NCBI GenBank assembly: GCA_900128395.1
Contig: LT649281.1
Span: forward strand, 1 to 46,291
DNA length: 46,291 nt
Source of the DNA: Stramenopiles sp. TOSAG23-2
Taxonomy: Eukaryota
Direction of reading: 5' to 3'
Shown: piece after piece, positions 1 to 46,291 of the stretch
Layout: every line of letters begins with the position of its first letter
Numbering within the stretch: the first letter of the stretch is position 1
The notes under the pieces: generated by a model
What the model saw: the letters and a program-made list of their open reading frames with translations, nothing else
Told to the model about the DNA's origin: nothing
Databases searched by the model: none
Position numbers and translations under genes: made by a program

Positions 1-76
1 GTATTGTTTGTTTTTAACAATTCACCAATAGCTAATGCATCCTCATCCGTGAGATGATTTCCCACCAAATTCACAT
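1..76 (-). repeat. First unit of an RNI-like LRR array running off the window edge
   Basis: Reverse strand reads NVNLVGNHLTDEDALAIGELLKTNNT, the same IGELLKTNN entry unit seen at about 22210-22240 and 45970-46000. It is in a different frame from ORF 43..633. Confidence 0.85.
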
Positions 77-633
77 TCTTTTTCATATTGTACCATAAAA
101 GTAACAAAACTATCAGGTAAACAACATTGTAATAAACGATAAAATGGCATACATACATCTAAAAATAATGGTGCAATTATGATAAATGGCGATGCACATA
201 GGCAATCTATAGTGTCCCATTCTTTCTCTTTTCTTAAATACACTACAATGCCAACAATAGCAATGAAGTGATTTAAACATAAAAAACCAAGTGTGAGTTT
301 ATACCAATCCATATGATTATTATTTAAAAATATAAATAATAAATTGACATCACTAATTATATCAAAAAAATACAATCCTATATTAATTATAGCAAGACCA
401 ATGCCTATGCCACGAAAACAACATGGATTATTTTGTTTTATCTCCTCTGCTTTTTTTTTCAAATAACTTTTTTGACGTTTCATTTTATTTTTAATACTTT
501 TTGGTGCAACTTTTTCCATTCCCACAATGGCCCCACTAACAACTGCACCACCAACAGTAACAGTGGTTAACAATGCATCCCCTGTATTTAAACCAGATTC
601 AATATCAACGGATGTAATCGATGACGATGGCAT
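43..633 (-). CDS. Multi-pass membrane protein (XK-related-like), truncated or frameshifted into the LRR array
   Basis: 196-aa ORF with 3-4 hydrophobic helices and LYFFDIISDVNLL, resembling the DxxSD helix of XK-family proteins. After FMVQYEK the sequence switches to out-of-frame LRR sequence. Confidence 0.6.
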   Translation of the reverse strand: MPSSSITSVDIESGLNTGDALLTTVTVGGAVVSGAIVGMEKVAPKSIKNKMKRQKSYLKKKAEEIKQNNPCCFRGIGIGLAIINIGLYFFDIISDVNLLFIFLNNNHMDWYKLTLGFLCLNHFIAIVGIVVYLRKEKEWDTIDCLCASPFIIIAPLFLDVCMPFYRLLQCCLPDSFVTFMVQYEKECEFGGKSSHG

Positions 634-947
634 TATATAATATGTATGTATAAATATATCTTTGTTTTATTTCGTGTTGTGTTATAACTATGAATAACTA
701 TAAATAACAATAAATGATTCAAATGATTTGTTTGTTTATTATCTTCTTTCTTTCTTTCTTTCTCTTGTCGTCACCATCTCTCTCTGCATCAACTACATGT
801 TTAAATGTGTGTTTGTGTGTGTAACGAACTATGTGATCTTCCTCTCTTATTTATCATCTTGAGCCTTTAGCTGTGATAACACTTCATTTTTGTATTCTAA
901 TACCCTCTTTAAGTACAAAATAGAAATTTAATTATATCAATAGGTGA

Positions 948-1101
948 AATAAGAAGGGTGTAAATTACATAGTGATACGTTATATTTTATGGTATAAAAC
1001 TACCTGCCAGGCTAAAATTTTGATAATAAGAAGGGTGTAAATTACATAGTGATACGTTATATTTTATGGTATAAAACTACCTGCCAGGCTAAAATTTTGA
1101 T
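948..1101. repeat. Perfect 77-bp tandem duplication
   Basis: aataagaagggtg...aaaattttgat occurs at 948-1024 and 1025-1101. Confidence 0.95.
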
Positions 1102-1384
1102 AGGGCAAAAGAATTTTACAAAAACTATTTTAAGACGGAAGGAGTTTTACAAAAAAAAAGTCCATTTGTGCATTTATTCAAAAACTTTAAACTACGACAA
1201 ATTGCGACAAATTCACTGCAAATTTGTTGTTGACTGCGTTTGTATTTTAGGAAGAGAGTCGTCCACTGGAAATAGATTCAAATCTCTGAGAAATGTCACT
1301 GTAAAATAAAACAGAGGACGTACTTTCTTGTAATCATCATATATTCTCATCTATCTCTCATATATATTTTTAAAACCCACATTT

Positions 1385-2710
1385 TCACAACTTGGAAACA
1401 TCATCACCACCACCTAAATATTCCGCATGTGCCCAATCAAACCTTGACATCATCTTTGCATTTTTTGTATATTTCCAACTAAAATTTCGATTTCGTGGTA
1501 AATTATTCATTGATAATTCTTCCACTAAATAATGTCCCTCTTTCTTTGAATTAATAAATGGGTCCATATTGTTTCCATCTACCATACCTAATCCACCCGC
1601 AGATCCAGAATATCCCATTAATCGAATTAATTTATCCGAACATTTATCTAATACAGCATCTGAAACAGCTGCAATTTGATTTTCTTGTTGTCGTAAAAAT
1701 CCACGATTGTATAATATACGAGCTGCATAACGTGTTCCATCTGCAGTTCTTCTTCCACCACTATGCAATAACCTTGAATCTGTTATAAATGCAGTCCCGG
1801 CCGGTGCATTTAATGCAAATAAATTATTATTTTCTGCCATTTGTTCAAATTCCGTCCCTGGAAAGACCCTGTTTAAACCATTTTCATCCATATGTGATCC
1901 AGGCACTATGTATGTACCACCATTTTCAACACTAAAATCAGTATATAACCATATAATTAAACATGCAGCTGGATAATTTGGATGTGGTAATGGAACAAAA
2001 CCTTGATCTTGATGCATATCTTGCAATCCACCACCTTTATTAACAATGCTACCATGTGCAGTACCTAAATAATAATCACGTCCTAATATTTTCTTTAATA
2101 ATTTCTCTGTTAAACCATCATCATTTAAATGCGTTGGATTTAATTCCACTAATTTCCTAAAAACTTCACCTTTTGGTATAAGATTAAAAAGTGTTTGTCC
2201 AGCACCTCGATGAGACATATGTGCAACTCCACATTCACGCTCTGCTGCACCTTGATCGATGATACGATCTATTTGTAGTTGGCATTGTTCTGGTGTCATT
2301 GCATCTTTTATTAAACAATAACCATAACGCATGAAATCATATTCTAATTGTGTTTGATCTCGTGTTGGTTTTGGTAAATTTGGAATTTCAGTTGTATTCC
2401 GTATTTTTCCTTCATTCAACATTCGTTTTGTAATTTTAATTAATCTTGCACCACTTGATGGTTGCTTATGGTATTTAATTTCAGTATTAATAGGGCCACC
2501 ATCTTGCCCGACACGAAAATGTTCATTGACATTAGGTCGTATGGATCCTTCCTTTGATGTAATAATAATATTATTTTTTGCAAGTTCACGTTTCAAACGT
2601 TCAACTTCTAAACGCAATTCTTTAATTTCTTCCTCTTTTGACATATATGGTGCAGTTGTTACACCTTGTTCAATTAACCTATTCTCCTCTTCCATTTTCT
2701 TTGATGACAT
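1385..2710 (-). CDS. Phytanoyl-CoA dioxygenase (PhyH)-family Fe(II)/2-oxoglutarate dioxygenase
   Basis: 441 aa. YGYCLIKDAMTPEQ, metal ligands MHQDQG and LLHSGG, ENGGTYIVPGSH, distal Arg (TRYAAR) and FLRQQEN. Confidence 0.9.
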   Translation of the reverse strand: MSSKKMEEENRLIEQGVTTAPYMSKEEEIKELRLEVERLKRELAKNNIIITSKEGSIRPNVNEHFRVGQDGGPINTEIKYHKQPSSGARLIKITKRMLNEGKIRNTTEIPNLPKPTRDQTQLEYDFMRYGYCLIKDAMTPEQCQLQIDRIIDQGAAERECGVAHMSHRGAGQTLFNLIPKGEVFRKLVELNPTHLNDDGLTEKLLKKILGRDYYLGTAHGSIVNKGGGLQDMHQDQGFVPLPHPNYPAACLIIWLYTDFSVENGGTYIVPGSHMDENGLNRVFPGTEFEQMAENNNLFALNAPAGTAFITDSRLLHSGGRRTADGTRYAARILYNRGFLRQQENQIAAVSDAVLDKCSDKLIRLMGYSGSAGGLGMVDGNNMDPFINSKKEGHYLVEELSMNNLPRNRNFSWKYTKNAKMMSRFDWAHAEYLGGGDDVSKL

Positions 2711-3076
2711 ATGGTCTATCGTTTATTATGAATCACAATCCTTGTTTGTTTCGTATCTTGCTATCGTTAGTAGTATAAGTATTGTTTCTCTGTTCTCAAA
2801 AATACAAATGATTAAATGGCTACACAGTATTATTATATAATATTGTTATAAGGCAACTGTTTCTCTCTCTCTCTCTCTGCCATATACAAGTGAGAGGATG
2901 TATATATTTCTTTCTACATCACCATTTACATTCATATATTGACGATTGACGACACAACTAGTTGGACGGAACTTTTTGGAGAATAGTATAAAATAGCATT
3001 AAGATAGCAGGGTGAATATTATCCAAATAGGAAAATATATACTTAGTAGAATACATATAAAATATAAAAAACGGGA

Positions 3077-3520
3077 AAAACACCCAAAAATGGAAAAAAA
3101 ATGGTGATTTCCATGCTGATGGATTGATTCATACGTATAATATCCGGATATATACCACATACTGGTAAATGTATTTATATATTTGATGGTTAAAATCTAT
3201 AAGTTATAATATTTTTACATTTTACACTTCTCGTGTTAAAGTAATATATTCTCAATACTCAATCGCAAGAATAATATGTTATCCTACTATAAATGTATTT
3301 ATATATGGTATTTATGGTGTAAATATATAGTACGTATATACATGGAGATTTGTACAAAGAAGGATGGGCGTATTGGAAAACCAAAAATGGAAAAAAAAAT
3401 GGTGGTGATTCATTGATTCATATATATCCGGATACTGGTAAATGTATTTATATATGGTATTTATGGTAACATATATATAGTATGTACATATGGAGATGTG
3501 TACATAAGAAGGATGGGCGA
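3077..3520. repeat. Degenerate local duplications in the intergenic region
   Basis: ccaaaaatggaaaaaaaatggtg...atactggtaaatgtatttatata at about 3084-3182 and 3381-3454. aaatgtatttatatatggtatttatggt...aagaaggatgggcg at about 3291-3370 and 3439-3519. Confidence 0.75.
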
Positions 3521-3543
3521 ACTTCAATACTTGTGTATTTACC

Positions 3544-3821
3544 TGGAATAATACCCCATCACTACTCAGGAAACCCCGCTATCACTAGCTTTGAATTCAT
3601 TTCTAGCTTCACTTTTGGGTTGATTTAGTTTTTGTTTCATCCACCAGTTCCGTATATTTTTGTTTCGTTTTCCCCCTATGTTCCAAATATTTTTGGAATA
3701 ATACCCCATCACTAGCTTTGAATTCATTTCTAGATTAACTTTTGGGTTGATTTAGTTTTTGTTTCATCCACCAGTTCCGTATATTTTTGTTTCGTTTCCC
3801 CCCTATGTTCCAAATATTTTT
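3544..3821. repeat. Diverged tandem duplication of the 3' end of the GT25 gene (two variants)
   Basis: tggaataataccccatcacta...ttccaaatattttt occurs twice (about 3544-3694 and 3694-3821). The copies differ by a 23-bp indel and a few substitutions, one of them at the stop codon. Confidence 0.9.
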
Positions 3822-4904
3822 GCTTGGTTTTATCCCCGTGTATATATTTTTTTTCATCTTCCATGTATTTTTTTTTATTTGTTTATTCGACGACTTAAAT
3901 GGTACCCAGTTCCATAAGTTTTTTATTTGTTTACTCGACCACCAATCAGGTGGGAAATCGTAGTTCGCCAAAGTGATGTTATTCTCATTATAATACGACA
4001 CCCAATTTGTATAAGAACCATCTGTTGATGATATTTTTTTAATATCCGCGGTGATTAGCATTGGGTTTAATACTACACTTTTAAATCCGGGAGTTTCTTG
4101 AAATTCCTCGACAAATATATCATCTATTGGTCTATCATCATATTCAAATGATAAAATAATATCATATATACTTTCATCGACACCTACTGCAAAATTACCA
4201 TATGCTCGTATAGCAGGAATGTTATGAGGCGATATAATTTCTTTCCTCCAATGATAGGAAGAGCCTAAATACAACAGATTCCAATGTCTATATTTCCTAT
4301 GCATAATTTGATCATATTGTCTGTGAAATGCATATTTAAAACGTTTTAAGAAAACTAAATCATCTTCACATATTAATATTTTTTTATAATGGTGTTTCTT
4401 TGCATCTTTAACAATATTCATTTGTGTTTGTTTTAGACCAACAGCCCCCTTATTACCAGATCTTAACATCGTTATATTAATTACATCGGGTATTCCGTCG
4501 ATTGCCTGAAAAATTTGGTAGGATATGCCATATTTTTTAAACTTCCTCTGCATTATTTCAAGATTACGTTTATCTTTTTTTCTATTGATTAAATATACTT
4601 GATCGAACACATTATTGACTGTATAATCTTGATTCGTATGGAGGTAGTCGTGCCGCAGGTAAAACTTCACCGGTTGGGTAACGGTTTGCGGAACAATTTC
4701 AACGTTATTGTCATTATAACTGAATGAATCATGTACTATTAATGGCGGTTGATGAAATGCATCTAAATTTCTATTGTCTGTTTTTGAATGTCTAACATGA
4801 TACATGACGTACATATAGTACATCAGGATATCTATCAAGATTTGTTGTATTACTAACGTACACAATAATATTGATACTACACGTGACAGACCCAAACATT
4901 TCAT
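3735..4904 (-). CDS. Glycosyltransferase family 25 (Lex2/LgtB/COLGALT-like), type II membrane protein
   Basis: N-terminal hydrophobic anchor, VYLINRKKDKRN, FQAIDG, ILICEDD, WNLLYLG and RPIDD motifs. Confidence 0.85.
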   Translation of the reverse strand: MKCLGLSRVVSILLCTLVIQQILIDILMYYMYVMYHVRHSKTDNRNLDAFHQPPLIVHDSFSYNDNNVEIVPQTVTQPVKFYLRHDYLHTNQDYTVNNVFDQVYLINRKKDKRNLEIMQRKFKKYGISYQIFQAIDGIPDVINITMLRSGNKGAVGLKQTQMNIVKDAKKHHYKKILICEDDLVFLKRFKYAFHRQYDQIMHRKYRHWNLLYLGSSYHWRKEIISPHNIPAIRAYGNFAVGVDESIYDIILSFEYDDRPIDDIFVEEFQETPGFKSVVLNPMLITADIKKISSTDGSYTNWVSYYNENNITLANYDFPPDWWSSKQIKNLWNWVPFKSSNKQIKKNTWKMKKNIYTGIKPSKNIWNIGGKRNKNIRNWWMKQKLNQPKS

Positions 4905-5185
4905 GTTTGGATTTTTTCGGTTTCTTTTATTACGTGAATGCCGCCATGCACTTGTACTTTATATATATATATATATGAGAAGGAAATTCGTTGTTGGATG
5001 CCAATATATATATTAATGGCCGCCATATATGAGAAGATGTGAGCTCCCAGAGCTATACTAATAGGTTGCAATACGTATACATTCTTCATGATTTTTTAGG
5101 ATGATGATAGATATAAACTAAAACAGCAGGTGGTAGCTCAGTGCTAGGAGAAAACTGATGTACACTTAACACTTAACAAATAGTC

Positions 5186-5341
5186 TAACACTATTCACTA
5201 TTCTAACTATGGGAAAAATAGGTATATATATCGTTTTCTAAAATGCCAATTTTATTTTTCATATGTAGTTGTAAAAAATAGCAAAATATCCGAAAATATA
5301 GAAAAAATGATTGAATATTTCCCCCATAGTGAATAGTGTTA
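5186..5341. mobile_element. Short non-coding element with inverted repeats (MITE-like)
   Basis: Perfect 16-bp inverted repeat taacactattcactat (5186-5201) / atagtgaatagtgtta (5326-5341), extended imperfectly by actatgggaaaaata / tatttcccccatagt. The same 16-mer recurs at 23220-23235. Confidence 0.45.
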
Positions 5342-5588
5342 AGTGCACAAGTTTTCTCACGCAGCCAATATAACATTAAACTTATCCGCAACAAAGATAT
5401 TTGATATTTTGACAACATAAACGTATAATACACGATAAACGATTGGATCATAATAAAATCTCCAGTATTGCTTTCTGCAATTTATTGTTATTAATAATAC
5501 ATATTTATAATAAATCTCTAATTTCACATTTGTATATTCATTATTAATTTTTACATCATTTTTTGCAAATTATTCATTATTAAATATT

Positions 5589-6605
5589 ATGGCTTCAGCA
5601 GTGAAACAAAATTTAAAAATAGTTGCCTATGTACATAAAAGTTTTCATAATTTATTATTTCCAAAAATTGAAGCGTTAAGTCCATATGCAACGATTGTAA
5701 ATGCTGGATATGATATTGAAAATTATAATGAGGAGAAATTAAAAGATGCAAATGTACTTGTATTACATGGACATGCTGGACATGCATTTGAAATATTATA
5801 TAAAAAAATGCCAAAACTGCAATGGGTGCATAGTTGCAGTGCAGGTGTTGATTGGTTGTTTAATTCAGGATGTGGTGAAGATTTTAAAAAGAATGAAACA
5901 CAAGTATTGACAAATGCAAAAGGTTGCTATTCATTATCATTAGCTGAATATACGATTGGTGCAATGTTATATTTTGAAAAACAATTTCCACGTTTACAGC
6001 AACAACGAAAAGATCGTAAATGGAAAGGATTTATTATGAATCAATTGCCAGGGAAAACATTAGGTATTGTTGGATATGGAGATATTGGACAACAATGTGC
6101 TAAATTAGCAAAACCATTTGGTTTAAATATCATTGGTTTACGTAGAAGTCCAGAAAAAAGCAATGGTGATCCAAATATTACAAAATGTTTACCAATTGAT
6201 CAATTGAATCAATTAATACCATTATGTGATTTTATAGTTGTTGCATGTGCATTAACAGATGAGACAGTTGGTTTAATTGGTGAAGAACAATTGAAATTAA
6301 TGAAAGAATCATGTGTTGTTATTAACATGGCACGTGGACCATGTATCGATGAAGATAAATTAATTGATGCATTGAGAGATGGAAAAATCAAAGGCGCAGC
6401 TTTAGATGTAACAACGATAGAACCATTGCCAAAAGATAGTAAATTGTGGGATATACCAGATGATAGATTATTATTATCACCCCATAATGCCGATAGGACG
6501 GAAGATATGACAGAAAATACATTGGATTTATTTGTTGAGAAAATCAAATATTATCAAAAACATGTGAAGCATGAATTTGTTGTGAATAAAATTACCATGT
6601 ATTGA
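5589..6605 (+). CDS. D-isomer-specific 2-hydroxyacid dehydrogenase (NAD(P)-binding)
   Basis: 338 aa. LQWVHSCSAGVD, GIVGYGDIG Rossmann motif, INMARG, ALDVTTIEPLP and SPHNA provide the Arg/Glu/His triad. Confidence 0.95.
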   Translation: MASAVKQNLKIVAYVHKSFHNLLFPKIEALSPYATIVNAGYDIENYNEEKLKDANVLVLHGHAGHAFEILYKKMPKLQWVHSCSAGVDWLFNSGCGEDFKKNETQVLTNAKGCYSLSLAEYTIGAMLYFEKQFPRLQQQRKDRKWKGFIMNQLPGKTLGIVGYGDIGQQCAKLAKPFGLNIIGLRRSPEKSNGDPNITKCLPIDQLNQLIPLCDFIVVACALTDETVGLIGEEQLKLMKESCVVINMARGPCIDEDKLIDALRDGKIKGAALDVTTIEPLPKDSKLWDIPDDRLLLSPHNADRTEDMTENTLDLFVEKIKYYQKHVKHEFVVNKITMY

Positions 6606-6869
6606 GTTGCAAAGAGGGTATTAAAGAGAGAGAGAGAAGAGATAAAAGTTAAGAAAACACCCCGTTGAGATATATAAACATGTTTACAAAACGGTAAAAA
6701 ATATTATATACCCTGAAGCTGTGTTGAAAAAGGTAAAATACATTTTACACACATAAAATATTACACTCTATACACTATATTACTTCGTACTGTGTTGCTG
6801 GGTTTCCCATAACACACACAATTTTTATATATATATTTTTTTGTACGCAAAATCGCACACACATTTCTG

Positions 6870-9800
6870 TCACACCAAGGGTTCTTCCTCTTCCTCTCCC
6901 ACTTCTTTTTTTGTTCTACCCATTGTTGTACCACCCTTTACAAAGGTTTCCATTTCCATCTGTTCTTTCAAACGTTTTTCTTTCCTTTGTCTTCTTCGTT
7001 CATCTTTTTTCTTCTTTTCAAGTTCTTTTTGTCGTTGTAATCTTTCTAACCATTTTTTATTTCTCCATTCTAATTTACTTGCAAGACGTTGTATTTTAGC
7101 TTTTCGACGTTGTAGCACTGGTGATGATATTGCACCATAACCTCTATCAATAAACACATTATAAACACATTGTATAGATCGATTACTTGGATTTAATGAT
7201 GTAGCTTTTTGATAACATAAATGGGCTTCGTAATAATCTTTACGTACAATTTGTAAAAATATTCCTCGAGCTAATAACGATTTGGACATTGCAATATTCT
7301 TTGCTTGATATCGATGTTTTCGTATTGATAATTGCAATATTTGTCGATCAAAAATGTCATAGAAGGGCTCACCCATATCAGTTTCCATTATAAATGATTC
7401 CATACTTTCTATTCGATGTTCTACTTCCTCCTCATCTTCAACTTCAGCAAAATTTAACAATAAATTTCCAAATTGTAATGAATCACCTAATGGCATTTGA
7501 GAAACAAAATTTTCATATGCCCATCTTGCTTTTTTATAATTATGTAAGAATAAATGCAAATAAAATACATATGCCTCAATAGCTTTTGGTTCAAAATCAC
7601 TTGTGGATTCAATTTCATCATTTGAGTCTTCATCTTCCTCCGTTGAATCTTCGTCTGAGGAACTATAATCTTCCGAATTGTAATCCACACCTCTTTTCTT
7701 ACAATCAAGCAAACGTTTATACTTTACTAAACTGATTGGCTCTAATTTATTCCCGATTAATTTCTTGTTATGTTTCTCCCATGCTTTTTGTAGTTTAGCC
7801 ATTACTTTCTCTTGTGCTTCATGTTTTAATTTTGCTTCTACTGCAATAGTAATTCGCTCAACGAACAATTTTTGTTTGACAAGTAATTTAAATGTTTCAC
7901 CAGCACTTTGATCTCTAGAACTAATACCTCGGAAACATGATTGTATTTTCGTAGCCGCTCTTCGTCTTTCACGTATATCATCTGTGATCACAGCAATCAT
8001 AGATTCTACATGTTCAATTTGAGCATCATCTGGGCAAGGCATTCCTACATGTGTTGTCTCATTTGTAGTTTGACACCACCAATACGTTAAGCCGGATTCT
8101 TCATCTTCTGGATCATCAACTTCAATCCACTGCTTTGCTTCCCTCGCATTTACAAGTGATTCATGAACTTGTTTTAAATTATTCAACGCCTCATGCCGTT
8201 TACTATACAAAACATAATCACAAACAGCTTTGTTGATATTACCGGATGGATTATTATAATGTATTAATGCGTATCTATTGAAATAAATATCATAAAAATA
8301 ATGAAACGATTCTGCTTTTGGATCTAATAATACTGTAGGCTTTAACAAATTTTTCAGTTCCACTTTTTTTTTTGGTGTTGTTAAAAAGTGTACTATTGCT
8401 TTTAAGAAAATTAATAATGGTTGTTCCGGTTTTCGTTCCTTCTTCTTCTTCTTCTCAATGATTTTTCCTTCCACTTCCACATCAGTAGAAGTAGTAGCAG
8501 TAGTATCATCATCACCGATATCACGTTGCCCCGCTAAAATTTCCTTTGCAAGTTCATAGTTTTGTTTATATGCAATTTGATACGATACATAATTTATTAT
8601 ATTACTAATACTATTTGCATTTCGATTAAATCTAGCGACCACTCCTGATGTTTGATGTTGCAATTTCCATAAAATGGTTTTAAATTTAATTGTACGAAGT
8701 AATAGCAATTCACCAAAATATATACCGCTGTGTTTAATTGCTAAAAAGCGTCTCATTTGTCTTTGTATCTTAACAGCAGCCCAATATCTTCTTGAATACC
8801 ACATACATAGGTTTAAAAAATATCGAGCTCTTTGATTTCTCCAAAATTGCTGTAATTTGGTAGACATAACATATATTTTATACAACCTTGCCTTCTCTCT
8901 ACCTAATATGCCTCTAAAATATGCTTGGATACATATAGCAGCAAAATTATTTTTTGCATTTAGTTTACGTTTCTTGCTATTTATGAAATCAAGTGCTATA
9001 TATTTAACCTCTTCCGTTAAATTCCCTTCCTCATATAATGTCCTTTCCCATTTCGATAGTTCGTATTTATCTTTCACAACACGTTTTACCATTTTTTTTC
9101 TATCATGCAGTTCCAAATTTGCTACGAGCATTTGGAGCAACTTATCACCTTTATCTCTCCACCCAGGAACTTTACGATGATACCATAATACTGGATAATC
9201 TAGAAATAACTCTCTTATTTCTTTGTATTGGAACCATAATTTGTATTCATTACCATCTTCAGAAACTGCTAAAATTCTTAACCCACCATTATCATCTTGT
9301 GAGACTACCAACGATAAATATACTTGTCGTTGAGTTGTCAATATGGTCATTTTTGGATATGGTTCTTGTTTAAATTTAATATCTAACTTTTGACCTCGGC
9401 CTTTTACTGTTGTCATCACAAGCATTGGTAAAAATGCTTTTGCTAGTTGTTCTCCATATCTTGGTCTTAATAATCTTGGACGATCCAAACGGTATAAAAT
9501 TTCATTTACTTCTTTTGCCATTACAATACGACGATATTCTTTAATGCCCCTGATTGCATATCGTAGATTATTTTTACCAGCTTTTGCAAGCTCCTCCCGT
9601 TTTTTCCGTACACGATCCCATAATTGACCACTTATAAGTAAATTATCGCCACTTCGAAGCACCCTGATCTCAAGTTTAATATCATCTACGCGCCTTTTTG
9701 TTACACATAATAAATTGTGAAAAGAATCCCCACTTTTAATATTATCATCTTGAATTCGTTGAAACAATTGGCAATGCTCTGCAATTGGATGTGTCCGTGG

Positions 9801-12671
9801 TAACATTTTAATGCCTTTTGCAAGATCGTAAAATTTTGTTGCACGTCCAACATCGTTTAACAAATATCGGTAAACAAGCGCCAAGTACATTGCCTTTTGT
9901 TGATTCATTTTGTCATTTTTCCATGTAAAAAAGACAATATGATAAAAAATCAAACTGTCTCTCTTAGTGGTATCAAAACGCAAGCCTTCGTTCATTAATT
10001 CCAAGGCATCATCAGGATTACGTGGATTTTCCATTAAATCAAGCAATGCTTTACTAAAACAAAATAGTGGCATGCGACCTAATACTAAATTGTGTTTTTT
10101 ATGAAATAACTTTGTAAATTCAACATCTAATTCAACTATATGAACATGTAAAAGTTGCATGCATTGAAACGTACGTTCCTCTGCTTTTGACATAACTGGT
10201 ACTGGGATGTCTTCTTGTTTCTTTGTCTTTTCCCCCTCACCTTCACCTTCATCATCATCATCTGATGATAATGTATTAGTCATATCCGCCATTTTATCAG
10301 CAAATGAAAATTTTGAGCTTTTCGTATATGATTCTTTATCTGGCAATTCAATTTCTAAACATTCATTATATTTACCAAAGTAAAAGTTAAACGCACGACG
10401 CTTTTTACCAACAGATATACGCATTAATAATCCTCGAACACGACTTTGCAATAATCTAATATGGTAATACCGATGTGCTACAATATTTTCCATGTTGGTT
10501 AAAACTCGTTCCATACCTTGTTCAATAGCAACTGTTTGTTGCAATTCGTAATATATATCCTTTGCCAAGTAAATTCTAAAAGCACATTGGATAATTAACG
10601 CTTTTGCATTTAAATTTGCTATTCGCATTCTGGCAAATGCTCCTCTTGTTTTTCGCTGCAATTCATTGACCCATATTAATGTACTTTTATATTTATATTG
10701 TTGGATAACACGTCGATAAAATGCTTGTATTTTAACCACAGTCGCTATGACAAATTTAAAAATCTTTTTTGTACCGTTTTCTTCATGCCTATACCACAAC
10801 ATGATGTTTCTTTTTCGCCTATATGCAAGCCATTGACGTATATACGACTGCAAAAACGTAGATGCATCTAATTCCAATCGTATTCTTGCAACATCCATTG
10901 CCCTACCGATAGCTTGAATACGTCCTTGTACACCGCGAAATATACGCTGTATCTGTATAGCCATTTTCCCTAGATGGACAAGGCGATCGTATAAAGCTCT
11001 AATTTCATCAGGTGTCAATTGCAATGGTTTTCCATTGTCTTTTTCGCGTTCAGCTGCTTTGCTACCTGGTCGTAACATTGGGAAAAAATTAACTAGATAT
11101 TTATCAGCTCTAAATTTTGCTGACAATTTCTCAGTAAATCGAATTCGAGCTGCACGTCCACGGTATATTTTCTGAATTTGAGTTGCTGCATGTGTCTTCT
11201 CATTAAATATCCTCTCCCTTTCTTCTCGTAGCGTATCATTTTTAAATTGGTCAAACCATAACGATACTGAATATCGTCTAAAGTTTTTTTGAATTAATGT
11301 AGCAGCAAAAAACCGTTCATGTAATGTAAATGGATCAAAAAGCAACAAGTTTTTTCGTTGGTGATAATAGTTATTATTGATGTCATCGGCGTTGTTATCC
11401 AATGGTGTAGCTTGCCGTGGTACAATATCGGTAACGTTGTTATACTCTGCTGTAATACGTGCCGGTGAAGATGTTATTTGTTGAAGTTGTTGCCTCACTA
11501 GCAATGGGTTTCTTTTATTTTGCAAATTGTTTTCATCGTTTTTAATTATTATTGCATCAATTGGATTGATTATCATATCACTTAGCGATGAATCTGTATT
11601 GTTAAGATTATTTTCATCTGGTGTTGGTGGATAACTTATTCTACCTTTGGTCAATGCTTGATTTAATATATCATTATCATAGTTCACAGCTGCTAATTCA
11701 CGTTCGTCTTTTTGTTCATCAACTTTTACTTTGCTGTTCTCCTCTTTATCAAAATTGTCATCAGCATTATTCTCTGCATTTGTTGGTGATTTCAAAACTT
11801 CATCTTCATATTTTTTCCATAATAATTGATATGTATTACCTGTTAATGCCATTTCTAGCTGTTCTAAATTCGATTCATCTAAATCAAATTTACCACGTTT
11901 CTTCCTTCGACTACTTTTTCTTGAATTAGAACTTTTATTGGATGCTCTAGATATGCTACTACTACTTCCAGAATGTTTTGTGCCGCGGCTATTTACATTT
12001 TGATTATCAACGTGTTTACTGGAGAAAGTTGTCATACTTGTACGTGTACTTATTGCACTATTAGGCGACTTGTATTCTACTATTGACGTATTATTATTAT
12101 TATTATCATCACTACTTTTTTGTTTTGCATTTGGTGACAATTTTTCTTGCATTACCTGTTGGTGTTGAACAAGAGGACTATTTGGTGTTTGGGGCGATTT
12201 CATTACATTATTATTTACATGGCTATCGTATGCAGAATCATTATAATTGATCGAAGAAGACGCTGTTGATGGTGGTAAACTCGGCAACAAGAGGCCTAAT
12301 GCAGTTGGTGATTTTTTAGATAAATGATGTATTTCTCGTAAGCCGCTGCTTACACGCATATTTTTTCGCATGCCACCACTTTTATTAAATAAATTTAAAC
12401 GTTTTGCATCGTGATTTCTAGATTTGACATCCGGCGGTGTACTTATTAAAAGATGTGTTCGCAAGTCTGAATACAACGAATTTCTTGCTTTTAATGTGGA
12501 TTCCTGTGGTGGTTCTGCTATCAATCTACGAGTCCCTTCAGGTGGTATATATTTTGACGGACCCATTAGTCTTCTCTTCCTTTTGTTGTACAATTTTAGT
12601 AATATTGGACTCTGATTGTTGCCAATGTTCCTATTATCATTTTTCGAGAGATTTGGAAACAACCAAGACAT
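6870..12671 (-). CDS. Large multi-IQ-motif calmodulin-binding protein with a WW-like module and TPR-like helices
   Basis: 1933-aa uninterrupted ORF with more than 10 IQxxxRG-like motifs (IQKIYRGRAAR, IQRIFRGVQGR, IQAYFRGILGR, IQSCFRGISSR). WIEVDDP...YWWCQTTNETT is WW-like; YYEAHLCYQKATSLNP is TPR-like. Confidence 0.85.
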   Translation of the reverse strand: MSWLFPNLSKNDNRNIGNNQSPILLKLYNKRKRRLMGPSKYIPPEGTRRLIAEPPQESTLKARNSLYSDLRTHLLISTPPDVKSRNHDAKRLNLFNKSGGMRKNMRVSSGLREIHHLSKKSPTALGLLLPSLPPSTASSSINYNDSAYDSHVNNNVMKSPQTPNSPLVQHQQVMQEKLSPNAKQKSSDDNNNNNTSIVEYKSPNSAISTRTSMTTFSSKHVDNQNVNSRGTKHSGSSSSISRASNKSSNSRKSSRRKKRGKFDLDESNLEQLEMALTGNTYQLLWKKYEDEVLKSPTNAENNADDNFDKEENSKVKVDEQKDERELAAVNYDNDILNQALTKGRISYPPTPDENNLNNTDSSLSDMIINPIDAIIIKNDENNLQNKRNPLLVRQQLQQITSSPARITAEYNNVTDIVPRQATPLDNNADDINNNYYHQRKNLLLFDPFTLHERFFAATLIQKNFRRYSVSLWFDQFKNDTLREERERIFNEKTHAATQIQKIYRGRAARIRFTEKLSAKFRADKYLVNFFPMLRPGSKAAEREKDNGKPLQLTPDEIRALYDRLVHLGKMAIQIQRIFRGVQGRIQAIGRAMDVARIRLELDASTFLQSYIRQWLAYRRKRNIMLWYRHEENGTKKIFKFVIATVVKIQAFYRRVIQQYKYKSTLIWVNELQRKTRGAFARMRIANLNAKALIIQCAFRIYLAKDIYYELQQTVAIEQGMERVLTNMENIVAHRYYHIRLLQSRVRGLLMRISVGKKRRAFNFYFGKYNECLEIELPDKESYTKSSKFSFADKMADMTNTLSSDDDDEGEGEGEKTKKQEDIPVPVMSKAEERTFQCMQLLHVHIVELDVEFTKLFHKKHNLVLGRMPLFCFSKALLDLMENPRNPDDALELMNEGLRFDTTKRDSLIFYHIVFFTWKNDKMNQQKAMYLALVYRYLLNDVGRATKFYDLAKGIKMLPRTHPIAEHCQLFQRIQDDNIKSGDSFHNLLCVTKRRVDDIKLEIRVLRSGDNLLISGQLWDRVRKKREELAKAGKNNLRYAIRGIKEYRRIVMAKEVNEILYRLDRPRLLRPRYGEQLAKAFLPMLVMTTVKGRGQKLDIKFKQEPYPKMTILTTQRQVYLSLVVSQDDNGGLRILAVSEDGNEYKLWFQYKEIRELFLDYPVLWYHRKVPGWRDKGDKLLQMLVANLELHDRKKMVKRVVKDKYELSKWERTLYEEGNLTEEVKYIALDFINSKKRKLNAKNNFAAICIQAYFRGILGREKARLYKIYVMSTKLQQFWRNQRARYFLNLCMWYSRRYWAAVKIQRQMRRFLAIKHSGIYFGELLLLRTIKFKTILWKLQHQTSGVVARFNRNANSISNIINYVSYQIAYKQNYELAKEILAGQRDIGDDDTTATTSTDVEVEGKIIEKKKKKERKPEQPLLIFLKAIVHFLTTPKKKVELKNLLKPTVLLDPKAESFHYFYDIYFNRYALIHYNNPSGNINKAVCDYVLYSKRHEALNNLKQVHESLVNAREAKQWIEVDDPEDEESGLTYWWCQTTNETTHVGMPCPDDAQIEHVESMIAVITDDIRERRRAATKIQSCFRGISSRDQSAGETFKLLVKQKLFVERITIAVEAKLKHEAQEKVMAKLQKAWEKHNKKLIGNKLEPISLVKYKRLLDCKKRGVDYNSEDYSSSDEDSTEEDEDSNDEIESTSDFEPKAIEAYVFYLHLFLHNYKKARWAYENFVSQMPLGDSLQFGNLLLNFAEVEDEEEVEHRIESMESFIMETDMGEPFYDIFDRQILQLSIRKHRYQAKNIAMSKSLLARGIFLQIVRKDYYEAHLCYQKATSLNPSNRSIQCVYNVFIDRGYGAISSPVLQRRKAKIQRLASKLEWRNKKWLERLQRQKELEKKKKDERRRQRKEKRLKEQMEMETFVKGGTTMGRTKKEVGEEEEEPLV

Positions 12672-13771
12672 GCTTTATACTCTTATATTTAAATATTATT
12701 GGGTGTCTTCAAGGCATATATATATATACCGATGCAATCAGCGTATATAGTTTTTATTGATACCGTTTCCTATTACTGAATAAAAATTATAGAGTATCAA
12801 CATATTGATATATACTGTATGCAATATTGAAGTGAAGTATATATATATGTTAATGTTCACCACAGGTTTAAGTTTGTTCACTATACTAAAATGCTGAAAA
12901 TGTTATATCATACTTTTGTTAATTACCGACATTTTCCATTAAAGTTAGCACCTGAGATCTGTATACGAAATATGGAAGAAAACCATACATTTTTACAAGT
13001 GTATAATTAAAAGCATCTTGTTACACACAATTTCAAATCCTAGGTTACAGATTTTTGGTATAAATATCCGCCATTTCTAAGTGTTAAAATTTCTGACTTG
13101 ATGAAGCATTTATATGTAATTTATTCAAAGACAGTATTTACTGAGACATACTCGTTAATCCGTTTAATCTTACGATGAAAATAGTATTGTTACAATGATG
13201 AGTTTAGTAAGATAGAATGATTGCGAATTGGCTTGAGTACAAATATAAAATTATTTTTCTGTAGTAGCGTTGTATAGCGTTTCTTTGTTTCTTCTTTGTT
13301 TCTTTATTTTTTTCTCGGTTACACCACGTATTATATTTAGCATGGCATATCATCATCATCAATAATACTATATAAAAAAAGCAAAAAAAAAAACTCAACA
13401 ACAACATACTACAAACAACAAACAACAAACAACAACAACATAAACAACAAACAAAAAACCAACATATATATTCATTATAATTATAAAGCAATAATCACAA
13501 CAATTTCTGTTTTATAGATAGAATTAAATTAGAAATATTATTCAGGCAGATAGTCAACAGAGTCACTATCCTCACTATAAGTTCCACAATCTTTGACCAA
13601 AACCAAACTTTGCATTTTAATAATCATTACTTGTATCTGTCTTGCCAATAGTAATTACTAATTTATAGACTATTATTGTTCAAAATATTGTAAAAAATAT
13701 TATCACAGTCTTTTACGTTTGAGTATATAACAATAATTATCCCTCCATAGTAGAAATAAATTTATTAAGCA

Positions 13772-14938
13772 ATGTCAAACGGAGCTAAAAATGATAATAC
13801 CGGTGCATTTATGACCGAGGTTGATGTGCAAGACCAAGAACCTGTATCACGTGTAGAAGATGAAACGTTTCTATTCCAAGAAGATCCAAATAGACAACAA
13901 TTACCAACACAAACACGCTGGCCAATTGTAGCGGAGGACGTTGCTGAAAGTATGGGAATACCAGAGGGGAGGATGTTAAGACAATGGCGTGGCTATTTTA
14001 ATTCAGAACCATGCGCTGCAATCGTTAGAGATATATTTTGGTATTGCTTTTGTAAATTTTATAAAGATGTAAAGAAAGATAGACAGGCAAAATGGGATGT
14101 TAAAAAATTAAAAAACAGAGTTGCTGAAAATTATGCTAAATTATTACATGAAGTTACGGTGAATAATGGTCATCGTGATTTATTTTTACCAGGTATTACA
14201 AATGCAGTTGCACAAGCAGTATTTTTAATATTCTATCATTCATACCCACGTTCAAGGGCAAAGTTGACAGATGATTTTAAAATTAATGTAATAGATACAT
14301 GTTCAGCATGGTTGTCTGGAACAAGGCCATCAAATCCATATTTTCAACATTGGCAAAATTCATTAAAGGAAAAAAAACGTGGTGGTGCATCAATGTTAAA
14401 AAGTAGTAGTGGGGGTGGTGGTGGAAATAGTCCATCTAGCGGTATGCAATTTACTAGAAGAAAGAAAGAAACAGCAGACTCAATGCCAATACGTAGAAAA
14501 GCACGATTAAAGCAACGAACCGTCGCATTTGAACATACTCCATTAATGCATCGTTTTTTAACACATAAACATGGACCAAAATTTAATACGATGACAAAGG
14601 TGAAAGTGCGAATGACAGAGGATCCAGGAAGACCTATTTTATGTAGTGAAAAACCGAAAGTGATTAAAGCGAAACCGGGTGCAGAACAATTAGATGGAAC
14701 GCAAGAAGAAACATTTAAAGATGTGGTACGAGATACAAGGAAACGAATGCAATCTTTAATGTCACAACATACAACTGCATTAACCTTAGTATTAAATGAA
14801 ACAGCCGCAGATAGACGTGAATTATATAGAGCAGAGAAAGAATTAGAAAGTAAATATCAAGCAATTAAAAATACTGATATTCACGAGTATAGTAACTTTT
14901 TAGTGAGCAAAGCTGCAGCAGCAGAGATGAAGCATTAA
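13772..14938 (+). CDS. FAM227: FAM227 (FWWh-domain) family protein
   Basis: IVRDIFWYCFCKFYK, RVAENYAKLL, RDLFL...AVAQAVFLIFYHSYPRS...FK...WLSG match the FWWh domain as I recall it. Confidence 0.8.
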   Translation: MSNGAKNDNTGAFMTEVDVQDQEPVSRVEDETFLFQEDPNRQQLPTQTRWPIVAEDVAESMGIPEGRMLRQWRGYFNSEPCAAIVRDIFWYCFCKFYKDVKKDRQAKWDVKKLKNRVAENYAKLLHEVTVNNGHRDLFLPGITNAVAQAVFLIFYHSYPRSRAKLTDDFKINVIDTCSAWLSGTRPSNPYFQHWQNSLKEKKRGGASMLKSSSGGGGGNSPSSGMQFTRRKKETADSMPIRRKARLKQRTVAFEHTPLMHRFLTHKHGPKFNTMTKVKVRMTEDPGRPILCSEKPKVIKAKPGAEQLDGTQEETFKDVVRDTRKRMQSLMSQHTTALTLVLNETAADRRELYRAEKELESKYQAIKNTDIHEYSNFLVSKAAAAEMKH

Positions 14939-15473
14939 AAGCGCATTTAAAAAAAAAAGAGGATTATTTTTGGAAACGCAAGATTTAGAGGTGTCATAAT
15001 AAAGTACGTTCGTAATGACTGATAATATATATATTACTCGTGTAGTATATGACTGTACTTTCAACCATATCTCATATTATGATATATTATGTGCCATTTA
15101 AAATATATGTGAGATAATATTCAAAAAAACACTAAAACTTTTATACTCTCCTCAAAATCTAGTTAAAAATACCACAGAGTACAACACGGTATACACGCTT
15201 CTCCGCGTGTATTTATAAGTGTGTGTACTATCATCTCAAACTTTTATTATTTTTGATGATACGGAGTCGTCTGCTGCTGGGTCATATATATAAAAAATTC
15301 TCTTATATTAAGACGGTTAAAATCTTATATATATATTATATTATCTGTATTTGAGCATATTACTTAACACGGAGAAGAGTATAAAATTTTTATAACACAC
15401 TACGATAAAATACAAAATATTATCAAGATTTTTAAATATGTGCCTAGATTTATAAAAATATGAATAATAAATT

Positions 15474-17981
15474 TTACAATTTTGCATTTTCTTTTAATGG
15501 TGCAAGTCCTTGATCTAAATATTCTGACATGCCATAACCTGTCTTGCCTATTAAATTTTTATCCGTAGCATTTACAATCGTATAACGTGTCAATGCTTCC
15601 CCGATATATGTATGTTCACCATTACGAATACTTCTTAATGGCATGAAACCTATTGCCGTACCATGAATTTCGATTTTATTTTTGCCTTTTTCCGTTTCAA
15701 TATTGATTTTTAAGCGATTGTGACGTCGTAAGACGGCGTCGCTGCCACCAGGTCTTTCAATACCATCAAACCATACATCATCGTCATCACTTGATGAAAA
15801 TATACCATTTTCCATGTAAGGTGAACTGTAAGCAGTAGATACATCCATTTTACTGATACGTTCTGAACCAGTAGCACCTCTTTGTATGATTCCATGGCCA
15901 TTTCCCATGGCCCATGTACTGGATAAACCAACATCTGACCCAAAATTACCATTTAAAAATCGATATGATTTTGTTTTTGACCAATGTCTAGGTCCCCAGC
16001 TTTTGTCACGCATACCATTTCCATTGACGTCGTACTTTTTACCATCAACTTCAACAAAACCTGTTACTTTCATATGTTGTTCATAATGGTTTCTTGCAAA
16101 TTGATTTTCATCCGCTTTACGCTTTGCTTCTCGTTCTACCGGATCTTCAATGGCATCATAATAATTATCAGCGGAATAACCAGTCACAACGCCAGCATAC
16201 TCATGCACTAAATGTATATGTACATTTACTTGTTCGACATCATTGTTTGATTTGTCCGCCGCTGCTCTGTAAACATTACGTGGGTTTAACATTTGCATTG
16301 GTTTATTTAACAAGAATGTCCTACCTTTGTAGATAGTTTCGATTTTTCTCATAGGTTTCTTGATATTAATTTCCAATCCACCTGCATGAAAACCATTATT
16401 TGTCTTAATTTTCGCACGTTTGAATACAAATAATACCTTGTTAATTTGCGGCAAATAAACACAAATAGTCATCTCTGCTTGACCTTCATTTGCACGATTT
16501 CCCATTCTTAAAAACCCACCAGAAGATTCAGAACGATCATGGAAATTGAAATAAACACCTGTTTGTATGTTTTTATATGTATATATTATATTGCATATTA
16601 TGTATAGGACTTTGTGTTAGAGAGAAGAGTATAATTTGCTTGCAATACATACATATATATTATACTTACTTTCATTGTAATTTTCAACATCTGGAGGCAA
16701 TTTATGACAATAATCATCTGTTTGTTTGATATTTCCAATAACTGGTACGGGGTCAACAGGATCTAATGTATCTTCTAACATTTTAATATACCCTTTTGTA
16801 ACATCCCACATTGCCAATGTTCCTTCCCCAAATTGTTTTGCCATTGGATTTGATGCTTGACCAGCAGCATAACGTGCTGCAATACCTTGTGCAATAATTG
16901 TTCCACGCCAATAATAAAATCCAGAATAAAAATTCCAATATGGATCAGGAAATGGGCGATTGACTAATGCTGAATATTGTTGTAGCAATTCATCTTGCGT
17001 TGGAATCCCTTCACTTTCTTTTGCATCTAAACCTTTTAATCCACCAAATATTCCTTTTTTCACATTTTCTTCACTTGAAAATTGCCCGTTATATGTACTG
17101 GCACATAAATTAGCCATGTCTAACATCGGATGACCAATCGTACTTAATTCCCAATCCAATAAGGCAACAATTCGTGGTTCGGTTGGATGAAAGATGAAAT
17201 TATCAAATTTATAATCACCATGTACAATTTGTACTTCATCATCCGGGGAAAATTGATTTAAACGCTCTGCTACTTGGCGCGCACCTAATTTTGGAACTGT
17301 ATCTGAAACGGCTTCTTGCAACTCTGATACTTTTGAAATAGATTGTAATTGTCGACCAAAATAATTACCAGCACGTCCATAATCTTCTAAACCAACTTTA
17401 CGCCAATCAGCCATGTGTAATTTCGCAATGACTTCCACGACTGATTTGTAACATGCTTTTTTCTCCTCTGGGGATAAGCCATACAATACTGGTGATCCAA
17501 AGATACGACCTTCCACAAAATCCATGACAAAAAAGTCAACCCCTAAAATACTAGGATCTTGGCAAAGAACATGTACTTCAGGCACTGGTATCACACCTTG
17601 CAATGCTTTCATAATGGTATATTCACGTGCAACTTGATGAGCAGTCTTATTGGATAATTTGCCAGGTGGTTGTTTCCTCATAACAAATTTTCTACCATTT
17701 GTTGTATTTAACAAATACGTCGGATTACTTTGCCCAACATTGAATTGCCTAACATTGACATTAGTATTTTTAAAATGTTCCGGTACTTGAGCTGCAAGGT
17801 AAGATATTAATTTATCTACATTAAACGTACTTCGGATGTCGTTTGACCAATTAATTCATTTTCACTGGTTAAAATGTTCCGGTACTTGAGCTGCAAGGTA
17901 AGATATTAATTTATCTACATTAATTTCTAAACGTACTTCGGATGTCGTTTGACCAATTAATTCATTTTCATTGGATGCCAT
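15474..17981 (-). CDS. ACAD10/11-type aminoglycoside-phosphotransferase-like kinase fused to a C-terminal DUF7064/DUF7065-like beta domain (2 exons)
   Basis: Start ATG at 17981 ([11 protein letters not shown]...) once the 17770-17868 duplicate is removed. Kinase motifs [39 protein letters not shown]. Intron 16559-16669 joins the frame to NES-VYFNFHD...[13 protein letters not shown] and [12 protein letters not shown]. Ends in AKL. Confidence 0.85.
16559..16669 (-). other. Spliceosomal intron (111 nt)
   Basis: GTAAGT donor, CTAAC branch point (16616-16620), CAG acceptor. Splicing fuses ORFs 16617..17714 and 15474..16505 in frame. Confidence 0.9.
17770..17970. repeat. Tandem duplication of about 100 bp within the 5' end of the kinase gene
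   Basis: Copies at 17770-17864 and 17869-17970. The first lacks 7 bp (aatttct). As assembled, the duplication introduces a stop (HFNQ*). Confidence 0.9.
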
Positions 17982-18637
17982 GTTCAATAATATATAATGC
18001 TCGTTTTTTTTTTATTTTTTTGTTTGTTTAAATTGGTTTTTTGTATTTTCTTCACTATATATATGTATTTGTGTGTATATCCCCCTGGTATATTATATAT
18101 TATAGTTATATAAATAAATAAATGACTATATATAAGTGTATACAACAATCTATTAATTATGTTGTCCCTCCTATTGCTATTACTTCGTTCTCTATCGATA
18201 CATTGATTGATGCAGCCTATATATATCTATAGATATAAATATAAAAGATATACCATCCAACATTTGTTCATTAGACTGAGCGAGATGGATGATGGAAAAA
18301 GTATTTGGAAATTTATTACATAAAAATGAAATATTAAAATGGAAACTGTATTATATAGAATATTAATACTTTCAACCATATATTGTTAAAGGAAACTAAA
18401 AAAATGGATATTATGTTTAGAAAAATGAACTACTTTTTTGGGTATTTATGTATTTTAGTCTTCCCAATATACCTTAAACAATTGACTCTCGGACTTTATT
18501 AAAACCAGAAAGAATTCTTTCTGTTTAAACTTGTGGAAAACCACACGAGGTTGCCCAGGTATATAAATTAACTTCTCTGGGAAAACCATTAGAAAATATA
18601 TTATTACGGCCATGTATGTATATCTATCTATATCTAT

Positions 18638-20938
18638 TTATGTTGATGTTGTCAATTCAATATCACTTGTTAAAACTACAGTATTTTTTGTCGTATTCTT
18701 ATTATTTTTCGCTTTGCCATTATTAGAATCTTCTTCCTCCTTCTCCTCCTCTAAATCAATATGATGTTTTGACCAACAACAACAACAACAAAAACATATT
18801 TGATGGCAAGGAAATAAGATTAAATTTGTTTCTACATTATCATCATCATTCATCAACTCATTGTCATACATTGATTTTGAATCTATTGAGGCTAATATAT
18901 TATTACGACTAGATTGTTTTCGCATGCATTTAGTTAAACACCATTCACAACTACCTTTGAATTGAAAACGTTCCAATACAATTGCTAATAAATACCAAAA
19001 AAGAATAATAACAAATAGAACTAAAAATATATTCCATTCATATTCACGTGAACCATTTGGTCGACTTATCCATGGTTTTTGTCGTCCACCAATTTCATCA
19101 AATAACATGCATATCAATAAATTCAAAAATTGAAATACCCATAATGTCAATGTAATTGCACCAAATCGACGTGCAGATCTACATCTATTTTTCACAAATT
19201 TCAATCTTTCTTTATTATTTTCCACTATTACTAATAAAAATAAAACTAACGCAATTTCACCGCCACCACAAAATAATCGAATATGGCTACCTGCTTGAAG
19301 TGCTACATCATCACTCCTCCACACTATTAATAACACAAATATAATAAAACCAATAAAAAATGCAATAAAACAATTCAATAACATAATACGCAACCATTTC
19401 AATTGTAATATTACAAATGATTTTTTATCATTTCTTAATAATGTTGTTGGAATAGTAGACGATGATGATGACGATGAAAATATTATTGCATTTGTTTTAC
19501 GTTCAAATATAATAACAATTCCAATAAAACTACCAATTAAACTTGGTGCTAAATATGCAAATATACCAAATCTCCCGAACAATGGTTGAAGTAAAAAAAT
19601 AATTAAAATAGTACCACCTATACCACCAGCCTTTACTTCATCATATCCAATATCAACACCACGTCCCCACCAAGGTTTCAATTTACATATTTTCCCTACA
19701 AACGTAGCATTTTCTGTTCCAATTCCAACTTGAACTGTACACCATAAACGCCCAACATTTCCTAAACCATGTGTATGTATACCATATTTAGAATCACGTT
19801 TACCATAATTATTTAAAATAGTATTGCATGCAAGATCACGTTCAGAAGATATGCTCATATTTAATTGATGGATATCATCGTCGGAGGAAGTTTTTTTATT
19901 GTTGTTTAAAATAATCAATGGTCGTTTTCCAACATCACGATAACCACCTGTATTATTTGTATAATATATATTATTAATAATATTTTGAAAATCACATAAT
20001 GTATATCTCTTCTTCTCCTTTGTATTAAATGCATGTTCTTCTTCTCCATTTTCTTGTTTGGTCCATGTAATTGGTACACCGTTTTTCACAATACTACATG
20101 TATTATTTGGTGGTAATATAATTTCTTTTGGAGAAGATAATGTATTAAATCCATCATTACTTGGATAATAGGAACAATCTGTTGGTGTACAACATGTTAA
20201 ATGATCTAATCCTACACGTAATATCGGATTAAATATAAGTATTAAAATCACTAACATTGTATATAATTTCATAATTTTCTGCAATGTCCATTTACGTGAT
20301 AATACTTCAATTGTTATTAATGATGTTATCAATGTAGAAAAACCAATTCCTTCTATTATAAAATTTCGTACAAAAGGATTTATAAATAACCATTCCAATT
20401 CTTCATTAGTTAAACGTCCTAATCCACCATTTGAATAATGCATGATAATATTATTTTCAACTATACGATAGACAAATAATTGAGATAAATAACCAACTGC
20501 AATCAACATGAAAGATCGATTTATTTGTGAATATCTTATATTCTTTATGGTGGTTTGAAAATTATAGTCTTTTTCATCGTCGTTGTTTGATTTATTATTG
20601 TTGTTGTTGTTGTTGTTGTTATACAAACGTTTGAAAATGGAAATGGAAGTACCAAGGGATGATAATACAAAAAATAAACCAGACATACCACCGACATAAT
20701 ATAAAAGCAGTGTATATGGTGTTTTGGATAAATCTTGTAATTTTCGTTCATCTACACAATATTGTGTTGCATGTAATAATAAAACCATGATAATAGCTAC
20801 ACCGCGTAAAGAATCAATAGTTAATAATCTACCTTTTAAACTTTCATTGTATTTAATTGAATATATTAATTGTATGAAATTATTATTATTATTATTATTA
20901 TCTTCAAGATTATTTCTTTGTATATTATTTATTTCCAT
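18638..20938 (-). CDS. Multi-pass membrane acyltransferase-like protein (DxxRG HGSNAT/DUF1624-type N-terminus, DUF418-like C-terminus)
   Basis: 766 aa. RLLTIDSLRGVAIIMVLLLH, LFFVLSSLG, about 10-11 hydrophobic segments, FGAITLTLWVFQ and RFQFKGSCEW. Confidence 0.7.
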   Translation of the reverse strand: MEINNIQRNNLEDNNNNNNNFIQLIYSIKYNESLKGRLLTIDSLRGVAIIMVLLLHATQYCVDERKLQDLSKTPYTLLLYYVGGMSGLFFVLSSLGTSISIFKRLYNNNNNNNNNKSNNDDEKDYNFQTTIKNIRYSQINRSFMLIAVGYLSQLFVYRIVENNIIMHYSNGGLGRLTNEELEWLFINPFVRNFIIEGIGFSTLITSLITIEVLSRKWTLQKIMKLYTMLVILILIFNPILRVGLDHLTCCTPTDCSYYPSNDGFNTLSSPKEIILPPNNTCSIVKNGVPITWTKQENGEEEHAFNTKEKKRYTLCDFQNIINNIYYTNNTGGYRDVGKRPLIILNNNKKTSSDDDIHQLNMSISSERDLACNTILNNYGKRDSKYGIHTHGLGNVGRLWCTVQVGIGTENATFVGKICKLKPWWGRGVDIGYDEVKAGGIGGTILIIFLLQPLFGRFGIFAYLAPSLIGSFIGIVIIFERKTNAIIFSSSSSSSTIPTTLLRNDKKSFVILQLKWLRIMLLNCFIAFFIGFIIFVLLIVWRSDDVALQAGSHIRLFCGGGEIALVLFLLVIVENNKERLKFVKNRCRSARRFGAITLTLWVFQFLNLLICMLFDEIGGRQKPWISRPNGSREYEWNIFLVLFVIILFWYLLAIVLERFQFKGSCEWCLTKCMRKQSSRNNILASIDSKSMYDNELMNDDDNVETNLILFPCHQICFCCCCCWSKHHIDLEEEKEEEDSNNGKAKNNKNTTKNTVVLTSDIELTTST

Positions 20939-21042
20939 TTTGTTGTTTCTGCCTTTATTAATACTAAATTTTTATATTTTATATAAAATAATTTTAAATT
21001 AATTTTTAAATTTAAAAAAAAAAAAAAAATTACGTAAAAAAC

Positions 21043-21130
21043 GTTGTTAAGTGGTATGTAAATAACAAAAGGTATTATATATGAAAATAAACAATTGAAA
21101 TATACACGCGTGCTTTTGTTATATATATAT
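21043..21130. repeat. Copy 1 of a diverged upstream element of about 90 bp
   Basis: gttgttaagtggtatgtaaa...aaggtattatatatgaaaataaacaattgaaatatacacgcgtgcttttgttatatatata; homologous to 23054-23150. Confidence 0.85.
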
Positions 21131-21305
21131 ATTATAATTTTAATAATTATAATTATATATATTTCTTCACACTTCACTTCACATACATATATAGTTAAAG
21201 CAGAGAGGTCTGGTTAAAGGGAGAATATGATATTTTGAATTGATATAGAAATATATATAGGGATATTGTAGTTGGTAGTATATAAATATATATATATATT
21301 AATTA

Positions 21306-22924
21306 TTATATCTGTATATACATCCCTTTCACTTGTTGATACCCGTTTGATCCATCTTTTTTATATTGTTTTATAGCTCTTAATTGTGATTTCATATTAT
21401 CACTAAGTTGATTAGTAGATAGCCACAATGTCTTTAATGTATTGTTTGTTTTTAATCCATCAATAATACTTTGTATTCCACTAATATTATTATTATCTAG
21501 GTACAATACCTTTAATGTCTTGTTTGATTTTAATGCTTCACCAATACTTTGTACATCAGTATTTATATTGTTTTATAGCTCTTAATTGTGATTTCATATT
21601 ATCACTAAGTTGATTAGTAGATAGCCACAATGTCTTTAATGTATTGTTTGTTTTTAATCCATCAATAATACTTTGTATTCCACCATCATCAGTAATATTG
21701 TTATGACCTAGGTACAATTCCTTTAATGTATTGTTTGTTTTTAATCCTTCACCAATACTTTGTACATCAGTAATATTATTACCTTGTAGGTTCAATATCT
21801 TTAACGTATTGTTTGCTTTTAATCCTTCACCAATACTTTGTACATCAGTAATATTATTATTGTCTAGGTACAATGTTGTTAATGTATTGTTTGTTTTTAA
21901 TCCATCAATAATACTTTGTATTCCACCATCATCAGTAATATTGTTATGATATAGGCGCAATTCCTTTAATGTACTGTTTGTTTTTAATCCTTCACCAATA
22001 CTTTGTACATCAGTAATTCTATTACCTTGTAGGGACAATTTCTCTAATGTATTGTTTGTTTTTAATCCTTCACCAATACTTTGTACATCAGTAATATTAT
22101 TATTATCTAGGTACAATACCTTTAATGTCTTGTTTGATTTTAATGCTTCACCAATACTTTGTACATCAGTAATATTATTTTGACCTAGGTCCAATGATGT
22201 TAATATATTGTTTGTTTTTAACAATTCACCAATAGCTGATACATCATCACCATTAACACAAGAGAACGATGCACACCAACATGGACAAATAAACAACAAT
22301 CTACAACAGAGCATATCCCACCACCAATATTGTAATAATAACCAGTTATATTCTTTTCGTGAACAAGTAAGTGTTATTGGACGTTCATCATTTAAAAGCG
22401 TATACGTTGAATCATCTAAATTGGTAACTTCATGTTCAAAACTATCTGAATCTCCATCAATTATATTCTTTTCGTGAACAAGTAAGTGTTATTGGACGTT
22501 CATCATTTAAAAGCGTATACGTTGAATCATCTAAATTGGTAACTTCATGTTCAAAACTATCTGAATCTCCATCAACACGAATACTTTCTATCATATCACC
22601 AACTTTCATTCCATTTGATTTTGCATAGTCCATAGTTGATGAATGAATTGATTTTATAGATACGTCATACTCCACCTCATTTTGATTCTCAATGTCACTG
22701 CTATTTTTATCGAAACCAGTAGAACTACTACTACTACTACTACTACTTATAGGATTAGGTGTAGCGTTATTATTTATTCTTACTTGTTTCTGAAATTCAC
22801 CAATTATTTCATGTTCTGGTAAAAATGTGATAGTATAACGCTTTTCCTTGACCGCAGGGCCCAAGCAGCGACGGAAAGGCGTGGTGAAACAATGCCAAAA
22901 GCAACATAGAGCAACAGCACCCAT
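21306..22924 (-). CDS. Cys/Trp-rich, probably membrane-associated N-terminus plus RNI-like LRR array with C-cap (one gene split by two local duplications)
   Basis: Removing one 115-bp duplicate joins ORF 22457..22924 in frame (SRKEYN-WLLQYWWWDMLCC) to ORF 21556..22314. The C-cap QLRAIKQYK is present twice and continues as KDGSNGYQQVKGMYIQI* to 21306. Confidence 0.8.
21360..22240 (-). repeat. Tandem LRR-coding array of 78-bp (26 aa) and 84-bp (28 aa) units
   Basis: Unit consensus VQSIGEGLKTNNTLxxLxLxxNNITD with variant DGGIQSIIDGLKTNNT. Eight units in ORF 21556..22314, plus an extra unit and cap at 21360-21561. Confidence 0.95.
22346..22575. repeat. Perfect 115-bp tandem duplication
   Basis: ttatattcttttcgtgaac...tctccatcaa at 22346-22460 and 22461-22575. 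It breaks the reading frame of the LRR gene. Confidence 0.95.
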
Positions 22925-23053
22925 AATGATTTCAACTTTTGTCTATATATATAATGTATGCCTACTTCTATATATCTGTCTGACGTTAATTAATTTAAAT
23001 TAAATTATTAATTTCAATTTGTATTATTTGTGAAAAAATAAATATGATGCGTT

Positions 23054-23150
23054 GTTGTTAAATGATATGTAAAAACCAAAAAAGCAAGGTATAATATATG
23101 AAAATAAACAATTGACATATACACGAGTGACCTTTTGTTATATATATATA
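23054..23150. repeat. Copy 2 of the diverged upstream element of about 90 bp
   Basis: gttgttaaatgatatgtaaa...aaggtataatatatgaaaataaacaattgacatatacacgagtgaccttttgttatatatata. Confidence 0.85.
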
Positions 23151-23983
23151 CATATATTTTAACATATCACATACATATATATATATATTTAAATTTAACG
23201 AGATTTGATCTTTTTCAATATAGTGAATAGTGTTATTTGGTGGTGGGGTTTGCGGGGTTGTTTGGGTTTTTTTAGGGTTTAGCATATCCATAAAAGTGTT
23301 GCGCCTACACAGCACTGGTTATTTGTTCATTGCCAATAACCAGTCCTGTGTACCTGTTAATACGGAATTCGGTAGGAAAATATCATATATATCTAAGTAT
23401 AATAATTAGTAGTCCAAATAAGAATCACCAATCACCATATTGGATTTCTATATTCAGATTTCACCTTAACCTCCAGATCATACAAAAACAATATCATATT
23501 GAACCCTTTTCGGATATATACAAACATGATATATCAAAATGGGAATAATAGTATCAAAATATGATATAAATATGATATAAATATAATAGAATTGATGTCA
23601 TCTCTCCATTTGTTGTTGAGATATATTATTTTGATATTGGATTTCCCATCTCTAGATTATTTCATTCACTTCCAAATTGCCAATTATTGATCAAATCTAT
23701 GATGAATGTGATGAATGTGATGAATGGAAAGGAGTTTAAAATGATCCATTTCCATGAGACGAAAGCAAGCGGAAAAAAAAAAAAGTTTGTTACAACAAAA
23801 CCTCTTACATTCCGTTATTTGTTAAGTATTAAAAAAGTAAATATTAGAAAAGATTTAAAGTTTATTGTTATTATTTTTTTTTTGAAGAAATTATATTATA
23901 ATATAGATTATATTCTAATTTTGATTGAAATAATAATAATAATAATAAATTAATTGGATTACATATATATATATATATATAAC

Positions 23984-24766
23984 ATGTCTACCATAGGTGC
24001 AATTGTCCCACCAATATTAACTACCATATATGCAATGCGCTCATCCGCATTGGATTTATCAGGTATAATAGCATCATGGGTTGTTGGTGTACCAACTGGT
24101 TATGCATCCCATAGAATGATGTTACATGTAAGTTTATTATATTAGCCATACAATTACCATATAAATATATATATCACATAAAAATTGCTTTTTTAAATAT
24201 CTATACTAACAGCACACACACACACACAGTTATATTTATTTTTTTTCTCTTCTTCTAGAATAACAAGAGTTGGTGAAGGTATTAAAAAAGTATTAGAAGG
24301 AAATGAATTTAAAAAAGGTGGTGGAAGGAATTATATTCAAGTATTTTCTAATGGTGGATGGCAAACAATTATTGCATCTTTATATATTTATTTTTTTCGT
24401 AATCAATTATTGTTTTCTTCTCAAAAAAACCAAAAAAAAAAAAAAGAGAAGGAAGAGGAAGTGGAAGGAAAAAAACCAACAACAACAATAATGAAAAATC
24501 AAAAAGATCAACAAATGATAATCGATAAAGATAATGAAAATATTTCTTTAAAAACATATTTACAATGCTTCAGTTTAGCAGCATATGCATGTTCTTGTGG
24601 TGATACATGGGCATCTGAATTAGGTATCTTATCACAAAGCAATCCAAGATTAATTACAATGCCATGGAAAATTGTACCGTATGTATTTATTTATTTTACA
24701 TCTTCTTCTTCTTCTTTTATTATATTACATTAAGGCTATTATCTAACATATAAATACATACATACA

Positions 24767-24812
<46 letters not shown>

Positions 24813-25279
24813 AACATAATAATATATACAGAAAAGGTACAAATGGTGGTGTTAGTTTTATTGGATTATTAGCTTCGGCAGGTGGTGGAATATCAATTGG
24901 ATTAGGACATGCTATATATGATTTAATTTTTGTTCGTAGTTATAAACGTTCAATCAGTAAATTTAAAATCTTTACATCTACTGTATTATTTGGTGGATCA
25001 ATGGGATTAATTGGTAGTATGATCGATTCCATATTAGGTGCATTTTTTCAATATAGTGGTAGTGTTGATATTACCGTAGGCAAAGAAGTTATTAAACGTA
25101 TAGTAACAAATCCAAATCATCCAAATAATAAATGGATTACCGGTATCAATATATTATCAAATCATCAAGTCAATTTGATTTCCATCATTTTAACATCATT
25201 TATTGGATATTATACATCAGAATATTTCTTTGGTATTGAAAAAATAAAACGAAGAAATAGAAAGGAGATCAAAAATTAA
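23984..25279 (+). CDS. TMEM19: TMEM19 / DUF92 integral membrane protein (3 exons: 23984-24127, 24230-24678, 24832-25279)
   Basis: Spliced product contains LDLSG, FFFSSSRIT, GGGRNYIQVFSNGG, ACSCGDTWASELG, VPKGTNGGVS (formed across intron 2), GSMIDSILGAFFQ and LSNHQVN. Both introns are GT-AG with CTAAC. Confidence 0.93.
24754..24812. repeat. (CATA)n/(TA)n microsatellite in TMEM19 intron 2
   Basis: Directly visible in the sequence. Confidence 0.95.
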
Positions 25280-25611
25280 GAAATTAAAAGAGTGTTTTGT
25301 GAGTGTAAGAAGTGTTTTGTTTTTAAAAGTCAAGAGACACTCTCCATCAAGAATCAAGATAAAAGCTATGATATCAATGCTATCATAAAAAATACGAATC
25401 AAATACGAACCGGTTCGTGGTTCGTATCATACAGCATAGCTATGCATATGCATACGTGTAAAACACAAGAAACACTCTTAAAACAGTAAAACACATCAAA
25501 TTTAGAGGGTAAAAAGTACTTAAAGTACTCGTACTTTTTAAAAATATACGACGCGTATAAAAATAGAACAATTCTCCCTCTACTCTCTACTCTCTCTCTC
25601 TCTCCTCTCGC

Positions 25612-28600
25612 TCACATCTTTAATACGACTGGAACACCGTAACAAATTGTCGCAGATCCATTTAAAAACGGTAATTTGATATTTTTTATACCACGTCGCT
25701 TTCCAATCAGTTTCATATTTGTCCCATCATGATCTTTTAATGAACTTTTCAAAATATCATTCAGCCATTTACCTTTTTCACATGATGCTATATTATTTAA
25801 TAATCGCATTGCTAATATGTCACAATCACCACTACTAACTTTCCATAAATTCGACACAACAGCTGGACAACCAGCACTGATTAAACTAAACACTTTACCA
25901 TGAGATCCAAAACGACCTTTTGTATAAAGTCTACCACTATTACAACCCATATCAAAAATAATACAATTCGTTTCATTGGAGGATTTTGCTACTTTTCCAG
26001 AGCTTGTAAATTTCATAAGACTATCATGTCCCCAATATGTCAATACTTCTGATGTATTTAATAAATTCATAATATCGTTTGATGCAGGTTTTTTACCAAT
26101 TATAATTCGCTCCGTATTACTAATACCTGATAATAAATCGGATAACGCGCCGTTACAAGTATCACCATCTTTCAATTTACAAAAGTTTTTCTCTGTTTGT
26201 GGCAAATTACGTTCTGGATTAATTACATATGAACTGTTCGATAACTTGTAACATGTTTGAGTTTTTTTCTCGCTAGATGAGACTCGTTCCCATAAATCTA
26301 ACAATGAATGAATTGAAGGCATTCTAGTCACGTGGATATCATGAAATGTCTTTGTAGATTCCCATGGAAAACATTGCATTTCTGATCCTAAAATAAGAAT
26401 GATTGGATTGTTTTTCGATGATGATAACGACATATTCGACATTTTACTTTCTAACGATGATGATGATTTGGAATTGCCAAAATTAAAGACTGAAACCAGC
26501 TCATCTAGTTTTTCTATTAATGTTTTCATATCATTTTCTATCTCATACCTGCTTTTCCACCAATTCTTTTTAGCATTATTATCACTCGTATCAATATTAC
26601 AAGCATCATCTAAAGTTTTTTCATTATTCATTTGTATTTTATTAAAGTTATTCAATAATATTTCCATTTGGCTGCTTGTTATTTGAATCGCTTTCATAGC
26701 TATTTCTCCATTTCTGACATGCGTCATTACGATACCTAAGTGATTATCATAATACATAGAGACAACATCCCAATTATTAACCTGTTGAAGCTTTTTAAGA
26801 CGTAACATTGTATGCTCTTGTGTATTTTTTAATGACGATAATGTTGGATTAAATCGTTTAAAAAGTGTCTTCTTATTGCTGCTGTTGCTGCTAATATTCT
26901 GGTTGCTGCTGCTATTATTATTATTATTATTATAATGCCATAAATCGTATGATAAACCAATTGAAAGCAATGCCAACACACCAATGCTGCTACTATTATT
27001 ACTACTAGACCCAGCACCTTTCTTACTATTCAAGCAATAATATTTTGTTCCAACATATCCACGTAATACTTGACGTGTAATGAACGGTATTGATAAACCC
27101 CAAACAAAACGTGCAGCTGTTTTACAAGAATCAAGTGCAAGTATATTTTGTTTCGGTTTTATTTTTGATTGAAAATAACATAATACCGCACGTTCAATAG
27201 GTAATTTACATATTTGGAAGCATTTTTTCATCATTTTTCGAACAATATCGTCTGTTTTCTCATAATTGGTAGACTTTAAATGTAATTCTAATTCATGAAA
27301 CATTTTTTCTTGCTCCATATTTAATATTTTCGTGCAATGATCAATTTGAAAGCCTGATGATTTTTCACTACTACTACTACTACTACAAATCCATGATTTA
27401 TCAAGAACATCACTATCTTTTCCGGAGCAAAACAATTTCAACATGCTGGATATTAATTTATTTACATGTTTTATTTCCGACTTTGCACGTTGACTATTTC
27501 CAATGAATACACTATGTTCAATATGACCAAGTCCTTGTGCTAATGTATTTACACATATTTTACTTGTTTTTGTAATGCGAAATGGTTTAAATGTTATTTT
27601 TTCTTCGTCATCATCCTTCCTAATAAATGATTGGCATCGTACATTTGTTAAAATATCAAGTTGCAATTGAAACGTCTCATACCTTGTGTTTGCCCTCAAA
27701 ACTTTAGTTAAATCGATTCCAGTTGATAAATATGCTTTGGAGCATGATGGTAAACATCGTTGTTGATACAATACATTCATGAATGATAAAAACGAGATAT
27801 AAGTTTGTATAACTGGCCATGAATTTAAAGGCAAAGTTGATATAATATTGCCATTATTATCAATATCATTTTCTTCCTCTTCGTCGCCGTCCATCGTTGT
27901 TGGTTCTAATGTTAAGTGATTAACTTTACGATGATAAAATAAATCTGCACGCTTTGCAAAATCTAATGCATTACCCATTTGACCGATTGCATGATGTAAA
28001 CGTGACATCGTAAACATATGTTTACCATATGTTGGATCAAATTTAGATATAGCACATACATTTTTTTTCAAAGTTTCTAATTCATGTTTTAAATGTTCAA
28101 TATTATATTTTGTATGCAATTTTAATTCTTCTTTTAACAATTTATATGAAATGGATAATGTTGATGATTTTGCCATCGTCGATGATGGTTGAATAGTTTT
28201 CAAAATATTTATAGCTATCGTTGTAAATCCTTGATTATATAAAGTTTCAACAAGCTTTAACTTAATATCAATAAAATCAGGTTGTATTTTTTTTAAGACG
28301 TATTGAACGAATACATTTTTCGCCATATAATGACGAGCATGATCTTCCCATCCTAATGCTTGTCGAAACAATTGAATCTCAATATCGGTTTCATTATAAA
28401 TGTTAAAAATAATTGCTACATTTTGCAATAACGCAACAGTTGGTTGCATTATATACCATGGGTATTTGATGGTTTTAATGTACTGTCCATTTACGTGTTG
28501 TAATTTTGCAATTGACTTTTTTAACAATTGGAATCTATCAATTGTGCATGAATTATCAGTATTATACAATCCATAGATAATATCACGCCATCCTAACAAT

Positions 28601-30126
28601 ATGAATTGCTTGCTATAATCTTTTGTAGCAAATACAATATCGAATTGTTGAAATAATTCATTTATTGAAAAACGACTATGTTTTACAATATCCTCCTTTT
28701 CAATGTTTTTTAACAATAAAATATTGTCAAACAAACTGATGGACCAATGCAATATAAATCTTGTTGGATTGCTTTGTTTTGCAAAATAATTACGCATAAC
28801 AGAATGAACTGCGCAATAACCATTCAAACACATTTCTTGCACAATAGTTTCATCTCCAGCTTCTAATATATAAAATTTATATGCCTCAGATATTCGATGG
28901 AGTATAAAACATTTCGTTTCATTTATCATGGAGTTGTTGTTATCATTCTCCACCATTGATTTAGCAAACGTTTCCCATAACATGTTAGATAGAAACGACT
29001 CTTTTTTTACCTTGTATTTTCGTTGCCATCTCGCTTGGTTACCAATAATCATATTTACGATTTTCTGTATAAAACTACATGCATTATTGTAATTATTATT
29101 ATTATTATTATTGGAAATATATGTTAAAATTGATCGTGTTAATATATTCAAATCAATTGATCGATTGTTTTGATCTGGTGGTGTTGGTGATGATGATTGT
29201 ATTGTTTTATCATTTAGTGATAATAATTTTTTATAAGTTGCAAAACTATATTGATAACGTGCAAAAACAATATGATCATGATTATTGCCATTATCACTGG
29301 TAGCATCAGCAGTAGCAGCAGCAGATGATGTATCAAATGCACACGATGTCAACATACTTGATATAAAAAATAAATTGTAATAACAATCAATGGAAGACGA
29401 GACTAGTTCTTTTTCTAAATAAACTGCAGTGCGAAACGTAATACTTGCTAATTTTCTTAAAAGTTCCTTTGATTGTATCTTCGAGCATATAATTTCACTT
29501 TGAAAAATATCACCTAACGTTTTATTTGTATTTTGATGATGATTATTATTATTCATATATATATTAATTGTATGAAAAAAAATGTGAAAATAAATGATTT
29601 TTTCACTTAATTGTGCAGAACTTATTTCAACTAATTTTTTTAACATCGTTGTAATTGGTTTCATGAGAATTTTTTTCGTACTATCGCTGTCAAAAATAGA
29701 GTTGGTTGAAGTAGTATTAAAGGCAAACCACCAACATGTATTGTTATTATCGTTTTGTTTTGTTTTTTTATCATCATTAGTCGTTTTATTGTTCTGTTTA
29801 TTATGAATGTCGTTATTATTTTCATTATTATTATTATTTTTGGAATTACAAATAGTTACAGTTTTCTCCAAAATCGATAGACATTTCTGCAATATATGTT
29901 CTTGTAACGAACCTTGTATCTCTTTCGATTCTTTGTATTCCTCATAGGATTCAAGTAATTTCACATCGCCTTTCTCTTTTTCAATTAATTTTTTTGGCGT
30001 TATAATGTATTCCAACCGTTTATTTAAATGTTTATAAATTTTTCCTAATCCTTCATTAGTTTTACATCCTTTTAACTTGATGGAAATTTTTTCAAAATCA
30101 CGAATAATTTTTTTCACAAACGCCAT
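25612..30126 (-). CDS. ESP1: Separase (peptidase C50), divergent
   Basis: 1504 aa. C-terminal motifs KNWWKSRYEIE, LILGSEMQCFPWES, VTRMPS, YVINP, catalytic His in YWGHD and Cys in MGCNSGRL, AGCPAVVSNLW and FLNGSATICYGVP. Long helical N-terminal region. Confidence 0.92.
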   Translation of the reverse strand: MAFVKKIIRDFEKISIKLKGCKTNEGLGKIYKHLNKRLEYIITPKKLIEKEKGDVKLLESYEEYKESKEIQGSLQEHILQKCLSILEKTVTICNSKNNNNNENNNDIHNKQNNKTTNDDKKTKQNDNNNTCWWFAFNTTSTNSIFDSDSTKKILMKPITTMLKKLVEISSAQLSEKIIYFHIFFHTINIYMNNNNHHQNTNKTLGDIFQSEIICSKIQSKELLRKLASITFRTAVYLEKELVSSSIDCYYNLFFISSMLTSCAFDTSSAAATADATSDNGNNHDHIVFARYQYSFATYKKLLSLNDKTIQSSSPTPPDQNNRSIDLNILTRSILTYISNNNNNNNYNNACSFIQKIVNMIIGNQARWQRKYKVKKESFLSNMLWETFAKSMVENDNNNSMINETKCFILHRISEAYKFYILEAGDETIVQEMCLNGYCAVHSVMRNYFAKQSNPTRFILHWSISLFDNILLLKNIEKEDIVKHSRFSINELFQQFDIVFATKDYSKQFILLGWRDIIYGLYNTDNSCTIDRFQLLKKSIAKLQHVNGQYIKTIKYPWYIMQPTVALLQNVAIIFNIYNETDIEIQLFRQALGWEDHARHYMAKNVFVQYVLKKIQPDFIDIKLKLVETLYNQGFTTIAINILKTIQPSSTMAKSSTLSISYKLLKEELKLHTKYNIEHLKHELETLKKNVCAISKFDPTYGKHMFTMSRLHHAIGQMGNALDFAKRADLFYHRKVNHLTLEPTTMDGDEEEENDIDNNGNIISTLPLNSWPVIQTYISFLSFMNVLYQQRCLPSCSKAYLSTGIDLTKVLRANTRYETFQLQLDILTNVRCQSFIRKDDDEEKITFKPFRITKTSKICVNTLAQGLGHIEHSVFIGNSQRAKSEIKHVNKLISSMLKLFCSGKDSDVLDKSWICSSSSSSEKSSGFQIDHCTKILNMEQEKMFHELELHLKSTNYEKTDDIVRKMMKKCFQICKLPIERAVLCYFQSKIKPKQNILALDSCKTAARFVWGLSIPFITRQVLRGYVGTKYYCLNSKKGAGSSSNNSSSIGVLALLSIGLSYDLWHYNNNNNNSSSNQNISSNSSNKKTLFKRFNPTLSSLKNTQEHTMLRLKKLQQVNNWDVVSMYYDNHLGIVMTHVRNGEIAMKAIQITSSQMEILLNNFNKIQMNNEKTLDDACNIDTSDNNAKKNWWKSRYEIENDMKTLIEKLDELVSVFNFGNSKSSSSLESKMSNMSLSSSKNNPIILILGSEMQCFPWESTKTFHDIHVTRMPSIHSLLDLWERVSSSEKKTQTCYKLSNSSYVINPERNLPQTEKNFCKLKDGDTCNGALSDLLSGISNTERIIIGKKPASNDIMNLLNTSEVLTYWGHDSLMKFTSSGKVAKSSNETNCIIFDMGCNSGRLYTKGRFGSHGKVFSLISAGCPAVVSNLWKVSSGDCDILAMRLLNNIASCEKGKWLNDILKSSLKDHDGTNMKLIGKRRGIKNIKLPFLNGSATICYGVPVVLKM

Positions 30127-30835
30127 AATTATTACGTTATTATTGTATCAATGTAACAATGTATATCAGCAAGACTGTCTTTTTTGTTTCCGTCGTTACT
30201 TTGTGTTATCGACGTTTGTTCCACGTATGTGATGTATGTATATCATATATTCGATAATAATTTTAATATATATATATATTTTATTATTTCTTGTTTTTGG
30301 GCATCGATCGATTATTATTAGCATACGAATAGTATGGGAGCAGTCGGATTGAGGGAGTGGACAGGTGCAATCCATGTGAGGGAGTAAAATATATTATTTG
30401 AAAAAACGCCAACACGAATATAGCATAGGAATAGCACCTAACGTCTTCATCAACTATCAAATGACAATAATTTATACTTGAAAAGGGAATTAGAATACTA
30501 AATACACACGTCAATAATATGGATTTTCATACATAAAAACAAAAAATAAAAAACAATACATATATATAGTTGGGTAGATAGATAGATATATTTCTTTTGG
30601 TAGTGTGATTCAAACATAAGATTATTTTCTAACGTATTGTATTAACGTATATATGTTTATATAAATTAAATTTCACGTATAAATTACTATAATCGATTTC
30701 GTAATTTGAAAACACACACACAAAAAAAAGAACGAGAAATACGAATCGCAAGAGCATTTTGTTTTTTAATAATTTTAATTTCGTCAAACTATATATATAG
30801 ATCTATAAGCACGCAAAAAGTTATAGTTTAGAAAC
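30127..30835. promoter_or_regulatory. Putative bidirectional promoter between separase and the securin-like gene
   Basis: 709-bp spacer between two divergent ATGs. No specific motif established. Confidence 0.45.
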
Positions 30836-31453
30836 ATGTCATCCTTTATCAATCAAACAAACTTATCAAAGGAAAATCCTAATAATCATCATCCAAATAT
30901 GATTATGAAACAAAAATCTACTTTAAAAGGGAAAAAAAGTGGTGGTTTAAAAGTACGTAAACCATTAGGCCAAATAAACGCAAATGTTGGAACAACGTTA
31001 AAACATAATCATAGTAAAAATAGTGGCATCAAGAAACAACAAAAAACATTTAGAAAACCATTAGGAACAATCAGTAAAAATTCGATCAATGTAAATAAAT
31101 CCACTGTTCCAAATGTGGAAGCATGGCCTAAATCAAATACTAAACATGTTGAATATTTTCCATATGCAGAGAAACCATCGGCAAAAACATTTTTAAATAA
31201 TTTAACGAAATGTAATAATAATAATAATAATAATAAAAATAGGAAAGTTGTAGAAATTGACCATGAAGAGACAAAACATTTAATAACAAGTGGGTTTGAC
31301 AATGATGTAGATGATTTGGTTGGTACAAAAAGTCTTGTCGTTAATAGTAGTAAAAAAGGTGGTTTGCTTGGATCATTAATTGGTGATATGGGTGATGAAG
31401 ATTTATCTGATTTAAGTTCATCTGATGATGATAGTAGTAGTGATGATGAATAA
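30836..31453 (+). CDS. Securin-like APC/C substrate (candidate separase inhibitor)
   Basis: 205 aa with disorder-type composition. KEN box at aa 12-14, D-boxes RKPLGQIN (41-48) and RKPLGTISKN (73-82), PNVEAWP (92-98), HVEYFP (104-109), Lys-rich N-half and Asp/Ser-rich tail. Confidence 0.7.
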   Translation: MSSFINQTNLSKENPNNHHPNMIMKQKSTLKGKKSGGLKVRKPLGQINANVGTTLKHNHSKNSGIKKQQKTFRKPLGTISKNSINVNKSTVPNVEAWPKSNTKHVEYFPYAEKPSAKTFLNNLTKCNNNNNNNKNRKVVEIDHEETKHLITSGFDNDVDDLVGTKSLVVNSSKKGGLLGSLIGDMGDEDLSDLSSSDDDSSSDDE

Positions 31454-31762
31454 ATTACATATGCATATATATGTAATATGATATATATTAAAGTATCGTA
31501 ATGATAAATAAATAATAACAAATGTCGCGAGGACGAGGTATTTTACATGGTGTATAATATCAAAGTCCCCAATTACTTGTTCGTAGATGTGGAGGTTGCA
31601 TTTGTATATGTAGTAAACTTATATTGTGCGTGTAAAAATAAAAACAATAAATTTAAAAAAAATAATATGGAAAAATTCTCTAGAGATAGAACACTTTTTT
31701 ATACACGAGTATTAACTTTTACTTTTTCGTACGTATGATATGATATGATATGATATCGGTAT

Positions 31763-34700
31763 TTACAACGTTTCCAGTTTATTATTACCATCGTCCATCC
31801 TTCTTCTCAATGGACTATTGTTGGTTCCTGCAGCAACCGGGTTTGATTGAACCAATCGGCGTCTAATACGTCGATGTCGACTACTGCCGCGTATGACCCA
31901 ATTCAATTGATCTGAACTTGGCCATGCCTTTGATAATAACGTATCAGTAGTATTCATTGAATTACCACGACTTGGTGCTCGTAATACAAGAAGTGAAGGA
32001 AATGTACCGCTTTTTCTATTATTCGATTGGCTATTTTTTGTGTAATTATTATTATTATTACCACCACCACCAGATGATTGCATGTATGATGGTTGCTCTA
32101 CATCCTCGTATCTTTTGCGAGTATCCATTTTCTTGAATCCATTACCTTCCATAGTATTTAGCTCACCGTCATCTTCATATCGCCTACCACTGCTTTGTCC
32201 ACTACTGCTGCCACCCATGTCACCGAAATCACCTTCCATAAAATTCATCATATTACCGCTTTGGTTGTGAAGTTCACTTCCAACTTCTGGAGTTGATGGC
32301 AATTGATCGTATAAAAAAGAACTTTTACGACGTATTGGTACCGATGCAGCTTGCCCTATCAACATATTATTATTATTATCACCACCTCCAGTACTTTCCA
32401 TAAATTGTAATTCACTGGATAATGGACGAATACGTTTGGGAGTTGGGGGAGGTATAAACAATGTATGGAAGTTAACAACGTATACTAATTCTGACCTACG
32501 CTCTTTTTTTCTTGATTTCTTCCCAAACATTATAGTAGAACCATTCTGAAGACTAACTCGAGCTATCGAACACCTTTTACCATCAACATACGTGCCATTT
32601 GTACTATTACAATCTACCAAATGCATTTGAGGAACACCTTTATTATCAAATGTGCTATATATCATGGCATGAACTTTACTAACCATTCGACTTTGAATTT
32701 TAGAATCCAGTACCAAATCACAACTTCTTTCTCTACCAACAACAGTTCTCCCTTCATAAATACGCAATTCCTTTGGTATGTCACGCAATATTTCTTCATC
32801 TATATTATTACTGTTAAAAGTTGCTGGATTCAAGTTATTGTTGTTGTTGTTGTCATTATTATTATTGTTGTTGTTGCTAGAAGATGATTTAGAATCTTCT
32901 ATTAATTGTAAAGTTGCACAAATTGGTCTTGACGGTGATGGTAATATCTTTGTTTTTGCATTACTCTTTTTCTTGACATTTGTTTTAATTGGCGTTGGCA
33001 TCAAATTGTTTGCACCATTAGAGATACCACCACCACTCATCATTAAAGTTGATTTTTGAAGTGTGCCGCTGTTATTATTTGACAAGCGCATCATCATATT
33101 AGGTTGCTTTGGCGGCGTTTCTATTGCGACTGGACTTGGTTCAACTGTATGAAGTGGGAATATTTGTCTAGGTGGTTGCTGGCGTTGTTCAAGGTCATTA
33201 TATGGTGTACCATTCATCATGGCGCCTTCAACATTTTGCACTGCATTTTTCAGCATATTAATAATTGTTTCATATTTTGGCAAAGTTCGCTCCTCCTCTA
33301 TATCATCTTTATCAACAGGTATTGGCTCAGCAAATGTCGGACTGACACGTCCTTTTCGCTTTTTCTTAGTCGATTTAATTTGTTTTACATTTTTGCTTGT
33401 ATCCTTTTTCTTATTATTACCCCCAAAGAAAGTTTTCCCTGTACCAACATTATTAACCATGGATCGAAGGAGATGTTCGCTTTTAATTGTTTTCTTCTTC
33501 GTATTTTTCTGTTTTCCCCTCTTGTCCATGGTTGATTTTGCAACTGTTTTTTGTTTTTCTTTGATTTCATCTTCCATATCTTCTAGCTCAAATGTATCAT
33601 CCTTATATTCAAACTCATCATCATCATAGTTTCCATCTTCACTACTATCTGGTATTATCTTGCGCCTATCACCCATCTTCGTCGCTTTTTTCATTTTCTT
33701 ATTTTGTTTTGGTTTAATACCCTTTTTTAATGCCATTTTCTTTTTATGTTGTTTTAAATAATTACGTCGTTTTAAATCGTTTAACGATTTTGGTGGGTGT
33801 TTTAAATAATCGTCTACGTCTTCTTCAATCCCTTGTTTAAATTCAGTTATTAATTGTTTATGTACAGATTGCAAAGGCTTATCGTTCATATGATCCAAAG
33901 TCAAAGCGTAAAAATGCTTCTCTTTTTCCATCTTGAATCGTCTGCTCTTCTCAATTGCCATTTTTTTCGCTAATTTATCTTGCTCTTTCAACGTATCAGA
34001 TATTTTCCTCATTCGTTTTATATTTGTTTCTGTTAACTTAATCTCTTGATCTAAACGTTGGATATTGGATATTTTCTTCCTTGTCCGTTCTAAGCTGGCT
34101 TTTGCTTGCATTTCAACAAATTCCACATCTTTGATTTCTTGTTCATCTAATTTAACAGTTTGATCCTTTTTAGACAATAACTGTGGTTTGAACAACATGT
34201 TTTTCTTTATTTTTCGTGGTGCAAATAAATCCTCGCCACCACGTTGTGTACCATTTAACTTTCGTCGGGCACGTATCCGTTTTATATGTTGCTGTATCAT
34301 CCGTTGGCTCCGACCTGATGGAGTTTCTGTTTTCCCATCTAACACGTCTTGTCCAACTAAAAATCGCGGCGAAGTTAATTTTTTACGTATATATTTCTGA
34401 AGATCGGTAACTGAAGGTTTTCTAATTTCCAACGACAACTGTATTGGTGCGGAAGATGCATTTAATGATTGTCTCAACGTTTTTGTATCCATTGTACTAC
34501 GCAAAAATTTGTAAAAACTATCAAAATTTCGCTCTACACCAGTTGCCATGTGAAAACGTTTGGTCATCGTAGAACGTTTCGGTTTCTTTGCTATATAATA
34601 ATCTTCTTTCTCGCTATCACGAAATACACCAACAACGTGGTTAGTAATAAAATGCCCACAATAACAAATCAATGGCTTCGTACTATCGGCAACACCAAAT

Positions 34701-36378
34701 TTATTACAATCACATTTTGAACAGTATCCATACCTATCTGCATCTCCTATACGGTATGAATTACCCATGCCATGGCCTGTACCTAATTTTTTAATCAATA
34801 AAACACTTTTTAATCCATTTATATGCTGACGCCTATATGCTTCACGTCGATCAAACAAACACCTGGCGAGATATCCGCGTATCATTTTTTGTATCAAAAT
34901 TGCACTACGCTTACGTTTTGCAACTAATTTTCTATAAAGTACCATTGTAATATGTTTTTTATGTCTAGCAAGAATCCAATTTTTAATATATATTCCACTA
35001 GCTACTTGTAACTTTATACGATTTGCAGTCGCTATACGTTGCAACGGTTTTCTACTTTCATATAATTTTTCAACAATTAATTTATGATCTCTAGCCCACT
35101 TTAACCTTTTTAATTTGTTTCTGCCTAATTTACCTCTCATGAATTTTTGCAAAAATGTTGCTGCGTCGATTTGATCTAACAAGTGCAAAACGTAATTTCG
35201 TGCTAGTTTACCACGCATGACAGCTTGTATTTTAATTATTTTTCGTAAATATTTTTGTTGTCCAATTTTTTTAATAACTTTAGCCAGAAATTTTTTTCTA
35301 AATACATACATTTTCCATGTTGCTTGAATTTTGGCTGCACATTTGATTTTTAAACGCAGCAAATCGACAAAATTACGCGCAGCTTTGCCTCTATATATTC
35401 GCTGTAACTTAACAATGAAAAAGTTCATCTTTTTCAATCTTGCGATTTCCTTTAAAGCATCTTCTACCATTTTTGCAATACGACCTTGTGCTTCCCGCTT
35501 ACCCAACATCCGTCGAAAAAAACCTTGTAACAAAATTGCAGCATTGAGACGGGCCTCTGTGAAAAATAAACATACATATATATATAAATCATGTGTTAGT
35601 GTATAAATTAAAATGTATGTGTATGTGTGTATATATATATATTACGTTATGTTAGATACTTACCAGGTTCTAAATATTTTTTATAATACCATTCTTTATA
35701 TTTACGATGTGGAGTTAACACTTTATATTTAATCTTTTCTTTTGTTCTATGTATGCGATTTTTAAAATTTTGCACAATTTTCCTAGGATCAATACTTTCT
35801 CTTTTTTTCTTTTTGCTACTTCCAAAAATAGCCTCTAATGCTGCTTTTTGATCACCAACCCCTGCTTCTAGTAGTGGTACGATTTTAATAGCATGCCCAC
35901 ATTCAATAGCATAATCTTTCGCAGTTTTCCCATACATATTGGTTAAATCTACTGAACAACGTGGTCGTTTTTGTTCATCAAATAATAAAGTTGGAATTAA
36001 TAAACTATATCCTGCTTTACAGGCTTCAATTAGTGGTGTCATACCAAACTTATTTTCATAATCTGCATCTGCACCACGCTCGATGAGTTTGCGTATTGGC
36101 ACCCTTAAACCATATCTACATGCTGCTATCAATGGTGTATTACCATATGTATCTTCCCAATTTACGTCTGCACCATAATTATCTATTAGCATATATACTT
36201 TCTCAAAATCACCTTTTCGCATAGCATCTGTATAATCAGCATATATAACGCGAAGACCTTCTCGTTTCTCCGCTTCAACTCTTGCTTTAGCCTCCTTTAA
36301 CTTGGCCTCGTAAGCTAACTTTGCATCTGCTTCCGCTTGTTTTCTACGCTCTTCAACAAGCTTTTTCGCTGCATCCAT
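31763..36378 (-). CDS. Ankyrin-repeat + IQ-motif + Cys/His cluster + FHA-domain protein (2 exons; intron 35557-35663)
   Basis: Ankyrin repeats (GNTPLIAAC, GMTPLIEAC, GKTAKDYA). A GTAAGT...CTAAC...CAG intron gives in-frame EPE-ARLNAAILLQGFFR. About 6-7 IQ motifs. FHA motifs VVGR, MVSKVHA and DCNSTNGTYVDG. Confidence 0.88.
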
Positions 36379-37072
36379 GGTTTATAGTATTTACTTATAT
36401 AAAAAAACAATAGCAAAGGAAGGTAAATGCTTGTGCTATTGTTTGTATATTCCTTTTCAGGTAATACTTTTTCTATCGCTTTTCAAATAAAACTATTATA
36501 AATTTATAAAATGGAGCATGATTTCTATCTTATGGTGTTTTAATATAAAGTTTGTTCGTTGTTGTTGTATCGATGTTTTTGTATAACATATCCAATAAAC
36601 TGTGCATGTTGTATGAGAGTGTGATATATATATATATAAGTTAATAATAATAAAAGAGGTGCATCATGTTATATAATAATAGTAATAATAATAAGTAACG
36701 TAAACATTATTAAAGCACTAAACAAACAAAATAAAAGCACAATGCCACATAATAATAACACTATATAACATATAACATATAACACACAATAGCATCTTTC
36801 ATTTCGCATAAATCAGATATAAACAACACCACACAGTATTGTGATATTGTGTTAAAGTGCATTCAGCTTTTTATAATAAGCCGTAATACTATTGAATATA
36901 TTGAAGGTTCTAGAAAATAAAAGACTGTAAATTATTATACACCAATTTGACCTCATTTTAACACTGAAGTTACACAATCCAATATAGAAATACCGTCCCC
37001 TTTTTTTGGACGAGAAAAACATTTTTAAAACTTTCTCTCTCTCTCTCTCTACACACACGCACAGAGACGAGA

Positions 37073-38003
37073 TCATCTTCGTGCCATTGCTTCACTTGTA
37101 TATTTTAATCCTAATTTACCATTATTTGTTAATTTATTTTTACGTGCTTGACGTGCACGATCACGTTCTTGAATATCTTGCCATCGTCTTTCCATTCGTA
37201 ATGATTGGTTTGCACTTTTTTCACTTGTTTTAATGGACGAACTTAAAAAATGAAAAGATGCATCAAAACTATCAATCCATATATCTCTTTCTACTACTGA
37301 ATCTGCTTCAAGTTCAAGCTATCCATATTTGTAAAACAAATTGTATATATATTTGCATATTTAAGTATTTGATAGTTAGTAATAAGTTAAATGGTAATAT
37401 TTACAAAGTAAGGAGTTATAATTTATAATTTTGAAAAGCTTTCTGCGCTGCTCTACTTACAATTCTATCGCCATTATTATCTTCTAATATTAATCTTCTA
37501 GTTTCTGCCTCACTGGATTTCTCTGTACAATGTGATCTACTTGCACGAGTTATTTGATACAAAGGTATTTGTTGCATTGCTTTTGGTTGATTATCAATAT
37601 TTGCTAATGTTTTCCACTCAAGGGTTGTATCATCTTTAATAATGGACAACCATATTCCTTCTCCCAATTTTGCTTTTGATGATGTATCTAGTCCATTACC
37701 TGTTTCATTATTATTATTATTATTATTATTACTATTACCACTAAACATGCCAAGGACTGAACTAGCATAATTGGTGGCAGCAGCTGCTAGTGTCGATGAA
37801 CCTCTTGATTTACCTACATATATTAATTTAAACATTCCACCCGCTCTTAACATTGGCAATTGCTTTCTATAAAAGTTCCTACCTCTTTTTTTTTCAGGAG
37901 ATACACCGTAAATTAAATCACCAATCAGTTCACAACATTTATTTGATGACAATTCTCCACCACCACTATCATCATTTGTATCTACTTTTCCATATCCACT
38001 CAT
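37073..38003 (-). CDS. PH-like domain protein with C-terminal coiled coil (2 exons; intron 37319-37460)
   Basis: Exon 1 is ORF 37416..38003 up to the GTAAGT at 37460. Exon 2 reads LELEADSVVERDIWIDSF (PH C-terminal helix with Trp)...GLKYTSEAMARR* ending at 37073. Confidence 0.8.
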
Positions 38004-38532
38004 GTCGAATTAGCACTATTATTTGTTCTTCCTATATTATATTATATGATATAAATATACATATATCTGTATTATTATATACGTTTTGCTCATTATTTCT
38101 TAATTTCTTCTCTATTTCATCATAATTCATTTCTTTTTTTTTGTAAAATGTTTAAAAATTGTTTGATTTGTTTATGTTGTTGGTAAAAAAAAAAATTTCG
38201 TGTTATTCTAGAGTTATAATATAGGGTTATTTCTCACCAGACTTTTTAATAATAACAACAATATATATAGTCGAAACAACACATTATATATATACTGCAC
38301 TAATAATATTAATAACAACAACAACAACTACTACTACTACTTCTATTTAGTAATCCACAACTTATCGACTAAAATAAATTAATATATATATACATACATA
38401 CATAAGTGTATATATCATTCAATACCAATAAAGGTGGTAAATATTTCTAATAATTGCCGTTTATTTTATTATTATAGTGGTGTTACTAATATTTTCAACA
38501 TCAAGATATATATAATATTGAAGAAAAACAGC

Positions 38533-39720
38533 ATGGCAAGGGGTTCACAATTATATACACAGTATTATTTAATACAATTTTTAGTATATTTAATTGTAGG
38601 TATTATGGGAGTGACGATGTTTGTCACAATATCGCCGCAATGTAAGCCAATGTGCCCAGTTGCTTCGGCGGATGATCTCGCAGTGAATGGGTATGATAGA
38701 GATAATAGGATGTATGGAATGAAGGCAACAAAAGATGCAACGCCGGCTGGTGAAAATGGTGCACCACATGAGTTTACCTATTATTATAGTTGTAATATGT
38801 CAAGTGCTATGGGGACACCAGGTTGGTGGAATGGAACTGGTGAAGCTGCGATACGAAAAATATGGGAAACGGCGGTTAAGCAAAGTGCTAATCCAAATTT
38901 TTCTGGAAATCAAGTCTATTATTCGTGGGAAAATGAAACCACTGGACTATGGGACAATAGTAAGAAAGATTCTAGAACAATCACAATCGGGGAAGAAACA
39001 TTTAAAATTAAAAGCAAATGTTATGTATGTTGTGATCCGCAATATATGGCTACAAATGAAGTATGTATGCCATCAATTAGTGGTAGTATTGTATATTCAT
39101 GGTGTCAAACACCAAGTGCTTGTGCTAGTGGTTTCATGCCTGTTACAAACTTCCCAACACCACCAGACATTGCATTGCGTACTTTAGCAAATACGCAATT
39201 ACTTGTATTAGGAACTTTTTATTGTATACAAGCATTGATGTGTTTAAGTATATATTGTGGTGTTAAACGCTTTCAAGATAAATACGAAGAAGATTTTGAA
39301 GGCCAAAATATGAGTTTTTGGGATGGATTATGTGGTTTTTTTGCTAAGCGATCTCCATTAATCAATCGTATTATCAATACATTAACAATTGCACTTATCA
39401 TTATAGGTATAGTAGTATCATTAACAAATTCAGTATGCGTTGATGCACATGATCAATTTGGACGAAAAACATATTACCCAACATTGGAATTTTTTGTTAT
39501 TTTTGTTCTAGTCATTTTTTGCTCTACCTGTGCATATGGTACATACTTTCGTTGCATGCATGTTAATGATACTATATTTAATTTACCATATGCAAGCGAA
39601 GGTGATGATATATACGGGAAAAACCCAACAGAATTATGTATTGATGAAAGGAGACCAGTCGCATGTATTTTAAAATGCTGTCGTGCTTTTGCCATATTAT
39701 GGTGTAAATTTGGGCCGTAG
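38533..39720 (+). CDS. Four-TM membrane protein with a large Cys-rich extracellular loop, function unknown
   Basis: ATG at 38533. Hydrophobic helix, then a loop of about 190 aa with many Cys and N-x-S/T sequons, then three more helices. Confidence 0.75.
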   Translation: MARGSQLYTQYYLIQFLVYLIVGIMGVTMFVTISPQCKPMCPVASADDLAVNGYDRDNRMYGMKATKDATPAGENGAPHEFTYYYSCNMSSAMGTPGWWNGTGEAAIRKIWETAVKQSANPNFSGNQVYYSWENETTGLWDNSKKDSRTITIGEETFKIKSKCYVCCDPQYMATNEVCMPSISGSIVYSWCQTPSACASGFMPVTNFPTPPDIALRTLANTQLLVLGTFYCIQALMCLSIYCGVKRFQDKYEEDFEGQNMSFWDGLCGFFAKRSPLINRIINTLTIALIIIGIVVSLTNSVCVDAHDQFGRKTYYPTLEFFVIFVLVIFCSTCAYGTYFRCMHVNDTIFNLPYASEGDDIYGKNPTELCIDERRPVACILKCCRAFAILWCKFGP

Positions 39721-40633
39721 AAAGAAGAAAGAAAGGAAAATTATATAATATCTATAGATGAGATATTATGTGTGAGGAGTGAGGAGATTTAACCTGTGGT
39801 ACTTTTTAAAAAAGAAGAAATTAAAAAAATTATGCCTGAAAGCAAAAGAAAAAAAACATATGAATAATGAATACACGTCCCGTATAAACTTTTACGAAGT
39901 TCCGGTTCGATTTCAGTAATGTTTTTTATGCCTACTCCCCTACTCCCCTGATACCTTTATACGACTTCGTACATTTTATTATTGTTGTGTAAAATATTTG
40001 GACTCTATTTTAGACACCTCGTGAGAACAAATTACCCGCCCCCTCCTCAAATTTTACCGCTTTCCTTTACGTTTCTGTGGACTCATTGGGCTTCCACTAG
40101 TATGACTACTACTCTTTTTTATTTTTGACCTTTTCTCACCTATCAATAATCGTGATAAAATAAAGCGTTCAATCCGCTGCTCAAATGCTACATACGGATT
40201 TGGAAATACAATACATGCAACGATTTATCTGGCTGTGCAAATTTTCACTCTCTATTTCGTATATGAATCCTTCTTCTTCGAATACAATAAATGTTCACTA
40301 TATTTATCGACTATCTGACCTGATGGAATGCACAATCCCTTCCAGATCTACACAGAAACCTCCTCTCGAAATACATATACAATTTCACAATTATGTATAC
40401 ATATATATATATATATGTGTACACCATCGTATATCTATGTTAATGTTATTTGTTTCAATCCAGCAATGCAACCAATGCTGCTATGCTGGTGCTACATGAG
40501 TGAAAATCTAACCGTAAGGTTTGTAGTGATGTGTAGTGTGAGAACGTGAGAACCTATCTATATGGGGGCAGAAAGCAGAAAGTGGCCAAATAATGGCCAC
40601 GAGATAGCATGGCACAGCACTCACTACAATTTG

Positions 40634-40861
40634 CTAGCACGCACACACCATTAGTAATGCTATTCCATGCTAAGTTCAAAATTGGCCGGAGCAGACGACA
40701 CACAGCACACAGCATGGGCTAAAATACATCAATAAATTATATCGATACTAGCACGCACACACCATTAGTAATGCTATTCCATGCTAAGTTCAAAATTGGC
40801 CGGAGCAGACGACACACAGCACACAGCATGGGCTAAAATACATCAATAAATTATATCGATA
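40634..40861. repeat. Perfect 114-bp tandem duplication
   Basis: ctagcacgcacacacc...ttatatcgata at 40634-40747 and 40748-40861. Confidence 0.95.
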
Positions 40862-41250
40862 CACTATTAGAAAATGGGGTCTCACTATTTCCAGTAGCAT
40901 GACATAGCATTACATCGTATTATATAGGTAATCAATAAGTAATTAGTCTACATAAAGTATAAGTGGCCTTAAATAATAACAAGTGCTATATATATACTAA
41001 TACTAAATAGGCTAAATTTAAGGTTTTTATCGATTTGTGTTAAAATCCACTTTATAATAATAGATGGACACATTACAAATAAACCAAACACCAAACATAT
41101 ATATATACATCATGAATTGACCTTAGCGAATCACATTCTTCCATCGAATTCATTCAAACATAACCATATATATATATATATATTTTATAGTTTCATTCTA
41201 GAACAGGATACACTGTAGAAATCGACATAATATATTTATTGTGTCTTCTT

Positions 41251-41281
<31 letters not shown>

Positions 41282-41319
41282 CTGTCCGGTGGTGGCGGTG
41301 GTTGAACACATTAATAACA

Positions 41320-42979
41320 ATGTTATTATTATTTAAAAACAATAAGAAATGGAATCAGAACAAATGTTTCATATTGGTGATATTCGTTATATTCATAATA
41401 ACTACATCAACAACAATTCTTGCATCGAACAATGGCGATGATAATGAAAGCCACGAAGATGACGACAACGAAGAAGGTGGTGTGAATAGGATAACTTCCA
41501 TTTGTATCATTGGTGCTGGCCCAGCTGGAATCCAGTTAGCAAGTTTAATTAATACAGAAACAAATCATACATTTAAAATATTTGAAAAAAATGATCGAAA
41601 TACATTTTTTTTAAATAGTTATATAAAAAGTGCATCTATACGTAAATTAAATACAATTGCAAGCAATAATAATAATAATAATCACATATTACCAGATCAA
41701 TTAACATTATTATCAAATAATAAAACATTAAAAACATTCAAGGATTTTTTTAGTACAAGTGGTATCAAATTATCATGCCCTTCAATTATTTATGAAGAAT
41801 CAAAACATAATAAAAATAATAACAACATGGTAATGAATGATGATGATGATGATACAGCAACATTACTCAAACATTGGGATATGAAAAGTATTATTTCTAT
41901 TAACGATATACGTAAAGATATTTCCATTTTAACTAATAAATATGATCGTATTATTTTTTGTACTGGTTTTCATGATGGTAAATGCGGATAATACGCCGTT
42001 TGATATTTGGAAATCGAATCGTATTTCTATGCCAGATTTAGTTACAGGTGAATATTTAATTAATAGGGCATTAACACGTCGTGATTATCATCATATGAAA
42101 GCATTACCTGGTAAAATATGTGATGTAATTACGATACGAGGAGGTGTATGTGAGGCAAAACATTATGAAGAAGTAAGTGCTAACGACGAAGAGAATATTG
42201 ATGAAAATGGAAACAATCTTCCATCGCAATCATCGGCAATAAATATGTTTAAAGATCCAAGGATATATTTTAAAGATGAATCATTTAGTCGTTATTATCA
42301 TGATGTTAATTTACAATTTGCGCCACAACTGGCAAGACTTGCAAGATCGGTAGACTTGCTAACTATTTGTTATAGTGATGATGGTAATGTCAACAATGGA
42401 AAAAACGATGATTTATTATCAGTACAAGATTATTATCATCCTCATTTTAATGATGCATATAAATCATTAGGTGGTGAGGCGCAAAATATGACAAATATGA
42501 CAACAAATATTTTAAAAACACCGAAATTAAAATCTAGTCGTAATAATAATAATAAACGTGTTCGAGATGGAGTAAAAATTGGCCCAAGTGTAAATTTTAA
42601 TGGCAAACATGTTGTTGTATCATATTTTGATATGACTATACATGATAATGAACCATATGTTCATTTTGGATGGAAAGATCCATTATTATCAGTTTATAGT
42701 AATACAAATAACGATGGCGAGGATAAGAAGAACAGCCAGATCAACAAAAGCAAAAGGAAGTTCAATAAATTGACGTTGTATCCAAAATTTAGTTATCATT
42801 TTGAACCAAGAAAACGTTATACGTTCATACGACCATTGCAATGGTTTTTGCATAATATTGTAAAAACTATTAAACCACATCGTGAAACAAATTGTGAAAG
42901 ATGGGAAGAAGGTGATAGGATCAGTCGAGAGAATATGATGGGAAATAATTATTTTGTTGAAATGAATGCGATGGATTGA
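41320..42979 (+). CDS. Secreted/ER FAD-dependent oxidoreductase-like protein (divergent FOXRED2-like), split over two frames
   Basis: Signal-peptide-like N-terminus, ICIIGAGPAGIQLA...IFEK dinucleotide-binding motif and YDRIIFCTGF. The second ORF ends with FIRPLQWFL, similar to the FOXRED2 C-terminal motif as I recall it. Frame change near 41975-42035. Confidence 0.55.
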
Positions 42980-43311
42980 GGATTGGCGGAGTGTGAAAGG
43001 TGAAAGGGTGGAGGCGGCGTGACAGCTCATTTAAAAATATATTTTGCATATTTTTACAAAATCGGTGTGGTGTGTGTGGTGTGTGGTGTGTAAAAAGAAA
43101 AATATATTAATACGAGTACGAAGTAATATGAAGTATGTGTTTTACTATTGATGTGTATGATTTTTAAAAATACCCTTTACCCTTTAATATACCCCCAATA
43201 AATTTTGTTTGTTTGTTATTTTATAAGGAGTTTTTAATTTTTTTTTGCACACTGGCAAACGGCAATACTCATATTTGCATCATGTACGCGAGTAATTTAG
43301 TGTTCAGTCCC

Positions 43312-44838
43312 TCACTTACGAAAGAAAGACGATGAATTCCCACCACCACCACCACCTTTCTTTTTATTGTTTGATGATTTGCCACGTTTGTTCTTGTTTT
43401 TACTTTTATTATTATTATTATTATTATCACCACCCCCATTACCATTACCACCACTTTTTTTATTATTACGTTGAAAAGGTGATTTTGAACGATTTCGATT
43501 ATTATTATTGTTTTTGTTATTCTTTTTTGTCTTGTTGTTATTATTACTTCTTGGTGATTTGGAACGGTTGCGATGTTTATTATTATTATTGTTGTTGTTG
43601 CTGTTGTTGTTGTTATTATTTTTACCACCCTTTTTCTTCTTATCACCACTAAAAACCATGCGAGAATCTTTCTTTCGATTATTATTATTATTATTTCGAC
43701 TTCCACCACCACCACCACTCCTACGGGAACTCCAACCAGGCATCATATCTCTCATACTAGGACGCATTTCATTTGCTCTTCCACCACGATCTGGTACAGT
43801 TCCAATAATAACACTTTTTACTGTACTGTTTAAACTTGCCTCGGTTACACGTATTTCCTGTTCTTCACGTAAAGATGGTGTTGCATCAAAGATTTTATTT
43901 GGATTAATAACCGGACGTGGTTCTTTCAATTGTTTTATTAATGGATCAATTGCATTTAATAATTCATCTTCTTGACCAACAACTTTATCAGACCATAAGA
44001 AAGATTGAATGGTAACATCCAAACGTTTTATTAACATTTGCCTTCTTACATCATAATCCGAACGCATTGCTTTACTAATGTCAGATAATATACTCAATTC
44101 TTCTGGCGTTTGTGCTGAACGTTTTAATAATCGACGTGTTTGATCAAAGTAATTATCTGGTAATTTACGTTTCAATGATTTTACTTTTGAATGTATCATA
44201 TCCAACATTTCCATATTTGATAAATTTTGATATTTTTTATCTTTAATGGATATCCTAAAATGTGTAAATATACGTTCCAAACAATTACGTATTAAATCTT
44301 GGTTAATACCGGTAGTATCAGCACTGTTTTGAGATTTTTTTTTCTGTTTCATTGTGTTATTATTGTTGGTTTTGTTGTTGGAATTAAGTGTTTTTTCTTT
44401 GTATAATCGTATCTTATGTACACGTTGAATTTGTACATCTGTTGTTAAAAAATCAAGAATAATCGTTGCATTGTAATTATTAAATGTATTTCCTGTTAAA
44501 TTTTTTGGATTTGATAATGGATATGGAGAACCACGCAATTTAAATAACAATAACACTGCATTGAATGATTTAGATGCATGTTGTAAGTTACGTATTTCTT
44601 TATCATGAACTAGCGATGTAATTAAATAATCATGTAATGTACCACAAATAGTTAAAAATTCAGTAGATTTTAATGCCCAACTTGGTATTTCTGTTTCCGT
44701 TTTTAATGGTATTATGTTTGGTATTTTTAAATCAATTAATTTCACATGTACATCTTCATATCTTGTAGCAAGGTTTGCATGGTTATTATTATTGTTATCA
44801 TCATTCTCCACATCCATAGAATTCGAAATCGATGCCAT
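43312..44838 (-). CDS. FAM98: FAM98 family protein (DUF2465; tRNA-ligase complex subunit family)
   Basis: DYDVRRQMLIKRLDVTIQSFLWS and IIGTVPDRGGRANE are hallmark motifs. Low-complexity N/K/G tail. Confidence 0.9.
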   Translation of the reverse strand: MASISNSMDVENDDNNNNNHANLATRYEDVHVKLIDLKIPNIIPLKTETEIPSWALKSTEFLTICGTLHDYLITSLVHDKEIRNLQHASKSFNAVLLLFKLRGSPYPLSNPKNLTGNTFNNYNATIILDFLTTDVQIQRVHKIRLYKEKTLNSNNKTNNNNTMKQKKKSQNSADTTGINQDLIRNCLERIFTHFRISIKDKKYQNLSNMEMLDMIHSKVKSLKRKLPDNYFDQTRRLLKRSAQTPEELSILSDISKAMRSDYDVRRQMLIKRLDVTIQSFLWSDKVVGQEDELLNAIDPLIKQLKEPRPVINPNKIFDATPSLREEQEIRVTEASLNSTVKSVIIGTVPDRGGRANEMRPSMRDMMPGWSSRRSGGGGGSRNNNNNNRKKDSRMVFSGDKKKKGGKNNNNNNSNNNNNNNKHRNRSKSPRSNNNNKTKKNNKNNNNNRNRSKSPFQRNNKKSGGNGNGGGDNNNNNNKSKNKNKRGKSSNNKKKGGGGGGNSSSFFRK

Positions 44839-45316
44839 ATTTTTGGAAATATGTATGTGTGTGTATTTGGATTATTATATTATTTCGGACCAATGTGCCA
44901 ATTTGTTATTATAGTAAATTGAAGGATAATTTAGTTTTTGTACAATTACAAAATGTGTGTATGTAATGTATATGATATATATATATATATATATATAACC
45001 GCTGACACGTGTGTAAATGATATTTTGATAACTGATGAATATGTTGATACCAATTGGTTATATATTATATAATATATATATATTTATCTTGTTGAAGAAA
45101 ACTGTACTTCATTCACCAATTCCCCACTTCGATATTATATAGTAGAGGGGAGGAGACGAGAGGGGGCTTCATTCAACAACAATCATCAATTGAGAGTTTA
45201 AGTTGTTCAAAATCATCAACAAGTCGTCAAATTGAATGAATGAATGTCAGGACAGAGATAGAGATATACATGATGCAAGAATATACATATATATATATAA
45301 ACATACGATTATTACA

Positions 45317-46291
45317 ATGACATCATTAGTTACGGACGATAATAATAATACAACAACCACTAGCACCACAACTACAACGACGAACCAAAATGATATGGAA
45401 AGTTATGACAATAAAAATAATAATGTGAATACTATTAACATTATTAATACAATGATGAATAATCATCTATCTGATTTAACACAAAAAGCAAAGAAACAAG
45501 CAATAGAGCGGATAGTCGCCATGGCAAATTTTGAACTAACCAAACTTGATAAAAAGGTTGTCAGTGAACCACAACATTTTGAAGATTTACCTAATATATT
45601 ACAAATATGTAGTGGAACAGATGAAAAGCCAGGTCTTATATCATATTTTGAAGACGATATAGTGGCAGTGATAAATATGTTTGGAAAATCAAGTAAACAA
45701 TTTCTTGAATATGATCCCTTGCGTCGTAAATATTATAAAATTGTATTACAATCAAAATATGGTGGTGTAGCACCTGATAAATCTGTTACATATTTAAGTG
45801 CATTACATGGTAAAATTGATGTGGTAAACTATCTATTAGAAAAAGGTGGTGATTGGAATGACAAAATTGAAGGTCTTGTGAACAGGTTGGAGGTTTATTA
45901 TGAAGTAAATTTTAGTAGTGATGCCATTGATTTGGAAGACAAGAACATCACGGATGAGGATGTACAAATTATTGGTGAATTATTAAAAACAAACAATACA
46001 ATAAAGAAATTGGACCTACATGATAATAATATTACTGATGTACAAAGTATTGGTGAAGGATTAAAAACAAACAATACATTAGAGATATTGTACCTACAGA
46101 ATAATAATATTACTGATGATAGTGGAATACAAAGTATTATTGATGGTACCTAATTGATAATAATATTACTGATGTACAAAGTATTGGTGAAGGATTAAAA
46201 ACAAACAATACATTAAAGGAATTGTACCTAGATGATAATAATAATATTACTGATGTACAAAGTATTGGTGAAGGATTAAAAACAAACAAGA
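45317..46291 (+). CDS. Soluble protein: possible F-box-like segment, single ankyrin-like repeat and LRR array (partial; frameshift at about 46147)
   Basis: FEDLPNILQIC (weak F-box-like) and SVTYLSALHGKIDVVNYLLEKGGD (ankyrin-like). From about 45925 the LRR units have the same framework as 21360-22240. After a junction at 46147 the array continues in another frame to the window end. Confidence 0.75.

Follow-up and report, generated by a model that had tools for sequence, protein, structure and literature searches.

In plant NLR and Cf-type leucine-rich repeats (LRRs) and in lamprey VLRs, the solvent-exposed x residues of the xxLxLxx motif are hypervariable on a conserved scaffold, as in the array described here; in lampreys the VLRs arise by somatic assembly from donor cassettes, and the core of plant NLRs is NB-ARC. 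The repeats of TAL effectors are a partial likeness, with near-identical repeat DNA and two hypervariable codons per unit, and differ in fold, in having a DNA ligand and in their bacterial origin. The standard example of concertedly kept repeats with few hypervariable binding positions is the fungal NLR-like genes. According to the parts of Dyrka et al. (2014; PMC4986451) drawn on here, the repeats of fungal NWD/HNWD genes are near identical within and between paralogs, evolve in concert through repeat shuffling and are under positive selection at few positions per repeat, which map to the binding surface, and assortment of the N-terminal effector domains is combinatorial; within those same parts, the repeats surveyed are WD, ANK or TPR, with no LRR, and NACHT or NB-ARC forms the core (Paoletti 2007 and Chevanne 2010 enter here through that excerpted source). 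The LRR-ROCO candidate receptors of Ectocarpus, in the sections of Zambounis et al. (2012; PMC3341825) available to us, show positive selection at concave-face positions and a unit number that varies by shuffling, each 72-nt LRR being a separate exon and the partner being ROC-COR. How ocean microeukaryotes defend themselves against viruses and against microbes carried by their prey is for the most part unknown, and a literature search found nothing on the marine protist LRR family treated below; PMC9418006, in the portion available, deals with LRR and ANK proteins of bacteria and has no bearing on the family.

The window analysed here, a stretch of 46,291 nt, carries at 21306..22924 (-) a gene that as assembled comprises, from the ORF list, a putatively PDZ-like N-terminal domain, a Cys/Trp-rich hydrophobic linker, eight LRR units and a conserved tail, in a frame interrupted by two exact duplications of 115 nt and 202 nt. 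Read through without those copies, it spans 1302 nt and encodes 433 aa plus a stop, with 8 LRR motifs and zero internal stops. The protein starts with MG..CC, and its N-terminal region of ~155 aa (22461..22924 (-)) matched no family in a Pfam profile search; a paralog lies in locus L010, whose positions 52-444 match the region at 91% identity (pS 0.098, pN 0.078). Feature-score matches to PDZ clusters in the Atlas (0.88-0.90) are a lead only, and the PDZ-like assignment is accordingly a weak one. The linker between this domain and the LRRs (22246..22345 (-)), recognized in the translations, is kept in the L010 paralog. The tail, ..KDGSNGYQQVKGM.. with the stop codon (21306..21359 (-)), recurs at 19 cassette ends among the loci and the window. 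Pfam detected neither NACHT, NB-ARC or any other NTPase nor a known effector domain in the window gene, and no N-terminal effector domain of TIR type. The lipid-anchor-like N-terminus, PDZ-like domain and Cys/Trp-rich segment suggest that the product may be a membrane-tethered adaptor or sensor, in which case the protein would be anchored at a membrane. Beside the gene, window 25288-23285 is syntenic with L021 4681-6709 (94% match), and at the window end (45236..46291 (+)) stands a second family member with a different N-terminus followed by LRR units with the same framework DNA; it contains the exact 36-nt framework string at 46037, 46171 and 46252, gives weak LRR profile matches and has a frame break near 46150. 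The eukaryotic origin proposed in the earlier note fits both the window gene content (separase, IQ, ANK, FHA) and the marine runs that contain the window.

The array (21562..22245 (-)), defined by motif, codon table, Pfam and AF2, consists of N-cap and C-cap units with six internal units between them, and the ORF at 21556..22314 (-) carries these eight L..L.L..N units at spacings of 26/26/26/29 aa. LRR units of 78/78/87 nt add up to a 243-nt super-repeat, and TRF returned a period of 78 (6.9 copies, 80% matches) and one of 243 (2.2 copies, 91% matches). The codon regularities listed by the earlier note were recovered: the Leu codons are TTA, TTG and CTA in 8/8 units; the central x codons (GAC, TAC, TCC, CGC, TAC, AAC, TAC, TGG) are NNC bar the final TGG; the preceding x codons (TCA, GTA, AAA, GAA, ACA, ATA, GAA, ACA) are NNA in 8/8; and the last x codons (CAA, AAT, GGT, CAT, AAT, GGT, CAT, ACT) are NNT in 7/8, so that x-codon variation in the eight window units sits at bases 1-2. 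Synonymous differences among the units occur in 3/29 aligned columns (ACG/ACA, GAT/GAC, AAT/AAC). The three-unit 243-nt block present in two copies (21601..22086 (-), 90% identity) does differ mostly non-synonymously, as had been claimed, with 25 nt and 16 codons changed, 15 of them nonsynonymous and 1 synonymous. With <=2 mismatches allowed, the window contains the 36-nt framework string 9 times, compared with 0 in 100 shuffles, and unit identity in the array is 0.80 for nucleotides, 0.65 for amino acids, 0.875 for framework nucleotides and 0.50 for x-codon nucleotides.

By its core motif period, profile score and predicted solenoid, this array is an LRR domain of predicted RI/NLR type (RNI-like). 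Pfam LRR_4 scores 87.5 bits (cut-off 27; 4.6e-25) and LRR_6 78.6 bits (cut-off 23.4), and the AF2 model (pLDDT 89.5, with a low 45-73 at residues 1-30 on the linker side) has eight strand-helix pairs, columns +2 to +4 falling in the beta-strand of every unit. Its best TM matches are the LRRs of NOD2, RI and NLRP proteins (TMq 0.79-0.82, rmsd 2.0-2.9, 24-32% identity).

The same contrast between framework and x codons holds across the family. Units were picked by protein motif from the window and 25 public contigs, and 112/116 were unique; the 25 loci had been retrieved by the exact 36-nt framework string, which biases columns -14 to -3, and columns -2 to +11 and the non-pattern units give the same result as the full set. 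Framework codons are 91-97% fixed among the 112 unique units (TTA 108, TTG 109, CTA 103, TTA at -6 102, AAC 102, AAT 106 and AAA 105). At columns +2, +4 and +6, per-codon dN_i/dS_global is 3.9, 5.3 and 5.3 (binomial p of 1e-3, 7.5e-7 and 1e-4, values that are rough because the 78-nt units give a weak tree and have likely recombined), at +1 and +7 it is 2.7 and 1.9, and at the other free framework columns it is 0.7-1.17, that is, about 1 rather than below 1. NG86 estimates agree, with dN(x) of 0.87 against dS(framework) of 0.13-0.19 for all units and 0.77-0.88 against 0.07-0.11 for the window alone. Variation is uneven over the unit, amino-acid entropy being 2.0-3.6 bits at x columns and 0-1.75 bits elsewhere. 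The third base at x columns is frozen (majority share 0.73-0.91), and codon mismatch at the same amino acid is 0.05-0.13 at x columns (column +1 left out) against 0.079 in the framework; since this synonymous mismatch is comparable to that of the framework, the local mutation rate at x codons is not raised. Judged on sequence comparison, these patterns indicate diversifying selection on columns +2, +4 and +6 and, to a lesser degree, on +1 and +7.

Synonymous divergence in the LRR framework is decoupled from that of the N-terminus in several paralog pairs: 0.059 against 0.386 in L015/L021 and 0.038 against 0.454 in L006/L016, both of them old paralogs, and 0.029 against 0.171 in L007/L012. L015/L022 shows little decoupling (N-terminus 0.320, framework 0.213), and the near-identical pair L008/L014 is reversed (N-terminus 0.015, framework 0.123). 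The x-site pN is 0.29-0.70 in 5/6 paralog pairs, and in the pair L001/L009 1/30 x codons differ. Together with the per-site dN/dS, the decoupled LRR divergence argues for concerted evolution plus diversifying selection, and the combination of selection with gene conversion or exchange that the earlier note had preferred gains weight from the decoupling between the LRRs and the remainder of each gene, subject to the assembly caveats given below. Unit number ranges over 2-9 across paralogs, a range in which alleles, paralogs and assembly paths are not separable here.

A common C-terminal LRR cassette is joined in single ORFs to different N-terminal domains among the 25 loci. It is fused to TIR_2 with ResIII/DEAD (TIR_2 in L021, L015 and L022), to CHAT with a ResIII/SLFN-g3 helicase (CHAT in L016) and, in further single ORFs, to protein kinase, SidE_PDE, XK-related and ANK domains; an MLKL_N-like partner scores 26.3 bits, below the cut-off of 27. 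NACHT and NB-ARC were not found in the paralogs, which have ResIII, DEAD or SLFN-g3 helicase domains instead. PADLOC returned no match for three paralogs and, for L022, a single weak PDC-S66 match outside the TIR and helicase domains, and searching the PDB by sequence gave no solved structure related to the helicase part. The cassette also has its own 3'UTR motif, at 21250..21290 (-) in the window, ~25 nt past the stop: its 19-mer at 21264-21282 (-) is the sole window match at <=3 mismatches, no Rfam match was found in the 3' flank of the window gene, and its exact 15-mer occurs once each in 11/25 loci, coinciding with a cassette tail of the alignment in the ten loci other than L004. The immune-type partner domains of the paralogs support, at the level of domain composition, the earlier reading of the array as part of a recognition repertoire, and, to the extent that they were runnable, all tests named by the earlier note favoured it; we infer ligand binding and an immune or non-self role of the arrays.

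We consider it probable that an uncultured marine protist has a large, modular, concertedly evolving and selection-diversified family and that the array provides one of its members with a ligand-binding domain. The members of this family would share a cassette made of a linker, an N-cap, 2-9 NLR/RI-type LRR units, a C-cap, the conserved tail and its own 3'UTR motif. Exchange within and between paralogs, by unequal crossing-over and by gene conversion, would keep the framework DNA near uniform, synonymous sites included, and would alter unit number, and diversifying selection would preserve and speed amino-acid change at the solvent-exposed columns of the beta-strand face (+2, +4 and +6; less at +1 and +7). 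A concerted framework with selected x columns would give each array a different binding surface. In the paralogs the cassette is coupled to putative outputs (TIR, CHAT protease, kinase, MLKL-like, SidE-like PDE and XK-like domains), and in the window gene to the lipid-anchor-like N-terminus, the PDZ-like domain and the Cys/Trp-rich segment.

All of the DNA comes from short-read assemblies, and we regard it as very unlikely, despite marks of mis-assembly beside the array, that a mis-assembled multi-copy repeat produced the array and its framework/x contrast. Of the two copies in an exact tandem duplication of 115 nt, the one at 22346..22460 (100% identical to 22461-22575) breaks the frame and adjoins the array; run X1 has a contig of 1007 nt (depth 209) that lacks this copy and joins 22345 directly to 22461, and the copy is probably an assembly artefact. 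Also adjoining the array is a 202-nt segment (21360..21561) composed of two exact copies, one of the C-cap (122 nt, identical to 21562-21683) and one of unit 2 (80 nt, identical to 22092-22171). This segment cuts the tail short and disrupts the frame; once it is taken out, the frame is intact again and the tail is the one typical of the family, so that an assembly artefact or the path of a second haplotype is the probable explanation. The segment may represent a shorter path through the array. Of the range 21360-22240 that the earlier note had assigned to the array, the pattern stands, and the part 21360-21561, two exact copies, is probably artefactual. Further tandem duplications in the window (exact 77 nt, exact 114 nt and 97%-identical 127 nt) and the 159/240 X1 contigs that fit two places point the same way, and frame breaks also lie inside the arrays of L021, L015, L007 and the second window gene. 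We caution that, given the short-read source and the frame-breaking duplications, unit order, unit number and some pairings of N-terminus and array may be chimeric. Against an artefact, however, the high share of unique units speaks, as it does against a mosaic of few invariant genes, the pattern is repeated in 25 contigs with five different record-name prefixes, metagenome and metatranscriptome contigs cover parts of the array, and the dN/dS and framework statistics are independent of unit order; a read is longer than the 78-nt unit, so the x-codon sets within units are real. Read cover was judged from Logan contigs, whose array pieces measure 50-80 nt and mostly fit several places, whose summed depths are not copy numbers and whose bins without cover are uninformative; RNA-library contigs on 22303-22402 and 22791-22858 are no proof of transcription.

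A recent burst, in which one ancestral unit was multiplied a short time ago and diversified by positive selection alone, with neither gene conversion nor exchange, would fit the low synonymous diversity throughout the units, the frozen third base of the x codons and the 243-nt block duplication; however, single-date duplication of whole genes predicts no such decoupling as that seen in pairs with N-terminal pS of 0.17-0.45 and LRR framework values of 0.03-0.06 (one near-identical pair being reversed), and we therefore think it unlikely. Programmed diversification of the x codons, whether DGR-like, deaminase-like or by somatic cassette assembly, is in our view highly improbable: x-codon third bases are no more variable than framework synonymous sites, the window's 12 units all lie inside two genes with zero isolated donor units, and the array contigs contain no minor variants, though contigs drop rare variants, all of which weighs against the suggestive NNC/NNT/NNA appearance that the x codons have and against the modularity of a cassette with its private 3' motif. 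A DGR, doubted in the earlier note, finds no support either in the framework adenines, which are fixed (AAA 105/112, AAC 102/112), or in the changes from A, which make up 181/391 (46%) at x codons and 128/308 (42%) in the framework, and no linked RT, recombinase or transposase was present among the 21 window ORFs of >=120 aa. It is also quite unlikely that we are dealing with a common structural or scaffolding LRR in which the x positions simply lack constraint and play no part in recognition. The near-neutral ratios at other free framework columns (0.7-1.17), the window gene without a signalling domain and the name RanGAP that sources give to some homologues would agree with a scaffold, but x-site dN is 4- to 7-fold above synonymous divergence, conversion that homogenizes the flanking Leu codons would erase neutral x diversity too, and the partner domains of the paralogs are of immune or cell-death type.

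To return to the modular, concertedly evolving recognition family, a bolder and rather doubtful extension is that this protist achieves innate non-self recognition through a swappable LRR cassette, fitted to TIR-helicase, CHAT-helicase, MLKL-like/kinase, SidE-like and membrane proteins, instead of through STAND NTPases. This would be a helicase-centred NLR analogue independent of those of plants, animals and fungi, in which paralogs trade cassettes, perhaps with the conserved linker and the 3' motif as guides, and so gain new specificities faster than by point mutation. If the arrays are confirmed, they would represent a candidate immune or allorecognition repertoire of abundant ocean microeukaryotes and an independent case of modular receptor assembly; they also warn of frame-breaking artefacts in short-read assemblies of such arrays.

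To our knowledge, near-identical unit DNA is not a feature of the LRRs of NOD2, NLRP3 or ribonuclease inhibitor. The predicted model shares the alpha/beta horseshoe of these proteins (PDB 5irl/5irn, 9dh3 and 1a4y), whereas the window units are of 26/29 aa and the window gene has no NACHT; unlike VLRs, it has no donor cassettes that we could see within the window. The family resembles Ectocarpus LRR-ROCO, as portrayed in the available sections of that study, in being a protist or algal LRR family with selected concave-face positions and variable unit number, but the eight window units are contiguous in one ORF and no ROC-COR was seen in the window gene or paralogs. By analogy of evolutionary pattern, its closest analogue is the highly conserved repeats of fungal NLRs: within what the excerpted fungal survey describes, the marine LRR family is like the NWD type in its concerted repeats, selected binding-face positions and assorted N-terminal domains. 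It is unlike that type in its LRR scaffold, in the ResIII/DEAD/SLFN-type helicases of its paralogs and in a window gene without an NTPase, and its window units share 0.65 amino-acid identity where the fungal criterion, as given in the excerpt, is >85% over >=100 aa (PMC4986451), a comparison made here on mean unit identity. What appears to be novel is that an uncultured marine protist shows a fungal-type evolutionary regime with an LRR scaffold of NLR type, a scaffold tied to cell-death and immune-type domains via helicase cores and not via NACHT or NB-ARC.

The window array comprises eight LxxLxLxxN units within a 252-amino-acid LRR ORF (21556..22314, minus strand), spaced at 26/26/26/29 residues (78/78/87 nt), with a 243-nt super-repeat of three units in two copies. 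The three leucine codons are TTA, TTG and CTA in 8/8 units, and the variable (x) codons are NNC at the central x in seven units (TGG in the cap), NNA at the preceding x in 8/8 and NNT at the last x in 7/8. Mean pairwise identity among units is 0.80 for nucleotides and 0.65 for amino acids, and 0.875 for framework codons versus 0.50 for x codons; synonymous differences occur in 3 of 29 aligned columns, and comparison of both 243-nt copies shows 25 nucleotide changes in 16 codons, of which 15 are nonsynonymous. The earlier note, made from the sequence alone, had listed these codons and a duplicated three-unit block with mostly non-synonymous changes; its lists proved right when checked over the eight units, and its observation is confirmed. 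Antisense ORFs are open across arrays (window 21731-21949, plus strand, and the equivalent strand of metagenome contigs L010 and L021) and repeat one short peptide, which most likely follows mechanically from the repetition.

The gene containing this array starts at 22924 (minus strand) with an MG..CC N-terminus, and its N-terminal region of ~155 amino acids, which matches no Pfam family and for which an Atlas match gives a weak lead to a PDZ-like identity, is followed by a Cys/Trp-rich hydrophobic linker, the LRRs and a conserved tail. Two interruptions of the reading frame occur in the assembled sequence: an exact 115-nt tandem duplication (22346-22460 and 22461-22575) and a segment (21360-21561) composed of exact copies of the C-cap (122 nt) and unit 2 (80 nt), which severs the family-typical tail, intact beyond it at 21359-21306. 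Omitting one 115-nt copy and the 21360-21561 segment gives, by count, an unbroken frame of 433 codons with eight LRR motifs, and a 1007-nt contig of X1, a sequencing run that is a likely source of the window, links 22345 straight to 22461; we read the frame-breaking duplications as assembly artefacts, with independent evidence for the 115-nt case only. Similar tandem duplications of about two copies lie elsewhere in the window (948-1102, period 77, exact; 3581-3822, period 127, 97% identical; 40634-40862, period 114, exact) and are probably unmerged assembly overlaps. Because contig pieces on the array span just 50-80 nt and, of 240 X1 contigs, 159 match two places, unit order is provisional; the exact layout of the array is putative, and the function of the array is inferred. 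The window genes are long uninterrupted ORFs of eukaryotic type (separase peptidase C50, IQ, FHA, ANK, FWWh, DUF2465), and the sequence occurs in four small organism-labelled runs from a single study as well as in marine metagenomes and metatranscriptomes from further studies.

A database search that scored 8000 candidates returned 352 relatives of the LRR ORF at E <= 0.001, for the most part short contigs from marine metagenomes (65-80% identity), of which some carry ANK or kinase domains; literature searches found no description of this LRR cassette family. Twenty-five metagenome contigs (L001-L025) sharing one exact 36-nt framework string were searched, together with the window, using a protein-level motif indifferent to codon choice, yielding 116 units, 112 of them unique. 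Among the unique units, framework leucines are TTA at columns 0 (108/112) and -6 (102/112), TTG at +3 (109/112) and CTA at +5 (103/112), and framework asparagines are AAC at -3 (102/112) and AAT at +8 (106/112). Variation is concentrated at x, as the earlier note had proposed: amino-acid entropy is 2.0-3.6 bits at columns +1, +2, +4, +6 and +7, and framework codons are nearly fixed. At these x columns bases 1-2 vary, with base 3 being G, A, C, T and T, respectively, in 73-91% of units, and codon mismatch between identical residues is 0.05-0.13 at +2, +4, +6 and +7 versus 0.079 in framework columns. Third bases of x codons are therefore no more variable than synonymous sites in general, a result that favours selection on the residue over a local increase in mutation rate. 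The window end (45236-46291, plus strand) holds a second family member, which shares the framework DNA but has another N-terminus, its frame broken near 46150 at a truncated unit. A paralog of the window gene, L010 1-1773 (plus strand), has an N-terminus 91% identical in DNA, degenerate LRR units broken up by Cys-rich insertions, and a frame continuing beyond the tail for ~250 amino acids without a Pfam family. P0113, an LRR protein that its source labels as from a Rickettsiaceae bacterium MAG, is 40% identical to the LRR ORF and may represent a repeat protein of eukaryote-like type from an intracellular bacterium.

Nei-Gojobori estimates for all unique units gave dN(x) of 0.87 versus dS(framework) of 0.19, or 0.13 for columns outside the 36-nt search string; leaving out units that carry the string gave 0.84 versus 0.17-0.26, and window units alone 0.77-0.88 versus 0.07-0.11. 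In SLAC-like counting over a FastTree built from the 112 unique units, where per-column values are rough because the unit tree is weak and recombination likely, dN_i/dS_global was 3.9 at +2 (binomial P = 1e-3), 5.3 at +4 (P = 7.5e-7) and 5.3 at +6 (P = 1e-4), compared with 0.2-1.17 in free framework columns, the invariance of the Leu and Asn anchor columns following from ascertainment. The effect is nonetheless large. The earlier expectation of ratios above 1 at x sites thus held for these three columns but not significantly for +1 (2.7, P = 0.96) and +7 (1.9, P = 0.81). An AlphaFold model of the array (39-sequence alignment; pLDDT 89.5, pTM 0.88) predicts an alternating strand-helix solenoid, nearest by TM-score to NOD2, ribonuclease-inhibitor and NLRP LRRs (TMq 0.79-0.82), its strands in every unit spanning columns +2 to +4; it is established for LRRs that strand x residues point to the concave, ligand-binding side, as PMC3341825 also states.

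In paralog pairs, how far the LRR framework has diverged at synonymous sites is decoupled from the synonymous divergence elsewhere in the gene. Framework pS is far below N-terminal pS in L015/L021 (0.059 versus 0.386), L006/L016 (0.038 versus 0.454) and L007/L012 (0.029 versus 0.171), lower in L015/L022 (0.213 versus 0.320), and higher in L008/L014 (0.123 versus 0.015), L001/L009 (0.041 versus 0.020) and the window gene versus L010 (0.131 versus 0.098). In L008/L014 the identity profile falls at the LRR and x-site pN is 0.45; in L001/L009 1 of 30 x codons differs. Such roughly uniform LRR divergence whatever the gene age is as predicted by exchange between paralogs; chimeric assembly within arrays could exaggerate apparent exchange, but the contrast between framework and N-terminus is independent of unit order. 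Conversion that keeps the leucine codons beside x uniform would also wipe out neutral diversity at x, so that x diversity must be selected.

An alternative interpretation is that DGR-like or other programmed mutagenesis targets the x codons, but this is not supported because framework adenines are fixed, changes from A make up 46% at x versus 42% in the framework, and neither reverse transcriptase, recombinase nor transposase was found in 21 window ORFs of at least 120 amino acids, nor isolated donor units in the window. The earlier note had likewise disfavoured DGRs, and the linked elements it proposed looking for were not found within the window. Neutral drift at x leaves ratios of 4-5 unaccounted for, a recent burst alone does not explain the decoupled divergences, nor does artefact alone account for 112 unique units, each below read length, in 25 contigs. 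High dN at x and the decoupled framework pS instead support selection plus gene conversion, as the earlier note had preferred, and its interpretation of a rapidly diversifying LRR array is supported, with the function inferred.

Beyond the units, loci share a linker that precedes the N-cap, as well as the C-cap, a conserved tail and a motif ~25 nt past the stop codon (window 21250-21290, minus strand). The 15-mer core of this 3' motif, which has no Rfam match, has a single occurrence in the 46-kb window and one in each of 11 of 25 loci (L002, L004, L007, L008, L011, L012, L018, L019, L021, L023 and L025), behind the cassette tail in 10 of the 11 where tails were aligned (its position in L004 lies outside that comparison); a regulatory element or an exchange boundary are candidate roles. 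The cassette is joined in single ORFs to TIR_2 and a ResIII/DEAD helicase (L021 279-3914, L015 4017-8735 and L022 5720-10258, the last two with a Peptidase_S74-like stretch), to CHAT and a ResIII/Schlafen-group-3 helicase (L016 1-3552, with ResIII only in L006 568-4833) and to ANK (L010, minus strand). Other partners are a protein kinase (L024 3-2936, minus), a SidE_PDE(-like) domain (L020 4140-6395, minus), an XK-related membrane domain (L011 3623-5326, plus) and an MLKL_N-like segment scoring 26.3 bits against a cut-off of 27 (L023 13025-13723, minus). Two complete cassettes, linker to tail, stand in tandem in one frame in L025 (3518-5563, plus), preceded by a different kind of RI-type LRR and by a multi-pass membrane region. 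No NACHT or NB-ARC was seen among the domains joined to the cassette in these loci, and the order of TIR_2 or CHAT, helicase and LRR is an NLR-like layout without either. L021, a contig of a related assembly, also carries a syntenic flank (4681-6709) 94% identical to window 23285-25288; the neighbourhoods differ because its adjoining TIR-helicase-LRR gene stands where the window has separase.

The putative evolutionary regime of this marine family matches that of repeats in fungal NLR-like genes, for which a survey gives WD, ANK and TPR, and no LRR, as the repeats of high internal conservation (PMC4986451). Both have concerted evolution of repeats, few positively selected surface positions per repeat and combinatorial N-terminal domains, whereas the marine family differs in its LRR scaffold, in helicase-type rather than STAND cores and in a window unit amino-acid identity of 0.65, under the fungal 85% criterion. 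Ectocarpus LRR-ROCO genes also resemble the marine family but have one exon per LRR (PMC3341825), unlike the window array, whose units are contiguous in one ORF.

Follow-up and report, generated by a model that had tools for sequence, protein, structure and literature searches.

The separase gene of an uncultured stramenopile is arranged head to head with a small gene, ORF205, the product of which is, with a probability of roughly 0.65, a lineage-specific securin, i.e. a disordered protein that inhibits the neighbouring separase. The locus was analysed in a stretch of 46,291 nucleotides from contig LT649281.1 of Stramenopiles sp. TOSAG23-2 (assembly GCA_900128395.1), which is called the window. 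ORF205 is a real conserved gene and not the orphan that the original prediction had taken it for, as homologues occur in marine metagenomes in about five lineages, with 36-73% identity to the window protein. Equally, APC/C degron motifs are present and conserved in ORF205, and a further patch, NVEAWPK, fits the separase cleavage motif at sequence level, although partially, with Asn at P6. The layout is as had been predicted, the ORF coordinates agreeing with a separase on the minus strand, a 205-aa ORF on the plus strand and a divergent, head-to-head orientation with 709 bp (30127-30835) between the start codons (Table 1).

Table 1. Features of the separase/ORF205 locus (positions in the window; residues in the respective protein).
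Feature	Position	Strand	Basis or remark
Separase gene	25612..30126	minus	one uninterrupted 1504-aa ORF; Peptidase_C50, Pfam E 6.8e-43
Peptidase_C50 catalytic region, residues 1231-1432	25831..26436	minus	Pfam
Separase catalytic Cys1395	25942-25944	minus	aligned separases
Separase catalytic His1367	26026-26028	minus	aligned separases
Divergent intergenic region, 709 bp	30127..30835		presumed promoter region of both genes
Two exact TGAGGGAGT copies	30350..30385	plus	candidate cis-element, putative
ORF205, 205-aa securin-like gene	30836..31453	plus	ORF, homologues and RNA-library contigs
KEN box, residues 12-14	30869..30877	plus	kept in 8/9 aligned members; the ninth, P0007, is without the N-terminus
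D-box 1 RKPLGQIN, residues 41-48	30956..30979	plus	fits RxxLxxxN (consensus: PMC6690013)
D-box 2 RKPLGTIS, residues 73-80	31052..31075	plus	R73 and I79 invariant in 9/9
NVEAWPK, residues 93-99, proposed pseudosubstrate	31112..31132	plus	N-V-E-[AE]-[WY]-P-K in 9/9 members
VEYFPY, residues 105-110, second ExxP motif	31148..31165	plus	VEYFP in 6/9 members
Sole predicted helix, residues 116-128	31181..31219	plus	AlphaFold2; overlaps the conserved SAKTFLNNL block
C-terminal block GLLGSLIGDMGDEDLSDLSS, residues 176-195	31361..31420	plus	conserved; followed by an acidic Ser/Asp tail

The presumed target of ORF205 possesses a C50 domain with the His/Cys dyad, and its C-terminal 270 aa match the solved separases 5fc2, 5u1s, 7nj1 and 5mz6 (E 2e-19 to 9e-14). 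The enzyme looks catalytically intact as judged by the alignment, since H1367, C1395, D1434 and D1436 are invariant in 24/24 aligned separases. On this separase, ORF205 might act as follows. The basic N-terminal third would provide the APC/C degrons (KEN at 12-14, D-boxes at 41-48 and 73-80), while NVEAWPK would occupy the active site as an uncleavable pseudosubstrate with E95 at P4 and P98 in place of the P1 Arg. The downstream islands, consisting of Y107, the helix 116-128, an I-D-x-x-E-T...F block at 141-154 and GLLGSLIxD...DLSDLSS at 176-195, would line the surface of separase in antiparallel direction, as known from solved complexes with securin. At metaphase, APC/C-Cdc20 would ubiquitinate the N-terminus of ORF205 and the subsequent degradation would permit separase to cleave cohesin. 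The head-to-head layout may keep both products co-expressed, which would suit a securin that serves as a co-translational chaperone of separase; for human securin this idea is stated in PMC10317155, and for this locus we purely infer it.

The motifs named in the original prediction, i.e. a KEN box, two RKPLGxI D-boxes, NVEAWP and VEYFP together with a basic N-half and an acidic tail, are all present, residues 1-100 carrying a net charge of +17 and residues 101-205 one of -10. N-terminal APC/C degrons are thus found at the level of motifs: an R-x-P-[LF]-G equivalent of D-box 1 occurs in 8/8 members having the region, and two D-box-like sites are kept in 8/8 full-length members. Throughout the homologue alignment the motifs are kept while the linkers diverge. 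In the conservation profile, calculated from 6/9 rows after P0004, P0024 and P0007 had been omitted for being truncated or nearly duplicate, NVEAWPK is among the top peaks and, with a 7-residue mean of up to 0.95, is exceeded by the DLSDLSS block (0.98) alone. Based on the separase site (S/D/E)xExxR (PMC10317155), V94 would be placed at P5, E95 at P4 and P98 at P1, replacing Arg. A patch with an invariant Glu that resembles a separase site without the P1 Arg is therefore present, with a fit that is partial in that P6 is an invariant Asn and not S/D/E.

Two pseudosubstrate candidates had initially been proposed, of which the first stood, NVExxP being invariant in 9/9 members, and the second did not: VEYFP is absent in P0004 (VDYFP), P0083 and P0084, only Y107 being invariant. 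By this comparison of sequences NVEAWPK is the better candidate, because the most distant members lose VEYFP. Further downstream, S115, F119 and N122 of the SAKTFLNNL block are invariant. The GLLGSLIGDMGDEDLSDLSS block shows G[LI]L[GC]SLIxD in 9/9 members, with DLSDLSS exact in 6/9 and ELSDLSS in the other 3; it would touch the helical domain of separase. Downstream exosite docking motifs of the LPE/VPE and NxLxPhiE types are not found in ORF205, with no match to the LPE-type pattern [LVF]P[DE] and no NxLxPhiE seen in its sequence.

How do these features compare to those of established securins? KEN box, D boxes and a variable patch with an invariant Glu are given as the only conserved features of securins in PMC6690013. 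In length and disorder, vertebrate securin PTTG1 (PF04856; structures 7NJ1 and 7NJ0) resembles ORF205, with about 200 aa (PMC6858450 numbers human residues up to 202), and equally so in the order of an N-terminal KEN, a D-box and an [IV]-E-x-Phi-... patch near residue 100-115. In the human pseudosubstrate 113-EIEKFFP, exchange of FP to RE renders securin cleavable (PMC6858450), and the P1 Arg of the separase site is replaced in securin (PMC10317155); compared to 93-NVEAWPK of ORF205, P1 is Phe versus Pro, at the position proposed above, and P6 is Glu versus Asn. Unlike PTTG1, ORF205 has two D-boxes, another conserved C-terminus and neither LPE nor NxLxPhiE, motifs which have been reported for human securin and Scc1 (PMC10317155). 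However, LPE is not universal, being described as conserved in vertebrates and in only "some lower eukaryotes" (PMC6858450). Plant PATRONUS/RSS1 is recognised alike by KEN and D boxes and an invariant-Glu patch at extreme sequence divergence, and PANS1 binds separase via its C-terminal half (PMC6690013). PATRONUS, though, is backed by genetics, pull-down and two-hybrid assays, whereas ORF205 is a candidate predicted from sequence.

Fungal securins are longer than ORF205. Pds1/Cut2 (5U1S, 5U1T) share with it, as proposed here, the extended antiparallel pseudosubstrate inhibitor and the N-terminal APC/C degrons (PMC6858450). Yeast securin carries a VPE/LPE-type exosite motif downstream of the pseudosubstrate, an equivalent of which ORF205 does not possess, and no sequence similarity to fungal securins was found with the family profile against the PDB.

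Homology to known securins stays below significance (E 0.15 at best). For the window protein, Pfam gave zero family matches. Two of the nine members match Securin PF04856 weakly and collinearly from the KEN box on (E 0.15 and 0.4), with 12.5 and 11.1 bits versus a gathering score of 22 bits, and these matches sit among chance matches of equal or better E such as Na_K-ATPase (E 0.0046). Against the PDB, the family profile yielded 6 matches, all with E >= 0.45 and no securin among them, with the securin-bearing 7nj0_A in the library; whole ORF205 gave 0 matches at E <= 10 and residues 85-135 only CDK5 (E 2.4). Of the securin proposed originally, the real gene, the predicted disorder and the securin-type islands were borne out, but a significant similarity to PF04856 or PDB securins was not obtained. 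Prediction of the complex of separase 700-1504 with ORF205 85-205, run without supplied family alignments, scored 0.00, 0.50 and 0.33 in three runs against a mark of 0.34, the controls scoring 0.00, 0.00 and 0.01, and was given no weight on either side of the binding question.

The linkage to separase extends beyond the window. Scanning of metagenome contigs recovered 3 loci that each share 99% identity with the window, and both same-species contigs that are long enough show the same arrangement, with gaps of 719 bp (L001) and 714 bp (L003). Contig sizes extend this to a more distant lineage: the longest contig of homologue P0084 measures 23,133 bp, the size of the contig of separase P0074, and the longest contig of homologue P0090 measures 34,280 bp, the size of the longest contig of separase P0072. 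The separase cluster of P0074 and P0072 is only 27% identical to the window separase. As the sizes are identical, an ORF205 homologue and a separase probably share contigs in this lineage, at a distance and orientation that the size match does not give. For a 19,534-bp contig with a member of the P0084 cluster, no size-matched separase was present among the 12 cluster members listed, and zero loci resulted from the viral-contig scans with the separase and the ORF205 alignment and from two genome-contig scans. In relatives, the original prediction had called for both adjacency and ExxP motifs; NVExxP and, as the equal contig sizes suggest, linkage in a second, distant lineage are retained, whereas VEYFP is lost.

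Tentatively, and with somewhat less than even odds, a clade of stramenopile-like marine picoeukaryotes, all uncultured, may possess separase and securin as a conserved divergent pair, which would represent the first genomically linked case. Among the literature on securin-separase synteny or a bidirectional promoter, judged by title and abstract, no paper on adjacency was found. In human, yeast, fly, worm and Arabidopsis the separase and securin genes are not known to be linked, and the adjoining genes distinguish ORF205 from human securin.

Could ORF205 instead be a substrate or regulator of APC/C with no action on separase, lying beside the separase gene by coincidence, such as an Acm1/Mes1-type inhibitor, a sororin-like protein or another mitotic regulator? 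This appears rather unlikely, although KEN and D-boxes are generic degrons, similarity to securins is not significant, and the cyclin B N-terminal region, Acm1 and Mes1 equally are disordered segments with D-box and KEN. Among ESM Atlas language-model features, the nearest named cluster was a cyclin-B1-like N-terminal fragment, with a score of 0.88 that is below 0.9 and a lead only. The signal may accordingly reflect APC/C degrons alone; with cyclin families excluded, no usable match resulted. The cyclin box itself is missing, Cyclin_N being absent at E <= 10 in 9/9 members, and, apart from chance-level matches, neither Sororin nor any other Pfam family appeared at this threshold in the same nine.

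Acm1/Mes1-type inhibitors combine D-box and KEN with a conserved ABBA motif. YFPYAE (107-112) of ORF205 fits a loose ABBA-type pattern but does so in the window species only, as relatives lose either the acidic end (YFPYAQ, YFPYAP, YFPYTQ) or, in the case of P0083 and P0084, the entire motif. Membership in another APC/C family, against which the original prediction had asked to check, thus finds no counterpart in these profiles and motifs. Moreover, the best-conserved island outside the C-terminal block is the separase-site look-alike and not a degron, which sets ORF205 apart from cyclin B, Acm1 and Mes1. Concerning coincidence, the window holds at least 5 divergent gene pairs according to ORF coordinates (gaps of 684, 1100, 709, 430 and 397 bp), so that head-to-head orientation by itself means little. 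On the other hand, two contigs of a distant lineage probably show the linkage to separase again, and a random APC/C substrate would adjoin separase with a chance of about 1% or lower, a rough estimate that was not computed.

Less likely still is a disordered, lineage-specific protein of unrelated function in which KEN, RxxL and ExxP are kept for other reasons. ORF205 is K- and N-rich, the KEN triplet arising in 14.6% of its shuffles, short linear motifs are "not always unique" and may converge (bioRxiv 10.1101/2024.01.07.573240), and no counterpart of the strongly conserved GLLGSLIxD...DLSDLSS block is known from securins. Yet, in 200,000 protein shuffles the ordered set of KEN, R..L..[ILVM] and [ILV]E..P appeared in 5 and, with two D-boxes, in 0. 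That every motif is conserved across diverged linkers and that the gene is linked to separase speaks equally against this possibility.

That ORF205 is no gene but a frame left open by chance in AT-rich intergenic DNA, long examples of which occur here as demonstrated by a low-complexity antisense ORF of 170 aa called at 31009-31521, is highly improbable and effectively refuted by sequence conservation, with same-length homologues of several lineages, length variants that stay in frame and contigs of poly(A) RNA libraries that span ORF205.

The homologues were collected by a word-based search with 7 matches and by running a profile exhaustively against 1.84 billion representatives, which gave 10 proteins at E <= 0.001; distant full-length members are P0083 (201 aa, E 4e-11) and P0084 (196 aa, E 6e-10). 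The small protein is predicted to be intrinsically disordered, its AlphaFold2 model showing a mean pLDDT of 54, a pTM of 0.14 and a single helix. In-frame length variants comprise two additional Asn codons in L003 and a 3-letter gap in one RNA contig, and as same-species copies differ by 5 substitutions in total, dN/dS is uninformative. Transcription, a further check that had been asked for, is indicated by three poly(A)/oligo-dT marine RNA libraries from three studies, with contigs collinear with ORF205 and no joints inside (X1, 30640-31173, 1 mismatch; X2, 30655-31445, 5 pieces; X4, 30895-31294). This evidence consists of assembled contigs with a depth of 2-5 and no strand information, while 0 reads of the raw-read run X23 were placed. 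Coverage of the separase 3' end (25618-26553) was seen in 3/3 runs.

Identification of ORF205 as a securin would bear on how securins are found. Owing to its fast evolution, securin remained unknown outside animals and fungi until 2019. Metazoa and Dikarya were the only groups in which a survey of 2011 found homologues (PMC3195147), and the plant PATRONUS securins came after that survey (PMC6690013). According to a 2025 preprint, securin is widespread, its detection relying on short motifs that can be convergent (bioRxiv 10.1101/2024.01.07.573240). The premise of lineages outside animals, fungi and plants in which securins are considered missing has consequently become partly outdated; the gene linkage, rather than securin itself, is the new element. 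In the literature on stramenopile, diatom or Phytophthora securin, judged by title and abstract, where candidates confined to supplements would escape, none was described. Linkage to separase kept across large divergence would constitute independent evidence, by which a candidate could be identified more cleanly than through motifs on their own. Such linkage would equally suggest a synteny-based search for securins and, if true, turn the gene upstream of separase into a sequence-independent securin finder in protists where homology searches fail. Equally, ORF205 as a natural pseudosubstrate variant, in which Pro would take P1 and Asn P6, might serve to probe separase specificity; as the host is uncultured, any test would be heterologous.

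In the intergenic region, conservation is uninformative as its three copies (window and two same-species contigs) are about 98% identical. RNA bins at 29914-30381, including the middle of the region, are empty in 3/3 runs, and the RNA contigs upstream of ORF205 start at about 30640. Enrichment of TGAGGGAGT in the window was not observed when up to one mismatch was allowed (4 matches versus 3.17 expected). Its only two exact copies in the window are those of the intergenic region, located 27 nt apart inside an imperfect direct repeat of 22 nt.

ORF205, a 205-aa securin-like ORF, is with a probability of roughly 65% a functional securin. The original prediction, a separase and this ORF placed head to head with 709 bp between their starts, is borne out by the ORF coordinates and by Pfam, which places Peptidase_C50 at residues 1231-1432 of the separase (E 6.8e-43) and finds zero families in ORF205 at E <= 0.1. 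Among solved structures, the last 270 residues of the separase match the enzymes of Chaetomium, yeast, human and C. elegans, with E-values between 2.4e-19 and 9e-14. An alignment of 24 separases shows no variation at H1367, C1395, D1434 or D1436, so the active site appears to be intact. Between the two genes, TGAGGGAGT occurs twice without mismatch at a spacing of 27 nt; this region is 98% identical to its only other copies.

Coordinates of the gene pair, the ORF205 motifs and further window genes
Feature	Window position	Strand	ORF205 residues	Remark
Separase ORF, 1504 aa	25612..30126	-		ORF listing
ORF205, 205 aa	30836..31453	+		ORF listing
Intergenic region between start codons, 709 bp	30127-30835			genes pointing away from each other
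KEN			12-14	
RKPLGQIN (D-box 1)			41-48	
RKPLGTIS (D-box 2)			73-80	
NVEAWPK			93-99	
VEYFPY			105-110	
FWWh-domain protein	13772-14938			
DUF2465 protein	43312-44838			
IQ-motif protein, 1933 aa	6870-12671			

The predicted elements, a KEN box, two RKPLGxI D-boxes, two ExxP motifs, a basic N-half and an acidic tail, are all present in ORF205 (residues 1-100 carry a net charge of +17 and residues 101-205 one of -10). Because single motifs arise often by chance (KEN alone in 14.6% of shuffles of ORF205), the argument rests on their combination and more strongly on their conservation. The order KEN < R..L..[ILVM] < [ILV]E..P occurred in 5 of 200,000 shuffles, and the same ordered set with two D-boxes in 0 of 200,000.

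A word-based search matched ORF205 to 7 proteins, and an exhaustive search of 1.84 billion cluster representatives with an HMM of the family recovered 10 proteins at E <= 0.001 (6 at <= 1e-10, 2 at <= 1e-30), several of them fragments. All derive from marine metagenomes, with one entry from EukProt. Identity to ORF205 is 70-73% for the homologues P0002, P0003 and P0004, 55-59% for P0024, P0033 and P0007, 44% for P0084 and 36% for P0083. As full-length homologues represent about five lineages, ORF205, described at first as an orphan, is by sequence comparison lineage-restricted but no orphan. KEN is found in 8/9 aligned members (the exception, P0007, is without its N-terminus) and two D-box-like sites in all eight full-length members, while N-V-E-[AE]-[WY]-P-K, G[LI]L[GC]SLIxD and [DE]LSDLSS each recur in 9/9. 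In a conservation profile of six lineage representatives, with P0004, P0024 and P0007 left out as redundant or truncated, the 7-residue peaks fall on both D-boxes, on the stretches 94-98 and 116-120, and on the C-terminal block. Two ExxP motifs had been proposed as pseudosubstrates; with NVExxPK in every aligned member and VEYFP in only 6/9 (VDYFP in P0004, TQYSAY in P0083, FSYRAA in P0084), NVEAWPK is retained as the candidate under family-wide constraint and VEYFP is not.

Among strains, the poly-Asn run of ORF205 (window 31214-31234) varies, with +2 Asn codons in the same-species contig L003 (10001-10624). Of the non-synonymous variants G36S, K125R, N133S and G177C, most spare the conserved motifs; G177C changes the single variable position of the otherwise conserved GLLGSLI block, where Cys is also found in P0003 and P0004. 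In P0006 (158 aa, encoded on a 522-bp contig), the first ~76 residues correspond to ORF205, with KEN and D-box 1 among them, and the remainder carries methyltransferase Pfam domains; P0006 is probably an assembly chimera, the alternative being a rearranged locus.

Securin-defining features are set out, among other sources, by Cromer et al. According to Rosen et al. (PMC6858450), the human pseudosubstrate is 113-EIEKFFP, the change 118-FP to RE turns it into a substrate, which places E115 at P4 and F118 at P1, and conservation of the LPE motif extends over vertebrates and, beyond them, only over 'some lower eukaryotes'. The separase cleavage motif is summarized as (S/D/E)xExxR, with the P1 Arg replaced in securin (2023 review, PMC10317155). 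On the human register ORF205 reads N93(P6)-V94(P5)-E95(P4)-A96-W97-P98(P1)-K99, and its layout, spacing and overall length match the securin pattern well. However, Asn at P6 is unlike the (S/D/E) of the cleavage motif, and inspection of ORF205 revealed neither LPE nor NxLxPhiE. The family has no significant similarity to Pfam Securin PF04856: two of the nine members match, with E-values of 0.15 and 0.4. These matches are collinear with the profile starting at the KEN box (residues 11-133 versus profile positions 8-109), but they lie below the 22-bit cut-off and amid chance matches. PDB searches returned no securin. Modelled by AlphaFold2 with the family alignment, ORF205 has mean pLDDT 54, pTM 0.14 and one helix, at 116-128, which is in keeping with intrinsic disorder.

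Transcription of ORF205, at issue in the original prediction, is supported by contigs assembled from marine RNA libraries (poly(A)/oligo-dT; three, each from a different study), compared over 25000-32000. Collinear contigs cover 30640-31173 in X1 (1 mismatch), 30655-31445 in X2 (five pieces) and 30895-31294 in X4, with no joint within the ORF. In all three runs the mid-intergenic bins 29914-30381 are empty, and separase has coverage at its 3' end (25618-26553) but none in its central part (27808-28743); its 5' third is patchy, and such gaps in separase are expected from 3'-biased libraries. The pattern, at a depth of only 2-5 in contigs without strand information and with 0 reads in the raw-read run X23, fits transcripts rather than contaminating DNA. 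X1 and X2 contigs lose their match just upstream of 30571, right after an AG at 30568-30569, with unlike sequence beyond, which could reflect divergence between strains, a chimeric contig, or a splice acceptor in the 5'-UTR of the transcript from ORF205. An X1 depth spike of 70 at 31552-31785 consists of contigs 31-35 letters long at 31633-31665, where the sequence is A-rich, and is probably low-complexity cross-matching. In-frame indels of +6, +6 and -9 nt in the RNA-library contigs relative to the window separase, at 26160, 26415 and 27367, are length polymorphism under coding constraint; that at 26415 is common to all three runs.

The separase neighbourhood recurs within the species. Three metagenome contigs carry ORF205 at 99% identity; both that reach upstream contain the head-to-head separase (gaps 719 and 714 bp), and the third starts 82 bp before ORF205. 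For a distant lineage, linkage is drawn from matching contig sizes: the longest contig is 23,133 bp for both the homologue P0084 (NCBI, JGI/IMG, ENA) and the separase P0074 (NCBI, P0037 cluster; its separase 27% identical overall to that of the window), and 34,280 bp for both the homologue P0090 and the separase P0072. The best explanation for two such exact agreements is that homologue and separase share a contig in each case, which would link them within about 18 kb or less. A 19,534-bp contig with a P0084-cluster member had no size-matched separase among the 12 cluster members listed. The comparison covers the P0084/P0090 lineage, homologue contigs of the P0036 and P0035 lineages being too short, and no other-lineage loci were found in viral or genome contigs.

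The securin reading is thus partly supported, by motif layout, conservation, predicted disorder, presence in RNA libraries, linkage and the intact active site of separase, and not by orphan status, VEYFP or sequence similarity to known securins. As a securin-type inhibitor, ORF205 would bind the adjoining separase, may occupy its active site and would be destroyed in an APC/C-dependent manner; the shared 709-bp region may have a role for both genes. In a 2011 survey (PMC3195147), the securin homologues found were confined to Metazoa and Dikarya. At abstract level the literature yielded neither a report of separase-securin gene adjacency nor a description of a stramenopile securin, for which the Supplementary Text of bioRxiv 10.1101/2024.01.07.573240 may list candidates. 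Potentially, the new element is the conserved genomic linkage of a securin candidate to separase.

Most window genes are single long ORFs. Just downstream of the separase 3' end and convergent with it, a DUF92 (integral membrane protein) gene is split over at least two ORFs, 24410-24733 (+) and 25001-25279 (+), which match positions 72-148 and 193-250 of the profile; the genome, intron-poor otherwise, does therefore contain introns. A 170-aa low-complexity ORF antisense to ORF205 (31009-31521, minus strand) is most likely a by-product of biased composition and no gene. For the 2-hydroxyacid dehydrogenase of the window, the closest named relatives are those of diatoms and Ectocarpus (39-43% identity), a single-gene hint in agreement with the 'stramenopile-like' host, and the FWWh-domain, DUF2465 and IQ-motif genes fit a flagellated eukaryote. 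Tail to tail with ORF205, 309 bp apart, lies the gene of a 1256-aa protein that combines IQ motifs with an FHA domain (31763-35533, minus strand), and this gene order is kept in the same-species contigs L002 and L003.
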